NCBI RefSeq assembly: GCF_000150275.1
Contig: NW_002060946.1
Span: forward strand, 3,243,454-3,307,453
Direction of reading: 5' to 3'
DNA from: Trichoplax adhaerens
Taxonomy: Eukaryota > Animalia > Placozoa
Length of the DNA: 64,000 nucleotides
Shown: in pieces, positions 1 to 64,000 of the stretch
How positions within the stretch are numbered: position 1 is the stretch's first letter
How the letters are laid out: each line of letters opens with the position of its first letter
Notes under the pieces: generated by a model
Database searches by the model: none
What the model was told of the DNA's origin: nothing
What the model saw: the letters and a program-made list of their open reading frames with translations, nothing else
Made by a program: the position numbers and the translations under genes

Positions 1-3000
1 GCAGTGATACTGTATTTGGTGACGGGTTTAAGAGATTAAATCAAATTGTAGGCGAAATGCGTTTAAATCATAAAATAAAATTTTCCATTGCGTTCCATCA
101 TCTAACTGATGTTCGTAGATCTCGGCTGGAGAACTGTTTTTCATCTAATTTATTAAAACTAAACGATCAGGTGCTATCCCTTATTATCTGCTTATCAATA
201 CGAGCAGCATACAAAATGTACTTGAATTACAGATAACATCAGTAAGCAACTATGCATCCTAACATGGCGGTTCTATTACTTATAAAACACGTTCCTACTG
301 GGTAGAGTACAGTTACAGAAGCTTATGCTTTCCTATTATATGGAGGGATTAGATGAAAATTTCCATTTTTCGCTTCAACACCTCACTCAAGCTCCGCGAT
401 TTCTACTTTTGAATGGCACGCTCTAAAATCTAAAGAATATTGAATATACAGTAGGCTGACTTCTCCACAATCTGCATTTCATAATTAACATAATAAATGC
501 ATTTGTAATGCAAAGTGTATTAACAAAAATTAAAATTTCTCATTACTAGAAATGACCCCTGATCGATCATTAAATTGTATTAGAAGATTCTCAGTCTGAA
601 CCTAAGTGAATATATTTTATTATTTGAGATAGATGAGGTACGCATTTGCCTTCCTATGTCTCTACCTCTGGCGAATATCATATAATGCTCTGTACGTTTA
701 GTTACTTCGTAATTACAATTACAGAGGTTCGACATAAATGTAATATAATACCATCTATAATTTTAAGGCAAGCCCTGAACAAAATTAAATTACAATTTAA
801 TTACTTGGAGCTATAATAAAAGAATTAGCTCACATTCGAGCATTCCATTGGGTAATCCTTTTATTACAATAGCACAAATGCAAATTTGATCTCTGGGTAA
901 ACATCCATTCTTCGCTCCAGCAACAGACGTTATCCTATTAATGACCTTCAAGAAATCATAATAATTATAATTACATTATAAAATTGAAAGGAAGTTTTTG
1001 AGTAGCTGCTTTGTAAATGGATCAAATTTAATGTGCAGCACTTGCATGAACAGATAAGTCAGACTTAAAGCGATTATCAAGTAAAAATTACGATCAAGTT
1101 AAGCAGGCGTATTGGCCATAGCATTATGATCACTGACTTGCTGCCGAAGTGTCTTGCTAAATCACTTTGTATATAAATGACTTAAAACTAATGTAGGTGA
1201 TATACTGTAGGTAAAGAAAAATGAGAAGAATGATATGTGTGATCTTTGAGACCTCTATTACGAATATTATATAATTAATAGGTGATTAATATTTATGAAA
1301 AAAACGTTATCACAAGTATGAAAATGGCATTGCATCATTTCTATCTACCACTAATCAAAGATAAAGTGCTATTAGACAGTAGAAAAATATGGATGGAGTA
1401 GTTAATCATTATGATATTATTTCCGTTTGCATCTATACCAACAAAGATTTGGTGTCAATTGATAACGGAAAATGAGAAAGTCATCGTAAAATAGTTTGAC
1501 ATTATCATACGATTACCGTTAAAATCTATAACAACATAGATCTAATGCGATAGGCAACGGAAAATGAGAAAAATAAATGGAATAATTGGGCATTAGCAAA
1601 TCGTTTCTATTGATATCTGTATACGCTAATAATCAATGATACAGTACTATTAGAAACTGGAGAAGTGCAGATGGCGAGTCGTTGAAATGACTAGCGTGAT
1701 CATTGAAAGATATTAACTCGAACACAATATTGCTGTAAGGGTATTAATGAGGCTAGCCAATGTACTAAATGCTACTATGTCATTGCATAAAATCTATTGC
1801 AGCACTCTACATCATCATTTTAATGATGGAATTGTGATGATACAGGAAAGAATATGTACAATATTAGTAATGGAAAATACAATGCCTCAGGCATTTTTTA
1901 TTAGAAGAGTTTATGCATTGCAATAAAATCAACCTCATGCTCTATCGCAAGCATTACCGTGTAAGAAGAGGAATATAATATTATTGAAGACCATGTTACA
2001 GCGCGATGCTGTTAGAATAATTGTTGCATAAATACCGTAGGAAATATGAAACGCGATTTGATACCCGCTAATCCTACGATATTATCCGCAAAATTTTGTG
2101 CAATTTACTCATACAAATCCCACTATGAAATAGAAACTACACATCGGCTACAAAACATATTGTAGAAAGCTATAGTTCACCTTTTGATACTGATCAATTG
2201 AAAATTATTATTAAACTGAAAATAAAAAATATAAAGGAGTGCCTGATTATCATGATAGCAAAGCAGAATTCGCTTCTCACATTTGTTAGTAAGGAATGAG
2301 AATAAATGAAGAACTTGGACAAATTTATCGGCATTTGAAAGTTATAATTTTGCTAAAATATTCAATATCATTAACTCTACCGGAACATAGCTTAGCATTC
2401 TATTTATTAATAAAATATCAATCAACGCAGTTATCCCAGGCAACTTATAGAATTGTAGCTAAAATCGACATTCATGGTAGTAGAAACTAGCTAGACCTAT
2501 TTTTTGTCCTTCACTTTATAATCTCTCTCTCGATTCACTAGCTTATACAGTGGATAGAACGAGTTAATGCAAGGTAATTTGATTTGAACATTGAAAATGG
2601 AAGAAATAGCTCTAAATTCCGTTTTTTATCCTACATGCTACAATTACATTTTTGTACTATCAGCAATGTTATGTATGATAGTTTGACTCATATACTCAGG
2701 AGCCATTGCTCTGATAGACTAGCGAAATCAGATATACAAAACTTGTTTACGACATCAATGTCATTAAAGCTGAAAAAATAAACTAAAAATTCATCCCGAT
2801 AAATTCAACAGACAAATAGACTATCATAACAGCCTAGAAAAATGAACAGACTGTCAATATTGAAACAGTTAAATATTGCTATTGGTCGCCATACCAGAAT
2901 AAATTCTATATTGATACATGTAGTGTCATTTTAAGCAATTAAAATTGAGATTAATCAATATTCGTTGCCCTATCCTTCTCAACTCTAATTACTTGCTAAT

Positions 3001-3683
3001 CGGCCATTTTAACGATTACTTTACCCAGTCTAGCCTATACCTCAAGTCCAAAATCTCTATACTACTTACTCTATTGCATGATGAGATCATTTTAAAGCAA
3101 TGGCTTCTAACGTTCATTGATCAACGATCCCTGTCCTATGCATAGTGTGAGCATGGAATGCAGCTTATCGATACTTTTCCTAGTTTCTAGTTTATTGATA
3201 GAGTCATCAATTGCTTCTACTACCAGACTTTTATTATTGATCAATATCTAATAAATATGCATGGATTGAAAGTATTTATAGCCAGTATCATTGATGAAAA
3301 GAAGCATCATTGTTTGGCATAATAATAACTACTGACTCGATATGACCTAAAGAAAAATACTTTATTTCCAGTTAATGTCAATAGCTTTGAATGCAAGATA
3401 TAACTTGTATTATTATTAATACAACCAATCAAATAGCATGCCTAGATCCTCTAGCTGGACGCTGTTTTTGTCATTTATTCTCGTTAATATAGAAACGCCC
3501 TATTCTAGATAATTAATTAGTAAGGTAGTGTGGTTTACAATTCATCACCATCACCATTAAACCACAATTTCAGCCGTAAAAAACAACTTGACTGTAGATT
3601 ATCGAATATCAACAGTTTTACATCTATAATTGCAGTGCATATTTATTCTTTATCCATTGCATTCAAGGAATCTTGCTCCAATT

Positions 3684-6600
3684 ATGGCAGCCGAACAATC
3701 ACAACAAGGTACGGAAATAGTCATTTAACACCTTGTAAATTAGCCGCAAAAAAACACACACTCCTATTCGTTTAACCTTGAAAATAAGTTAGTATTGATT
3801 GCTAATTCTACACAGTCGACAATCCGATATTTTTTCCTTTTCATAGACAACATGTTATAAGCAGCCTAATTCTAATAGGTATAAGCTAACTTAGAACCAT
3901 TTACATGAATCGTTGTTTTCCTATCTTCAGGTACAATGTCCGTGGGAAAATTGGAAAACATTGGTTACCACCTGGTTGTGCAAGTAGTGGCCAAAGGAGA
4001 TAAAATTGAAAATAGGATTTTGGTAAATACACTACCGATTAATGCAAGATTGTTGGCTTGAACTGTCCTACCTTGTCTGCAACTAGCGTTTTAAAATATA
4101 GAAAAAGATAGCGTAGAAATTTTATTTATAATGATAGATTTCATTATATTAGAAGTCCTTTTCCCCTCTATACATTATAGCTCTTGCTATATGGTAGCTC
4201 TCCAAATGATTGTCAAGTTATAATACTACCGCATAGAATATAGCTTCTAAATTTTTAACTCGCTCTTTTTATAAATGTGCGTGCATCTTTATAATTTATT
4301 AATACAAACCCGTAGCGGCTTCAAAGAATTAGGAGTAAGCTTTAGTGTACGTCAATTATGATGATATTACTTATAATTATATTTAGTTAGGAATGCCGTT
4401 TTGATGCATTTTTCAATCATGTATACCGATGCAATGTAGGATGTTATTTTTTCTCTTTCGTCTTAGCTAGTGAATGTAGTTCCTAAAGCATAAACATTGC
4501 ATTGAAACATGAACGAATCAAATAGAGCACAAACCTTCTTTCCACGAAGTAGAAGGCTACAGCAATAGCGCTCAATGCTGACGAGTATTAGTAAATAGAA
4601 TCACCACAAGTTCTTTTACTTCCTTCTTCCGCTATAATTTTTTTCCGAATAGAACTTTGTAGTGAGTTAACAACTGATTACTTTAAACACTAGGCCAAAA
4701 CACATACCAAGATAATCTTAAGACATTCTATTTTCCACCCCTCTCAGCTACTCATTTTTTAGTAAACTATCATCGTATCAACACAGCGATGAATAGTATA
4801 GGGCCCACAGGTTGTTTTGCTTTCCACTCCGTAGAAAAGCTGTTGTTGCTTCCAGAAACTAGGAGTCAAGTTTACCTTTAATATTTTTAAAATCTCAAAC
4901 ACATTTGTACATAGAATTGCTATGCTTTAGTTAATATCAGCTACCAAATAATGCCTCTATCCTTCGTGACTGTAAAATACCATCATAAAAAAGCAAAGCT
5001 GTAACTTTTGTCAATCTATATTTATCCATGTATGCTATAACACCTTTTAAGAAGCTTCTTTACCGTAATAGCGTAAATTACTTCCTATAGTGACGTTATT
5101 AAAATTATCGGATTGTTATCATAATTTTATAACTGATTGATAGGATACATAGCAGATACATTTTCATCACTTTATTTGGTCTTTCCTATCGTAATGCTCG
5201 TATTTTTTTAAGGAATCAGAATATAGGAGAGTCTATTATCGACTTAATCATCAACATTATAATCCCAGTAGCCAGGATTGATATTGGCTTGCAGAATATA
5301 GACAATGAATTTATGACCTTGACATTAGCACAAAATTATTTGCTTGATCTTTATAATCCCAGTAGATGCATTTATTATTAATTATAATAATTGTTAGACT
5401 AATTATAGAATCAAAGTAATATTGCTAACTGTTACCTACTGATATTATAGGCTCTTGCTCCTTACCGATTTTATTTACTAGCAACAGTCAAGGATCATCT
5501 GAAGGTATTTAACCAGTTTCACAGAATAATTATGCAAGCAACTGCCATTATTTTATCTGCAATCAAGGAATTTCTAATTTATGACAATCCTAAACTAGCC
5601 TACAGTACGGAAAAGATTCCAATTAAGTAATTTCTCAATTGGTAGTCCTTATCCCTTTCATGTCAATCTGATAGATAACAGTTGTTGCAATTGCTATTTC
5701 CTTCAAATTTTTTTCACTCTATATGTTGTAACTTGATGTCACGATCTACACTTACGATAATAATATAAGATTTTATTTTGGGAGAATCCATGTCTGTCGA
5801 TTAAGATTCATCTATATCGTTCTTGATAATTTGACGGAGAATTCAATCAATGACTAGCTTTACGTATTCTTTGATGATTGCTGGCAAAAATGTTGCTCAT
5901 GCTATGTCTGCCATCAATAGCAGTTGGTAAAACTCATGAAAAGATTCGAGTCAATGTAGCACTACAGATTTTAATAACGACTATTGCTACCGTAAAACTC
6001 GACCGGATGCTGTAGATTAAGACTGAGTTTAGTCATCATAATTGTAAGTATTTATTCAATCTCTTATAAATTAAACAAATGATGATTAACGTGCTACAGC
6101 AATAATTGCATAGTCAAACTAGGGCAACATGATTCCATAACATTTGTTTATTCGTCATCTGAAGGTAATACAGAGGAAAGCTCAGTTTGCGTCCATCATT
6201 TTTCATCAATATATTCGTAACTCTTAATTTCAAGAATTACTTATAATCACTCATAGGAAATTAATTAACAGCAACTTCATAGATTTAATGAGATTAATGC
6301 AATAATGAACATCCTGTTATAGGTTTCTACTATACCATACGATAACTAGTCGTAAAATCTCAGCTTAAAAGTCAAAATGAGGTCATTGCTCCAAGGATGT
6401 AAATGTTTTAAGGAATTCTTACTGTAACTCTTCACGATATCAAACAGTAATTGCTGTAAAATCTCATTAAAAATGTCACAATGTGTTGATTGATTCAAGA
6501 GCGGTAAAACCTTGAGAAATATCCTATCATCTTTTTACTATTCCTAAACCACTCCTAACAAGTTCACCAAGACAGTGATTAATAGATCAATTAAATCAAC

Positions 6601-9600
6601 GAAGCTTCCAAAAGCATTCTGTTACAAGTTTTTACTATATAATTATTTCCCTCAAATGCTACAAAGCAACAACTATCGATTTAATAATATCAAAACTTTA
6701 AGGAATATCTTGTAATAAGATTTTACTAATTATAATTACGAGTAAACTGCCAGCTAACTAAATTGTAAACGAGTTATTAAACTCAGTAAACTTAATTAAT
6801 GAATCAGTTAAATCGACGGCAATAACGATTTAATTTTACAGAATCAAAAATGTTTTCTGGAGACACTTTTTAAAATAATCCCTTGACCATTGTTTTGAGT
6901 ATAATTTGCATTAAAGGTGGCTAACTTTTGATTCATTTCAGACCGAAACTAACTTTCACTTCTTGGAATTAACTTCAGTAGTTGGAAAGTCTAATGCGGT
7001 AAGTCTATGATGATTTCTTTATTTTCAATATTGATCGTCACGGATATCTGTTCTTTAATTGAGTTGATAAGAACATAAATTTTGATGATAGTTCCCCCAT
7101 GTATTTATTCTAGCATGCTGCAGGTTACTTTTTCAATAACATCTAAATCTTTTTTCCAATATTACAGGTGAATTATGAACCCCAGCTAATTTGTAGTTAT
7201 GGTAACAAATCCGTGGAGATCCACTTCAAGAAAACTTCCGATTTAGAAGATGTCGTACGACATATTGTTCTGTCATTGCAGACAACATTTGCGGAAACTG
7301 ATATCACGTAAAACTACAAGATTGGCTATAAATTCATTTTAAAAATTTCATTTTATTCAAATCTTTTCGTTGCTAATGACTTTGGCAAAATAAATTTACT
7401 TCGCAACTCATGTTTCTGTTTCGCTTTGGTTTATAACTGCAGGAAAATTATCAATTTGCAATTGGAAGATGAAAGTAGTATGAAGAAGATAGTCGATGCT
7501 GCTGAACAAGCTAAAGCCCTTCAAGATGAACCTGAACCATGCGGTTAGCACTTCTACATTATGACCTATTATAACTCAAACGCAAATTGCAAATCTAATA
7601 TAACATTTAGCAGCCACGATGTATTTTCTCTTACTACCCTAAATTACTTCAACCTTAGGCGGTTACTCGCGGATGTACATGTGCTTATCAAGTTATTACC
7701 ATACAGCCTATCGTGAAGAAGTTGCCTGGGTAGGTGGAAATGATATTTTAGCTAGTCATATGGGCAAGTAGAAGCCTAAAGATGAGGAAAACTTAAGTCA
7801 TTAGAATGCCCTTCATTCTTCCGACTTTATGTTCTTGTTCTTCGCAAAAATTACAATGCATATTGTAACTGCTATCACGCCGGTTTGTTGTAGGATATCG
7901 ACACAATTTACATGGCGCAAAATAGTAAAGAACTCAATTTAAATGATTTCGATCATTTGGACCCTAAGTAAGAAAAATCCTAGTATTTCTTTACGGCAAT
8001 TAATTTATTTACTTGTAGAATGTTGTTTGCTACGGGCTCTAATACCTTAATCTCCACAGAATATTTGCAGCAATTATTGCCGCGCTAGAACACAATAAAT
8101 GGTTCAATAAACTCTACATCTCCAAGGCAAAACTGGTAATTCTATTCAGTCATTGACGATAGATCTCATGTTTTCATTTATACTTATGAATCACTACTGC
8201 TATTAAATTATGGAACAGCTGTAGCTAGATAGATTACTTGCCGGTCGTATCATCTTTGTTAAGCTTAGTAGCTTTGCAATACATTTCGGAGGGATAATTC
8301 AAGATTATTTCATCATCTTTCGTTTTAAAGTAGAGGCGCATCAGTAGATTATCATGCCACTAGTAGTATCTCTTATCAAATAGCTTAGCTACGTATTGCA
8401 TTTTGAAATAGTAAATAAGATTATGTGGTCTTCTAGCTTATAATAGAAAGACATAAGTAGATTAACTCATTTTCCGTTTTAGAATAGAGGTGATTCGATA
8501 GATTATTCCGTATGTCAGTAGTTTATTCCCTAACCAAATAGCTCAGCTACGTGTTGCATTTTCGAATAATAAACAAGGTTATGTTGTCTTCTAACTTAGA
8601 ATAGACAGATTGTTATAAAAGTAGTATAGTATAGGTCCTTGCCCAATAACAGTTTAACATGTACTATAGAGAGGAAAAACAAGATTATTTTATCTTTTGA
8701 GAGTATTTTAATATGGAAATGTAAAGGTAGATTATTATACCTGCAGTATTATCCTTCCTAAGCATGGTAGCTTAGCTATATGTATTTTGATGGGATAAAC
8801 AAGATTATTTTTAACTTCTACTTGTATTTTAAAATAGAGATGCATGGGTAGATCATTACCATAGTAGCATCATCCTAATCAAATAGCTTAGTTATACACT
8901 TAACAGAGATGAACAGGAGGGTTTTACCTTCTATTTTAGAACGGAGATGCCTTTGATGCTATCGTTAAGGTCTTTAAAACTTCCAGCGTTATAACCGAAT
9001 GCCAAATAGTTGGTGTTCATCCGGCAGGGTAATTCGAAAATAGAAATTTTGTTTCTCTGCAACAAAGCTGCAAAATAATATCCAATTCCGATTGTTATAG
9101 TGTTATCCAGTCCGCTATCCAAACTGCGGTCAATTTTTCGTTTAAAGATTTCGGCGCTAACTTTGGTCAAGCCTTGGCCACTAATAAACATTTGGCGTTA
9201 ACAAAACTTGACCTGTCAGGAAATAACTTGGAAGATAAAGGTGCTCATCTATCCTAGGGTTAAATGATTCTAATACGGCGAATAAATTTTAAATTACTTT
9301 AGTATTATTTTCAAGCTATTCCTTCCATACTGATTTCTAATTGTCATCTCTCAAGGTATAATTTCTATCGCAAGCGCTTTGGCTGCCTCTAACATCAACC
9401 TGCAGACCCTAAATCTATCCAAAACGGGCATGACATCTAAAGGTAGAATATATCTTCCATAAATTCTTTCTATAGATAGATACTTAAAAGAGAAATCGTA
9501 CTGTTTCCATAACCCACAGTTCTTCAAGATTATAAACGATTGCTATTTACTATCTAGGTGCTTCAGCTATTGGCTCTGCAATCAAAAGTAACCATCAAAT

Positions 9601-12600
9601 TCAGACATCATTAACAACGTAAGGAATACTACCCTATCAACTATTATCTTTAGCCTCGAGATCTCATTAAAATGAAAATAGCAATTAATCACCTCCTTTT
9701 CATTTTAACTAGGCTCAATATGTCCGAAAATTCACTCAAGGGCGATAATATGGTAAGATAACATCCATTCTCTTCTCCTCTACTGCTGTTCATAATTCTC
9801 TTTCTATTTACCATCAAATTGACTTTTCTTCCTTCGTCCATTTTACGTAGTCTTGGAGTGATTTTCTGTCAAATCCTCATAACATTTCTCATCTTGATTT
9901 ATCCAACTCGGATTGCCAGCTGGGCATGGTAATATATGTGCATGCTAGTATAATTATTGCAAATGGAAGTCATTCTTTTAGCTTCAACACTCTAGAGGAA
10001 TCAAATGTTAATCATCTATTTCCTATTAGCTCTTTACAGCTCTTATCGTTGGGTGTGCGGATATTATGGAAGAAATTAACTTCTCTGGCAATTACTTTGT
10101 TAGCAAGTAAGTTATGGCCAACTGATTGTATAGGATTTCCTCAAAGAAATTAATTAAGGCATAGGCAAGAGTCTTTCAGCGTTTTTAATTAATATCTTCT
10201 AAAAGTTTCTGTTTTATTTGATGATACTATCGATAGGAAAGCCAAAGATTATGTTATTCCAACAACGATTGAGGCAGTAAGTATCTGTATCTATTAATAT
10301 TATTAGTAGGTCTGAAGTGGTCGGAAATGATAGCTAGGACTATAGTTTTGATATTAAAGAAATCTTAATTACTTTTGTATATACATGCTAAAAAATTGAT
10401 AGACTCTTTATGCAATAATCTACATGGCTTGATTGTAAACTAATTCTAGAGCTTATTACCTACGAGCACTAATTCATCCTATCTTACTATACGCATATCT
10501 TAGTATTTCAAAGCTGCAACTTCATTAAAGAAAATTGATCTTTCCAATTCGAAAATGCCTGTCGAAGCTTTGAGGTAATAGCAGATTCATTCTATCATTG
10601 CGATCTCTAATTCAACGGCCATCCTATCCATACAGTACATATGATGTATTCCTGCAGAATGATTTTCAATGAGCCGAAGCATCCATGTAATGCCATATTG
10701 GCAAGCCAAGTGTTGTTAAAAAATATTTACTTTAACAGTAAATTTAGTACCTGCTCAATATCAATTCTATTCTATAATCTGTCAGCTCTAACTGGCTAAA
10801 ATGTTAAAATTTATAACCAGTTCGATATTATCATTACCCCTCTTAGCTCCGTTTAATGCAGTATTGCCATGATAACCCTTGCTAGATCAGTTTCTTTACA
10901 ACATCCATATATTGCCTGCTTTATATATATAACATATATACTGATTCTTGCTGGCAGGAATACCAAATTTTTTAACCAATTTGACAGCATAAATCAATAT
11001 ACCATATGTTAATCTTAGTTCAAAATCATTGATGCCGATGAAATGAATTTATAACTGACTTTCTCGTATTAATTTCAATATAACAGTATGATTGTGAAAG
11101 GCTTGCTCGATAATGTCCATATCAAAGACGTCGAATTGAATCTGAGTGGTAATGAGGTTAGAAAGCATTTATGCTAGGAGAGGTCTTGAAAATGCAAAAC
11201 TCTATTTTTGTTTTCCTAATTTATCGCTCATTTCCCATAAACAGCTCAAGTCGGCCGGCGCCAAAGTCTTAATAAGCAGGATTTCAGCGTTGTCATCGGT
11301 TACCAACCTGGATATTAGTGATAATGGTAATATAGTTGACTAAATCTATTTTAAATTGGCTATTTTGGCTGTGTACTTAAAGTAAATTCAGTGTAAAACA
11401 TTTTGTATCTACTTTAAACTGTTAGGCTTTGAAAGTGATTTAGTAGAAATTATGGATGCATTAACTGAGATTAAAGGGTTAAAGCACTTGGCTGTAGGTC
11501 AAAATTTCAGCCGTTCCAACAAGTTAGTCTGTTTAATTTAAATTTAGATGGAAATCAATTTCTGCCGTACTTATTTCTCCGGACAAAATCCTAATAGTCT
11601 TTTCTTCAATGCTATAGGAATTTGCATGAAATTCTAGATTCAATAGGAAGATTAGTCAACTCTGAAGAATTGGTTAGTATTTAATTGCAAAGCAAAATTT
11701 AACCTTGAAAATGATGACGATGATGGCAACTGTAAGAATGTTATTCGTAAAGTGTTATACAATTTTTCTATCATCCTTAGCAACTTACACATTTATCCTT
11801 GGCTGGTTCCAAGCTTAAACATGATATTGCCGTTTTACTTGATGCACTGGGGATGAATAAGACATTACGCAGCTTGGATATATCGTAAGTATATATTTGA
11901 AGGTTTAAATTACTTTCACGATCTACTAAAAACAAGAAACGATTACTTTACGGAAGATAAAATTTATAAAAGAATTTCATTTGAATAATAATTCCCAATC
12001 AATGGCTACTATAAATAGTAACAATTTTACAGAATTTATGATGTAGTTAAGCCTATTTCTTTAACTAGAGATACTGTGCCGCAATCTTTCTAATCGATAT
12101 CGCTTTTTTTCAGTATCTAGTATCGCCTTTAATATACTGTAAAGTTTAGTCGTATATTGATCATGAAGGATGTCTACTTGCTCAGATATTAAAACAATTC
12201 TTTCTAGCCTGGTAGGACTATTTTAATTAAGGGTTTATTACAATCTGCCCATATAAATTTTAAAATATAAAAGTCTCATCTTATTTGTTTATCATATCAC
12301 GAATATTGTTTACTTTCGATATCAATGATAATGTTATTTATAATCCTTAAGAAAATAATCAAATGGCGTTTGTCATACAATATACTGATTGCCTATATGT
12401 AGTAGAAATTCCAGTCTTTCAGCTTTGATTGGATTGTTTTTTGTAAAGTTAATTTTATAATTAGGCTCAGAGTTTATACAATTAATACATGCAACCGTAG
12501 ATAAATAACCCATTACTAACAGTTTAAGCAAGTTCAAATATCAGACATTGAAAGCAAATCTTTCTCGTTTCGTTGAATAGTCCTTTGGTGAAAATCAATT

Positions 12601-15600
12601 ATTACTAGGCTCAGAGTTTAAAGTATAGAATCTTGTCATCAACATTTATCGGAAATTTTATTTACTGTAGATATTTTATGGCTATAACAAATCTTTAACA
12701 GAAATTATCTTACTTTCTATTTAAATTTATAATAGAGTATTTCATAATTTTACTTTTTAGCGGCAACGGCATGGGCAATAAAGGAGCAAAAATCTTAGCT
12801 AAGGTTCTTTTCTTAAATTCGACGCTAGAGTAAGTGTTGTAACATTATGAATTTCTTCTAAGTTGTACGAATACTCGTATACATAAAGAATAAACAAAAT
12901 TTGATGATGATTAACCAATTCTATCGACATATTTAAAAAATTAGAACCATTTTCTGGGACAAAAATAGTGTCTCTTCACATGGATTCCGAGATATTGCTA
13001 GAGCTCTACGAAGGTTATTTTTTATTTCAAAAGGATATATAATTAATTAGAATGGAGTAAAATGCAAAATAAGTATTGAAACAAAGATAGGAAATTTAAT
13101 AAATATTTTACGTTTACGCGAATGTTGTTTAATTCAGGTTATTTAATGCTCACAACTTTAAAATATTGTCGCAATTATTAAGCTAAAATTTATATTATCA
13201 CGACAGAGAATAAATTATTGGCATGTAAGGGTAAATGAGCATTTTGTCTATATACACATAAATCTATATTAGCAATTATGCGGTGAAATTTATGCCAATT
13301 CCAGTTCACGATGCCTCTGGAGTACTGAAAAGTTCAACAAATAGACATTTAAGAGAGGTTAGTTAATATTCAAAGTTGAAATCTGTTCAATTTCAGTAAT
13401 GGATTTATAATAGTCATTTCTTATAAACTTTATTGTCTACTTTTAATCATTCTTTAGATTCAAGAATTACTTAAGAGAAATAACACGGAAAATAATGCTT
13501 TTGCAGAAGCAACCTATCGACTTGAAGAAAGTATCATGAGTTATGCCATTTTTGATGTAAGTTTATTTCCTTTAAAATGCTGGTAATAATATGATCAATT
13601 GCTCCAGTGAGCAAAAAGGGCTACCCATAGCCAAGTTATTGTGTCTTAACGATCAATTTCACTCTATAAGTAAATTAGATTAATAAATATATTATTATTC
13701 TTGCTATTATTGAACTATAGAAACTTGATTCAGCAATTTACTCTCTAGAAGAAATAACAGTTAAAGCTAAAGCTGCAGGAGTAAAATATGACAGCATCAA
13801 AGTTGATAAATTAATACAAGCAACAAGAGATATCAAACAGGTTCATCTTTTTCTCCCTTCTCCTTACGAATAATATTATTGTTACTTGATTATTCATCCA
13901 GTGAATCAGTGAACAGCTTTTTTGCTGATCTCGTAGTAGCAATAGTTTTTAATCCATGGCTAATGCTGTCATTACTCTTACGTATAACATTTATCCTAGT
14001 GGTCAAATAAGTTGAGACTAGAATTTGAAGACAACGTCGATAAAGCTTTAAAAGATCGCTTAAAGGATGGAGTTGTTAAAGTTGCAGAAAGTTCAAAAAC
14101 TACATTAGAAGCTATTCTAAAGGTATTTATGCATGGATAGATGCTATCGTAGTTGAACTAATCTGTCTCATGAGTTCCACGTATGCATAAAGATAGGAAA
14201 CGGATCGTTTTTCTAGCTTTTAGCAGATTTTAAACTTTTTGTTTGATTGTACCAAGATTCTGCTGCTCCTTTTAAGTAATAGATGATTTATGTCCTGATA
14301 GGAGAGTTCAGAATCACTCGCTAACAAAGTTATCAAGCAATTGGCACCAGATTTCGACTTAAAGGTAAGGCTAATAAGATACTTTATACGTATCCACGTA
14401 AAATACATGATTTATGTTATAATTAGGGTAGACCTAAATTATTATATTATCTAATAAGTATCTATTTATTGCACTAAATATTGTAAAATAATCGACTTTT
14501 TAATCATTTATTTAAATATCTGATAATACTGAATTAAATCTTTATCCATCATTGGATAGATATTGATCTTTAATAAAAGGAAATGTTATGTATTTTCCTA
14601 GGATCAACAAGAAAAGTTGACTACTATTTGCCATGAAAAATCTAATATTGAGGAATTTCAGATTCAAGATCAGGTCTTAAATCACGTCATACACTATTCT
14701 AAATATGAAACCAGGTAATGTTCACTAGGTTTGAAATTTGCACAAGACAATTAGGAAGATGATGATGATCATCAGATTGTTTATTTGCGAAGCCATGAAA
14801 TAAATATCTTTTATTTATTAATCTTCTTTCCTGATTGTGTTTATGTCAAATTATTATAAACAGCAAGAGATCTCTGGATATCATGTCAGCAATTTCAGAT
14901 GTTGTAGTTGATGTTATTTTGGAGATTTATGCTAAAGAAATATCAACAATAGAAGAAGATATCAAGAAGGCCGCGAAAACTGAAACTTCTGAAAGAGAAT
15001 CTGGTGACATTGCTTTACTTACTCTTCCAGGAATTGCTGCGGTAATAAGAATTTATACAGTATAAAAATATTAAAATATTTGCAATAATTAGACCATTTG
15101 AGTATTAAATATACAGCTTAAATATCGCTTGTAAAAGGTTAGTATACATATAGTTTGTACTGATACGAAGGTATCCATTAACACTTGCAAAGCAAAGCTC
15201 TCATAATTATTTCATCTTGTTGGATTAATTAAATACCTTAAAATATGAATATGGACTTGCAAAGATTATAATTGAAGTTGATTTTACACTTGCTTGTATA
15301 CATACAGGATTACTCTTTAGCCTACATTCCATTCTATATCTATAGTATCGAGCACAAATATTGTCTACCGGTTATTAAACATTGGCGAGAACATGTCAAC
15401 TAATACTTGCAAAGTTATCATAGTTAATTAGTATCGCAGGATAAATAGACGTTTTAAAATACAATTATAACCTGCAAAAGATTATGAATGGCGTTAATTT
15501 GGCGTTTACTCGTAATTGTATATACAGAATTATTCTATAGCCTTGAATTCCATTTCTATATCTATAGTATCGAACGCGAACATTATCGGCTGCTAATCGC

Positions 15601-16626
15601 AATGAACGGAGAAAAAGACCGACATCTATGGCAGACTTGTCGGCTACAGAAGGTGCTAGTGATGAAGTAGACAAAGGACAAGCAGAGTCAGAGCAAATCT
15701 ATACTGAAATTGTAGATGCTAAAGTTGAAGGAACCGACGAAGGAAAGATAACAACTGAAAAAAAACGAGGATTCAAAATCAAAACCCCCAACATTAAAAC
15801 GTCCAATATTAAAACAAACTTCATGGGGTTCTTTAAGCGCTCAGGCGATTCAAAGTCGTCTAAACAGAAGGTAGCTGAAGAGAAAGCAGTTGGAGAAAAG
15901 CAGCCAGAAGAGGAGAAAGTAATTCTGTATAATTTTTTAATTTTGAAGTAAACCGTGCCACCGCTATTGCCATTCTATTAACAACAAGCAATATTATAGG
16001 AGTAAAATTAACTATATTGAATTCTCATGAATGATAAAATTTTGTTAAAAGCAGGAAGAAGTGGCAGAAGCATCTTTAGAAATACATGTAGAAGAAGGTC
16101 AAAAGCTCGATCATATCACTAAAACTCGTGCAGCTGGCCCACCACGACGTAGGCCACCAACACGTCCAGTTTTGGGTACCGATGAAGATCAAGAAGCAAA
16201 TGGCGAAAAAAAGAAAAATGATGGGTAATATAGTATTCCTGAGCATTTTTTGAAGAGCTGATGACTTCTCTGTGCTATCATGATTGTATAATTCATCCCA
16301 TAGCCCATAGTATCAGGGTAGCTAATCAAAAATATGGCCTATTAATTTAGGCAAAATGGAGAGGTAGAAGATGAAGACGACATTTATGAAAATAGCATTA
16401 GCATGGATGAACTGAAAGGTACAATAATTTATTGATTAAATCTAAAATAATTGTGTTAACATCAGTCGCTTATAGTCAAAACTACTACTTACTATTGAAG
16501 CTTAGAATCAAATTACATATCCATTTCATTAATGTCATCACATCCCTCTAATTTATTACACAATCCTAAATCTCGCACTTTACGAATTATTTTATAGCTG
16601 CAGCAGCGACTACCGATGCAAAATAA
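3684..16626 (+). CDS. CARMIL: CARMIL/LRRC16 family capping-protein regulator (PH-like N-terminus, LRR domain, CPI motif); multi-exon
   Basis: Spliced reading: MAAEQSQQG|TMSVGK...VVAKGDKIENRIL|ALAPYRFYLL...; CGGYSRMYMCLSSYYHTAYREEVAW|DIDTIY (CARMIL 'CGGFS..Y.C..D......REEVQWDVDTIY' block, ~7658-7915); many RI-type LRR exons (LTKLDLSGNNLEDKG, LRSLDISGNGMGNKGAKILAK); CPI-like motif LDHITKTRAAGPPRRRPPT at ~16106-16162; stop TAA at 16624-16626. Span includes introns. Confidence 0.93.
8230..8900. repeat. Degenerate intronic tandem repeat (~120 bp unit, about 5 copies)
   Basis: Recurring 'tagattat...caaatagcttagctacgt.ttgcatttt...aaacaagattat..tcttcta.ctt' inside one CARMIL intron. Confidence 0.65.
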
Positions 16627-18263
16627 AAAGTGAAAGAGAATTAGGTAAAATGTCTCACGTGATATAGGACTTGAAATTTCATCCTAGTATATATTACTAC
16701 ATTCGTAAGAATAGAAAATAATTTTAAATTCTACATGATAAATCACTACTTACTTAAATACTACGAGATGCTACTTATTACGAATAGCATATTGTACTAG
16801 ATCTGTCACTGCTTATTTAGTATTATTATTACTTCTTTCTATAGGAAATTTGTATCAGTAAAAGAAATAGCAAGTCGAAAAGCCGAAACTTTTCAATGAA
16901 TTTCTGAATGATATTCTATTTGACAAATACAGTATATTTTAACTATTGAGATATACACGTAATAGCTAGCTTTCTTGATACCTTGTCAAGCAGTGAGACA
17001 TTTACCATTTTTACTTTAACTAAAAATTACAATTTTCGATAGTTACTTGTATGAATGATTGATTTGGCTGCTAATTGATTTCAAACTTTATTTTATGTGA
17101 TGATATCCTGTTTAGAGTTTAAGTCTTGTCCTGCAATGAAATTTGCATGATCGTGCTTGTTGCGATGAAAATTGGTTTCAATTTTGCATAATCATTTCAT
17201 TTGTAGTTGTAATGAACTTTGAGTAGCGATTAATATTGACTTAAAATCAATGCTGATTTATAAATTATTAACCATGATCTTAAATTTTACTTGAATCATT
17301 GGATAATTCAGCTTCTACTTCTAACGTTGGCATTGCCTTGCCTTTTTCAGCTGTATTTAAAACTATTGTTTCTGCTTGTTTTTGTATTTTTGATGACAGA
17401 TAGGCGTAAAGAAGTGTTCTATCAACTTTAGTATTACTATAAATTTTAGATTATAGTAGTAATGATATCTTCGATTCTGACTGCAGTAGATGTCAAGATA
17501 ATTTTAATTGTTGATTAATAAAATGTCCGCTTTCTACTAACGACTAATTGTGAACGAGATTGTTAGAAGGTTGACTGTTGTATCAATGCTAACATGCGAT
17601 AGGCGAGAGTTTCGATAGGGCTTTGAAATCATTTTATGATATAATTTCTATATTACCAAATCCAAATTGTAAAGTAAGTAATAATGCTAATTTTATTTGT
17701 AGTCCTATATTTACATTGCATGCTGTAGCGATAGTGTTGATGCTACACTTGCTACAGTTAGGATAGGCTAAATGACATTTATCGTTAACTTACATATTAT
17801 ACCCGTACGTTCACTGTAGATAGTTAAGCCCGAAATTGTATCGTATAATATAAGTAAATATTTCGCTTTAATCTAAAAGCTATGCAAGAAGAATAGTAAA
17901 GTTGAATTTGTTGCTATCGGTAGATATTTTTCAAAAATGAAAAAGTGCAATACATTTTATATTCAACTCTATTGTAGTGGTTTACATTGTAATTCTTCAT
18001 GATATCACACATTTTTTTGTACATTAAGAATAGATAACTACTCCGTAGCTAATTTTGAAGAGGAAATAACCTTCTTCGTCAAAGACTAAGAGGGTAAATA
18101 TTAAGAAAGAGCTTAATGTATCATAAAGAGGGCCACAATTAGAAAAAGACAACAAGTTAGTGCAGTTGGTGGCAAATGCTGTCGCCAACACCAGATGGTA
18201 TCAAAGTATAGCCTCTTAATTTAATGTTCGTCATGTGTCTTGTGGAAAGTGCTCATCTTCGCG

Positions 18264-21200
18264 CTACCAGAGATCGTCCGATTTGTTAAATATTTTGCTA
18301 TATGCCAATATAGTCAAGTAGACGATTACGGAGCCACCAAGTATTAATCCCATAGCACCAGGTTGAATCTATTCAATTAAATTGACAGTGATGTTGATAT
18401 GCGCATTCAATGATTGTAGTTAGAACTGAATTTGTGTTATTCCGTGAATTGCTGTATTAAGATGGAATCACGATACGGTAACAATTACTTACAATCTTAG
18501 TGTGAGCCAAAAGCATAGGAAATGCTGTAGGATGATGGTAAGAATGGAAAGATGCATTAGTGGTAGCAAATTTCCTCAAGTATTTGTATTGTGATGACGG
18601 TTTAGTTCATAATAAGAGTTGAAAGTAAAAATATTATTAGCCAGTACTTACCAAAACCTGAAGTGACAAATACCGCGGTGCAGTATATTGCTATATCCTT
18701 ACCAACACTATCGAAAGGAATAAGAGTACCGCAGCAGTTAAATGATGTTATTACCAGGTAAAATTGCTCTAGACACATTTGATATCATTTCTCATTTATT
18801 CAGGTTTATTGTTGATGAGAAGTAATGCTCTACCATATGGTCTACCGTCATAATTGCTGTGATATCGTACAATGTCACTATAACTCGAGAAAGTTGGAGC
18901 AAGTTCAAGTTTATTGTATGCATAGACTTTGCCTAGTAACAGTCCGCTAATTCAACTATACTCTGCAAAGTGAAAGATATCAAGATGTACTCTTGCCTGG
19001 TGCAGTATATCCATCAGTGTCAATAGTAGTATGAATATCACATACGCATACAGTAATATGGTTACGTTATAGTTAGTATCGTCTGCTGTACAATCTATAT
19101 TCATCTCTATTTTTACTACACTACGACCATAAACAATTATGAAATACTGTATGTCCAATTTTATCACCCAAATGGCAAGATTTTTTATACACATCGATCG
19201 ATGGTACGCGTAGAAAGATTAATTTCTTGGTAAAGTAAATTACTGTTAGTAAGTGATTAAGTTAATGGACATCTTTTTGAAAAGAATCGGTAACTAGAAA
19301 GTAAAGGCGTCGATAGTATCAAAGTATCGTCATGGACATTGATTACATGATCGTACCCGCTCTCCGTGCCAAAATCCCCTTGAAGTCGATTAGCAATCAT
19401 GATGGGTATCGGTGCCAAGACATAAAAGATAACTGTGGTTGAAAAGAATCATTAATTCTATCTCTGTATCTAATTAATTCTATATTAATGTATGTAGTAT
19501 ACTCAATACGCTGATATAAGAATATCATAGCAATGTAGCCATTCCATAAGTCCTTTCCTACCGCTTTTGACATTCACTTACCGATAAACATAGGCCACCA
19601 ACAACTAAAAAATATTGAAGAAAAAGAGAATGAATGACGATGTTATAACTTTGTAATAAATTTTTTATTAGCATAACAATTATTTAGCGATCGTTGTTCT
19701 AGGCAATCAAGCCATTTCTCAATCATCCTACGATCATTAAGCAATCAATCGATCGTATTCTCTTCATTTTACAATCAATCAATTGAATCTTTGACTAGTC
19801 AAAATTATCGGTACTTACTCATATTCAGGTAATGCACATCCGAGGACATCCAAGAGGATACCACAAGCGAATGAAAACGTAATTGCGACAAGGCTAGAGT
19901 AGGGAAGAAAAAATAAGGGAATGAATTTAGCAAAACGGATGTAGAAGCCACAGTATTTCAAAGTCATTATAAGTCACTGTTTGTCTATGATTGTATAGAG
20001 AGGATCAATACATCCTTTCCAACGTAAACTAAAGTCGAGATATCACTACAGAAGGGTAGTCCGGTTTTAATGTTAAATTTATTATCGATTGCATTGCTAA
20101 TCGATAATGTTTTGGATGGGCCATTTTGTCCATTACGTCATCGTGCTACTTTTACTGGTACTGGTAGTACCAGTCATGGTAACGCGGTTTGACTTCTGAT
20201 GCGGCATTTCCATACACAACATTAGACTAGGACATTGCTCTTGATTGACTATGCATCACGCAATCGCGTTCAAGACGTCACAATCGAAGTTAAAGAAAAG
20301 GATTTGTAGGCTTTAGGATTGACAGTGGAGACGATCGAATGGCGATCAAATTGTAAGGCATACAAGCAAAAGAACAGATGATTTGAACTGATCAAGGGCA
20401 GAATAGGAATAGAGTCTAGTTTCGGACTGTAGATACTGTCTTGGATGGTATCAATGAAGTCTGCTCGAGCCGATTTGTAATGGTGTATTGACAGTGAAGA
20501 TGGCTAAATGACGGCCGAGTTTCAATGCATACAGCCCAGTACAAGCAAAAGAATGGATGTTTTGAAAGTGATCAAGGATAGTAGTAAATAGGAATAAAGT
20601 GTCGGTAAGGACGCCATGTACCATCTTTGATGGCATCCATGGACTTGACTACAACTGATTGAAATGGCCATGATTATAATGAACAACTTACGCTGGTGTC
20701 GCAATTCAATCAAAAGGATGCAACAAGAGGACAAGAACCCGATAGGATCGACGTCCAGTAGGAATGGATACCCAATACATCGTCGCAGTATTATCCCATA
20801 GCGATCATATTAGAATGGGGATAGAATGAAGAGAAATTGAATTAGTATGATGTATACCGTGTAAGAAGAGAATTGGATTTGAACAAAATTCACCTGGCGT
20901 CGTAATTCAATCCAAAGGATGCAACAAGAGGACAAGAACCCGATAGGATCGACGTCCAGTAGGAATGGATACCCAATACATTGTCGCAGTATTATCCCAT
21001 AGCGATCATATTAGAATGGGGATAGAATGAAGAGAAATTGAATTAGTATGATGTATACCGTGTAAGAAGAGAATTGGATTTGAACAAAATTCACCTGGCG
21101 TCGTAATTCAATCCAAAGGATGCAACAAGAGGACAAGAACCCGATAGGATCGACGTCCAGAAGGAATGGATACCCAATAAATCGTCGCAGTATTATCCCA

Positions 21201-21311
21201 TAGCGATCATATTGGAATGGCGATAGAGTCAAGAGAAATTGAATTAGTATGATGAGTACCGTGTAAGAAGAGAATTGGATTCCAACAAAATTCACCTTTA
21301 ATTCCTGCCAT
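18264..21311 (-). CDS. LEPROT: Leptin receptor gene-related protein / Vps55 family (LEPROT/LEPROTL1)
   Basis: Exons 21311-21296, 20692 (1 nt), 19893-19819, 19604-19582, 19432-19357, 18707-18652, ~18525-18491, ~18369-18264. They give MAGIKALVAITFSFACGILLDVLGCALPEYDCWWPMFIVIFYVLAPIPIMIANRLQGDFGTESGVGKDIAIYCTAVFVTSGFAFPMLLAHTKIIQPGAMGLILGGSVIVYLTILAYSKIFNKSDDLW*, collinear with the LEPROT/LEPROTL1 four-TM family. Confidence 0.93.
20693..21295 (-). repeat. Three tandem 201-bp units, each a complete GT...AG intron
   Basis: Units 21295-21095, 21094-20894 and 20893-20693. On the minus strand each begins GTGAATTTTGTT and ends ...CCAG; the units differ by a few substitutions. Confidence 0.92.
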
Positions 21312-21685
21312 ACTGTAGAGGTTGTTGTTGTTGTGGAAGAATGATGATGATCGATCGACGAGATGCTGAAGGTTAACGGTCTAGTCGAGGGGTGCCGGGG
21401 CTGCTCATAAATGACACTTGATTGTGGTGCTGTCCGTCCGCTCGTCCACGCAAGCCTGTGCTGTACTGCGCAGTGTACAGCAGCAGTGCTGAATTCAAGC
21501 TACTGTACCGGACCGAACCGAACCGTTCTGATCTGGACTGTCCTGCTCGTTTGTTTACCAACTAGAGAGAAAATTTTTTTTCCAGGTACAAGTCTGCTAT
21601 TGTTCTGGTCCAGGGCGACATGGGTTTTGCGCAGAGAAAGTTGTTGAGACATTTTGGGGAGTGAATTATACAGGTGTAGTACAGC

Positions 21686-22130
21686 AGAGTGACTACATGA
21701 AGTTAGGTACCCTTAAGAGATGATTGGCAAAAGCCAATGGAAATGAATTTTTCAAGTGTCTTGTTGATTCCTAGTCATGGCTGGGGCATTTTTTCACGAA
21801 ATGATGACATAGTGTACCCCAGGTATAGTATAGTATCGTAGAGTGACTACGTGAAGTGAGGTACCCTTGAGAGATTTGTACTCTTAAGCAAATGGAAATA
21901 AATTTTTCAAGTATCTTGTTGATTCCTAGTCATGGCTGGGGCATTTTTTCACTAAATGATGACATAGTGTACCCCAGGTATAGTATAGTATCGTAGAGTG
22001 ACTACGTGAAGTGAGGCACCCTTGAGAGATCATTGGGATAAGCAAATGGAAATGAATTTTTCAAGTGTCTTTCCACACATCCTGTAATGTTCGCTAGTGG
22101 CTTAGTGACAGTGGTGACCCTTGAGAGATC
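21686..22130. repeat. Tandem repeat, ~154 bp unit, ~2.6 copies
   Basis: 'agagtgactac.tgaagt.aggtaccctt.agaga...aatggaaat.aatttttcaagt' starts at ~21686, ~21840 and ~21994. Confidence 0.85.
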
Positions 22131-22831
22131 ATGTTTTGCAATCATTTTACGAGTGGAATCTCTACTTGCTCTCCGCTTCAGGGAACATTCTCATTTTTGA
22201 GTCAGCCCATTTTCTCCTCCATTTTATACCGTTGTATGACGTTTTACAAGTGCTACTGTATAGTATACAGTGTCGTACACAGAGGCAAGCTAGCAGGTGA
22301 CATTATTTGTAGGCAAAGAGCCCCTCTCTTGTGCTGGTTCCATTGCACAACAAACCATGTTAAAATACATGCCTGTAGAGTGTGTGTGTGTACTTATGCT
22401 ATATGCATGAATAGATGTTGTTTTATCGCAATTGATTTTATAAATTCAAGTTTTATCCTTCAATTGGCCTTCTTCCGTTGCATGGAAATGAAGAAATGGA
22501 ATCCATTTTGCAAGATTGGAACATCATTTCCAAGGCCTAGCTACTAGTCTACTTTGGCACAAGAACAAGATTTTGATGGACACCTCCAATGTCTGTCCGT
22601 CCAAAAGAAAGATGGTACAGGCACTGTATCAAGACAGGAAGATGGCCGATATTGGACCCTCTTTACCCCATTTTCCCATGGGTATTGTATGCTGTTGAAA
22701 GTGTGGAAAGGGACAGTCTTCTACCAAATACTGCTTTGCAATTGTTTTTCTTTGTAATTAATCATTCATTCTCATCTGCTGACGTCATGACCCCGAGTCA
22801 GCCATAACAACCGACCCTCGTCATCAGCCCA

Positions 22832-22950
22832 CCACACAGTCACACACACACACAGTCAGACACACACACGGTCACACACACACACAGTCACACACACACA
22901 CAGTCACACACACACACAGTCACACACACACACAGTCACACACACACAGT
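22832..22950. repeat. Compound CA microsatellite (cagtcacacacacaca)n
   Basis: Directly visible; a short (GA)n run also lies at ~23220-23238. Confidence 0.95.
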
Positions 22951-23319
22951 GGTAGCGGCCAACAACAAGGACGCCATTAAACCCTTTGCAAATCCTCCAT
23001 TAGCGCTTTCCAGTTGGCATCGTTTGCATGAGAAAAACTGCAAGAACTTTTCTTCTTGACTGCATTGATGCATAGAAAAAGAACAAATTGAAACGGATTG
23101 ATCGCTTAAAATACTGATTGAATTGTTAATTGTAGGCGTAATTGAATTAAATTGATCATCACCCATCTCAGTGGTTGCTTGTTGGTGATCCAATTCAAAA
23201 GAATTCTTGCATCGTGTTGGAGAGAGAGAGAGAGAGAAAGAGGGGAAAAAATACCCCCCAAATTATCCATTAAATTACTACCAAACAAGCGAACTATCCA
23301 TTGATTATCGCCATTAACA

Positions 23320-26300
23320 ATGGCTGATTCTTCTTCTCCTATGGCATCGACACAAACCCAAGTCAAAGTGGTCGACCCTTCCAAGAAAATTTGGTGCTCA
23401 AGTCGTGATACTATCGCTGCCTCTGAGCGCGGCGTTGTAACCAGACGCAATAAGAAAGTGGAGAGACCCAGTAATCATATTATTGAAGAAGTAATTGAAC
23501 CTTTGCATTTACTTGGAGCCTTTGTTGGCTACCATTCGCCCAAGTATAAGACATTAGCCAGTATTTGCCTTTTCCTTTTCTACCTCAACTTGATCATTTC
23601 GTCCACTTTTATCGTCTATTTTACGGCCATCAATCTCTACCTCATCGTCTATTGCATCGTCGCTGTCATGTATACCCTTAGCGCTGGTTTATGTGCTTAC
23701 TATGTCAACACTAGAACGCTGCCCTATATCGAAAAATCCATCAAAGCGCTCTATCGTGATAAATTATATATCGATAGTTTAGAATCGGTTCGAGAATTAA
23801 ATAAGGTAAGTCTAGTCATGATGGGATACAATCCATTCAATTCTTGTTGTTTTTCTGCACTTTCTCAACTGCTTGTCTTGTCCAACAATTCATCCTGCCT
23901 CCGCCGTCTTGACAATATCCGACATGCAGCAACAAGTTTCGTCCACAGTTGGACACTCTCTTCATTCTTCAAAATTCATTTTTTTCCATCCCCTTTTTCC
24001 TTCAACAAAGTCCTTTTCTATCTTTAACCTTCAACAACATCCTTCCTACCCAATGAAGAGGTAAAATGGAGTCAATCAGTCGGGTATAAGTTTATTAAAG
24101 ATCCAAATTCTCCTGATCATGACGATACTTGTCGATAACAACGTCATCACGTACAATCGTCTAACCATTTTTCCCCAATACCTTTCCTTCGCTACGTTCA
24201 AGAAGGTAAATGGGACAAGAAAACTCTTTAACGCCATGAAAATAGCCATGAGATGAGAATCAATAGTAATCAGTCCATTGGATAATGATAAAATTCGCAA
24301 GAAATGCAATATTGTCATGATGGAATCGATCATAAACAACGTTGTTTATTTTTCTTTCTGCCATCATTCATAATCTATCTTTTTTTTTTTTTTCCCATCA
24401 ATGCCATCATAAATTTTTCTCCATCGCTGACTTGCAAGATGGAAAAGATAACCTAAATGATGAAGGCGCTAGTAGATACAAGCAATGTTGTATGAAATGC
24501 ATGTTAATGCATTTTTCCGATCTGATTTAAACTTTCATGCCTTGACAGCGCGATCAGATCATTTTTGTTGACAACATTGAAATTTTGCTTTACATTATTG
24601 TGAATGCGCTCGTACCATTTTTCTCCTTTCCCAATCTTACATTAAGGTCATGCTTGCCTTTTCCATAAATTAGACAAATGAAATGATGATCAACGCTACT
24701 CTACTACTGTCCATCATTGACTAGGAAATAACATTAATAAATCCTTATCAATGCTTGGCGATCCTTACTGCACGCGTGGCCATTTTTGAACTCTTCTCTC
24801 CATCACAGTTCACAGTTTCAAGGAGAGAGAAAAAAAATACTCCATTGTTGACCGTTAACCAGTTTTGGGGGCCAAGGATAACATTACTGTTAAACCTAAC
24901 AAATCCAATCCCAATAATCAATGTGCCTGTCCAGTAAAAAGCTAATAGGCTGTCTTGTACAAATGAGAGAAATTTCCATATTTTGGCCATAATCAGACAT
25001 GGCTTCTATCCCACATCCCTCATTATTCATAATCAAATTGGCCAGTAATCCAATGGAAAATCCCTCCCATTTCTTATGCGGTTCAATTCATTAATTATGA
25101 CAGAGAAAAACATTGGAAAAGGATGAAGAATCGCTTTGATGCATGTCTGTATGTTGCACCACTTTGTCAAGCAATTTCTGAATCATTTCCATCAACCAGC
25201 TATTAAGGAAAGAAAACGCACTCATGACTGCATTGATAGAGGGTGTTGAAAACTATTCTATTCAACTGTCAAATTGACAATCCTGGTTGTAGTCGAACAA
25301 ACTTTTGCCTTGATTCACTTTAAGGTGCTAAAATCAAAAATCTCCTACACAATTTTCTATTAATAACTGGATGTCATCAATGATTGATGATCTATTGAAA
25401 CAAGAATAAAAATGGATTTAATCCGGTCTTATTCTGGCCGTATTCAATAACATTTCTACGTGATGGACTATTGATGCTGTTACAGCTAAATCAAAGTCTT
25501 TTTAAAAGAATTTTTATTTCTCTTTTCTCCCCTTGACGCTAATCTAATTTTATTTATTTTTTTCCCCCTTTTTTGCTGTCTTTCCTTCCATTGCTAAGGG
25601 TTCATTTTAGGCAATGGTAGACATCAACATTGAATTAATTTTACCACAACAGTGATCGATGATCCAATGCTATTGAAAATGGCATATTACCGTCGGCTGA
25701 AAACTAGACATCACAGCTGTCATCATGTAATTTCAATAATGATAGAGTAGATGATAAATTTAAACCTCCACTAGATTCCTTTTTCAATTCTACAGTACTT
25801 TAAGCTACCGATGGAGTTCTACCCCATCCTGTTTATTTATTGGTATCAAGGGTAATTATCCCGGGTTAATGAAACCTTTTAGACTTGCTTACACAACACC
25901 AGCTGGCTGGCCCCAAGTTGATAATACCCATTTCATGCAATTTAATGAATATATCGATACGATGAGCCATCTTGCTTAAGTTCATATTGAATTGGATATT
26001 GAAATCGATAGTATACTTTACTGTACTAGCCATCGACATCGTTAAATCCAATATTAAGTTTAGATTCATTCTGTGCGTTTATTGGACCACTTGATAGCAA
26101 GTTTAAAATTGGATTACAACAACAAGATACACGTTATCAATGCGCTAGTGAAAATTGGCTTTCACTAGCCAATTTTAATACGTGGATGATTTCAATCATG
26201 GAAGTAAAAAACTTCCACCTTTCCATCGTAGCGATATCTCCATGATTTCTACCCATGTTGAAATGTTAATCCATAATCTCTGCCTTTTTTCACCATAGTG

Positions 26301-29300
26301 TGGCAAAATCTCGTAGTCAGGCTATTCAACAAAGTTCTAGCTACAATTCTTTCTTTAAAATACATTATTGTCAAAAAGTTAAAACCCTCTAGGCATAGGG
26401 ACTTTCCACAATACTTGTGATGGAAAGATATATTAAAGTAGGATTATTTCTATCCTTTTTTATTTTGCAATCCATTCCTGAATGGATTAAATTGAAGTTT
26501 GAGATGACAGATGGTAGTAACTCAATGATAGTGGATCATTGTTGCTAGGGTACAACAGCAATTAATTTTAATTCAATTACTAAATTAGAAAAGTGAATGA
26601 TGTCAAGGATTAATTGATTATTCTAGGCATATTATTGAAACTTAGTGTTCTTTCCTAGATTTCCTAATTGTTTATCGTTGAGAATCTCCTCGATTAACCC
26701 ATAGTATGCTCGACTTTTTGCCACCAATGCTTATCATCCATTGAAATTCAAGCATGGGTAGCAATATCCAATTTTAGCATTATGATGCATTGATGATTTC
26801 ATGCCATCACTTCCATTCTCTATGCCTAGTGATTGAACATAGCTTAAAGCAATGTCCATGGAATGTATTCTAGCATAATAGACAGCCAACTCCTTGTCAT
26901 AAATGCTTGTAATAGTTTCAAAATAGAGTCGACACTTTGACATCATCAATTGCTGCTGTACTTTGCCAATGAGTATAAATTCAATTCCATTGAACGTGTG
27001 AAAGTGACAATATCCGACTCAAAGAGTAGAACGGACAATATCGATATTGGATAGTAATTTGTTGCTATCAAGAAATAGAGATAGATGTCATCCAATTGCA
27101 AATAACGATAGTCATCAATTTATCCAGGATAATCATCATCGTCGACAAACAACACTGACCAAAAATAGGACATTCCCGTTTATTCGATAAATACTATCCT
27201 ACTACTTTTTTTTACTCTACAACTCGTTTTAGACGCTTAGAACGAGCCAACTAGAGTAGAGACAATATGGCCATGGATCGAGTTGACTGAAAAGGATTCA
27301 TTGAACTTGGTATCCTATTCCTTGGCAATCAATGTAGAGAATAATATGCGAATATCACATAGCAAGCCAAAAGATACAACAACACATTATTACAAATTTC
27401 CAACTCGCAAAGCCGAATAAATCACATTAATACTCATGGGTCTACTGTTTTTATCCTTTTCGCTTTATAAAAGATACATCGATAGGATAGTGAAATAAAA
27501 AAGCTTCTCATTGCGATTGAAATTACAATCAAACAGCTTTTCCCATGCTTTTTAAAATCAATGACTTTTTATTCTCCAAATTATACTGTACATCAAAAAT
27601 GAAATGAAAGCGAGTCTGTATTATTCCAATATTGTTTTGATGAACCCTATGTAAATAGCCAATAATAGAATTGACATAGAAATTTCAAGAGAATAGCCAA
27701 GAAGTTGTTGATGTCTTATAATCATAGTCCTTATAATTACTACAACATCATTTAAAATGGATTTGAATGCTATCAAATCAATACAATAGATGTTATTTCC
27801 GTCGACTTTAACGAACAATAATTTCATTTTGAAATGGATCAAAAATGAGTTTGTCTCTTAACTCTTTTTTTCCTTCTTGTACAGAAATATACCATAGCGC
27901 TTCCAGTACTTGCAATTCTCTTGGCAGTATTAGAATTAGGCTGTCATGTCATTGCTGGAGTCAATGCTTTTGCCAGGATTAAATATCATATTGGATATGG
28001 TATTATTATCCCTATTCATTTCCTACGATTTATATCGCTATTCCATATAACGTATGCCTACTGCTATTTTATGGCATGTGCTGTTACCTTGATGTCTTTG
28101 ACCGGGCTTTCAATGCGCCAATGGACAGGTAAGTTCAACTTGAATCCACTTGAAAATGAAATAATTGCTAGCAAGACACCAATTGCATTTTAGGCTCGTA
28201 TTAATAACTTTATTACAACAAAGTAGAAAGTAAAAATGCTGCTTATCATCAGCTGAGCAAGTACAGTCTATCGCTAGTTATAATAGGAAGATATCCACTT
28301 GTATTTTACACTCTAATCGTAATCAAGAATTCTATTGCAATATGGTAGACTCGATTATCATCGATAACTTCATTACAACATTATAGACGGTAAAAAGGTT
28401 ACCTATAGTCACCTGAGAATGTAGAAGAAACATTGCAAACTATTTTTTTCACATAGTTCAGCAAATGAGCGCAAATACATTCATAAAAATTAACTTGTCA
28501 AGCACAACTTTGACATATAATTTTACCAGTATGGAGTACAGCATAGCAACCTAACATCGTATATCTGAAAAAATATTCAACGTAGTAATACCTTCTAATT
28601 GCTGTGATACAATCAAGTCGAAGTATGGTATCATGGTGGCGATGCCATGACATGATACTCCTCCAATGAACAATATTCTTAATAAATATCTGATGTTGTC
28701 TATTTTTTTTAACAAAACGGACCGACTGAAGCAATGTTAATTAGACAGTTGCTAATTGCAATTAATTAATTACATTATGAGCATTGAACTACAGTATATC
28801 AGTATACAGCAATTACAGCTTTTGAATAGGATTCTACGAAAATACTAATAAAACTCTTTCCTACTAGACATAGCAATTTTACAAAATAACTTTTAATTTC
28901 TATTGATGAATTTTTATTTTGAATTCAAATTGACCTTCATTTCTTCATTTATAGAACAAGCTGGAAGTGTTTTACGTGTTTCACCTCCGGAAATATCATT
29001 TGGTGAAGCGGTTCATTCTTTCGGCTTAAGATCAACATTTGTCAGTGATGCATCAAAAGCTTGCGAAGTTAGTTTTCATTAAAAAGCAAGAAAAAAAAAT
29101 ACAATTGTGTAGTTTGGATAGAACATGTTTATCCAAGGGTAGAATGACTATTTATTTCTCTTATATGCCCATATTTTTTATTCAATACTTTTCTAGGGCA
29201 TGCTGACCGTCACATTTATCATCAGCTTTAGCTCAATCGTTCTCAATTCCTACAATTTCTTATTTACCGAAAGATGCGGTGTTTATTTATGGTCAGTTGT

Positions 29301-30650
29301 AATATGTCTATCTCAAGTTATAACACCACTGGCGGTATCAGCTTGGGCGACAAAAGCATATCACGACTATACGCTTATAGTTGTGCAAGCATGGGTTACA
29401 CAACCTGATGAGGACGACATCAAGGAAATGGAAAAGCAGAAATCCATGCAATCTGGAGATTCACCAAGAAAAAGAACCTGGAAAGATGTTCTTCGAAAAA
29501 ATACCAAAGTAAGTCAATTGTAAACATTCTGGATAGAAAAAATTATACTATAGAAAATATTATTTTCTATATTCAAAATGGAAATTTTAACGCTCTCATT
29601 TGCTACTTGGATATACTTTCAATTGTTTTTAAAATTGTTCCATAATTATTTGCTAACTAGATTAATCCTGGTGCTCAGAACATATTGAATACTGGAAATA
29701 ATCTAGCTCCACCTTCATCTGATACCAATTCTCCACAAGCAACTCACCACAATCGAACAAATAAACTCGGCAATAATGAAGATGATAATTCCTCCGCTCC
29801 AGAAGAATCCAACTCACCACGATCCAATTTATTGTTAAAGCTAAAAAATTTAAAAAGTAACGAAGAATTAACGCCTACACAAGATGAATCAGTCTCCAAT
29901 ACTAACATAACGCTTAATTCTCCTCGTTCAAATCTACTATCGAAATTAAAAAATCTCAAAGAAAATGATCAACTACCTCCTACGCCTATCCAATCGCTTC
30001 GCAAGAGCAGCTCTAGTAATAGTCTCCAGATCAAAGAATTTAGGGATTCATTAACTAATAATAATAATAATAATAATGATGTTGTTATACCAATGGAACC
30101 ATTATCAGATAAAGAATCACCGACTACCAATACTAATGGTTCTGGTATCGATATCACTGCTGGAAGTGAAGGCGGGGTTAAGAAAAGAAATCCTTGGAAA
30201 TTAGCCTTGGATACTGCAAAAGATGAAAAGGAAAGCTTCAATAACGCTGATGTTTCCAAGTTAAACACTTCTGTTGGTGATGGCGGTAGCGATAGCAATG
30301 AGGGACCTTTGCCATCTCCAGTAAAAGAAGAGAAAGTAGTCAAAGAAAAAAATAATCAATTTTTAAATCTAATTCGCGGAGTTGGTCTAGTTGCTGGTAA
30401 ACTACGACGGAAACGAAATCAGCAGCGCCTAAACTTTGAAAAATACATCACTTACTTGCAAAGTATCAAATCGGAAACTGGATTCTCGGTTATTCGATCA
30501 GTGATGACATGGGGTGGTGTATCCAATTTTGTATTTATAGTATTTTCTGCTGTGGCAGTCTTTGCCCAAGAGGCAATTTTTGGCGATGCCACGGACAGGA
30601 ATGTGAATGCTTGCTTAAACAAAACTGTAATTTTTCTACAAAATTTATAG
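23320..30650 (+). CDS. Seven-TM gustatory-receptor-like (GRL / 7TMIC superfamily) membrane protein, 714 aa, 5 exons
   Basis: Phase-compatible exons 23320-23805, 27885-28128, 28955-29067, 29197-29508, 29661-30650. Seven hydrophobic segments; N-terminal 'EPLHLLGAF' pre-TM1 element; C-terminal 'FEKYITYLQSIKSETGFSVIRSVMTWGGVSNFVFIVFSAVAVFAQE' resembles the GR/GRL/DUF3537 TM7a-TM7b signature. Gene structure is solid; family call is by motif recognition only. Confidence 0.72.
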
Positions 30651-32508
30651 TTTAACACTATGTAATTTATCCATTCGCTATAACATCAATCTGTAGCTTT
30701 TATAACATGCCTATCATTAGGCTTGCCTAAGCATATTTCAAAAAGTGACATTAAAATTTTTGTATCATTGGGCCAGATAGTGCAGGCTGATATTCCTCTT
30801 TTTTAGCTTGCAACAATCAACCATTATCACTGTAATAATGGTATTATTTTTTTACATGACAGTGGTCAAACTACTACGTTGCTTGGACTGATGAAATAGC
30901 ACCTTTCTATTCATTCCAAATTTACAATTAAAAATTGATGCGATGCAATGGAACATGATTCATACTGACTTGTAATTTGTAAGGCTATGATGCTATTGAC
31001 ACCCTTATTAATTCCTTTCGCCTAGTATCTATGTTTAGAAATAACATATATTAATAGACAGGCGAGATTTGTTTTGTTATGCCTTAAATACCATTGATAT
31101 GTACGTATATCAACTATATGTTAGGTAGCATATTGTATCAATCAATGGTAGAGTCGAGTTCCATTTTCTACTGAATATTGAATCTAGACAGGCAACGCTT
31201 TTGCACCTTATTATTTATGTACAAATTAAAAATATCCTACAGATTATACACTTAATTATTAGTAAGAATATATTTATTCATTAAAAGACGTACAAATTCA
31301 TTTTATAAACGTCAGGCTATCATTTTATTATATCGGGTAAATTTAAATATATCATACTATTAAGCGATGGAATCGAGTACAAACTGATTAACACATGTAC
31401 CGCTAGAGACTACTCATTTCTTAAGTAGTCTCTAATACTATTTCGGTTACTACTGTACTCGCATAAATGAACTTCAATATTTTTTATATAACCCAGCTAT
31501 TTTTACTGTTACTGCTTATTGTATGCGTTATATAATGTATTATAGACCCTACTTAAGGTTATTGCAGTCCAAATAATTTCTATTTTATGCTAAAGCAGAA
31601 TATTGTATGTTGCTTTTTAATTACTAGCATGCTGATACAATATTGACTACACACTTTTACTAATTTTGCGACTTTTGATGCCATCAGCTGCTACAATACT
31701 TGGTCAGCACTGAAGCTGCCTAGCTAAAATGTATTTGCATAAAAGCATCACAACTATTTGCTATAATTATAAAGACTTTTTGCTATCGTTAATTCGACTT
31801 AAAATATATTTTTAAATCTATAGATAGTATTCAAATAAAAGTAAACATATTTGGATGGATCAATAAGTTTATATAGTTATCTCCGTATATGGCTGAAGTC
31901 AGCTGATGTCAAAAGCATTAAAGCAAGCAAGTTTAAATATCCATCTCATTTGTATCTAGTAAGCTATGCCAGAGAAGAATACAGGTATTTCTAGGCAAGC
32001 ATAGTATCTTAAGAGCGCATAACAACCTTAACCGCTATAATTTGATACATAAAAGCATCTCAACAACATCTAGGCAGCTATACCAGAGAATACAGTAGAT
32101 ATTTTTAATCGAATGCAATTAATATTTAAGAACATACAGCGATCCGAACCATTATGGTTTTGTATAGCATTCCATATAGCGTCATTCTTTAAAGAATAAT
32201 AGTAGATTACAACTTATTCTCTTATTGTAAACTGTGAATAAACAGCATACTTTTCCGTAGAAAACACATAAGTCAACCAAGAGTGAAAAGTGATTGATAT
32301 TACTTTACAGCTAGCTACGCCAAAAAGAACAGTTTAAAGCATTCAAAACAATATAAATGACTGTACATGAATTTAGAAACAATTTATCTGCCACTGAGCT
32401 CTCTGTCATGATTTAGCCCATCCGAAGAAGCAATAATCTGTTACTATTTCAAGAAATGGATAGAAAATCGCTTTACAAGTGAGCTACTTGAGCTGAGACA
32501 TTGTAATT

Positions 32509-35116
32509 TTACCACGTCCTTGGTCCTTTATTGTTAATACCAGTTATATTTGCTACCTATAATACGAAAAACACATTTATTACTGAGCTGTTCTACTGTG
32601 CGTTTTACAGTTACATTCTTTCAATAGACATTAAACCTATTGCCGATAAAGATTAATCAGATATCATAAATGATGCACAAGACTAACCGTATTAAACATT
32701 CCAGATAGCAGATGATTCGCACTATCGCATCCTCCTTTTAGCTTTAATAGATGAGAAGTATAACATTATTTTACGCTTATTCATAGCTCAAAGGTTATAA
32801 ACCAATCGCAAATCAAATAAACTAGCAAAGATTCTTTAAATCAGACATTTTGCCTGGTATGATTATATTATTTGCTACACATACCATATAACCTAGTCTC
32901 CTCAATTTGGCTATATCATGAAATCTGCTATCGAGAAATTGCCATGTTTTCGCATAATCTTCAGACTTATCTCGTATCATGTATACCTCTATAAAAAGAA
33001 CGCTTGTATACTAAATTAAATTATTAGTGTAAGAAATCTTTGTAGACTTTAATTACCTACCAGTTGCGTAATAGATCTTGCCTAAAATTGCCCTTTTAGT
33101 ATACCAATTGAACTGTAAAATAAAATCAACCGACCATCGTTTAAAGATAAAGCTTCAAAATCGATCCATTTTATACATCAGGTTTGAAAAGTATTCACTA
33201 ATACTAAAATTGTTTACGGATACTAACATCAGCGGACCTATCACCAGCATAATACCATATATCATCGACCATGACAGCACCACTACATAAAGCATCAGGC
33301 GCATTTTCTGGCATTAGCATTAACCCCATAGCCTATTACACAGTATAATTCAATGAATTCTATATTTCTTGAATTGATATATTAATCAGTCAGTTATCAG
33401 TTAGTAATATTATAGGGTAGTCCTACTTAAAATGGGTAACTGTAGTTAATCGACTGTTATTATGGTAGAATTTCTGCAGCATGATAGCAACAATTGACCA
33501 AGGAAATATACCGAAACTCACCTGAGGCCATTTTTTCATATAAGGGATAATCATCCGAAGCCTATATTCCACTGCATCTCGAATAAACACTGTTCCTGTT
33601 TTCTTTTCATCTCTAGTAATAAAAATAATTCATTGAACAATCGTTGATTAGACAAAACCAACGAATGATGATAAAATGATGAAAAAATGTTCGCTCGCTA
33701 TCATATCGTATCATGTCAATCATAATATAATACTAACTCATTAGCATTGTTTTTAGCATTTTTCATGTACTCGACCAGCTCTCCATTACACTTTTCGATG
33801 AAATGTAAGACAAGATCGCTACCACCACGAGGTAGCAAACCTTGTGCTGCTGAAGATAGTCCAACCACTTTTGCACCTTCAGCTATAGCCTGAGATGACC
33901 ATCCGTACTGACTTACAAATGGTAATGAAGAGTCTACAATTTTTTGAATAATTTCTGCATCAGATTCTTCGGTGCGTCTATTAGCTTCTTCATTACTTGT
34001 TGTTCCTTGGCTATTAAGATTTAAACAACGGGATATTCAATCGATATTGGTAATCATTCCTTTACCGATAATGACTGGCTAAAGTACTACTGATAGAAGT
34101 AATTCCTATTAATTTTTAATAACACAGTTCCATCAGTTGGCTACTATCTAATTATGCAAATTTTTTACTTGATCTTATCCAATATACTATACAAAATTCA
34201 TGCTACTGTATGTATTTTGTTCTCTAACGTTATTCTGTTATTGAATTATATCCATGGCGGACCTCCCTTGCTTAAAATCATCTATAGTGTTTAACCTAAA
34301 TTTAACTACACCTACAACACAGCAAGATTTTCATTTGAACATATATACAGATAATATGATGTTTAATAACTCTAATGGGCAACATATCACATGTAGAACG
34401 TGTTGAATTTAACGAAATACCGTACATCCAATGTGATACAGTCAACGATGATTCTATCGTAAATCCATGATGTGAAAACTTAACTGACAAAGATATAAGT
34501 CCATTGTAAAGCTATCAATGCTAACTCGTTGAGATGCAATGTCACCGATGGCATTATTACTAGATGTATCTTGTATAGTACATCCTATCTGAGCCCGTCA
34601 ATAAAGCATATAATTGCACATGTAGAATATGGATATCTGCAGGTATACCATCGCTATTCTATTCAACGACGAATTACAGTCTTTTTAGGTATTGCAAACT
34701 ATTCATGATACAAGTCTAAGGGTAGTTGTTCAACTATCATTTACCCTAGAAAATTACTCACAGTAATCTTACGGCGATAAACTGATTATTAACTAGCTAG
34801 TACTGCAAACAAGTATTTTAAAAGATTGGGCTAAAAGCAAAGTACTGTATATACATATCGTTGTGGTCATTGCTATGATTACGATGGAAGTTGCTTTTCC
34901 ATCGTTATCCCTACCTATCTGTAGATGCTTGATCTGTACACAGCAACCTCGTTAAACATATACACCTACGTGTTACCAAACCTAAATAATTAACATCATG
35001 ACAATAAAAAATAAATCAATCCTCCTTCTTAAATGTATTTGAATAAATTGGTCAATCTAATTCATACTCTCCGATTTTAGCTTACCGGTGGAAAGTCGGC
35101 TAAGCATGATGGACAT
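32509..35116 (-). CDS. COQ9: Ubiquinone biosynthesis protein COQ9, mitochondrial
   Basis: Transit-like MSIMLSRLSTGLVTRR; IVDSSLPFVSQYGWSSQAIAEGAKVVGLS...DLVLHFIEKCN; FIRDAVEYRLRMIIPY; MVDDIWYYAGDRSAD|FNWYTKRAILGKIYYAT|EVYMIRDKSEDYAKTWQFLDSR; ends VANITGINNKGPRTW*. Start codon is a best guess. Confidence 0.92.
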
Positions 35117-35795
35117 GTTGTTTACCACTATATCTAACAATCGTTCAACATAAACATCTATCAAATGCTTGCTTATAATAAAATAATTGACTCATCATAG
35201 TAATCCATTACAGCAAAATAGCCATTAGAGAGAGTTATAAACGCTCATTCTTACCTTTCTTACTGCTAAATTGTCAGTTTTTGCTAATCCTACTACCTTG
35301 GAAGCCTAATAACTTGTTAAAGGACAGCGATGGAAGTTGATATGGACGAAAGATTGCATCAGAGGTCTTTCCGGACGCTGTCTGTAGTTTTGACTGGTAG
35401 CTAATGTACTCTAACAGTACTGCGCAATACATGACACAGACTAAGTCAAAAAGCATACAGCTTTTTCCTTTTTTCCATCCATGGACTGGCTCTATAGTAA
35501 ACCTTTAAGTCCAAAGATCGCTATACAAAATCCAAGCGCGTAGCGCATGGTTGCGTATAATACTAGACCGTAGATCATCAAGCAGTTCAACAGCTCGTGC
35601 CTTGTGGCCAACTAGCTCCTCCATTAATTCTTCATTAATTTTCAATATTAATTGGTTATTTCCAGTCTACTGTATATTAGATGATCTTGCAATCATACCA
35701 TGATAATATTGTTTATTAAGTAATTCATTGATTCGACATTGCGTGAGTATTAGTAATTTATAAAGGTTTTAAATCTTTGTTCTCAACTGGCTTCC

Positions 35796-38700
35796 ATGGC
35801 GACTGTTGATGAGGTAAGTTAAGGTCTGCAAATGTACATTAAATGAGATCACAAGAGGTAAAAGGAAACGCTAACAGAACCTCTTGATGAATAATGACGG
35901 TGTACTGATTAATTTACTTGATAGTACTGCAATTTAGAAGGTAAATGAATGACAGGTATCTTTAAATCTCTCTACTAGCATGTGTCGAGGTGCAGCTCGA
36001 AAATTATAGCAACCTCCTGAATCTAGATCAGTTATGTCAATGCTCAGGTGTAGCAAGTGCCGGCAAATATCTTTAAATTTCCGCAATTACATCGCTCTCT
36101 ATATGCATCAGTAGATACCTTTAAACGAGTGGTACAGACACAGTTTAAAAACTTCGGTAATTACATGATTCTTCCTATAGGCTTCCATCTACAAATACCT
36201 TTAAATCTCTGTACTATAGTTATATAAATATGGTTCGAAAAAGCTGGAGTAATGGCAGGATTCTCCATATGCATCAACAGATACCTTTCAGTTTCCATAC
36301 AGGCGCTACTCAAAAATCTTGACAATTGTGCGATTCTCTGTATGCTGCAGCAGATACCTTTCAATCTCTGTACAAATGATATGCAAGACTTAGTATGAAA
36401 CTTTCATACACGCTTCGAAAAACTTGATTAACGCAATTGCATGATTCTCCATATGCATTGGCAGATAACGACCGGAAAACTTTGACAAATTGCATGATTT
36501 CTCATTCGTACATATACGTCAGCAGATACCTTTTAATTCTCTATCCTAGATGTGTACAGATAAGGCTCGAAAATTTTGCTAATTGCATATAATTCTTCAT
36601 ACGATATACGCCAGCAAATACCTTTAATTCTCCACATTGTATGTGTACAGACACAGCTCGTAGGCTTTAGTAGTTGCATCATTGTATAGTGTTTCTATCT
36701 GACATTACTCTACATGATGAGCATAAGTAACTATATGTGTACAGGTACACATCTTGGAAACTTTGGCAATTGCAAGATGCACACTACAGTACTGTATACG
36801 CGTATGTCTACTATGAGCTAACAGAAATTATGAGCTCGTTCTGATAATAAATAGGTAGCCATGCCTATTATACGTAATACTGCAATAATATGAAGTTGCT
36901 TAATTCGTCGAAGTAAACTTTACAATAGTCTACAGCGCCGGCAGTTTATTTCTCCTAGTTATCTGTAGAAATTAATAATGTTTATACAGTATGTAAGTTT
37001 TCATTCCTTTGATATCATTATATTAAGACTTTCATTACTTTTAATTAACAATAATTTATTATTGCCTAGATTGTTTCAGCTGATTTACCTCAGGCTTTCT
37101 CAAAGCTTGAAGAAATAACACAAAAGGTGAGCAGTAGCAACACAACACAGATGTACGAAAACTACATATTCAATTTTACTTTGCATTCTATTCAATACAT
37201 ATTTGATTTACCATGTACTGCATAACTAGGTAGCTGTTCTGGGTCAAAGATTTAAGCTTTATAGTTCTTAAATATTACATTACGCTTGTATCCATAGTAT
37301 TGACGATAAGCATTACCCATGTTATTACTGAATAGGAAATTTTTATCCTGTATTCATCTCCAGGTTTCGTCATTAACATCGAAAACCAGTGAAGTATTAA
37401 AGGATGTATCAAGTAAGGAAGTTTCAACTGCTAAGGTAAACCAACATACAATGATATCTGCCGATATATACATATCATTGACAGAAACTGATATACAGGC
37501 ATACAAATACACAAGTACATATCTCACTTAACCGCGTATTAAAAAGATTTCTGACGTTTAACGTAAATATCATAGAATTTTTAATATGGCAATATAGAAT
37601 TATCCAGCAGTTCATGTTCATTAATTCTAGCGCTATTTGTGAATTGTATTAGTGTTAGCATGAATTAATATAAAAATACTTCTATTTTGTTAACAAATTT
37701 GAATAAAGGGAATAAACTATCTGGAAATGAAATATCAGCTATTATTAGAGTAAGTACGAGTGCAATAGCCTTTATTAATTTTTTGGTCCAGAATCTAATA
37801 TTTTATCACAATTATTCAATCATTACTATAGAAGAAGTCAATCTTCACTACAATATGATTTAATACTAGTGCAATTCTAAACATTTTTATTCATTACTTA
37901 TACCAGCAAATGTTGATTACATTTACTATGGTAGTATTTTACACTTGCTGAAGATTATGTTTTAGAATAGAACAAGGTCTTTGTAGTTGTGATATACTGA
38001 TTTGGTTGCTAGCTTGTTAATGTACCTACATTCCAATTCTACAGATATTTGATCAATTTGGTATATATCGTATACATAAAAGTAGACGGTGCATCGTTGG
38101 CTGATTGTCCAGCGATCGAAAGGCTCGTTGAAATACGAACTGTACGTGCTCATTTTTCTTAACTATTTTCAATCAACACAAGTTTCTAATGCATGCTGTA
38201 ATGTATCTTATGTAATGATGATTTTGTCCTACTTATAAGGTCTTGGAGCGGATCAGACCCATTGATCAAAAATTACGCTACCAAATAGATAAATTGATTA
38301 AAGCTGCAAATACAGGCCATGCAATAGGCAGAAACGACCCATTACAATTCAAACCGAATCCTGATGCGTTAGTTAGTAAGGTAAAGAGAAAAAATTTTTC
38401 CCAGTATCATAATAAAGTAAAATCGATTGTAACTTCTTAAGTATTGGAAACTTTTCATGTATTTGACAAAAGCACCCACCGCCAAAATCGTATAGTAATT
38501 AATTTGTTATGTAGACACGTATATCTCGATTCCTACCGTATCTGATATAATATGTAACACCTGGTTTAGCTTGATGTAGATGATGATGAAAAAGAAAGTT
38601 CTGGAGTGTATGTACCACCGAAAGTTGCTGCCACACCGTTCGGTTTGTCGATTATTAACTACTAACGTTCGCTAAATTAAGTAGTGTCAATTTGCTAAAG

Positions 38701-39833
38701 CATTCTGTTAATAATAAATTTTACTGAAAACCAACGTCGTAAGTAACTAAAGAATTTTCTCTAATTTTACCAGAGGAAGAATCTGGATTTGAAGCTAAGA
38801 AGAAGAAAGTAATAGAAAGGGCTCGTCGTCGGGTCCTTAATAGCGATATGCTTAAAGATCTTAAAGGTTAAAGCTTACCACTCATATTTTTCGATTGTCC
38901 GAATTTTGATACTATCGTTTTTACCAATATATAGAACAATACCTGAACGAACCGGAAGAATATAAGGTATAGCCTTTCTTGATTTTGTATAATAACCACT
39001 AGTCGTGGTAAGCTATCCTTGGGTAGTGTAAAGGAAGAACAATCTTCTATTATATTTCAGTCAGTGTTAAGCTTTACAATATCACTAAATATTTTCACTA
39101 ATACGATATGTAAACCAATTTTATAAAACAGGACACCGCATCTAAGAATCCTGTAGTGCGCGAAAGAGAAGAGCACCTTAGAAAGTAATGCTTAAGTTTA
39201 TTCTCATGCTTACTCGTATGTCTTGATAATCTAAGAATAAACTTTCGCCAATTTTACTATTTGTAGTTATGAGGAAGAAAATCTGATACGTTTGCCAACA
39301 AAGAAAACCCATAAAGTATAAAATGTTTTTGATTTTGATGCTGTATTGTTTTTTATGACATAAGATAGCTTCTACTCATTAGTCCTGTTCAATAATATGT
39401 TAATTAACCATAATTAATCTGTCTACTACCTAGAAAATGCGACATACAACAGAGTCCTTGGACAATATCACTAAATTTGAAGACTTGAGCGTCTTAACTG
39501 ATGAGGTAAATATTTCGTGTTCAATTAAAATTGTAATCATATTGCTGATTGTTTATAATTAATAAATGATTGGTTTCCTTAATACCGCCAGAATCCTCAC
39601 CATTTAGATTTATCAAAAAAGCGTAGCAAAAAGGTAACTATTTATCAGCAATTGTCTAATATTCTGTGCTTAAACTTAATGACCTCTCCTCCCTTCAGGC
39701 TGGGAAGAAAAAATCGAAACTGAAAAATAAGAAAAAGGGCAACTTCCTAAGTATAGTTGTAATTTTTACCATTACATTAAGTATTTGTTCTGAGTGTATA
39801 ATTTCATTTACAGGAAGAAAGCGCAAGTCATAA
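35796..39833 (+). CDS. NGDN: Neuroguidin (Sas10/Utp3/C1D family, Lcp5 orthologue)
   Basis: MATVDE|IVSADLPQA...|GINYLEMKYQLLLEYLINLV...AIERLVEIRT|VLERIRPIDQKLRYQIDKLIKAA...DPLQFKPNPDAL; GVYVPPKV; YEEENLIRL; basic tail ending RKRKS*. Confidence 0.93.
35950..36780. repeat. Degenerate ~80-90 bp tandem repeat in NGDN intron 1
   Basis: Core 'gcatgattctccatatgcat..cagatacctttaa.tctct' recurs about 9 times (e.g. ~36112, 36192, 36278, 36351, 36523, 36613). Confidence 0.75.
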
Positions 39834-40358
39834 AACAGGTTTCATGCAATATCGGAAAGTTTTATAGACACTACATGATATCGAGAACTTTCTTTTATTC
39901 TACATTCGGTTGGCTTACTGCAGCAGCTCATTGGAATATAAACGAGTTAATCACCCAACGTGATGTCATATATATATATATATATATATATATGTGCGTT
40001 TCCAGTTATTAAAAAAACACGTTTGATAATACTTTACTTAAGCCATTTAAATAACCACTCTTCGAGACTATATATTATATACGAAACTATCTTACGGCTT
40101 CGTCAATCTTCTGTGACGAATTTTTAAATACGATATAATGTTCGAATAAATTAATGAGTTATTTCCATAGTGATCTCCTACGGCTATCTAAAGTTATTAC
40201 ATGAATATGGTCTATTAATTAAAGTGATATTGTACATAAAAGGATGACTACTCAATATAATTTTCTCCAAGAGGCAAGATGAGAAGAGTATATAACGTAC
40301 ATTACAGAAGTGTAAATCATAAATCAGTCATACTTTGATAAAATACAATATTCAACAA

Positions 40359-42441
40359 CTAAGTACGCAATAGAATCTGATCTACAGTTTTGTCATAAAT
40401 TTCGGGCATATTTTCCAAACTTTCATTAACTGTTATCACCTAAAATATTTTAAAAAGTCAATTTATGTAAAGTTAAGTTACCTTCCAATTCAATTCATAC
40501 ATGATTATTAGCATGGACAGTACATGCTCACGCTACTTACATAGTACTAAATTTACGAAGATGTTGTAGAAAACTAATTCTTAACGATCAATAACTGCTA
40601 GTCTACGTACTGTATAGTGCTAATTCTTTACAAAACATACCGTAACTGGACATGGTAGTGTATACTTTCGATGTATGAGCCAATCCTCGTGACGCTGGTG
40701 AAGGCAGCGTATATAGTCCTAGAAATACGTATACAGAATTTATATTTAATTAAGGAATATTAAATATAATAGAACTGGTACAACCTATGCAGATATGTGA
40801 TTTTTTAATACTAATTCAAACCAAGGTAATCCGGTTTTCTTCAACCCTTTGTCTGCGTTTAATTCTTTCATAGCAAATCTCCGGAGCACACTGAAGATAA
40901 ACTAAAAAGAGCACAATGTTAAAATAAATTAAAAAGACTTTTTCAAGCTAAATAAATAAATAAATTTGAGCAAATATCCATCGAGTTTAAAGATTACAAA
41001 GCAATAAATTCAAGCTTTATGGCCAACCTATCATATCGATTTGTGGTCTAACTGCATCTGTAAAATGATCAAAGTAAGCCTGTAATACCCTATATTCGCT
41101 ATCGGACATGAGTTTTCTATGCAAACAGAAATAAAGTATAAAATACTTAAATTTTGAATATTCCAAAGGCACTTATAATGAAAGATTTTCCCTTACTCTG
41201 CTCTTAAATTTTCTACGAAGCAATAATTAGCACTGTACACCGATCTTTCCATTAAGTAAGCTCTCGCAGTCTTGATATGCAGGCCATAATGATATTAAGC
41301 GCATAAAATTACATTTTTATTTACAATGTAGCATCGTAAAAGCTATTACTTGAAATTTATCAACTGTAAAAACTACAGTACTGAGCTATTATTATTATTA
41401 TTATTAATATGCAACATATAATTTTCCACTTACACCGTTTTTCGCCAAAGATGCCACATGCTGATGTCTCTGATACATTGTTATCATGACATACGATTGA
41501 AATAGAAAGCTCCATCTCTTAGGATCTTCATAAAATAGCCCCTAAATAGCATACCAGGTTTACTGATTATTCTGCAGTTTAAGAGCTGTAATATTCTTAA
41601 TGCTATATGATATAGTAGAGTATCTGTTTGATTTCATATAATCTGAAGAAAGCAATATCTAGCAGGTGTGCACATACAAATAGATTGTGATCGCCCAAAT
41701 TTCGCCATTTATCTACAGGTTCTTTAGTAGCCTACGAGGAAAAAATTCGATTTAAACTTGATATGATGATATTAATCATAAACTTGTAACGCTAATATCG
41801 TAATCGTGCTCCATAATGTATTATAAACCTATTCCGTAGATAAGACTGTCGCGATGGAGAAAATACTGCATAGCAGTTCTATTTCGTATACGAGTACAAG
41901 CAAAGATGTTTTACAACAACAAATACGTATCATTATCTCATTGACTTAAGTCATTTACCATCAAGCCATTCATTTGTGAATAATAGTTTATCATCGATGT
42001 CTTGCCGCAACCAATATTACCTTCTATGCAGATCTAGTGCAAAAACCAAAGTGACATTGTACATTATGCACAGTAACTGCAAGTTATAACACTGCAATGC
42101 ACGTACAAGCCGACCCTCAAGGAATATGATAGTACAGTATTCAGCCATTGCGAATACTCATGACGTAAGCAAAGCGAATAAACAAGTTCAACGAGTATCC
42201 TTTCCGCATTTAACTTAGTCTAAAGTAAATGCATTTACATTCTAGCGTCTATATGCTCTTTTAAACTTGCATTTCTTACTCTAGCTACCTTTGCACATTG
42301 CTGAACTGGATTGGTCATTCCATCCGGCTTACAAAAATAGTCGATTGAGCTTAGCTTAGCACATTGTTGGAACACACTTCTACCATTCCAATCCGCTAAA
42401 TTCTTGCTATACTTGCCAATGGAGAAGCCAATTCGATGCAT
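40359..42441 (-). CDS. TK2: Thymidine kinase 2 / deoxynucleoside kinase family
   Basis: P-loop ICIEGNIGCGKTS; EPVDKWRN; FYEDPKRWSFLFQSYV; LMERSVYSANYCFVENL; VYLQCAPEICYERIKRRQRVEE; LHQRHEDWL; stop at 40359-40361. 5' end uncertain. Confidence 0.88.
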
Positions 42442-42748
42442 ATTATAGCTGAGAGTTAATAGCATACGTTACAACTTGAATCATTGCCATTGATCACTGT
42501 ATCAAGCTAAACTAACAGTTTACTGCTGCATCGTCTTCGTTCCTTCTCGCTCTTGCTGCTACGCCAACACTCTGCACGCCAGTTTTTACTTAGCACCTGA
42601 TGTAATAAAGTCGCCTATCCGTCTGTCGGAAACTCATCTCCCTGGTCTTGTCTGTCTGTCTGTCTATTCACTTCATCCAAAAGTCATACTAACTCACCAA
42701 AAACTGACCGTTCGTTTTTTTTTTTCCATTTTTGAGATGGTGGATAGA

Positions 42749-42773
42749 AGGGTTAGGGTTAGGGTTAGGGTTA
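42749..42773 (+). repeat. Short interstitial telomeric repeat (TTAGGG)~4
   Basis: agggttagggttagggttagggtta. Confidence 0.9.
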
Positions 42774-43243
42774 AAACGTGTGTATGCCAACTATTTTGCT
42801 GGTCATTTCATCTAACCCCAGCTTGGTTTTTGTAATTTATACAGTATGATTGATGGTTTCAGTTGGTAAAATAGAGTATAGTAGAATGGGTAAAAAAATG
42901 TTAAGCCTTGAGACAATTTTGGGCACTAAATCTCGGTGGCGAGTTCTGTCCATCTGTCGAACGGCAAGGCGATAGACTTCTTTCCGTGATACCTTGATTG
43001 TATAATTTACACTGGCTACCACGCTCGATCTTGGGGACCTCTACTATGCGTGATCAAACAGTGTAGAAAGTCGTTACCAGGGGCTACTAACCGGGGTAGT
43101 TTGCCCAGGAGGTCAAGCAATCTCCGCCCAGGTCAATGAGGAAAGCCTTAAGCCTTATGCTGGTATTTCTGCAGTTCTCCATCGGAAATTGTCCTGTTAA
43201 GCGTGCATCAATTCATCAATTGAACCTAAATTGAGCTTAGAGT

Positions 43244-45659
43244 ATGTCTGGACTTCGGCATCAAGATAAAGTAGCTTTAATAACTGCAGCTACAGACGGG
43301 TAAGTAGGATAGCACTTTATATTCTACACCACAGCACTGTAATCGATCACATCTCCATGCATCAATAGATATGGAACGAAAATATTCATTGTGATGATTG
43401 ATTGTATATCCAAAGTAACGCTTAAATACTTTCCTATACGTGTTTTAACCAAGTAGTTTGATATTTCTGCCCGTTTATGCATCTTTATTAAATTAGTATT
43501 GGGTATGCAATCGCTGAACGTCTTGGAAAGGAAGGTGCAAAAGTGGTCATCAGTAGCAGGAAACAGAAAAATGTTGATGCCGCGGTCAATAATTTACGCC
43601 AACAAGGAATAGAAGTCATGGGTCTTGTTTGTCACGTTGGTAAAAAAGAGCATCGTGAGGCACTTATTCAAGAAGTATGCATTCCCTACGGATAGTGATC
43701 AATCGTAACTATTTAACCAAGGCCAATGATTTCTATCTTTAAATTTTGCCAGTACGAGTATTACATGTACTGTACTGCGTTACTGAATCAATTTGCAAAA
43801 CCGTTACGCGATAACATGACACATCTTAAGAGATCCGGAAGTCGATATTTCATTAGATAAAATTTAGCTCTTCCTGTGATACTGCTATATACCGGAATAA
43901 ATAATAATTTTAGGCATTGATTGACTTTTAGGATTTGATAAAATGTTAATTTTTTAAAATGCAAAGAGACGGAACACTCAGGGTGCAATCAGTAGTAGAT
44001 AAACTCAATTTGGGGGTGGGGGCGGGGGTTCGGTACTTTTTGTGAATGAAATTTATTACTGTCTATACGAAGTTTGAAATACTTTAATCGTAATTAATTA
44101 ATTAAGACCAACGATTCTTCCTTTAAATTTTATCAGTATTGTACTACACGTAGTTATTACTGACTAAATTTGAGAGCTGGGTTCTTTCTGTTGAATAATA
44201 AAATTTAATTTCCCATTTATTACTATCTACACGAAGTATGAAGCACCTTTACTCCTTGTTGTTAGCCAAAGTAATATGTTATAACGAAAGCATCAATAGA
44301 ATCATCTTGCAAGTTAGCAACTACTTAGTGATGCTCCTAATGCTTGTATTTCTAGACAGTAGCAAAATATGGTGGTATCGATATTCTGGTATCGAATGCA
44401 GCTGTTAACCCAGTTTATGGGCCAATGTTAAAGGTATGCGTGCTCTGCGTATAACATACAACATTGCATATGAATAATCAGTCATATAAGTCAATAATTG
44501 TCAATTTCAAACATTCATGAAGCAAGATCATAATCAAACGTACAATTTGTGCTGTAGGTTACAACTGAAGAAGCATGGGATAAGGTAAAGGCCATTTTGC
44601 ATATCTGTAAACTAATTTGTAGATGTGACTACTTGCTCTTTGTATTCAACATACTAAATTGTAGCATATATTTGCGTATGAGATCAAGTTATGAATCACT
44701 AGCATATGATGAATGCATGAGAGTAACTATAATTATTACAATAATATAACCAATTTGGCACATGCAGTTGCTGCTACCACTATTAATATCTTCATTATAT
44801 CTTGTAGATTTTCGATATCAATGTTAAGGCGTCCTTCTTTCTGGTAAAGTCAGCGATGCCGTATATGAAAAATCGCAAGTATTGCTTACTCTGATAAAAT
44901 TTTTTCCCTTTGTAATGTTTACCAAGATATTGCGATTCAATTCCGTAAACGAAAAACTTACCATAATAGCTGAGATAGTCATTGTAGTGATACTGTTTAT
45001 GATATTAGAGGTGCATCCGTAATATTGGTATCGTCAATTGGTGGATTTACACCTGACAAAGTAAGTTTTCATAAACGAATATATAGATTTTGTATGATAA
45101 ACAGCATTTCTTGGATATAACTCAATTGACTGCACAAAATTTCAATATAGAGTCTTGGAGCTTATAGTACTAGTAAGACGGCAATGTTTGGATTGGTTAA
45201 GAATTTAGCTGTAGAATGTGCTGAATTTGGCGTAAGGGTCAATGGTTTAGCACCAGGCTTAATCAAAACGCGATTTAGTAAACAAGTAATAAGCCATTCT
45301 TATATTTAAATTACATGCACGCTTTGCTCATTATTAAAGCATAAACATCTATTCTTTTACTGTAAGCTATGGGACGGCCGTGAAAGTGAAGCTGTAGGTT
45401 TTTCTATACCATTAGGAAGGTAAGAGCTTAGTACTGATCTATTTACGAGTTATACTGATGTTAATGCAGTATACGAGCTGCTAATCTTTGATGTTCTAGC
45501 GGTGTTGCATCTCCAACACTAATATAAACACTATTCATGTTTAGGATTGGTTTACCAGAAGATTGTGGTGCAGTGGTATCATTTCTCGCTTCAGATGATG
45601 CTGCCTTCGTTGTTGGTGAGAATATCGTAGCAGCAGGTGGCCAGTTATCAAGACTATAA
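43244..45659 (+). CDS. DHRS4: Dehydrogenase/reductase SDR family member 4, peroxisomal
   Basis: MSGLRHQDKVALITAATDG|IGYAIAERLGKEGAKVVISSRKQKNVD; GGIDILVSNAAVNP; catalytic YSTSK; RVNGLAPGLIKTRFS; C-terminal PTS1 -SRL*. Confidence 0.94.
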
Positions 45660-46540
45660 GGCTATTGCAAATACGAATAGCTGATTTTACCTCTGCAACA
45701 TGTTACTGAAATCAATTCACAACCTTTTAGTCGCTATAATGAATTCATGAACTTATAGTTTATCAATGTAATAATATTGTAATATGCTTCGTACAGCTGT
45801 TATTTAGAATATTTTTTGCTCAAATAAAAGTACATGCAAAGAATTCCTTTCAAGTAAAACCTTTATCGATACTTGACTTTAATTTGTTTTTCAACTGGAT
45901 CTATTACGTAAATACACCATTTTTATGGATTAACTCTTACTGTATATCCTGGCTATAGCTACCTTCACAAGTTTTATGAAGTGCAATAATTCTATTACAC
46001 TGCAATTTTGGAAGACCAGTCTTCTGATATAATTATGTATCATACATGCAGCTACCCTTGTACCAGTTATAATACATGTAAAGTAACATCTGTTGCATGT
46101 ACGTATCATAAATTCTTAAATTGAAGTCTAACCCTGGATCAAACAGATTAATCAATACATGTATGCTGATGTTCACGAACGACATGGATAGTTTACGGCT
46201 TAGTACTTTCTCTAGGGGTATAACGAATTATAATGATATTATTTGTTTTATGATCGCCAGATAATCATCAGCGATCAATACGAGGTCAGTTGAGTTGAAT
46301 CTGGCTGTTTGGCCATATCCATCAGTCTAAGACTAACCAAAGATTTTAAACTTGACGTTACTAGTGTTTGGTATAATAAAAATTTGTTGTCAGATGGACC
46401 ATGGTGAAAATGTGATGCTGTAAAATTACGTTACTACAGAGACTTAAAGATTCACATACGAGTGTACAAGTATCTATTTACATCAATTTTATTCTGCAAT
46501 AATTCACGATATAATACACAGTATTCAAAATTTGGGTCAA

Positions 46541-47533
46541 CTACCCCACCATAGTTCGCTTTCTACCACGCAACCTTACTTCATCTAACTTTTTTAAAGC
46601 CTCCGATGATCCTTTGAATGTTTTATAAGTATCCAAGATCACTTTGAATGCATCTTCAGTATTAGGGTGGGTGCTAAGAAAGGCTCTTTCCAAAACGTAC
46701 AAATCGACTCCTTTATCCTCAGCTAATGACGAGATGCTGCTCAATCCAAAATCGATTAGCACCAAGTCAGCTATTTCAATATCATTAGTTTTCTTTAATA
46801 GCATATTTGAAGTAGTTAAATCACCATGAATGACTTGTATATTATGCATTGAAGCAAGAATAGTTCCAATAATTTTGGCAAGTTTACGCAAGTTGCTTTC
46901 TTTATCTTCTTTCAGTGAATTGATATAATCTCTGACCGTAATCGAATTTTGTACCTCTTCCATATAAATCTTGTAATCGTTTGAATCGATGAAAAAGACT
47001 ACAGAATATTTACCATAAACACAGTAAAAGTATAAATTAATAAATGCAAGCTGATTTAAGCATACGAGTATTAACCTTGATGGATATGCAGTACGTCAGC
47101 TAGTCAAATATTGTACGAGAATATTGTCACTAATTGCTATAAAACTTTGTGAGTGCAAGGCAAACAATCTGAAGTTAAGACCTTTTCATAACATGATAAA
47201 TGTAGATTTACGCTATCCCAGGTGCAGTAGAATCAAGAGTGGATAACAAGACTGAAAGTAGTATCATAGCAAAGCAATAATAAGTTTAAATCGCTCGTTT
47301 AAATTACCTGTTGGTGTTGCAATTCCAGCTTTCCGGCAACGATGCATCGAACGCACCTCTTGCATCGTACGCTTATGTCTGAGTTTATCATCCAATACAT
47401 TGTGTCTAAACTTCTTTTTAAATCGTTCCTTCACGATAGTTGGTCGGCCTAGGAAATCAGCGGCATAAATTCTGGCTTCTGCACCCTGCTTTATTAATCG
47501 AAGGGCCGAACTACCTTCTGACTCGACGTCCAT
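46541..47533 (-). CDS. TP53RK: KEOPS/EKC complex kinase TP53RK (Bud32/PRPK), 2 exons, 227 aa
   Basis: Exons 47533-47308 and 46998-46541; [50 protein letters not shown]-terminal [12 protein letters not shown]. Confidence 0.97.
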
Positions 47534-49202
47534 TGCTACTTTCTCTAGTAATCCCTGTTGCTACTCTCTTCTACGAACCTTCCCAACGTATTGCTACCAT
47601 GGCAATGGATTCTAGTCCTATAAAATATATTCCTTGGCTAGGCATGTATGCGTATGTACCGCATTATCACAATCGTGGCTACGGTACTCATACGCTACTG
47701 CGCATTCCCTATAATAGACTATTGATTCAGTATTGATTGAATGAAAGGTTTTTATGATCATCAGTCCTACAACAAATTATATTATAATTGGGTAGTGCAA
47801 GATTTCTCCAATGGCAGCGATATAGACTAATCAGAGAGAGAACAAATTGGTAGAGATTAGACAGAATCGCTAGGGTTTCTGGTGATGAGAATATTACATT
47901 CCAACACCATTGATACTATCTATGGACTGCAAAATGAATCACCATCAGTATTTCAGGTTCTCAAATGGACCTCTGCAAATTGTGTCAACATACAACTCCA
48001 TTGCACATATTAAATAGTAGAAAAGTTAATCTCTATGTAATAAATGCGTCTCACAATAACTATCTTAGTCAAATGGTATTTTCTTAAAGGCTTTTATTAC
48101 CAGGTTTTAGGAATAGTACTGTAAAGCAATAATTAATTACTACAAGAATCTAGTCTAAAATCGAAAGTATTGCGAGCTCAAAGCGAAGTGAAGTCTCTTC
48201 TCTCCCGTGAGCTCATCTCTGCACTTCTTATTAACATTTCATTAAATCCATTTATGACAACTTGATTAATTTCCAATCAGACATGAGTCATCGAACAAAA
48301 TACTTTTCTCTAATAGTACATCATTACCTATCTAATAAATCATTCTACTTGAAATGTCACTACTCTTCTATTAACGTCTAGGCCCTTTCTCCGAAGGGCA
48401 TCTTAACAACTACAGTGTTTCTAGCTACATAAATGTTGTACCATAATTAGTCAACTGGCTACTATTAGCCATCAACAATTTCTAATATAGTAGTTAGCAA
48501 TCGTCTAATATTAGCTTCACGATAATATCTATTCAAAGTATCCTAACTATATCAAATATGGGTGCATCACTATACTCTAATTCCCTATTATACTGTAACC
48601 TGAATTCGGGTCAAAACTGTACTGCAAGTGCAACTACAGATCTGTATTAAAATATTTATTCTATTCTATCTTACCTTAATAATCATAATTAATTATAGTT
48701 TATGATTTAATAATAAAATACACTTTTAAATACAAGTATTGAAAGAAACAAGGATTAATATATCAAGTTTTTTATTAACTACGTATAGCAGTACATATTC
48801 TATCTCATAGATTTAGAAAATTCGAATGATATACGGTACACACAAAAATGAATACCTAGGTGGTGTTGATATACGATCGGTTATTAAGACAAATTTCACT
48901 TGTACCCATTTTAACTGCCTGCTGGTTACTGAAGCATTAATAGCTTAGACTGAAAATTACTAAATTTTATCACTTCTATATTTAAATAGCAATTATAAAA
49001 AAATGCTAAGAGTGTGCTGTATCTTTGTAGATGCTAACGCTTTCAGATTATTATTTTAAACCCCACTACAGTACAACTTAGAATATTTTTATCAAGAAAA
49101 AATTGGTACTATTATAATTAACTAGTGCAAACTCCCGTCGCTTTACTGACGGTTTACGATAATGTGCTCATTTGACATCTTATAGTGCATTCTTCGCGAT
49201 AC

Positions 49203-51374
49203 TCATGACGATTCTGAGCATAGTTTCCAGATTGACGAATTATTATAGTAGTTGACAACATTTTTACTCGGGTTATCTGTTGATTCGGCAGCAAAATTCT
49301 CTGCAATGATTCTCATAGCTTTTGCTACATCTTTGACATGCATAGATGTCATTATTGCACCTTGAAAATACGGAAAATTCAATTAGGATTACTATTTCTT
49401 AAAATAATTTATCTGTGCAACCAAATGAATATACGTCTTTCATTCATACGTAGCGAGTAGTACAGGTATATGAATCTAGAAATACTTACCAGCAAACTTT
49501 TCCATCATTCCTCGTTTCATTCCTCTATCCAACATACCAGGACGAAAGCAAGAGAAGCAAGGAAAATTTAGCTTAGCTATCTGCTCGTCAGCCTAATAGA
49601 TGGAAATGTGATGCTTATGGTAAGTTCACCATAATGACATATCATCATCGTAGAATTAGTCACAAAACTGACCTGTCCTTTTAGTTTCATATATGTAAAC
49701 ATAGAGCCAGCACTTGCGCCTTGAGTTGACACAATGAGCATATGTTTAACGCCACATTGGTGTGCAAAACCAGCCAATTTAGTAGCGTAATCTCGATGAA
49801 CTTTGAGATATGTTTCCTATAATTGTCAATATACTAGTATATCAACAGTGGAGAATGCTGCGAGCAATTGATTCATCCACTGTAACACTTTAATTGGGTA
49901 GTTAATGCATTCATGGACTTACAGAGTCTACAGAGGCCTTTTTGGCACCGATTGCGGAGAAAAAGGCATGGGCTCCTTCAAAGTATTGCTTTGCACTTTC
50001 GAAATCCAATTTATCGAATTCTGAAATAGATAGTCCAAATTTTACATTTATGTCAGTTGTTAAAGTTGCAACCGTCTAAAACTATGCCATATTACATTAA
50101 AACACTCACTTTCCATATGTGCATGTATACATACGGGTACATAAGTCAGTAGGTTGATTGCTGGTCATATGACAACGATATTTTAGAATACAACAATCAT
50201 TTCTATACTACAGAACCTTGAAAATCAATTTCATGATGATTGTTTGAGCTGTAGAAGGCAGCACCTTGGCTTTACCTTATCTTAAATTAACGCAGAACTG
50301 AACATTTTAAATTAAACGATACCGATGTTGTCAAACGTTTGGCTGCAAATTTTGCTATTTACCACAATATCAGTAGTTAGCCAAGTAGCAATACTGAGAT
50401 GGACGTTTAATGATGTGATTGTCTCTGAGGGAAAGATAACAAGAAGTTTAGTTTCCTGTAAAACCCTACTTGTTGTACTCTCACCTCTTTTTCTAATCCT
50501 AACCCCAACTTAAGACAATCGTACAATCTAAAACGCGATCTGTTTGGGACTACAAAATGGACATGCAACAAAGGCAAACGTATAACATGCTAATACAACG
50601 GTCATGAGTGTGTCTTTACTGACAGTAAAAGAAGTATGCCAGTTAATTGGTAGTGAGTGGCAAGTAAGTTGCAGTTGCAATGAGTTCGCTAACTACCAAG
50701 CAGGGTCCTCACAGCAGTATTACTTACCGACAACTTCCTGAATTAACCTGCCAGAATTTTCCTCTTGTTCTTGATCCACTCCATACTCGGGCAATAACGT
50801 TGCACGACGTCTGCCAAGGGCGGTAACTTGCGTGAAATTCTACAATAACCCAAAAGAATACGATCGGTTGAAAATGTTTGCATAAACTTTGATGTAGCCA
50901 ATATCCCATCAAAAACATCAAGATTGGATATAGTTGTACAATTGAACTGCAGTGAAAATAGACAAAACGACCTTGATCCAACTGGTAGAGCCAACGACTG
51001 ATAGCACAACTAAGTCTACTGCACTCTTCTACAGTACTCTGTAAACGAGTATGCAAAGCATCGTGACTTATGGGTCTACTAGAAACAGTTAAAACAACAC
51101 ACTTATCCCAATCCTATAATTTAGGTTTTAGTTGATCATAGCACAAGCCATTATTGTTACTTATTTAGCAAGTGATCCAACCATCATGAAGAGTATACAG
51201 TACGTATATTCGAATACATTCGACACTGAAGGGAGATTAATCCGTCTGTCGTTACTACCACACAATTAACCAATATACTCGTCTTACCTTAGATTTCAGT
51301 ATTTCTCCTAAAATTCGACTACCTGTGGGTCCGGTAGCACCAATAACAACTGCTTTAATGGAGGAAGTCGACAT
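49203..51374 (-). CDS. HTATIP2: HTATIP2/TIP30 (CC3)-like NAD(P)-binding oxidoreductase
   Basis: MSTSSIKAVVIGATGPTG...LKSK|NFTQVTALGRR...LIQEVV|EFDKL...AFFSAIG|...KVHRDY...GVKHMLIVSTQGASAGSMFTYMKLKGQ|ADEQIAKLNF...FRPGMLDR|...HVKDVAKAM; stop at 49203-49205. Confidence 0.85.
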
Positions 51375-51709
51375 TTTTGCAAGAGTAAATATCAAGCTTG
51401 GAGAGATCTCGATGGCATCAAGAACGTTGGCTGCAGCTTTTTATTTGCATATACTGACGTCATACTAGTGGTAAAGTAAGCGCAGGTTACTGCTTGTATC
51501 ACCTAATCCGTGTCAAGGCATTTTGACCTTGGTGTGGCAGTATGAAATCGTCTCAGTAGTAGTTTTACCTAATTGGTACTATGTGCGTTAGCTTATGTAT
51601 GCACACACTATAGACGTAGAAGACGAGTGAATGCTACATAATACTATCGTAATTGTCGCTTATCAGCGCTAAGTAGACACTATTTCTATTTCCATTATTT
51701 TAATTAATT

Positions 51710-53055
51710 ACTCACATCGTATTTTCAAAATTCTTGAATATCCAATACTAGATCACTTTCCATAAAATATACTTCAGTTGGAACAGTAAATTAGACTATG
51801 TGCGACCAGAGATTTGGATTAATTTAATCACTCATATGGTATTTTTTAAATTTTTGAATATCGAAATGTATTTTAGTTACTCAATTCAAATTAGACCAAC
51901 TAGGAAATTGGATTATTTGAATCACTCATATGGTATTTTCTAAATTTTTGAATATCAAAATACGTTTTAGTTACGAAAGTCAAATCAACTAGGGACTTGG
52001 ATTATCATAATCACTCACATGGTATTTTCTAAATTTTTGAATATCAAAATACGTTTTAGTTACTAAAGTCAAATCAACTAGGGACTTGGATTATCATAAT
52101 CACTCACATGGTATTTTCTAAATTTTTGAATATCAAAATACTTTTTAGTGACTAAACTCACATCAATTAGGGACTTGGATTATCATAATCACTCACATGG
52201 TATTTTCTAAATTTTTCAATATCAAAATACGTTTTAGTGACTAAACTCACATCAATTAGGGACTTGAATTATCTTAATCACTCACATGGTATTTTCTAAA
52301 TTTTTCAATATCGAAATAGGTTTTAGTTACTAAACTCAAATCAACTAGGCACTTGGATTATTTTAATCACTCACATGGTACTTTTCTTTACCGTGTTTTC
52401 AAAATTTTTGAATATCAAAATATGTTTTAGTTACTCAATCCAAATTAGACTATATCCAAATAGGGACTTGGATTACTTTAATCACTCACATAGTATTTTC
52501 AGAATTTTTGAATATCGAAATATGTTTCAGTTACTAAATTTAAATTAGAGTATGTCCAACTAGGGACTTGGATTATTTTGGTCACTCACATCATATTTTT
52601 AAAATTTTTGAATATTAAAATATGTTTTAGTCACCAAATTAAAATTAGACTACGCGTATGTCCGACTTGGGACTTGGATCATTTTGGTCACTCACATTGT
52701 ATTTTCGAAATTTTTGAATATCTAATACTAGATCACTTTCCATAAAATATCTTTCAGTTACTCAATTAACATTAGACTATGTCCAACCAGGGACTTGGAT
52801 TATTATTTTAATTCACTCACATCATATTTTCAAAATTTTTGAATATCTAATGCGTACTAGATCACTTTCCACAAAATATGTTTTAGTTACTAAATTAAAA
52901 TTAGACTGTTTTCAACCAGGGACTTGGATTATTATTTTAACTACTCATATAGTATTTTCAAAATTTTTGAATATCTAATGCGTACTAGATCACTTTTCAC
53001 AAAATATATTTCAGTTACTAAATTAAAATGCGACTACGTTCAACCAGGGACTTGT
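51710..53055. repeat. Intergenic minisatellite, ~89 bp core unit (up to ~130 bp at the right end), ~13-14 copies
   Basis: 'gggacttggattat...aatcactcacatggtattttctaaatttttgaatatc.aaata.gttttagttac' recurs at ~51992, 52081, 52170, 52259, 52348, 52463, 52563, 52670, 52790, 52919, 53047. Confidence 0.92.
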
Positions 53056-53244
53056 ACTTACTTAATTCTAATTAATGATAAAGATTGAATGGGTCAACAG
53101 TGGTGAAATTTCCTGAGTAGAGTGTAGCAAATCCTTAATACATACTAGTATCAAACGTACACAATCGCAATATACGAAATAAAGGCGTTCAGAACGGTGT
53201 ATTTGGTTTTCGTCATAGGGTTTATTTGAAATGACGCCAGGCCA

Positions 53245-53432
53245 TGGCCAGTAGACCTGACCAAATATGCACGATCATGTCAGAAATCTTAAGTAAATAA
53301 TTTCATATCATCCCATCTCATACTACTTTCAATCCCTCCAAGACTTTGAAGGTAGTATGAAATGGAATGATATGAAGTTGTTTAGCTAAGACTTCTGATA
53401 TTGACGTGCATTTTGGTCAGGTCTAATGGCCA
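53245..53432. mobile_element. Foldback/MITE-like near-perfect inverted repeat (~188 bp)
   Basis: The left arm tggccagtagacctgaccaaatatgcacg...tttcatatcatcccatctcatactactttcaa pairs with the right arm ttgaaggtagtatgaaatggaatgatatgaag...cgtgcattttggtcaggtctaatggcca around a short loop. Confidence 0.7.
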
Positions 53433-53649
53433 GAAATAAGCAGAACTACCGTAGTATTTCTGCTAGTAATTTACTAGTTCTCTCATGAAGAAGTAACTAA
53501 ACAACTGCGGCTGTATTTAATGAGTACTAATGAGTCCTGGGTTAATCATGCTTAACGCAACTTGAATTTCTACTCCACTTGACTTGGATTAAAATATGGC
53601 AGCTTTTCACTCTTCAGGCCATACTAATTCTACGCGTTTTTATTTATTC

Positions 53650-53950
53650 ATGAACGATAAATTAATATATAAACACTGCTGATGTTGACAGTTATAGCCT
53701 AAAATAGTACACTGTATTATGAAATTGCTACAATGAACGACAAACTAATATACAAATACTGATGATGTTGACAGTTATAGCATAAAGTTGTGCTGTATTA
53801 TGAAATTGTAAATGAAGATATTGGGCTATTCACTAGGCCTTTATGATCTAACACCTTATTAATTGGCGATAAATTAATATGCAAATACTCCTAATGTTGA
53901 CAGTTATTATAGAAAGTAGTGGTGTACTGTATTATTAAATTGTAAAGGAA
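53650..53950. repeat. Degenerate triple repeat
   Basis: 'gataaattaatat..aaa.act..tgatgttgacagttata....gt.ctgtatta.gaaattg' occurs three times. Confidence 0.7.
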
Positions 53951-55564
53951 GACATTAACGTCATTTCCTTCTTACTAATTTACTAAGACGAGTAGACGAA
54001 TTTGAATCCATTATTCCACAGTCCAGATCTAATATTATAGTATGGAGTTAAATGGATGGTTGCAAATCACCTAACTTTCATCTTTAAAAATTGCTTGAAC
54101 TACGACTAGACAGTAAAATCGATTCATTTCATCATAGCCGAGTGAATGATATTGATAGAATTATCCCTTAACCTAGCCATTATGTGAGTTGAGCAACACT
54201 TTGTAGCAGTCAAATGAATGAAATTGACGACATCGCTCGAGCCACTTTTGGAGGATTGAGCAAAGCTTCAAAATAAACAAATGATGTGCTGGCATAAACG
54301 TAGGGCTAGACTAGACGTTCTAGTAAAGTTGTTGAGTGTTATCTTGAAGCAGTTACTTTAAGGTTAACACTTATGGACGTACATCATTCAATCTGCCTGC
54401 TTTCACGAACTGAAAGCATGAAACACAACTTGCAGTTGGGGGCAATAACACGCCATCATGACACACTGTGTTGTATTTGCAAGTGTAACGAGATCAAGAA
54501 TCTGAGGTTTTGAACTTTCCTTTAGTCTACTTTATTGGAAGCACATGCCAAGCGCGATATCATACACACGTTAACGAGACGCAAGAACTGCGACAATAAT
54601 CAGCTCTAGTACAAACATAACTTTAATACTGTTACCGTCCAAGTACGAAATCCAGTCAAATGCCTAGTCAGTTCGCGAAATGCCTAGTCAATTTGCGAAA
54701 TGCCCAAATATATTTCTTTGCTGATTATGCCAATTCGCTTGCGAATTTTGTGGCTATTGAAGAAATTTACGACATTCTAAGCGGTATCTAGCTCATAACA
54801 ATAGCATATAGCAACATAATAGTACAGTAGATAAGGTGTAGATAAGCCGTAAATATTATTGTACGATATCTAGGATTCCCCGCGTTCTATGGCGCGTACA
54901 CTACAAGGTAATAAGCAGTAGCTTTACAGGACAGGCGATGTTACGACAGCAAGTACTTACTAACCAGCTAGTGCAATATCTTCTGCCTTGATTAGCCCAG
55001 ACAGACATCAATAGAATACATTTTATTTTATCTTTCGCCCATTGTTACCTTATCTAACGTTTAAGTTGAAATATATACAGTAGACACCTGAACGTCTCAG
55101 AACATTGCTGTTTGCGATATTAAATTCTCCAGAACATGATCTTACTGCATACAAAATTTGGAAATAAAGTTTGGACGCATCTTTCATACAGAACTAAATA
55201 AGATGTGTCCAGACTTTCCGGACACCCTTACATTACAATCAGGGGCTACTAAGAGATAGCATCCATCTCTCCCTTTTCGTTAAAGTAGTTTCTGGTAATA
55301 TTTTACAACGATTATATATAGCTGGTTTAAGGGAGAAGAGCGTCATTATGCCAAGGATGTAATCGAAACCGGATAATTTACCGTATTCAATTAATTCATC
55401 TTATTTTATGCTGTATAGGATTGAACACTGCAAAATATTCAATCCACCCTCGTAATATCAAAATACTGTAGATATTTTACTGCATTAGATTAATTTTACG
55501 CTGTATAGGATTGAACACTGCAAAGTATTCCATTCACCCTATTACATTGCACAGCGGTAAATTG

Positions 55565-56800
55565 TCCGTGACCCTGATGTAATAGGCTCAGCATTAGGTT
55601 AACATATCCTCCCTCTTTTAATGAAGCCATTCCTAGTAATATTTCAGAACAATTATCATGATTAGAGGTTTCCTAGAGAAGAGTACAATGATAGGCGAGG
55701 GCTATGGTAGTGCATAATGGCACAGCAGTAAAATTGTTCTAGATCCTAATGTAATAGGCTCAGCATGACTTCTCTGCGATGCTATCGTGTGAAGGGCTGA
55801 ATAACTTCGAGCTTGATTAGCTGCAATAGACGTTATTAATAGAGTAAAACTAGAAACTACTAAAAGAAAATACATGCTTCCTTTCGCTAGGTAGTTAATA
55901 CTGTACATTCTCCCTCTTTTCATGAAGTCATCACTAGTAATATTTCAGAACGATTATCATGATTAGAGGTCCTAAAGAAGAGCGCAATGATGGGCGAGGG
56001 CTATAGCACAGCAGTAAATTGTTCTAGACCCTGATATAATAGGCCCAGCATGACTTCGCTGCGATGCTATCGTGTGAAGGGCTGAATAACTTCAAGCTTG
56101 ATTAGCTGCAATAGACATTCATAGAGTAAAACCAGAAACTACTAACAGAAAATACATGCTTCCTTTCATTAGGTAGTTAATACATTCTCCCTCTTTTAAT
56201 GAAATCATTCCTAGCAACATATAGACATTAATAGAATAAAGCTAGAAACTACTAAAAGAAAATACATGCTTCCTTTCATTAGGTAGTTAATACGTTCTCC
56301 CTCTTTTAATGAAATCATTCCTAGTAACATATAGACATTAATAGAATAAAACTAGAAACTACTAAAAGAAAATGCATGCTTCCTTTCATTAGGTAGTTAA
56401 TACATTCTCCCTCTTTTAATGAAATCATTCCTAGTAACATATCAGAACGATTATCATGATTAGAGGTCCTAGAGAAGAGTACAATGATGGGCGAGGGCTA
56501 TGGTAGTGCATAATGGCACAGCAGTATAATTGTTCTAGATCCTAATGTAATAGGCTCAGCATGACTTCTCTGCGATGCTATCGTGTGAAGGGCTGAATAA
56601 CTTCAAGCTTGATTAACTGCAATAGACGTTATTAATAGAGTAAAACTAGAAACCACTAAAAGAAAGTGCATGCTTCCTTTCGCTAGGTAGTTAATACTGT
56701 ACATTCTCCCTCTTTTCACGAAGTCATTCCTAGTAATATTTCAGAACGATTATCATGATTAGAGGTCCTAAAGAAGAGCGCAATGATGGGCCAGGGCTAA
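55565..56800. repeat. Compound tandem repeat (~300 bp units with ~110 bp sub-unit duplications) upstream of the glycosyltransferase
   Basis: Blocks such as 'ctccctcttttaatgaa..cattcctagtaa', 'gattatcatgattagaggt', 'gcgatgctatcgtgtgaagggctgaataacttc' and 'ctagaaactactaaaagaaaatacatgcttcctttc' each recur 3-7 times. Confidence 0.9.
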
Positions 56801-57305
56801 TTCTACTGTAGTAGCATTGCTAGCTTATAAAACCGGCCACCTTTACTAAATGGCCGGCAAGAACCGGTCGGCCACCTTCCAAAATTACCGCTATCTGTAT
56901 AGGAGTCGCTGATTCTACGCCAGTCTGTAGCCCTGTTGTGTATTCACATTTCATACAGTACTATATACAGTTACAGACAAGACAGCCAGAGGACGCATGG
57001 CGTACTGTCCTGGCAGTGCTCCCGACTAGCCAGTACTCGAATCCACTCTATAATAAGCGTTAAGCGCTGACACATAGCTCAGTACCTAGATAGGAAGTGA
57101 ACCTGTGCAATTGCAGAGCCTACCAGAGTCAATTCACTCTATCTCGAGCGGTCTCCATTAGCTACCTGGCAGAATGGCGTAAGCTATGTCAGTAATCGTT
57201 CTCTTCCAAGTATGAAAATCAATTGCTTATAACCTAAATTGGAATACCATCCATTATGCGTGATGCTATAGAAGCCTATTGAAAGTAGAATCTATACGAT
57301 CAAGA

Positions 57306-59198
57306 ATGTTGCGGTTCTTAATGTCTTATCGAAAGAATAAGATCAAAATCACTATTGGTATCGTTTTTACCTTGGTCATGATCATCAGTTCGTATATCAC
57401 CGTCGAGATGATGACGAATGAGCTAGCTGCACCGGAGGAAGAAAATTTAATGACCAATAACGCTCATTTTGTAACGATTCATCAATGGATTGAGCCTCCG
57501 ATATGTGGTGGTTTAAGTGATTATGTCAAAGGAAATGACAATTTTCCTCATAAGCCCACTTTGACAGCAAAATTGGATGCTTTGGAGGCAAGCATCACTA
57601 CGGAAGATAGCGGACAACGTATTTTCGGCTATATTGTCCCACCTTATACCGATTATTACACTTTTGCTATTTCATCATCAGGCAATTCAGAATTTTGGCT
57701 ATCGACTGATAGTAATGTCAATAATGTGAAATTATTGGCATGGATAGGACAAGGTGCACAATCATTAAAAGGCCAATGGAACGTATTCAACGATTATACC
57801 TCGCAGCAATCGCATCAAATTTATTTAACAGCCGGTAAGCTCTATTTTTTCGACTTTATCCACAATCATGGAGTTGGCACCCATGGATTTATGCAATGTA
57901 GTTGGAAATGTTCCAAATGGGCCTCCAAGTGGTTAATCATCTCCAAGAAACACTTACGACCTAAGTTTGAGGGGAATTATACCAATCTACTCAGTCATGC
58001 TGTTCGTTTTGAACCGAAAAATTTAGCTCTACCCCATAGAGATGCTTTTAGGGATAACTTTACACTCTATCCTCCTCTTGATTCTACAGTATTGCATAAC
58101 TTGTTCAAATCTTGTCCTTATCGTCCAAGTTATATCGGTAAAAAAATTAGGAAAATCTCATCTGGCTTACAATATGCTTACTATACGGCCGTCTATCCTG
58201 ACGACTCTACCACTTCTCATTCAATGGATGGTAGTCAATTAAAAGGCAACTTAGTTTTTCGACGCCAAGCTGCTACTAAAATACTTTCAATGTATATGCG
58301 AGGATTACAACGAAAATTCGGCTCAAGGTATCAGAAACATCGTTTAATCAACTTAGAAGAGAAATATGATAGTGTTAATGGCCATCGTTACTTGATCGAT
58401 TTACTTGTATTATCAACTAAAGATAGAAAAATATACAGAATTTCTCAATATTTATACTTGCCCAAAGGATCAAATACCTTATGCTTACCGGAGAAATTTA
58501 CTTGGAATGATCAAGTTGATGTACACTTTTTAATCACTGTTATGAATCAAGCCTACTGGACCCAATATTTTATCGATCGTATGAGTCAAATTTATCAGCA
58601 AACAAAAGATGAACATTTCTCATTGACTTTTGTCGATTTTCATAGTACTGATTTGGACATTGTTAACAGCTTAAAACGTAGCAAATTAAAGCGATTTAAC
58701 GTCATTAACATGAACGGCAATTTCTCAAAATCGTTAGGCATGCAAACTGCTGCTAATAGCATAACCGATCCTAATAGCATCATTGCACAACTTGATCTGC
58801 ATTTAGCTATACCAGATAATTTTGTGCAAAATATTCGTAAGCATACCATTCAAGGTAAGCTTGCCTACTTTCCCATGGTATTCCGACTATCATGTAACTT
58901 TAGGCCCCATAATCCTGTCGGATATTGGGAGCGGTATGGTTTCGGTATTAATGCATTTTACAAATCGGATTTCTATCGAATTGGTGGTATGAATACGAAG
59001 AAGTTTCGCTATTCTTGGGGTGGCGAAGACAACGATTTAGTCAATCGTGCCATAGCGAGTGAAATAGAAGTTGAACGATTATGTATACGAAATTTCTTCC
59101 ATTTCTATCATCGCCGTAACTCGGTTTGGAATCGAGGCGGTAAAGCCGATTTCCAAGACAAACCAGATAAAGTATTGCGCTTAGAAAAACTATGGTAG
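57306..59198 (+). CDS. Beta-1,4-N-acetylgalactosaminyltransferase 3/4-like (LacdiNAc synthase type; PA14 + GT7/CHGN-like catalytic domain), intronless
   Basis: Type II TM anchor (ITIGIVFTLVMIISSYITV); PA14-like GQRIFGYIVPP...YTFAISSSGNSEFWLSTD; catalytic region with DLHL, GYWERYGFG and WGGED motifs as in B4GALNT3/4. First ATG is at 57306 (the ORF track starts at an upstream TTG). Confidence 0.88.
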   Translation: MLRFLMSYRKNKIKITIGIVFTLVMIISSYITVEMMTNELAAPEEENLMTNNAHFVTIHQWIEPPICGGLSDYVKGNDNFPHKPTLTAKLDALEASITTEDSGQRIFGYIVPPYTDYYTFAISSSGNSEFWLSTDSNVNNVKLLAWIGQGAQSLKGQWNVFNDYTSQQSHQIYLTAGKLYFFDFIHNHGVGTHGFMQCSWKCSKWASKWLIISKKHLRPKFEGNYTNLLSHAVRFEPKNLALPHRDAFRDNFTLYPPLDSTVLHNLFKSCPYRPSYIGKKIRKISSGLQYAYYTAVYPDDSTTSHSMDGSQLKGNLVFRRQAATKILSMYMRGLQRKFGSRYQKHRLINLEEKYDSVNGHRYLIDLLVLSTKDRKIYRISQYLYLPKGSNTLCLPEKFTWNDQVDVHFLITVMNQAYWTQYFIDRMSQIYQQTKDEHFSLTFVDFHSTDLDIVNSLKRSKLKRFNVINMNGNFSKSLGMQTAANSITDPNSIIAQLDLHLAIPDNFVQNIRKHTIQGKLAYFPMVFRLSCNFRPHNPVGYWERYGFGINAFYKSDFYRIGGMNTKKFRYSWGGEDNDLVNRAIASEIEVERLCIRNFFHFYHRRNSVWNRGGKADFQDKPDKVLRLEKLW

Positions 59199-60991
59199 TC
59201 AATCTTATCATTTGTTGTAGTAAATCGTCAGTATTTACGGTAGATACTTCTAGACGAGCGAAAAGGTGATATTCATATTTTGGGATTATATACGTTATTG
59301 GCGTTATTCTACTGTATATTAATTTAATAGGCTATGGTACTAAATTACTTTTTCGACAAGTATAATTAATGCCCAGAGATAGCTCAGTATTTGATTGTTG
59401 CCTATTCCGAAATGACTTTACAAAGTCTTCTGTCCTATTAATAGACTGTATTGTGAACCAGGGATAGCATTATGCTTATGTATCTCTTGAGAACGTATAA
59501 AACGAATGTATATTATCACAATTGAAATAATGGTTATATATAGACAGTATTATGAATGACATACACTATTTAAGAATAGGTTATGGGGTAATGAATGCAA
59601 TAGCTATGAAATACATATTTTAGTAATTATGCTATTATAATTTATCTTTTACTTGGCAAGGTTAGCATAGTTAATCATGTTGCACTAGTTCGCGTTTAGT
59701 GATACAAGCATAAATTAGCATCATCACTGAGAATTGCAACAAATAACTTTACTCTCCGGATGTAGAACTTCTATCTAGCCGTATGACTGTACATAAACCA
59801 TCTAACTTTTTGTAATAACTTTTTCAAATGCTATCCGATTTATTGATTTAAGTAATTGGTTTTAAATCCATATATTTTTCTTCTCATGTCAGAGAGATAG
59901 CTACAATTTACGATGAAAATATGCTTTTTCTAGGTCACATTTATCCTCTCGTTATTAAAAATCCGACTATGACTTTTGTTTGCATTGGGTTTATATTTAA
60001 TGACAAAATCTGTTTGTCATCTATCGTAATAAAGAGTTCCTTCATCCTTTCTAATGATCTCGGTAGGAGCGTTAAAATTCATGAAGATACAGTATTTTAG
60101 TCAGTATAGTACACTGTATACGTGAGTGCAACCCTAAATTATTTATTTTCGATCAGATTTCACCCTATATGAATGTAGTAAACTTCTTTTAAAATTTAGG
60201 TAGGAATAATACGGTATAAAATTCGGTCAGTTATGGATTAGCGCACCACGAAATTACGAACATGAATATATCGTTATTTCATAGATTCAAGGCTTCTTTT
60301 CATAATTATTCTAAAGCTATGCAAATATAGGATTGTTCCTGTGAGTACAGCAGTTACAGACTAAATTTAGTGGACTACAGCAATTATCAAGACGAGGCAC
60401 ATTAAGCAGCTATCTACCAGAAGCTACTTTCGGACGATGATTTCCAAATTAAACCTCGGTATCGTTCAGTTAAAACGGAATTCGAATAATACAATGGTTG
60501 AGAACGCAGTAGTAGACTATTGAATTATTTATTTATTGTATGGTATATGTGCTCGTATTGTGTAGCACTATTGCTGTAACTAATATATTATTTAACATCC
60601 ATTCAGTTTTATTAATAGTAAACATTTCTCAAGCATAAAAATTCTCGCAAATCAGTGAGTGTTATCAATCAATGGTGTACTTTATTAAATTCACAGCAAA
60701 ATCATTCTTCTTAGTATAATTAAATAAACAATGTTAATAGCGGTAAGACTTTAAATTAGTAACCCTGAATATTACTAGTGTTGCATACATCCCAAACACT
60801 TCCTTTACACTCAAAATAGATTATTTTATATTCAAAATTATTCCAATTAGTCATATTAATTACTATAATCATGCACCGTAATAACCCAACCACGAAGCAT
60901 CCGCACACTATCAATCAAATTATCAAAGCAAACAGTAAAATGATATTTAAATTTCAACATCAGCAACACAATATCGATCCTTTGCTTAAAT

Positions 60992-63307
60992 TTAGGAAAA
61001 CTGATGATAGAGCTGGCGTAAGCTGTGCACAAGTGACTCTGTTTTCCCATGTACTAAATAAAAATATACAATCGTATCAAGGACAAGGACTAGTTCAAAT
61101 TTTTGTAAAGCTAACTTACTTACACTTAATAACTAAGCTGTAGAAATCTTCTTTAAAGTGATCAGGGTCAATGATATGAACCTAATGATAAAAATTTATT
61201 ATAAATGTTATAATGATGTTGACCCTATCGTTACAAGAAAAAATTCAAATAGATATATTGTAAATATCACTTTCAGCTGATTCATTCTATTATAATAAAT
61301 TATACCAGGTCCGATTTGTCCAATATTTTCATGAAGTAATCAATAATAATTGACTGTTGGCTAACACCAGTTAGCCAGGAACCTTGTTTTGTCAATACTG
61401 CTTCGACAAACTCCTTATCGAGGCTATAATAGAATATATGAAAATTTTTGTCTTGGTATACGTATATACGAAGCAAAGGATTGATATCTTACATATTGAT
61501 TCAATACTACCATAGCTTAATATACTACCAAATCAGATCAATCCTTCATAATCTAACCTGGAGGTTTAATCATTATGATCGAATTAAAGTTAAACATAGT
61601 TGATATAAAAAAATATAAGTTATCACCTTTGCAAATTCGAATTGCGCAACTTATTCAATGCCATACATAGCAACCCAGTAGCGCCACGACAATTTACTAA
61701 TGCTACGATTTGATGATTTTGTAGCAAAGCATTAACTTCCATAAGAGTTACTACATCACCACCAATTACTAAATGCAAACTTGGAACGGTCTTTAAACCA
61801 GTTCGTTCAGTCCAAAATTCTAAAATATAAGTGATATTTGACCAAATTAATCGAAAATTTTAACTTTCTAGAAGAAAATATAGTTTCGATATATCGGAGT
61901 GATTCCATAAATCCATCCCAAATAAAGCTATTACTAGAATAAATATTTTCTTACCAGGCACCCAAGTGTTTGCAATATTTTCCCTTAAAGCAGAAATTAT
62001 TCCAACTCTAGTTTCATAAGATTTTGAACAATTTTTAGCGTCTAGCATGACATAATATTCATGATTTTCCGCTAAAGGCATCTCATCCCCATCAGTGATT
62101 TCATTCTCACGTAATTTTGTATAAGTAGCTGGATACTTGCCTTCATTCTAATAGGGAAAGAAAACCATAATATATCAGAACTGGTGGGATTAAATACTGG
62201 TTCAAAATTATAGTAAATACCATGGCGCCCACTAACTGATCTTTGTTATATATCTGATGCCAAAATGGTATGCCCAATAAAGATGATTTACAGAGAGGCT
62301 GGTTCCATCTGAACTTCATAGCATTTCCAAGTGCTTTAGTTAGTTGATCTTGGATACCATTGGTAATGGCAACAGTGGTGTGAGCATCTTTAAAAAATGT
62401 TTCGTAAAACAGTTTTTCCCAATATTCGACTCTTTCTTTCTCAGTGCTACCAGTAATGCATACCAAGAGATCAGCTTGAAGGATTAACCAATGGTCAAGA
62501 AATAACTGTTTCAACTTTTCAATATTCACCGACGGGGTAACTTTTACGTACTATGAAAGCCATTAATATAATTATAATTATCGATAGGTAATAGCTAATA
62601 TCAAAAAATTCATCTTAACGGTTTGTATCATAATTCTAATTAAAATAGTACTTTGATAATATCATTCAATACTCGTACAAATAAATTACGACTTTGGCTA
62701 TCCTTTATATGATTCTACATTTGGCCTAAAGTTAAAATGTAAAGTATAGTCTTAATTGAGACTGTTAAATTGCTATAATCAAACAGACTATCCTAAGTGT
62801 TTTACAGTGCCGTGCTATGCTATTTCACTTAAGCGTTTATATCTCAAAAAGAGACCGAACGTAAGATAATTCACATCTCAAGCCCAATTATAATCTGATT
62901 AATCTTACCCGAGCAGATCGAGAATTATTATCCGTAGATAACTTCAATTCTCCAAAAGTATCAAGGCTTTATGAAAACGTTGAAAAAATGCATAAAATAT
63001 AGTAAAGCATTGCAAAATCGTGATATTAGTAACTGTTTCCTGATATTATGACTTTATAAGCAACGAAATGAAGTAAAATAGTGCAATTAAATAATTGATA
63101 AATTTAACTAGAGATTGGAATGATCTAAAGCCTAACCTTTGACTCAATTGATTGAGTATGAAATCTTTTTCTTTTTCTTCTTGTATCTATAAGAAAACAC
63201 ATATGCTGACATACACCAAGCCTTACAGAACGAAATCGCTTTCTGATGAACGGAAAATAATTTCCTATTAAAAAATTATGTGATCTATAAACTACCTGGA
63301 ACATCAT
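60992..63307 (-). CDS. TRPM-channel N-terminal (MHR1/2 SLOG + partial MHR3)-like protein with no visible channel domain
   Basis: In-phase exons: MMFQ|IQEEKEKDFILNQLSQS|LDTFGELKLSTDNNSRSAR|YVKVTPSVNIEKLKQLFLDHWLILQADLLVCITGS...LLGIPFW|...LAENHEYYVMLD|...VPSLHLVIGGD...VALVNCRGATGLL. These match TRPM N-terminal motifs (DAFG.I.F / Y.R.S / W....P.L.ISV.GG / L..NH.HF.L.D / VPVV.....GG). 3' end uncertain. Confidence 0.75.
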
Positions 63308-64000
63308 CTTGCCAATTAGATAATTTAAGAGATAAAGTCACAGTTGGCGTATCGTAAAATGTGCACAATGGTTTATAGGATTTCTTGTTCAATAACTCGT
63401 CAATCTTTGGTTATTTAGCTACAAAATCGTCAATTAATAATAACTTTACGAATAACATATACTAAGGAAAGCTTTTATCCTATTATGGTCGCGATATCAA
63501 CGCAATAGTAACCAATCAATATCCATTTATGGCAGATTAAAAATACTTTTACCGTCTTAGGTAAGTAAGATCTGATGCAATGCTAGTAGTTCGTTTCTGT
63601 GCAAATTTGTATTTTGTTCAACTATATAAAGATGCTACTGCAGCCAATTAGAGCATTATCCAAAAAAGCAATAAGAGTGTAGGAAACTAGTAGTATTAAT
63701 AGATTTTAATCATTATCTAAGAATGTAAATTGCAATTAAGAGCTAATTTGAAAGCTAAAAATTATAGAATTAACATAAAAATAGATATGCCATTTACAAA
63801 TTAAGTTACATGAAAGATCTGCTATGATAACAACTAGTAATATCTTGTAGTGAAGCCCCAAATAAGCTTAAGACTAAAATTATGGAATAATGCGAAAATT
63901 GATAAATTGTACGCTAGATTATAAGACTGTATAAGTTTCTAATTGTGGAAGATGTTTACGGAATGTGTTGTAGTAATCGTATTGAGATGCTTATATTAAG

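What the first reader, a model, noticed from the sequence alone, without database searches (positions are those of the whole stretch)
20686..20700. Probable single-nucleotide exon in LEPROT/Vps55
Seen: exon 1 (21311-21296) reads ATG GCA GGA ATT AAA G|gt (phase 1). The next obvious exon starts ...ctctag|C CTT GTC GCA (19893) and needs phase 2. Direct joining frameshifts, and no other AG lies near that acceptor. At 20692 on the minus strand there is a pyrimidine-rich tract...CCAG|C|GTAAGT, an acceptor and a consensus donor separated by one base. Including it gives G+C+C = GCC and the reading MAGIK-A-LVA. Known: human LEPROT begins MAGVKALVA and LEPROTL1 begins MAGIKALIS, so the 1-nt exon restores the conserved residue. 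One-nucleotide exons are extremely rare; Arabidopsis APC11 is the classic case, and I recall a plant VPS55-family 1-nt microexon report that should be verified. Inference: a constitutive 1-nt exon in an early-branching animal, which gene predictors would miss.
Basis: partly seen in the sequence, partly recalled or inferred. Interest (0 to 1): 0.93.

Follow-up and report, generated by a model that had tools for sequence, protein, structure and literature searches.

The report
Real one-nucleotide exon in LEPROT/Vps55
A single C between two introns is spliced into the mRNA of a placozoan LEPROT/Vps55 gene, and the same three-part layout appears in DNA from ant-, termite/cockroach- and clam-like animals and others, so this looks like an old, overlooked one-letter exon that gene predictors get wrong.

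Summary
Confirmed. The minus-strand gene at 18264-21311 is a Vps55/LEPROT homologue (Pfam PF04133, 124 bits on the public model).

- **Frame problem.** Exon 1 ends in phase 1 at 21296. Exon 2 starts at 19893 and needs phase 2.
- **RNA evidence.** RNA-run contigs from two studies join the two exons with exactly one extra letter. It is G on the + strand, so C in gene sense.
- **No assembly error.** Unspliced contigs from four runs show the reference sequence at the acceptor and at 20692.
- **Unique source.** The only AG|C|GT site in the 1402-nt span is 20692 (CCAG|C|GTAAGT). It restores Ala6 of the conserved N-terminus MAGIKA.
- **Public models are wrong.** RDD43207.1 and XP_002111961.1 both carry invented N-termini.

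Two further findings:
- **Not placozoan-specific.** In 36 genomic metagenome contigs (20 sequence groups) exon 2 again starts one base before its first full codon. YAG-N-GTAAG lies upstream at 0.70 per kb against 0.025 per kb background. Ten groups show the full layout: exon 1 (MAGI[KR]+G), one nucleotide, exon 2.
- **Known in plants.** Plant VPS55 has a published 1-nt microexon in the same phase. Whether it sits in the same codon was not tested.

The kind is known. I found no report of one in an animal nuclear gene.

The parts
21296..21311 (-). Coding part of exon 1 (ATG to AAAG, phase 1). The 5' UTR continues upstream; its start is not resolved.
   Evidence: RNA joint ends at 21296 (table 5). 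Contig X4 record 21 runs 21296-21788.
20693..21295 (-). Intron 1a, 603 nt. It is exactly three 201-nt GT...AG units (GTGAAT...CCAG). The unit junctions at 21095|21094 and 20894|20893 are AG|GT sites.
   Evidence: TRF reports period 201, 3.0 copies, 96% matches. Alignment. The unit occurs nowhere else in the genome. Flanks show no homology to the unit.
20692..20692 (-). One-nucleotide exon, C. It is the second base of codon 6 (G-C-C, Ala).
   Evidence: The extra letter is G on the + strand in the joints 19893-21296 and 19893-21095 of runs X10 and X4 (table 5c). It is the only AG|C|GT site in the span.
19894..20691 (-). Intron 1b, 798 nt, GTAAGT...CTCTAG.
   Evidence: It is retained in partly spliced contigs (X7 record 28, X4 record 19, X10 records 12-13).
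19819..19893 (-). Exon 2. It starts with the third base of codon 6, then Pfam Vps55 positions 1-23.
19582..19604 (-). Exon 3 (23 nt).
   Evidence: Joints in X10, X4 and X7.
19357..19432 (-). Exon 4.
   Evidence: Joints in X10, X4 and X7.
18652..18707 (-). Exon 5.
   Evidence: Joints in X10, X4 and X7.
18493..18524 (-). Exon 6.
   Evidence: Joints in X10, X4 and X7.
18264..18368 (-). Exon 7, coding part with stop TAG. The 3' UTR continues downstream.
   Evidence: Pfam PF04133 hit on this exon in the genome search.
20137..20177 (-). Invented first exon of the public Trichoplax sp. H2 model RDD43207.1. It lies inside intron 1b.
   Evidence: No RNA joint to it in the four runs.

Best explanation
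The C at 20692 is a genuine spliceosomal exon of one nucleotide in a Vps55/LEPROT-family gene.

The pre-mRNA has two canonical GT-AG introns separated by that single base. Intron 1a is 603 nt, GTGAAT...CCAG. Intron 1b is 798 nt, GTAAGT...CTCTAG. Removing both gives AAAG-C-CCTTG, so codon 6 is GCC (Ala) and the protein starts MAGIKA followed by the first transmembrane helix.

A one-base exon cannot be recognised by exon definition. The two introns must therefore be removed one after the other by intron definition (inferred). There are two possible orders:
- Upstream first. This creates AAAG-C|GTAAGT, a regenerated 5' splice site, as in recursive splicing but leaving one base behind.
- Downstream first. 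This leaves CCAG|C-exon 2 as an ordinary 3' splice site.

The perfect intronic donor GTAAGT right after the base makes up for the lack of exonic pairing with U1 (inferred).

The arrangement is probably inherited, not a local accident. The same exon 1 / one base / exon 2 layout is present in genomic contigs of many other animals.
For: **Shown**
-, tables 5 and 5c: joints 19893-21296 (X10 depth 11.3, X4 depth 293.6) and 19893-21095 (7 and 103.1) each hold one letter, G on the + strand, that fits neither side. Both flanking intron bases are C on the + strand. The letter is therefore gene-sense C and cannot come from a shifted site.
-, tables 3, 4 and 8: unspliced contigs of X1 (DNA-like), X4, X7 and X10 cover 19893/19894. 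X1, X4 and X7 also cover 20692. No insertion or deletion is listed at either place.
- 20692 is the only AG|C|GT (or GC) site in the span. YAG-C-GTAAG is expected 0.0005 times.
- the C restores MAGIK-A-L. KAL is the commonest form of this motif among the 120 relatives that carry the conserved Cys motif. Pfam Vps55 position 1 is the first full codon of exon 2.

**Comparative**
- 36 genomic contigs in 20 groups have the exon-2 acceptor one base before the first full codon. 26 of 32 with at least 300 nt upstream hold YAG-N-GTAAG, at 0.70 per kb against 0.025 per kb background.
- ten groups show exon 1 MAGI[KR]+G|GT (MSLFQGIR+G in L035), one base, GTAAGT (GCAAGT in L035), then exon 2. The codon is GCN in eight groups, GAA in one and GGC in one.
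- AGCGTAAGT is an invariant island in eight diverged introns.
- contig-derived ORFs identical over the first 23 exon-2 residues of L016, L046 and L047 start MAGIKA or MAGVKA.
Against: - The RNA evidence comes from assembled contigs, not raw reads. Levels, rare C-less forms and the order of intron removal cannot be read from them.
- No contig shows only intron 1a removed. A form with only intron 1b removed is not excluded, because the second joint may be exactly that.
- Placement of the second joint (21095, 20894, or a copy-3 allele) is ambiguous, because only 20-27 letters lie on its shorter side.
- The strand of the letter in table 5c is deduced by logic, not stated by the tool.
- The comparative loci come from unnamed organisms and have no matching RNA.
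Confidence: 0.9

Rival explanations
1. The extra C does not come from 20692. It arises from non-canonical splice sites, from insertion or editing at the RNA level, or from an artefact of contig assembly.
For: Only contigs were laid, not reads. No contig showing only intron 1a removed was listed.
Against: - The same letter appears in two runs of two studies and in two different junction contexts.
- Shifting either site by one base would give G, not C.
- A canonical AG|C|GTAAGT site exists exactly once.
- That site is conserved as an invariant island in other animals.
Confidence: 0.04
2. The reference lacks one base at the exon-2 acceptor or at the exon-1 donor, through assembly error or strain polymorphism. 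The gene would then have one ordinary intron.
For: The window comes from an older draft assembly (my inference from its size and contig count). Single-base errors do occur in such assemblies.
Against: - Unspliced contigs from X1, X4, X7 and X10 cover 19864-19930 with no insertion at 19893/19894. The only nearby insertion is a T at 19930 in X4.
- Contigs X4 record 20 and X1 record 5 cover the donor at 21296 without an indel (tables 4 and 8).
- X4 and X10 hold both the spliced form with C and the unspliced form without an extra C.
Confidence: 0.02
3. The real first exon is elsewhere, as in the public models: a phase-2 exon inside what I call intron 1b, or far upstream. The MAGIK exon would then be a minor or non-coding start.
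For: RDD43207.1 and XP_002111961.1 use other first exons. Many relatives have isoforms annotated with other N-termini.
Against: - The only joints into exon 2 in the RNA runs come from 21296 and 21095, both with the C. None comes from 20137.
- The invented N-termini have no counterpart in relatives, whereas MAGIKA is the family consensus.
Confidence: 0.03

Closest known systems
Plant VPS55 1-nt microexon (cluster 2 of Yu et al. 2022, PMC8831610; also Zygnema, PMC11096116)
   Same: - Same protein family (Pfam Vps55).
- One-nucleotide exon near the N-terminus, in phase 1.
- Preceded by a very short coding exon 1: 19 nt of CDS in plants, 16 nt here.
- Donor after the base conserved as GTRAGT in plants; GTAAGT here and in most of the animal contigs (one GTAAGA, one GCAAGT).
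- Missed by genome annotation, which gives wrong N-termini and a lost first helix.
   Different: - Different kingdom.
- In plants it is described as arising in streptophytes and as alternatively retained in some lineages.
- Whether the split codon is the homologous one could not be tested, because no plant sequence was reachable with these tools.
Arabidopsis APC11 single-nucleotide exon (Guo and Liu 2015, PMC4674806)
   Same: Constitutive 1-nt exon between two GT-AG introns. It was found because the cDNA held one base more than the annotated exons. Sequential removal of the two introns was proposed.
   Different: Unrelated gene. Proven there by mutating the base in reporter constructs, which has not been done here.
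Fusarium CYP621A one-nucleotide exon (PMC12940212)
   Same: A phase-1 exon cannot be joined to a phase-2 exon, an AG-N-GT site is conserved in the intron, and SRA transcripts support it.
   Different: Fungal P450 gene with short introns. Conserved only within one genus.
Zero-nucleotide recursive splice sites (Drosophila Ubx and other long introns; cited within PMC4674806)
   Same: Juxtaposed 3' and 5' splice sites inside a long non-coding span. The 5' site is regenerated after the first step. The AG|GT junctions between the three 201-nt units here have exactly that form.
   Different: At 20692 one base stays in the mRNA. Intermediates were not resolved here.
Placozoan mitochondrial cox1 single-base exon (Osigus et al. 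2017, PMC5436844)
   Same: Same group of animals. A single C is left between two introns, and it was first mistaken for something else (RNA editing).
   Different: Mitochondrial, flanked by self-splicing group I introns rather than spliceosomal ones. Unrelated gene.

Membership tests
Spliceosomal one-nucleotide exon | Mature RNA holds one base that is contiguous with neither flanking exon in the genome. | tested here: met
   tables 5 and 5c: one letter between 19893 and 21296 in X10 and X4.
Spliceosomal one-nucleotide exon | That base lies in the intervening DNA directly between an AG acceptor and a GT donor. | tested here: met
   CCAG|C|GTAAGT at 20692, the only such site in 1402 nt.
Spliceosomal one-nucleotide exon | The genome sequence at the flanking splice sites is correct. 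| tested here: met
   unspliced contigs of four runs match the window at 19893/19894, three of them also at 20692, and two at the 21296 donor.
Spliceosomal one-nucleotide exon | Changing or deleting the base changes the mRNA accordingly. | not testable with these tools
   Needs a minigene or genome edit, as in PMC4674806.
Vps55 / LEPROT / LEPROTL1 (Pfam PF04133) | Match to the family profile above the curated cut-off over its whole length. | tested here: met
   - P0001 scores 124.1 bits (cut-off 24.6) over profile positions 1-120.
- P0001 residues 15-135 are the products of exons 2-7. Searches check exons 2 and 7; I read exons 3-6.
- Exon 2 alone gives 18.6 bits on positions 1-23. Exon 7 alone gives 21.5 bits.
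Vps55 / LEPROT / LEPROTL1 (Pfam PF04133) | Conserved N-terminus of the animal members (M-A-G-[ILV]-K-[AG] before helix 1). | tested here: met
   It is met only when the C is included.
Recursive (ratchet) splicing | Stepwise removal through a regenerated 5' splice site, with detectable intermediates. | tested here: inconclusive
   - a second joint (19893-21095 plus C) and contigs with intron 1b retained exist.
- Contigs cannot give the order of the steps.
Same exon as the plant VPS55 microexon (positional homology) | The split codon aligns with the plant split codon. | not tested
   - Only indirect: both are phase 1, after 16 and 19 nt of CDS (PMC8831610, Suppl. Table 5).
- No plant sequence could be fetched.

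The most novel reading that the evidence does not exclude
The one-nucleotide exon is orthologous across animals. It would have been present before placozoans and bilaterians split and kept since in ant-, termite/cockroach- and bivalve-like animals and other, unplaced ones. It would have been lost by fusion to exon 2 in lineages such as the one behind L008/L009, whose exon 2 most resembles sea-anemone proteins by eye. That would make it the oldest and most widely kept 1-nt exon known in animals. It may even sit in the same codon and phase as the plant VPS55 microexon, which would raise the question of an origin before plants and animals diverged, or of repeated gain at one site.
Probability: 0.6. 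Interest if true: 0.9.

Novelty: new member of a known kind. Interest (0 to 1): 0.82.

Why it matters
- **Rarity.** One-nucleotide exons are documented for plant APC11 and VPS55 and for a Fusarium P450. In the open-access library searched I found none for an animal nuclear gene.
- **What this adds.** RNA supports one in a placozoan. Sequence evidence suggests the same exon is kept in several bilaterian phyla.
- **A natural test case for splicing.** It shows how the spliceosome handles an exon too small for exon definition. There is a consistent signature: a perfect GTAAGT after the base and weak, variable exon-1 donors.
- **Annotation.** It would explain the odd or truncated N-termini of many public LEPROT/LEPROTL1 gene models. 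Only 20 of 83 named models have the canonical start, against 28 of 36 contig-derived ORFs. Such errors remove the first membrane helix.
- **Intron evolution.** The match with plant VPS55 in family, phase and distance from the ATG makes a question about deep intron conservation directly testable.

Tried and rejected
- **Mobile-element origin of intron 1a.** The 201-nt unit occurs only at this locus.
- **Partial fourth repeat copy or hidden copy of exon 1 in the repeat.** Local alignments of the unit to both flanks are at shuffle level.
- **Paralogue in the genome.** The PF04133 search found only this gene's last exon; the tool notes that counts are lower bounds.
- **Reaching plant VPS55 sequences.**
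  - The profile search listed only opisthokonts in its best 120.
  - The Atlas search gives no sequences.
  - The plant paper's alignments are images.
- **Exon-7 search.** The search of the representative library found only the Trichoplax cluster.
- I redid it from locus coordinates.
- **Irrelevant scan.** The bacterial promoter/terminator scan does not apply to a eukaryote and is disregarded.
- **Joined model not searched.** Searches used single exons by reference or database proteins returned by tools.

Full report
**The locus.** The minus strand of 18264-21311 carries a seven-exon gene plus one extra base.
- Its last exon matches Pfam Vps55 in the whole-genome search.
- The exon-7 peptide finds one cluster in the 1.84-billion-protein library. 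Its members are RDD43207.1, 'Leptin receptor gene-related protein [Trichoplax sp. H2]', and XP_002111961.1, TRIADDRAFT_55514 of T. adhaerens.
- The 135-aa model scores 124 bits on PF04133 over the whole profile.
- The assembly has 105,631,681 bases in 1414 contigs. From memory, that fits the published T. adhaerens draft.

**The observation.**
- Exon 1 is ATG...AAAG followed by gtgaat, and ends at 21296 in phase 1.
- The next exon starts at 19893 after ctctag. Its family-like reading frame starts one base in.
- One base is therefore missing.
- On the minus strand 20696-20686 reads CCAG C GTAAGT.
- AG-C-GT (or AG-C-GC) occurs once in the 1402 nt between the exons. YAG-C-GTAAG is expected 0.0005 times per shuffle.

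**RNA evidence.** I found runs that hold the stretch and laid four of them, from four studies, on 17800-22300.
- X10 is on record as RNA. X4 and X7 behave as RNA, with spliced joints. X1 behaves as DNA, with even depth over introns and no joints.
- Joints in X10, X4 and X7 reproduce every border of exons 2 to 7.
- Two joints leave exon 2 upstream: 19893 to 21296 and 19893 to 21095. Both are in X10 and X4.
- Each joint has exactly one letter that lies on neither side, given as G (table 5c).
- The + strand bases next to the joint (19894, 21295) are both C. A gene-sense G would simply have been aligned to one side. The letter must therefore be a + strand G, which is C in gene sense.
- This rules out a donor or acceptor shifted by one base, which would give Gly (GGC).

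**Assembly error is excluded.**
- Unspliced contigs cover the acceptor: X1 record 2, X4 record 19, X7 record 28 and X10 record 12. The first three also cover 20692.
- X4 record 20 and X1 record 5 cover the donor.
- None has an insertion or deletion listed at these places (tables 4 and 8).
- X4 and X10 hold both the spliced form with the C and the unspliced form without an extra C.

**The second joint.**
- 21095 is the last base of the first 201-nt repeat unit.
- This form therefore keeps at least one unit and uses the GTGAAT donor at a unit junction. Alternatively it is a transcript with only intron 1b removed, from an allele whose third unit ends like the others.
- Only 20-27 letters lie on the shorter side, so I cannot tell these apart.
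- Either reading places the C directly after a CCAG.
- If a unit is kept, the frame hits a stop within it (my reading). The form is then either unproductive or an intermediate that can still lose the unit, which is itself a complete GT...AG intron.

**Intron 1a.**
- It is exactly 3.0 copies of a 201-nt unit at 96% matches. This agrees with the scan's note s1-801023.
- The unit is found nowhere else in the genome.
- Its flanks show no homology to it.
- A complete intron has therefore been triplicated in place. The cause is unknown.

**Public models.** Both Trichoplax models lack the MAGIK exon.
- The H2 model uses an invented exon at 20137-20177, inside intron 1b.
- The T. adhaerens model has a 45-residue N-terminus, upstream of the exon-2 product, with no counterpart in relatives.
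- No RNA joint supports the invented H2 exon; the pieces of the T. adhaerens N-terminus were not located in the window.

**Family context.** A profile search gave 361 relatives, of which the best 120 were listed.
- In the 120 proteins that carry the conserved Cys motif, the three residues spanning the split codon are most often KAL (24) or KGL (14).
- Many ORFs from assembled contigs start MAGIKA.
- Only 20 of 83 named gene models have such a short canonical start, against 28 of 36 contig-derived ORFs.
- A further 34 named models are long/odd or start inside exon 2.
- That pattern is what widespread failure to model a 1-nt exon would produce. Real alternative first exons cannot be excluded.

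**Other animals.** This gave 56 loci, some cDNA-like and many genomic.
- In 36 genomic loci (20 groups at 93% identity of exon 2) the acceptor AG lies exactly one base before the first full codon, as in the window.
- YAG-N-GTAAG occurs 27 times in 38.6 kb upstream of exon 2 (0.70 per kb). Elsewhere in the same loci it occurs 7 times in 285 kb (0.025 per kb).
- 26 of 32 loci with at least 300 nt upstream have the motif.
- Ten groups show the whole layout: exon 1 MAGI[KR]+G followed by GT (MSLFQGIR+G in L035), one base, GTAAGT (GCAAGT in L035), then exon 2. The codons are GCN in eight groups, GAA in one and GGC in one (read directly in L046 and L055).
- The donor after the single base is GTAAGT in these ten groups, apart from the GCAAGT of L035. 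The exon-1 donors are weak and variable. The window follows this pattern, with GTGAAT against GTAAGT.
- In eight diverged introns of one lineage, AGCGTAAGT is the only run of invariant columns.
- By identity over the first 23 exon-2 residues, named models place three groups: L016/L048 next to ants (Nylanderia), the L047 group next to Blattodea (Diploptera), and L060 next to the bivalve Mya.
- Contig-derived ORFs with the same residues as L016, L046 and L047 start MAGIKA or MAGVKA.
- Two kinds of locus (L008/L009 and L018) have only the phase-1 intron, and exon 2 starts with two bases of the split codon. That is what loss of the second intron would leave.

**Mechanism.**
- Shown: the mRNA contains the C, and the only canonical source is 20692.
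- Inferred: the two introns are removed in succession by intron definition. The perfect GTAAGT substitutes for missing exonic pairing.
- X7 record 28 has introns 2 and 3 removed but intron 1b retained, so 1b can be late. The order relative to 1a is unresolved.

**Literature.**
- One-nucleotide exons are described for Arabidopsis APC11 (PMC4674806), plant VPS55 (PMC8831610; Zygnema in PMC11096116) and Fusarium CYP621A (PMC12940212).
- Placozoan mitochondrial cox1 has a single-base exon between group I introns (PMC5436844).
- Plant VPS55 cluster 2 is phase 1 with coding blocks of 19, 1 and 52 nt and a GTRAGT donor. The animal gene is phase 1 after 16 nt.
- No paper in the library links LEPROT, LEPROTL1 or endospanin with microexons, or reports a nuclear 1-nt exon in an animal.
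- The library covers open-access papers only.

**Limits.**
- Contigs, not reads, were laid.
- The comparative loci are unnamed and lack matching RNA.
- The plant comparison is untested.

Noticed in passing
window 20693-21295: Intron 1a is an exact in-place triplication of a complete 201-nt GT...AG intron. It is unique in the genome and shows no flank homology. The unit junctions are AG|GT sites, and RNA suggests a junction donor is used.
   Followed up: partly
window 21686-22000 and beyond: A second tandem repeat (period 155, 2.0 copies within the scanned range, 90% matches) lies upstream of the gene. RNA and DNA contigs break there.
   Followed up: no
L048, L023, L046, L049, L053, L055, L060, L035, L030, L032: Consistent asymmetry of donors: the site after the single base is GTAAGT (GCAAGT in L035), while exon-1 donors are weak and variable (for example GTTATT, GTATTC, GTGATA). 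The window has the same asymmetry.
   Followed up: partly
L019, L020, L024, L027, L030, L032 (alignment A3): In this lineage a CTGAY-like branch-point motif lies only about 8-10 nt before the acceptor of the single-base exon. A TG-rich, partly conserved element lies 30-60 nt upstream.
   Followed up: no
L008 78-86: A locus with only the phase-1 intron still holds an AG-C-GT string inside that intron. It could be chance or a relic.
   Followed up: no
proteins P0004-P0122: Many named gene models of insects, molluscs and a brachiopod have long, odd or truncated N-termini, whereas contig-derived ORFs start MAGIKA. Some 'KG' starts in models could come from a donor shifted by one base.
   Followed up: partly
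window 18152-18184 and 20267-20292: Runs X4 (organism A) and X10 (organism B) share a block of variants against the window. The labels therefore do not separate haplotypes at this locus.
   Followed up: no

What the first reader, a model, noticed from the sequence alone, without database searches (positions are those of the whole stretch)
20693..21295. A whole intron triplicated exactly: three 201-nt GT...AG units joined by AG|GT zero-length exons
Seen: the repeat boundaries coincide exactly with splice sites. Unit 1 starts at the exon-1 donor (21295) and unit 3 ends at the acceptor of the 1-nt exon (20693). The two internal junctions (21095/21094 and 20894/20893) read CCAG|GTGAAT. The copies carry private substitutions, so this is not a perfect assembly stutter. 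Inference: each internal junction is a ready-made recursive (ratchet) splice site, because removing one unit regenerates AAAG|GTGAAT, and only the last acceptor delivers the C base. Splicing from any GTGAAT donor directly to 19893 gives a frameshifted message. This could be a snapshot of how recursive sites arise, by intron-precise duplication through AG microhomology or by reverse splicing.
Basis: partly seen in the sequence, partly recalled or inferred. Interest (0 to 1): 0.88.

Follow-up and report, generated by a model that had tools for sequence, protein, structure and literature searches.

The report
Whole intron triplicated beside one-base exon
In a placozoan (Trichoplax) membrane-protein gene, the whole 201-base first intron is present three times head to tail, right next to an RNA-confirmed one-base exon. 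It is a rare natural test case for how the splicing machinery pairs identical sites, but nothing yet shows that the copies are removed one at a time.

Summary
Window 20693-21295 (minus strand) is three head-to-tail copies of a 201-nt unit, each GTGAAT...CCAG. The copies differ at 14 columns and the unit occurs nowhere else in the genome.

The array is the entire first intron of a LEPROT/Vps55-like gene of the placozoan Trichoplax. RNA-derived contigs from two studies join exon 1 (...AAAG, 21296) to exon 2 (19893) with one extra C. AG|C|GT occurs only once in the 1,402 nt removed, at 20692. So the outer splice sites and the 1-nt exon are confirmed.

Recursive splicing is not supported. No contig joins exon 1 to the start of unit 2 or 3. 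A second junction (unit end-C-exon 2) is best read as transcripts that lost intron 2 first and still hold the array. In that strain the last unit appears to carry the unit-1/2-type end.

The unit has the weakest donor of the gene, no Rfam match and no significant fold.

Most likely origin: a DNA-level tandem duplication at the AG microhomology flanking the intron, then unequal crossing-over. It is tolerated because any use of the internal sites leaves a valid intron. I estimate roughly 0.02-0.1 such exact arrays per genome by chance, so a splice-linked origin stays open.

The parts
21296..21311 (-). Coding part of exon 1 (ATG...AAAG, 16 nt, ends in phase 1) of the LEPROT/Vps55-like gene. The 5' UTR lies upstream and its start is not defined.
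   Evidence: Sequence. RNA joint at 21296 in X14 and X19.
21095..21295 (-). Unit 1 of the triplicated intron (GTGAAT...CGCCAG), with 10 private substitutions.
   Evidence: Unspliced exon 1-unit 1 contigs in X14 (21118-21325, no differences) and X17 (21095-21311).
20894..21094 (-). Unit 2 (GTGAAT...CGCCAG), with 1 private substitution (column 113). Its first base follows the internal junction CCAG|GT.
   Evidence: X19 contig 20894-21124 has no differences.
20693..20893 (-). Unit 3 (GTGAAT...CACCAG), with 3 private substitutions near its 3' end. Its acceptor delivers the 1-nt exon.
   Evidence: X1 contig 20713-20811.
20692..20692 (-). Single-nucleotide exon (C), flanked by CCAG| and |GTAAGT.
   Evidence: The only AG-N-GT in the 1,402 nt removed. 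One extra C lies between exon 1 and exon 2 in RNA contigs of X14 and X19 (table 5c). It is needed for the Vps55 reading frame.
19894..20691 (-). Intron 2 (798 nt, GTAAGT...CTCTAG). It holds an older, diverged duplication of about 180 nt.
19819..19893 (-). Exon 2 (75 nt).
   Evidence: Joints at 19893 and 19819. Vps55 profile positions 1-23, E 0.0017.
19582..19604 (-). Exon 3 (23-nt microexon).
   Evidence: Joints 19604/19819 and 19432/19582 in X14 and X17.
19357..19432 (-). Exon 4.
   Evidence: Joints. Vps55 profile positions 32-50, E 0.018.
18652..18707 (-). Exon 5.
   Evidence: Joints 18707/19357 and 18524/18652.
18493..18524 (-). Exon 6 (32 nt).
   Evidence: Joints in X17.
18264..18368 (-). 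Coding part of exon 7, including the stop codon. The 3' UTR continues to at least 18185.
   Evidence: Joint at 18368 and X17 contig from 18185. Vps55 profile positions 90-120, 24.7 bits against a cut-off of 24.6.

Best explanation
The 603-nt first intron of the Trichoplax LEPROT/Vps55-like gene consists of three tandem copies of what was once a single 201-nt intron. It abuts a 1-nt exon (C).

Origin (inferred). A DNA-level tandem duplication had its breakpoints at the 2-nt AG that splice consensus places both before the donor (AAAG|GT) and at the acceptor (CCAG|). In-register unequal crossing-over then added the third copy; units 2 and 3 differ at 4 positions, unit 1 from unit 2 at 11.

Operation. 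Shown: the mature mRNA uses the first donor (21295), the last acceptor (20693), the C at 20692, and then GTAAGT (20691) to the acceptor at 19894. Shown: transcripts exist in which intron 2 is already gone while array sequence is still attached to the C. The two introns flanking the 1-nt exon are therefore removed one after the other, and often the downstream one goes first.

Inferred: the two internal CCAG|GTGAAT junctions are latent sites. Any pairing of a unit donor with a same-or-later unit acceptor gives either the final product or an RNA that is still a complete intron. An intron-precise duplication is therefore harmless to splicing and can persist. The only unrecoverable error is skipping the C. 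Obligatory one-unit-at-a-time (ratchet) removal is not required and not shown.
For: Structure.

Uniqueness in the genome, so not a mobile intron.

mRNA junction exon 1-C-exon 2 in two runs, from two studies and two organism labels: tables 5 and 5c.

Junction unit end-C-exon 2 in the same two runs, and unspliced exon 1-unit 1 contigs in X14 and X17: tables 5 and 8.

X19 contig 20662-20721 spans the C with intron 2 unspliced and shows 3 differences. That equals the number of unit-3-private substitutions in those 29 nt. This suggests that strain's last unit has the unit-1/2-type end, so the second junction needs no internal donor (the positions of the differences are not listed, so this is inference).

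Weak intron signals. The donor GTGAAT contrasts with GTAAGT in 5 of the gene's 7 introns. There is no pyrimidine tract next to the AG and no yTnAy in the last 60 nt.

Long-period tandem arrays are ordinary here. I found 6 with period 89-201 in this 64-kb window, including one 390 nt upstream and an older duplication of about 180 nt inside intron 2. I found 6 with period 60 or more in an evenly spaced 200-kb sample.

Microhomology at exon-intron junctions is reported to promote exact intron loss (PMC3698931); exact duplication is the mirror event (my inference).

Sequential removal, second intron first, is the model proposed for the Arabidopsis 1-nt exon and for the potato invertase 9-nt exon (PMC4674806).
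Against: A 2-nt microhomology is weak. I estimate that random tandem duplication would give only about 0.02-0.1 intron-precise arrays per genome. So exactness is not fully explained by chance within this genome alone.

No outgroup or second-haplotype DNA could be read, so the order and age of the duplications are inferred only from differences between units.

Absence of exon 1-unit 2/3 junctions rests on assembled contigs, which drop rare forms.

The contig ends at 20696 (X17) and 20701 (X14) hint at more than one sequence upstream of the C in single runs. That could mean heterozygosity or use of an internal donor.
Confidence: 0.55

Rival explanations
1. Stepwise (recursive or ratchet-like) splicing is the main route. 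Intron definition pairs each GTGAAT with the nearest CCAG. Units are then removed one at a time, and each step regenerates AAAG|GTGAAT (or CCAG|C at the 3' side) until the C is reached.
For: The internal junctions are the only AGGT sites in the intron and are exact copies of working sites. The regenerated donor is identical to the original. Earlier scan notes describe Trichoplax arrays where each unit of about 250 nt is spliced as its own intron around 3-nt exons (s1-769873; not tested here). The contig ends at 20696 (X17) and 20701 (X14) are compatible with a unit-1/2-type end joined to the C in runs with reference-like flanks (inference).
Against: No joint skipping 201 or 402 nt from exon 1 appears in any of four runs, although unspliced exon 1-unit 1 contigs are present. 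[quoted passage not shown] The one diagnostic-looking junction is explained by strain variation (X19 contig 20662-20721).
Confidence: 0.2
2. RNA-mediated origin. The excised intron was reverse-spliced by the spliceosome into its own exon 1/intron boundary (an AG|GT site) in a transcript or in R-loop DNA. It was then fixed by reverse transcription and recombination, giving intron-precise copies by construction.
For: Both array ends coincide with RNA-verified splice sites to within 2 nt. My chance estimate for that is low (plus inference). Reverse-splicing models are the ones discussed for seamless intron duplication in fungi and algae (PMC8469720).
Against: There is no copy anywhere else in the genome, whereas reverse splicing should also hit other sites. 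The other six introns of the gene are intact, so no spliced cDNA was recombined in. The unit has no significant fold or terminal inverted repeat. The process has never been shown directly. Tandem duplication is demonstrably active at this locus.
Confidence: 0.12
3. The amplification is functional. Three copies of a weak intron act as a detained-intron or dosage device (slow 5' splicing, nonsense-mediated decay of retained forms), or they host a small RNA.
For: Unspliced exon 1-unit 1 contigs and unit end-C-exon 2 junctions are present beside the mature junction in X14 and X19. A retained unit gives an in-frame stop after 34 codons.
Against: No Rfam match, and no box C/D or convincing H/ACA motifs in the unit. 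The fold z-score is -0.99. Contig depth cannot quantify retention (the tool's own caveat). The units are diverging freely, with 14 variable columns.
Confidence: 0.06
4. Assembly artefact: the true locus has one unit, and haplotypes were stacked in tandem.
For: The assembly is an older draft of 1,414 contigs. An X17 contig holds exon 1 plus one unit with 4 differences from unit 1, so alleles differ.
Against: Independent runs contain unit-to-unit junction contigs: X1 at 20983-21144, and X19 at 20894-21124 (231 nt = 201+30). The X1 contig breaks at column 112, as expected if both the unit-2 and unit-3 variants follow it.
Confidence: 0.03

Closest known systems
Zero-nucleotide-exon recursive splice sites (ratchet points) of Drosophila long introns (Duff et al. 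2015, bioRxiv 10.1101/006163; PMC6110457; PMC8605326)
   Same: A juxtaposed acceptor and donor (AG|GT) inside an intron. Splicing the upstream exon to it would regenerate a working 5' splice site.
   Different: Here the host intron is 603 nt, not tens of kilobases. The sites are exact copies of the intron's own ends rather than conserved stand-alone motifs. The donor is GTGAAT, not GTAAGT. No intermediate was detected.
Single-nucleotide exons: Arabidopsis (PMC4674806) and Fusarium CYP621A (PMC12940212)
   Same: One templated base between two canonical introns, needed for the reading frame. Sequential removal of the two flanking introns is the proposed mechanism, and RNA contigs here show the downstream intron removed first.
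   Different: This one is in an animal nuclear gene, and its upstream intron is a triplicated copy of itself. The placozoan single-base exon already published is mitochondrial (cox1) and concerns organellar introns (PMC5436844).
Intron gain by tandem duplication of an AGGT-containing segment (PMC3265369, PMC4974935, PMC2891723)
   Same: A DNA-level tandem duplication whose junction carries AG|GT. The duplicated splice signals are functional as copied.
   Different: In that model exon sequence becomes a new intron at a new position. Here an existing intron is copied whole, so no new intron position or coding change arises.
Microhomology-mediated exact intron loss (PMC3698931)
   Same: It relies on the short homology that splice consensus creates at both intron boundaries, so breakpoints fall exactly at the splice sites.
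   Different: That event is a deletion. The present case would be the reciprocal duplication, which that paper does not describe (my inference).
Spliceosomal twin introns (stwintrons) and abutting donors in fungi (PMC7138796, PMC5587772)
   Same: Complex intervening sequences removed by consecutive standard splicing reactions. Duplication of splice elements is proposed as their source.
   Different: In a stwintron an internal intron interrupts a splice signal of the outer one, so the order is obligatory. Here every unit is complete and no order is imposed.
Introners and introner-like elements (PMC4457414, PMC3609843)
   Same: Near-identical introns that carry their own splice sites.
   Different: Those occur in tens to thousands of dispersed copies. 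This unit exists only as the three tandem copies and lacks terminal repeats or a stable fold.

Membership tests
Zero-nucleotide recursive splice site (ratchet point) | Acceptor and donor juxtaposed (AG|GT) within an intron | tested here: met
   CGCCAG|GTGAAT at 21095/21094 and at 20894/20893. These are the only AGGT sites in the 1,402 nt removed.
Zero-nucleotide recursive splice site (ratchet point) | Joining the upstream exon to the site regenerates a 5' splice site | tested here: met
   By sequence: AAAG + GTGAAT is identical to the original exon 1 donor.
Zero-nucleotide recursive splice site (ratchet point) | Intermediate RNA: upstream exon joined to the site | tested here: inconclusive
   No joint skipping 201 or 402 nt from 21296 appears in contigs of four runs. 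Contigs drop rare forms and no raw reads were available.
Zero-nucleotide recursive splice site (ratchet point) | Segment-sized lariats or a saw-tooth nascent RNA profile | not testable with these tools
   Only assembled contigs were served.
Zero-nucleotide recursive splice site (ratchet point) | Host intron among the longest of the genome | tested here: not met
   The intron is 603 nt. In Drosophila, recursion is reported only in the longest ~3% of introns (PMC6110457).
Single-nucleotide exon | One base flanked by a canonical acceptor and a canonical donor | tested here: met
   CCAG|C|GTAAGT at 20692, unique in the span.
Single-nucleotide exon | That base is present in mature RNA between the flanking exons | tested here: met
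   One extra C lies between 21296 and 19893 in X14 and X19. C is also joined to the unit end on one side and to exon 2 on the other (tables 5 and 5c).
Single-nucleotide exon | Needed for the conserved reading frame | tested here: met
   The exon 2 frame that needs the C matches Vps55 positions 1-23 (E 0.0017). The frame without it has no match.
Introner / introner-like element | Many near-identical copies at unrelated intron positions | tested here: not met
   Only the three tandem copies are found in the 105.6-Mb genome.
Introner / introner-like element | Terminal repeats or a stable predicted structure | tested here: not met
   No inverted repeat in the unit. Fold z-score -0.99.
Intron gain by tandem duplication of an AGGT segment | Duplicated exon sequence becomes a new intron at a new position | tested here: not met
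   The duplicated segment is the intron itself. The exon 1-C-exon 2 product is unchanged.
Stwintron | An internal intron interrupts the donor, branch site or acceptor of an external intron | tested here: not met
   Each unit carries its own complete GTGAAT and CCAG, and nothing is split.
Long-period tandem array (minisatellite-type duplication) | Head-to-tail copies with decaying identity; similar arrays nearby | tested here: met
   Period 201, 3.0 copies, 96% matches. Five more arrays of period 89-155 lie in the window, and 6 per 200 kb in a spaced sample.
Vps55/LEPROT (Pfam PF04133), host gene | Profile match along the protein | tested here: met
Exon by exon: positions 1-23, 32-50 and 90-120. 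Exon 7 alone reaches the cut-off.

The most novel reading that the evidence does not exclude
The array is a product of the splicing machinery itself: the excised 201-nt intron was reinserted at its own AG|GT boundary. It is processed unit by unit through zero-length exons. That would make it a living example of how recursive splice sites, and the intron-plus-microexon arrays of this genome, are born.
Probability: 0.12. Interest if true: 0.85.

Novelty: new variant of a known kind. Interest (0 to 1): 0.55.

Why it matters
Three identical donors and three near-identical acceptors sit in one short intron, followed by a one-base exon. This is a ready-made natural substrate for asking how a spliceosome pairs sites: nearest neighbour, first-to-last, or any order. 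It also allows asking whether recursive splicing can operate at the 200-nt scale.

The case shows that an intron-precise duplication is neutral for splicing. This could be a first step towards recursive sites, or towards the intron-plus-microexon arrays that other notes of this scan report in the same genome.

RNA data also confirm a nuclear single-nucleotide exon in an animal. My literature search found nuclear examples only in plants and fungi. Gene predictors will miss it.

If more intron-precise arrays exist than chance predicts, that would be evidence for a splice-site-guided duplication mechanism. That mechanism would be the counterpart of microhomology-mediated intron loss.

Tried and rejected
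1. Mobile intron (introner). Rejected: the unit occurs only here.

2. Array extending into intron 2. The best unit-versus-intron-2 alignments fall within the range of shuffled controls. The similarity of the intron 2 start to the unit start is matched or beaten by 165 of 1,113 GTRA sites in the window.

3. Structured or small-RNA-hosting unit. No Rfam match in 18000-22200 apart from a chance viral leader hit at 19731-19767. No box C/D motifs. Fold z-score -0.99.

4. Reaching other strains' DNA through spurious ORFs.

The array density therefore rests on 200 kb plus the window.

6. The exons were searched separately by reference. One frame was rejected by the tool for a stop codon and left out.

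7. Depth-based quantification of intron retention. The junction contigs have word depths of 294 (mature) against 103-109 (array retained) in X14, and 11 against 7 in X19. The tool warns that contig depth is not a measure, so I use these only to say that both forms exist.

8. Absence of contigs over 20740-20876 in the RNA runs. Not used as evidence, because a filter and double-fitting placement can hide records.
Full report
**What is there.**
On the minus strand, window 21295 down to 20693 is three head-to-tail copies of a 201-nt unit. Tandem Repeats Finder gives period 201, 3.0 copies, 96% matches and no indels, over 20693-21297. The three units align without gaps. They differ at 14 columns: ten private to unit 1, one to unit 2 and three to unit 3. 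So unit 1 differs from unit 2 at 11 positions, and unit 2 from unit 3 at 4. Every unit begins GTGAAT and ends CCAG. The two internal junctions read CGCCAG|GTGAAT. The two extra bases that TRF adds (21296-21297) are the AG at the end of exon 1, which equals the AG at the end of each unit. The phase of the duplication is therefore fixed only to within that 2-nt microhomology. The unit has no other copy in the 105.6-Mb, 1,414-contig genome.

**The host gene.**
The gene lies on the minus strand and is a LEPROT/Vps55-like gene with eight exons if the single base is counted. I searched it exon by exon, by reference. Exon 2 matches Pfam Vps55 profile positions 1-23 (E 0.0017). Exon 4 matches positions 32-50 (E 0.018). 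Exon 7 matches positions 90-120 (24.7 bits against a cut-off of 24.6). The alternative frame of exon 2, the one produced if no extra base is supplied, matches nothing. I did not build or search the joined coding sequence. Earlier notes of this scan name the organism as the placozoan Trichoplax.

**RNA evidence.**
Only assembled contigs of public runs were available, and I had a single call. X14, X17 and X19 carry spliced joints, so they contain RNA.
- All downstream introns are confirmed with GT..AG ends: 19818-19605, 19581-19433, 19356-18708, 18651-18525 and 18492-18369.
- X14 and X19 come from different studies and different organism labels. In both, a contig joins 21296 to 19893, skipping 1,402 nt, with exactly one letter in between: G on the plus strand, which is C in the gene (table 5c).
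- Within those 1,402 nt, AG-N-GT occurs once, as CCAG|C|GTAAGT with the C at 20692.
- The first donor, the last acceptor of the array, the 1-nt exon and the acceptor at 19894 are therefore all supported.
- No joint lacking the C was listed.

**The second junction.**
The same two runs also hold a contig that joins a unit end of the unit-1/2 type (placed at 21095; it fits 20894 equally) to C and exon 2. Against the reference, this could only arise by splicing from an internal donor to the last acceptor. However, X19 also has a 60-nt contig across the C with intron 2 still present (20662-20721). That contig differs from the reference at 3 positions, which is exactly the number of unit-3-private substitutions in those 29 nt of the unit. 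The simplest reading is that in this strain the last unit has the unit-1/2-type end. The second junction then represents transcripts that have lost intron 2 but still carry array sequence. The positions of the three differences are not listed, so this step is inference.

This reading agrees with three other observations. Unspliced exon 1-unit 1 contigs are present in X14 (21118-21325, no differences) and X17 (21095-21311). An X17 contig runs from exon 4 through exons 3 and 2 into unspliced intron 2, up to 20696. And the 'second intron first' order has been proposed for the Arabidopsis 1-nt exon and the potato 9-nt exon (PMC4674806).

**What was not seen.**
No contig joins exon 1 to a unit-2/3-type start; such a joint would skip 201 or 402 nt. 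Contigs show presence, not absence, so stepwise removal is untested rather than refuted. The contigs that stop at 20696 (X17) and 20701 (X14) suggest that two different sequences precede the C within single runs. Heterozygosity or use of an internal donor would both explain this, and I could not separate them.

**Is the array real DNA?**
Run X1 is a DNA-type run from 2025. It has a 162-nt contig across a unit junction (20983-21144) that ends at column 112, just before the position where units 2 and 3 differ. That is what is expected if both variants follow the junction. X19 has a 231-nt contig, equal to one period plus 30, which is the signature of a tandem unit in a 31-mer graph. Together with the private substitutions, this rules out a simple assembly stutter. 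Copy number in other strains remains unknown. One X14 contig carries a 1-nt insertion in a unit (after 21117). The X17 unit differs from unit 1 at 4 positions. So alleles do differ.

**Signals and content of the unit.**
- The donor GTGAAT is one of only two donors in the gene that are not GTAAGT (five of seven are).
- The acceptor has no pyrimidine tract next to the AG, and no yTnAy motif lies in the last 60 nt.
- The unit has no Rfam match, no box C/D motifs, no inverted repeat and no unusual fold (z -0.99).
- A retained unit gives an in-frame stop after 34 codons.

**Origin.**
Long-period tandem arrays are ordinary in this genome. The window has six with periods of 89-201 nt, one of them 390 nt upstream of exon 1. 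Intron 2 contains an older duplication of about 180 nt. An evenly spaced 200-kb sample of the same contig has six arrays with period 60 or more. Other notes of this scan describe arrays that copy acceptors, exon-plus-intron modules, and intron-plus-3-nt-exon units in the same genome. I checked only that one of them is an array.

The special feature here is exact coincidence with the splice sites. I estimated the chance of this from four inputs: 3e-5 arrays per base, three equivalent start positions, a roughly 1-in-250 chance that the period equals the intron length, and about 9e4 introns (from memory). Half of the introns were taken to lie in the right size range. This gives about 0.02 exact arrays per genome, or up to about 0.1 if duplications prefer microhomology.

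That is low, but not negligible for a scan that read the whole genome and many others. Splice consensus itself places AG before the donor and at the acceptor. Such junction microhomology is reported to favour exact intron deletion (PMC3698931). An exact duplication is the reciprocal event (my inference). Once two copies exist, unequal crossing-over adds or removes units in register.

An RNA-mediated origin by reverse splicing would explain the exactness by construction. However, it has no other support: no dispersed copies, and the other introns are intact.

**How it most likely works.**
The array behaves as one weak 603-nt intron upstream of a 1-nt exon. The downstream intron is often removed first, which turns CCAG|C into an ordinary acceptor followed by exon 2. 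The array is then removed. Because every unit is a complete intron, any pairing of a unit donor with a same-or-later acceptor leaves either the final product or a still valid intron. The duplication is therefore harmless, whichever sites are chosen. This last point follows from the sequence and is not shown by RNA.

**Comparison with known systems, and verdict.**
The internal junctions have the form of Drosophila ratchet points. They fail the features that could be tested beyond sequence: no intermediate was found, and the intron is short, whereas recursion is reported only in the longest ~3% of fly introns (PMC6110457). The unit is not an introner, not a stwintron, and not an intron gain by exon duplication. 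The 1-nt exon joins a very short list, so far Arabidopsis (PMC4674806) and Fusarium (PMC12940212). The published placozoan single-base exon is mitochondrial (PMC5436844).

I rate the finding as a real and unusual variant of known things: a tandem array plus latent recursive sites plus a 1-nt exon. It is interesting mainly as a natural experiment.

**Limits.**

Noticed in passing
window 20692: RNA contigs from two studies confirm a single-nucleotide exon (C) in a nuclear animal gene. This is the subject of a separate first-stage note (s1-800987) and was confirmed here.
   Followed up: yes
window 21686-22071: A 155-nt x 2.5 tandem repeat (88% matches) lies in the intergenic or promoter region between the LEPROT-like gene and the divergent gene that starts at 23320. 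X1 and X14 each hold two variant 146-nt contigs at 22019-22100.
   Followed up: no
window 20250-20620: Intron 2 contains an older tandem duplication of about 180 nt (70-89% identity in pieces). So this locus has been duplicated repeatedly.
   Followed up: partly
window 19815-19967 (minus): An ATG inside intron 2 is in frame with exon 2. X17 has a contig with introns 3 and 4 spliced but intron 2 retained. Such RNA could encode a protein with a different N-terminus, or it may simply be unprocessed RNA.
   Followed up: no
window 21117/21118: Run X14 has a contig with one extra base (C on the gene strand) near the end of a unit. That is a 202-nt unit variant, so unit length is not fixed among strains.
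   Followed up: no
window 20697, 20702, 20712: The three substitutions private to unit 3 appear to be absent from the contig of run X19 (second organism label) that spans the C. They may be specific to the reference haplotype.
   Followed up: partly
window 19582-19604 and 18493-18524: The same small gene also has a 23-nt exon and a 32-nt exon, both confirmed by RNA joints.
   Followed up: yes
window 51814-53054 and 56111-56442: There is a complex of arrays with periods 89, 100 and 128 nt, and a clean 110-nt x 3.0 array (95% matches). The latter is not bounded by GT...AG.
   Followed up: partly
window 22833-22948: A 16-nt x 7.2 CA-rich microsatellite-like array (CACACAGTCACACACA).
   Followed up: no
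window 20001-24000: A local G+C rise (0.41 against about 0.32-0.33 elsewhere) over the shared 5' region of the two divergent genes. CpG observed/expected in the array is 1.1.
   Followed up: no
I checked only that the array exists.
   Followed up: partly
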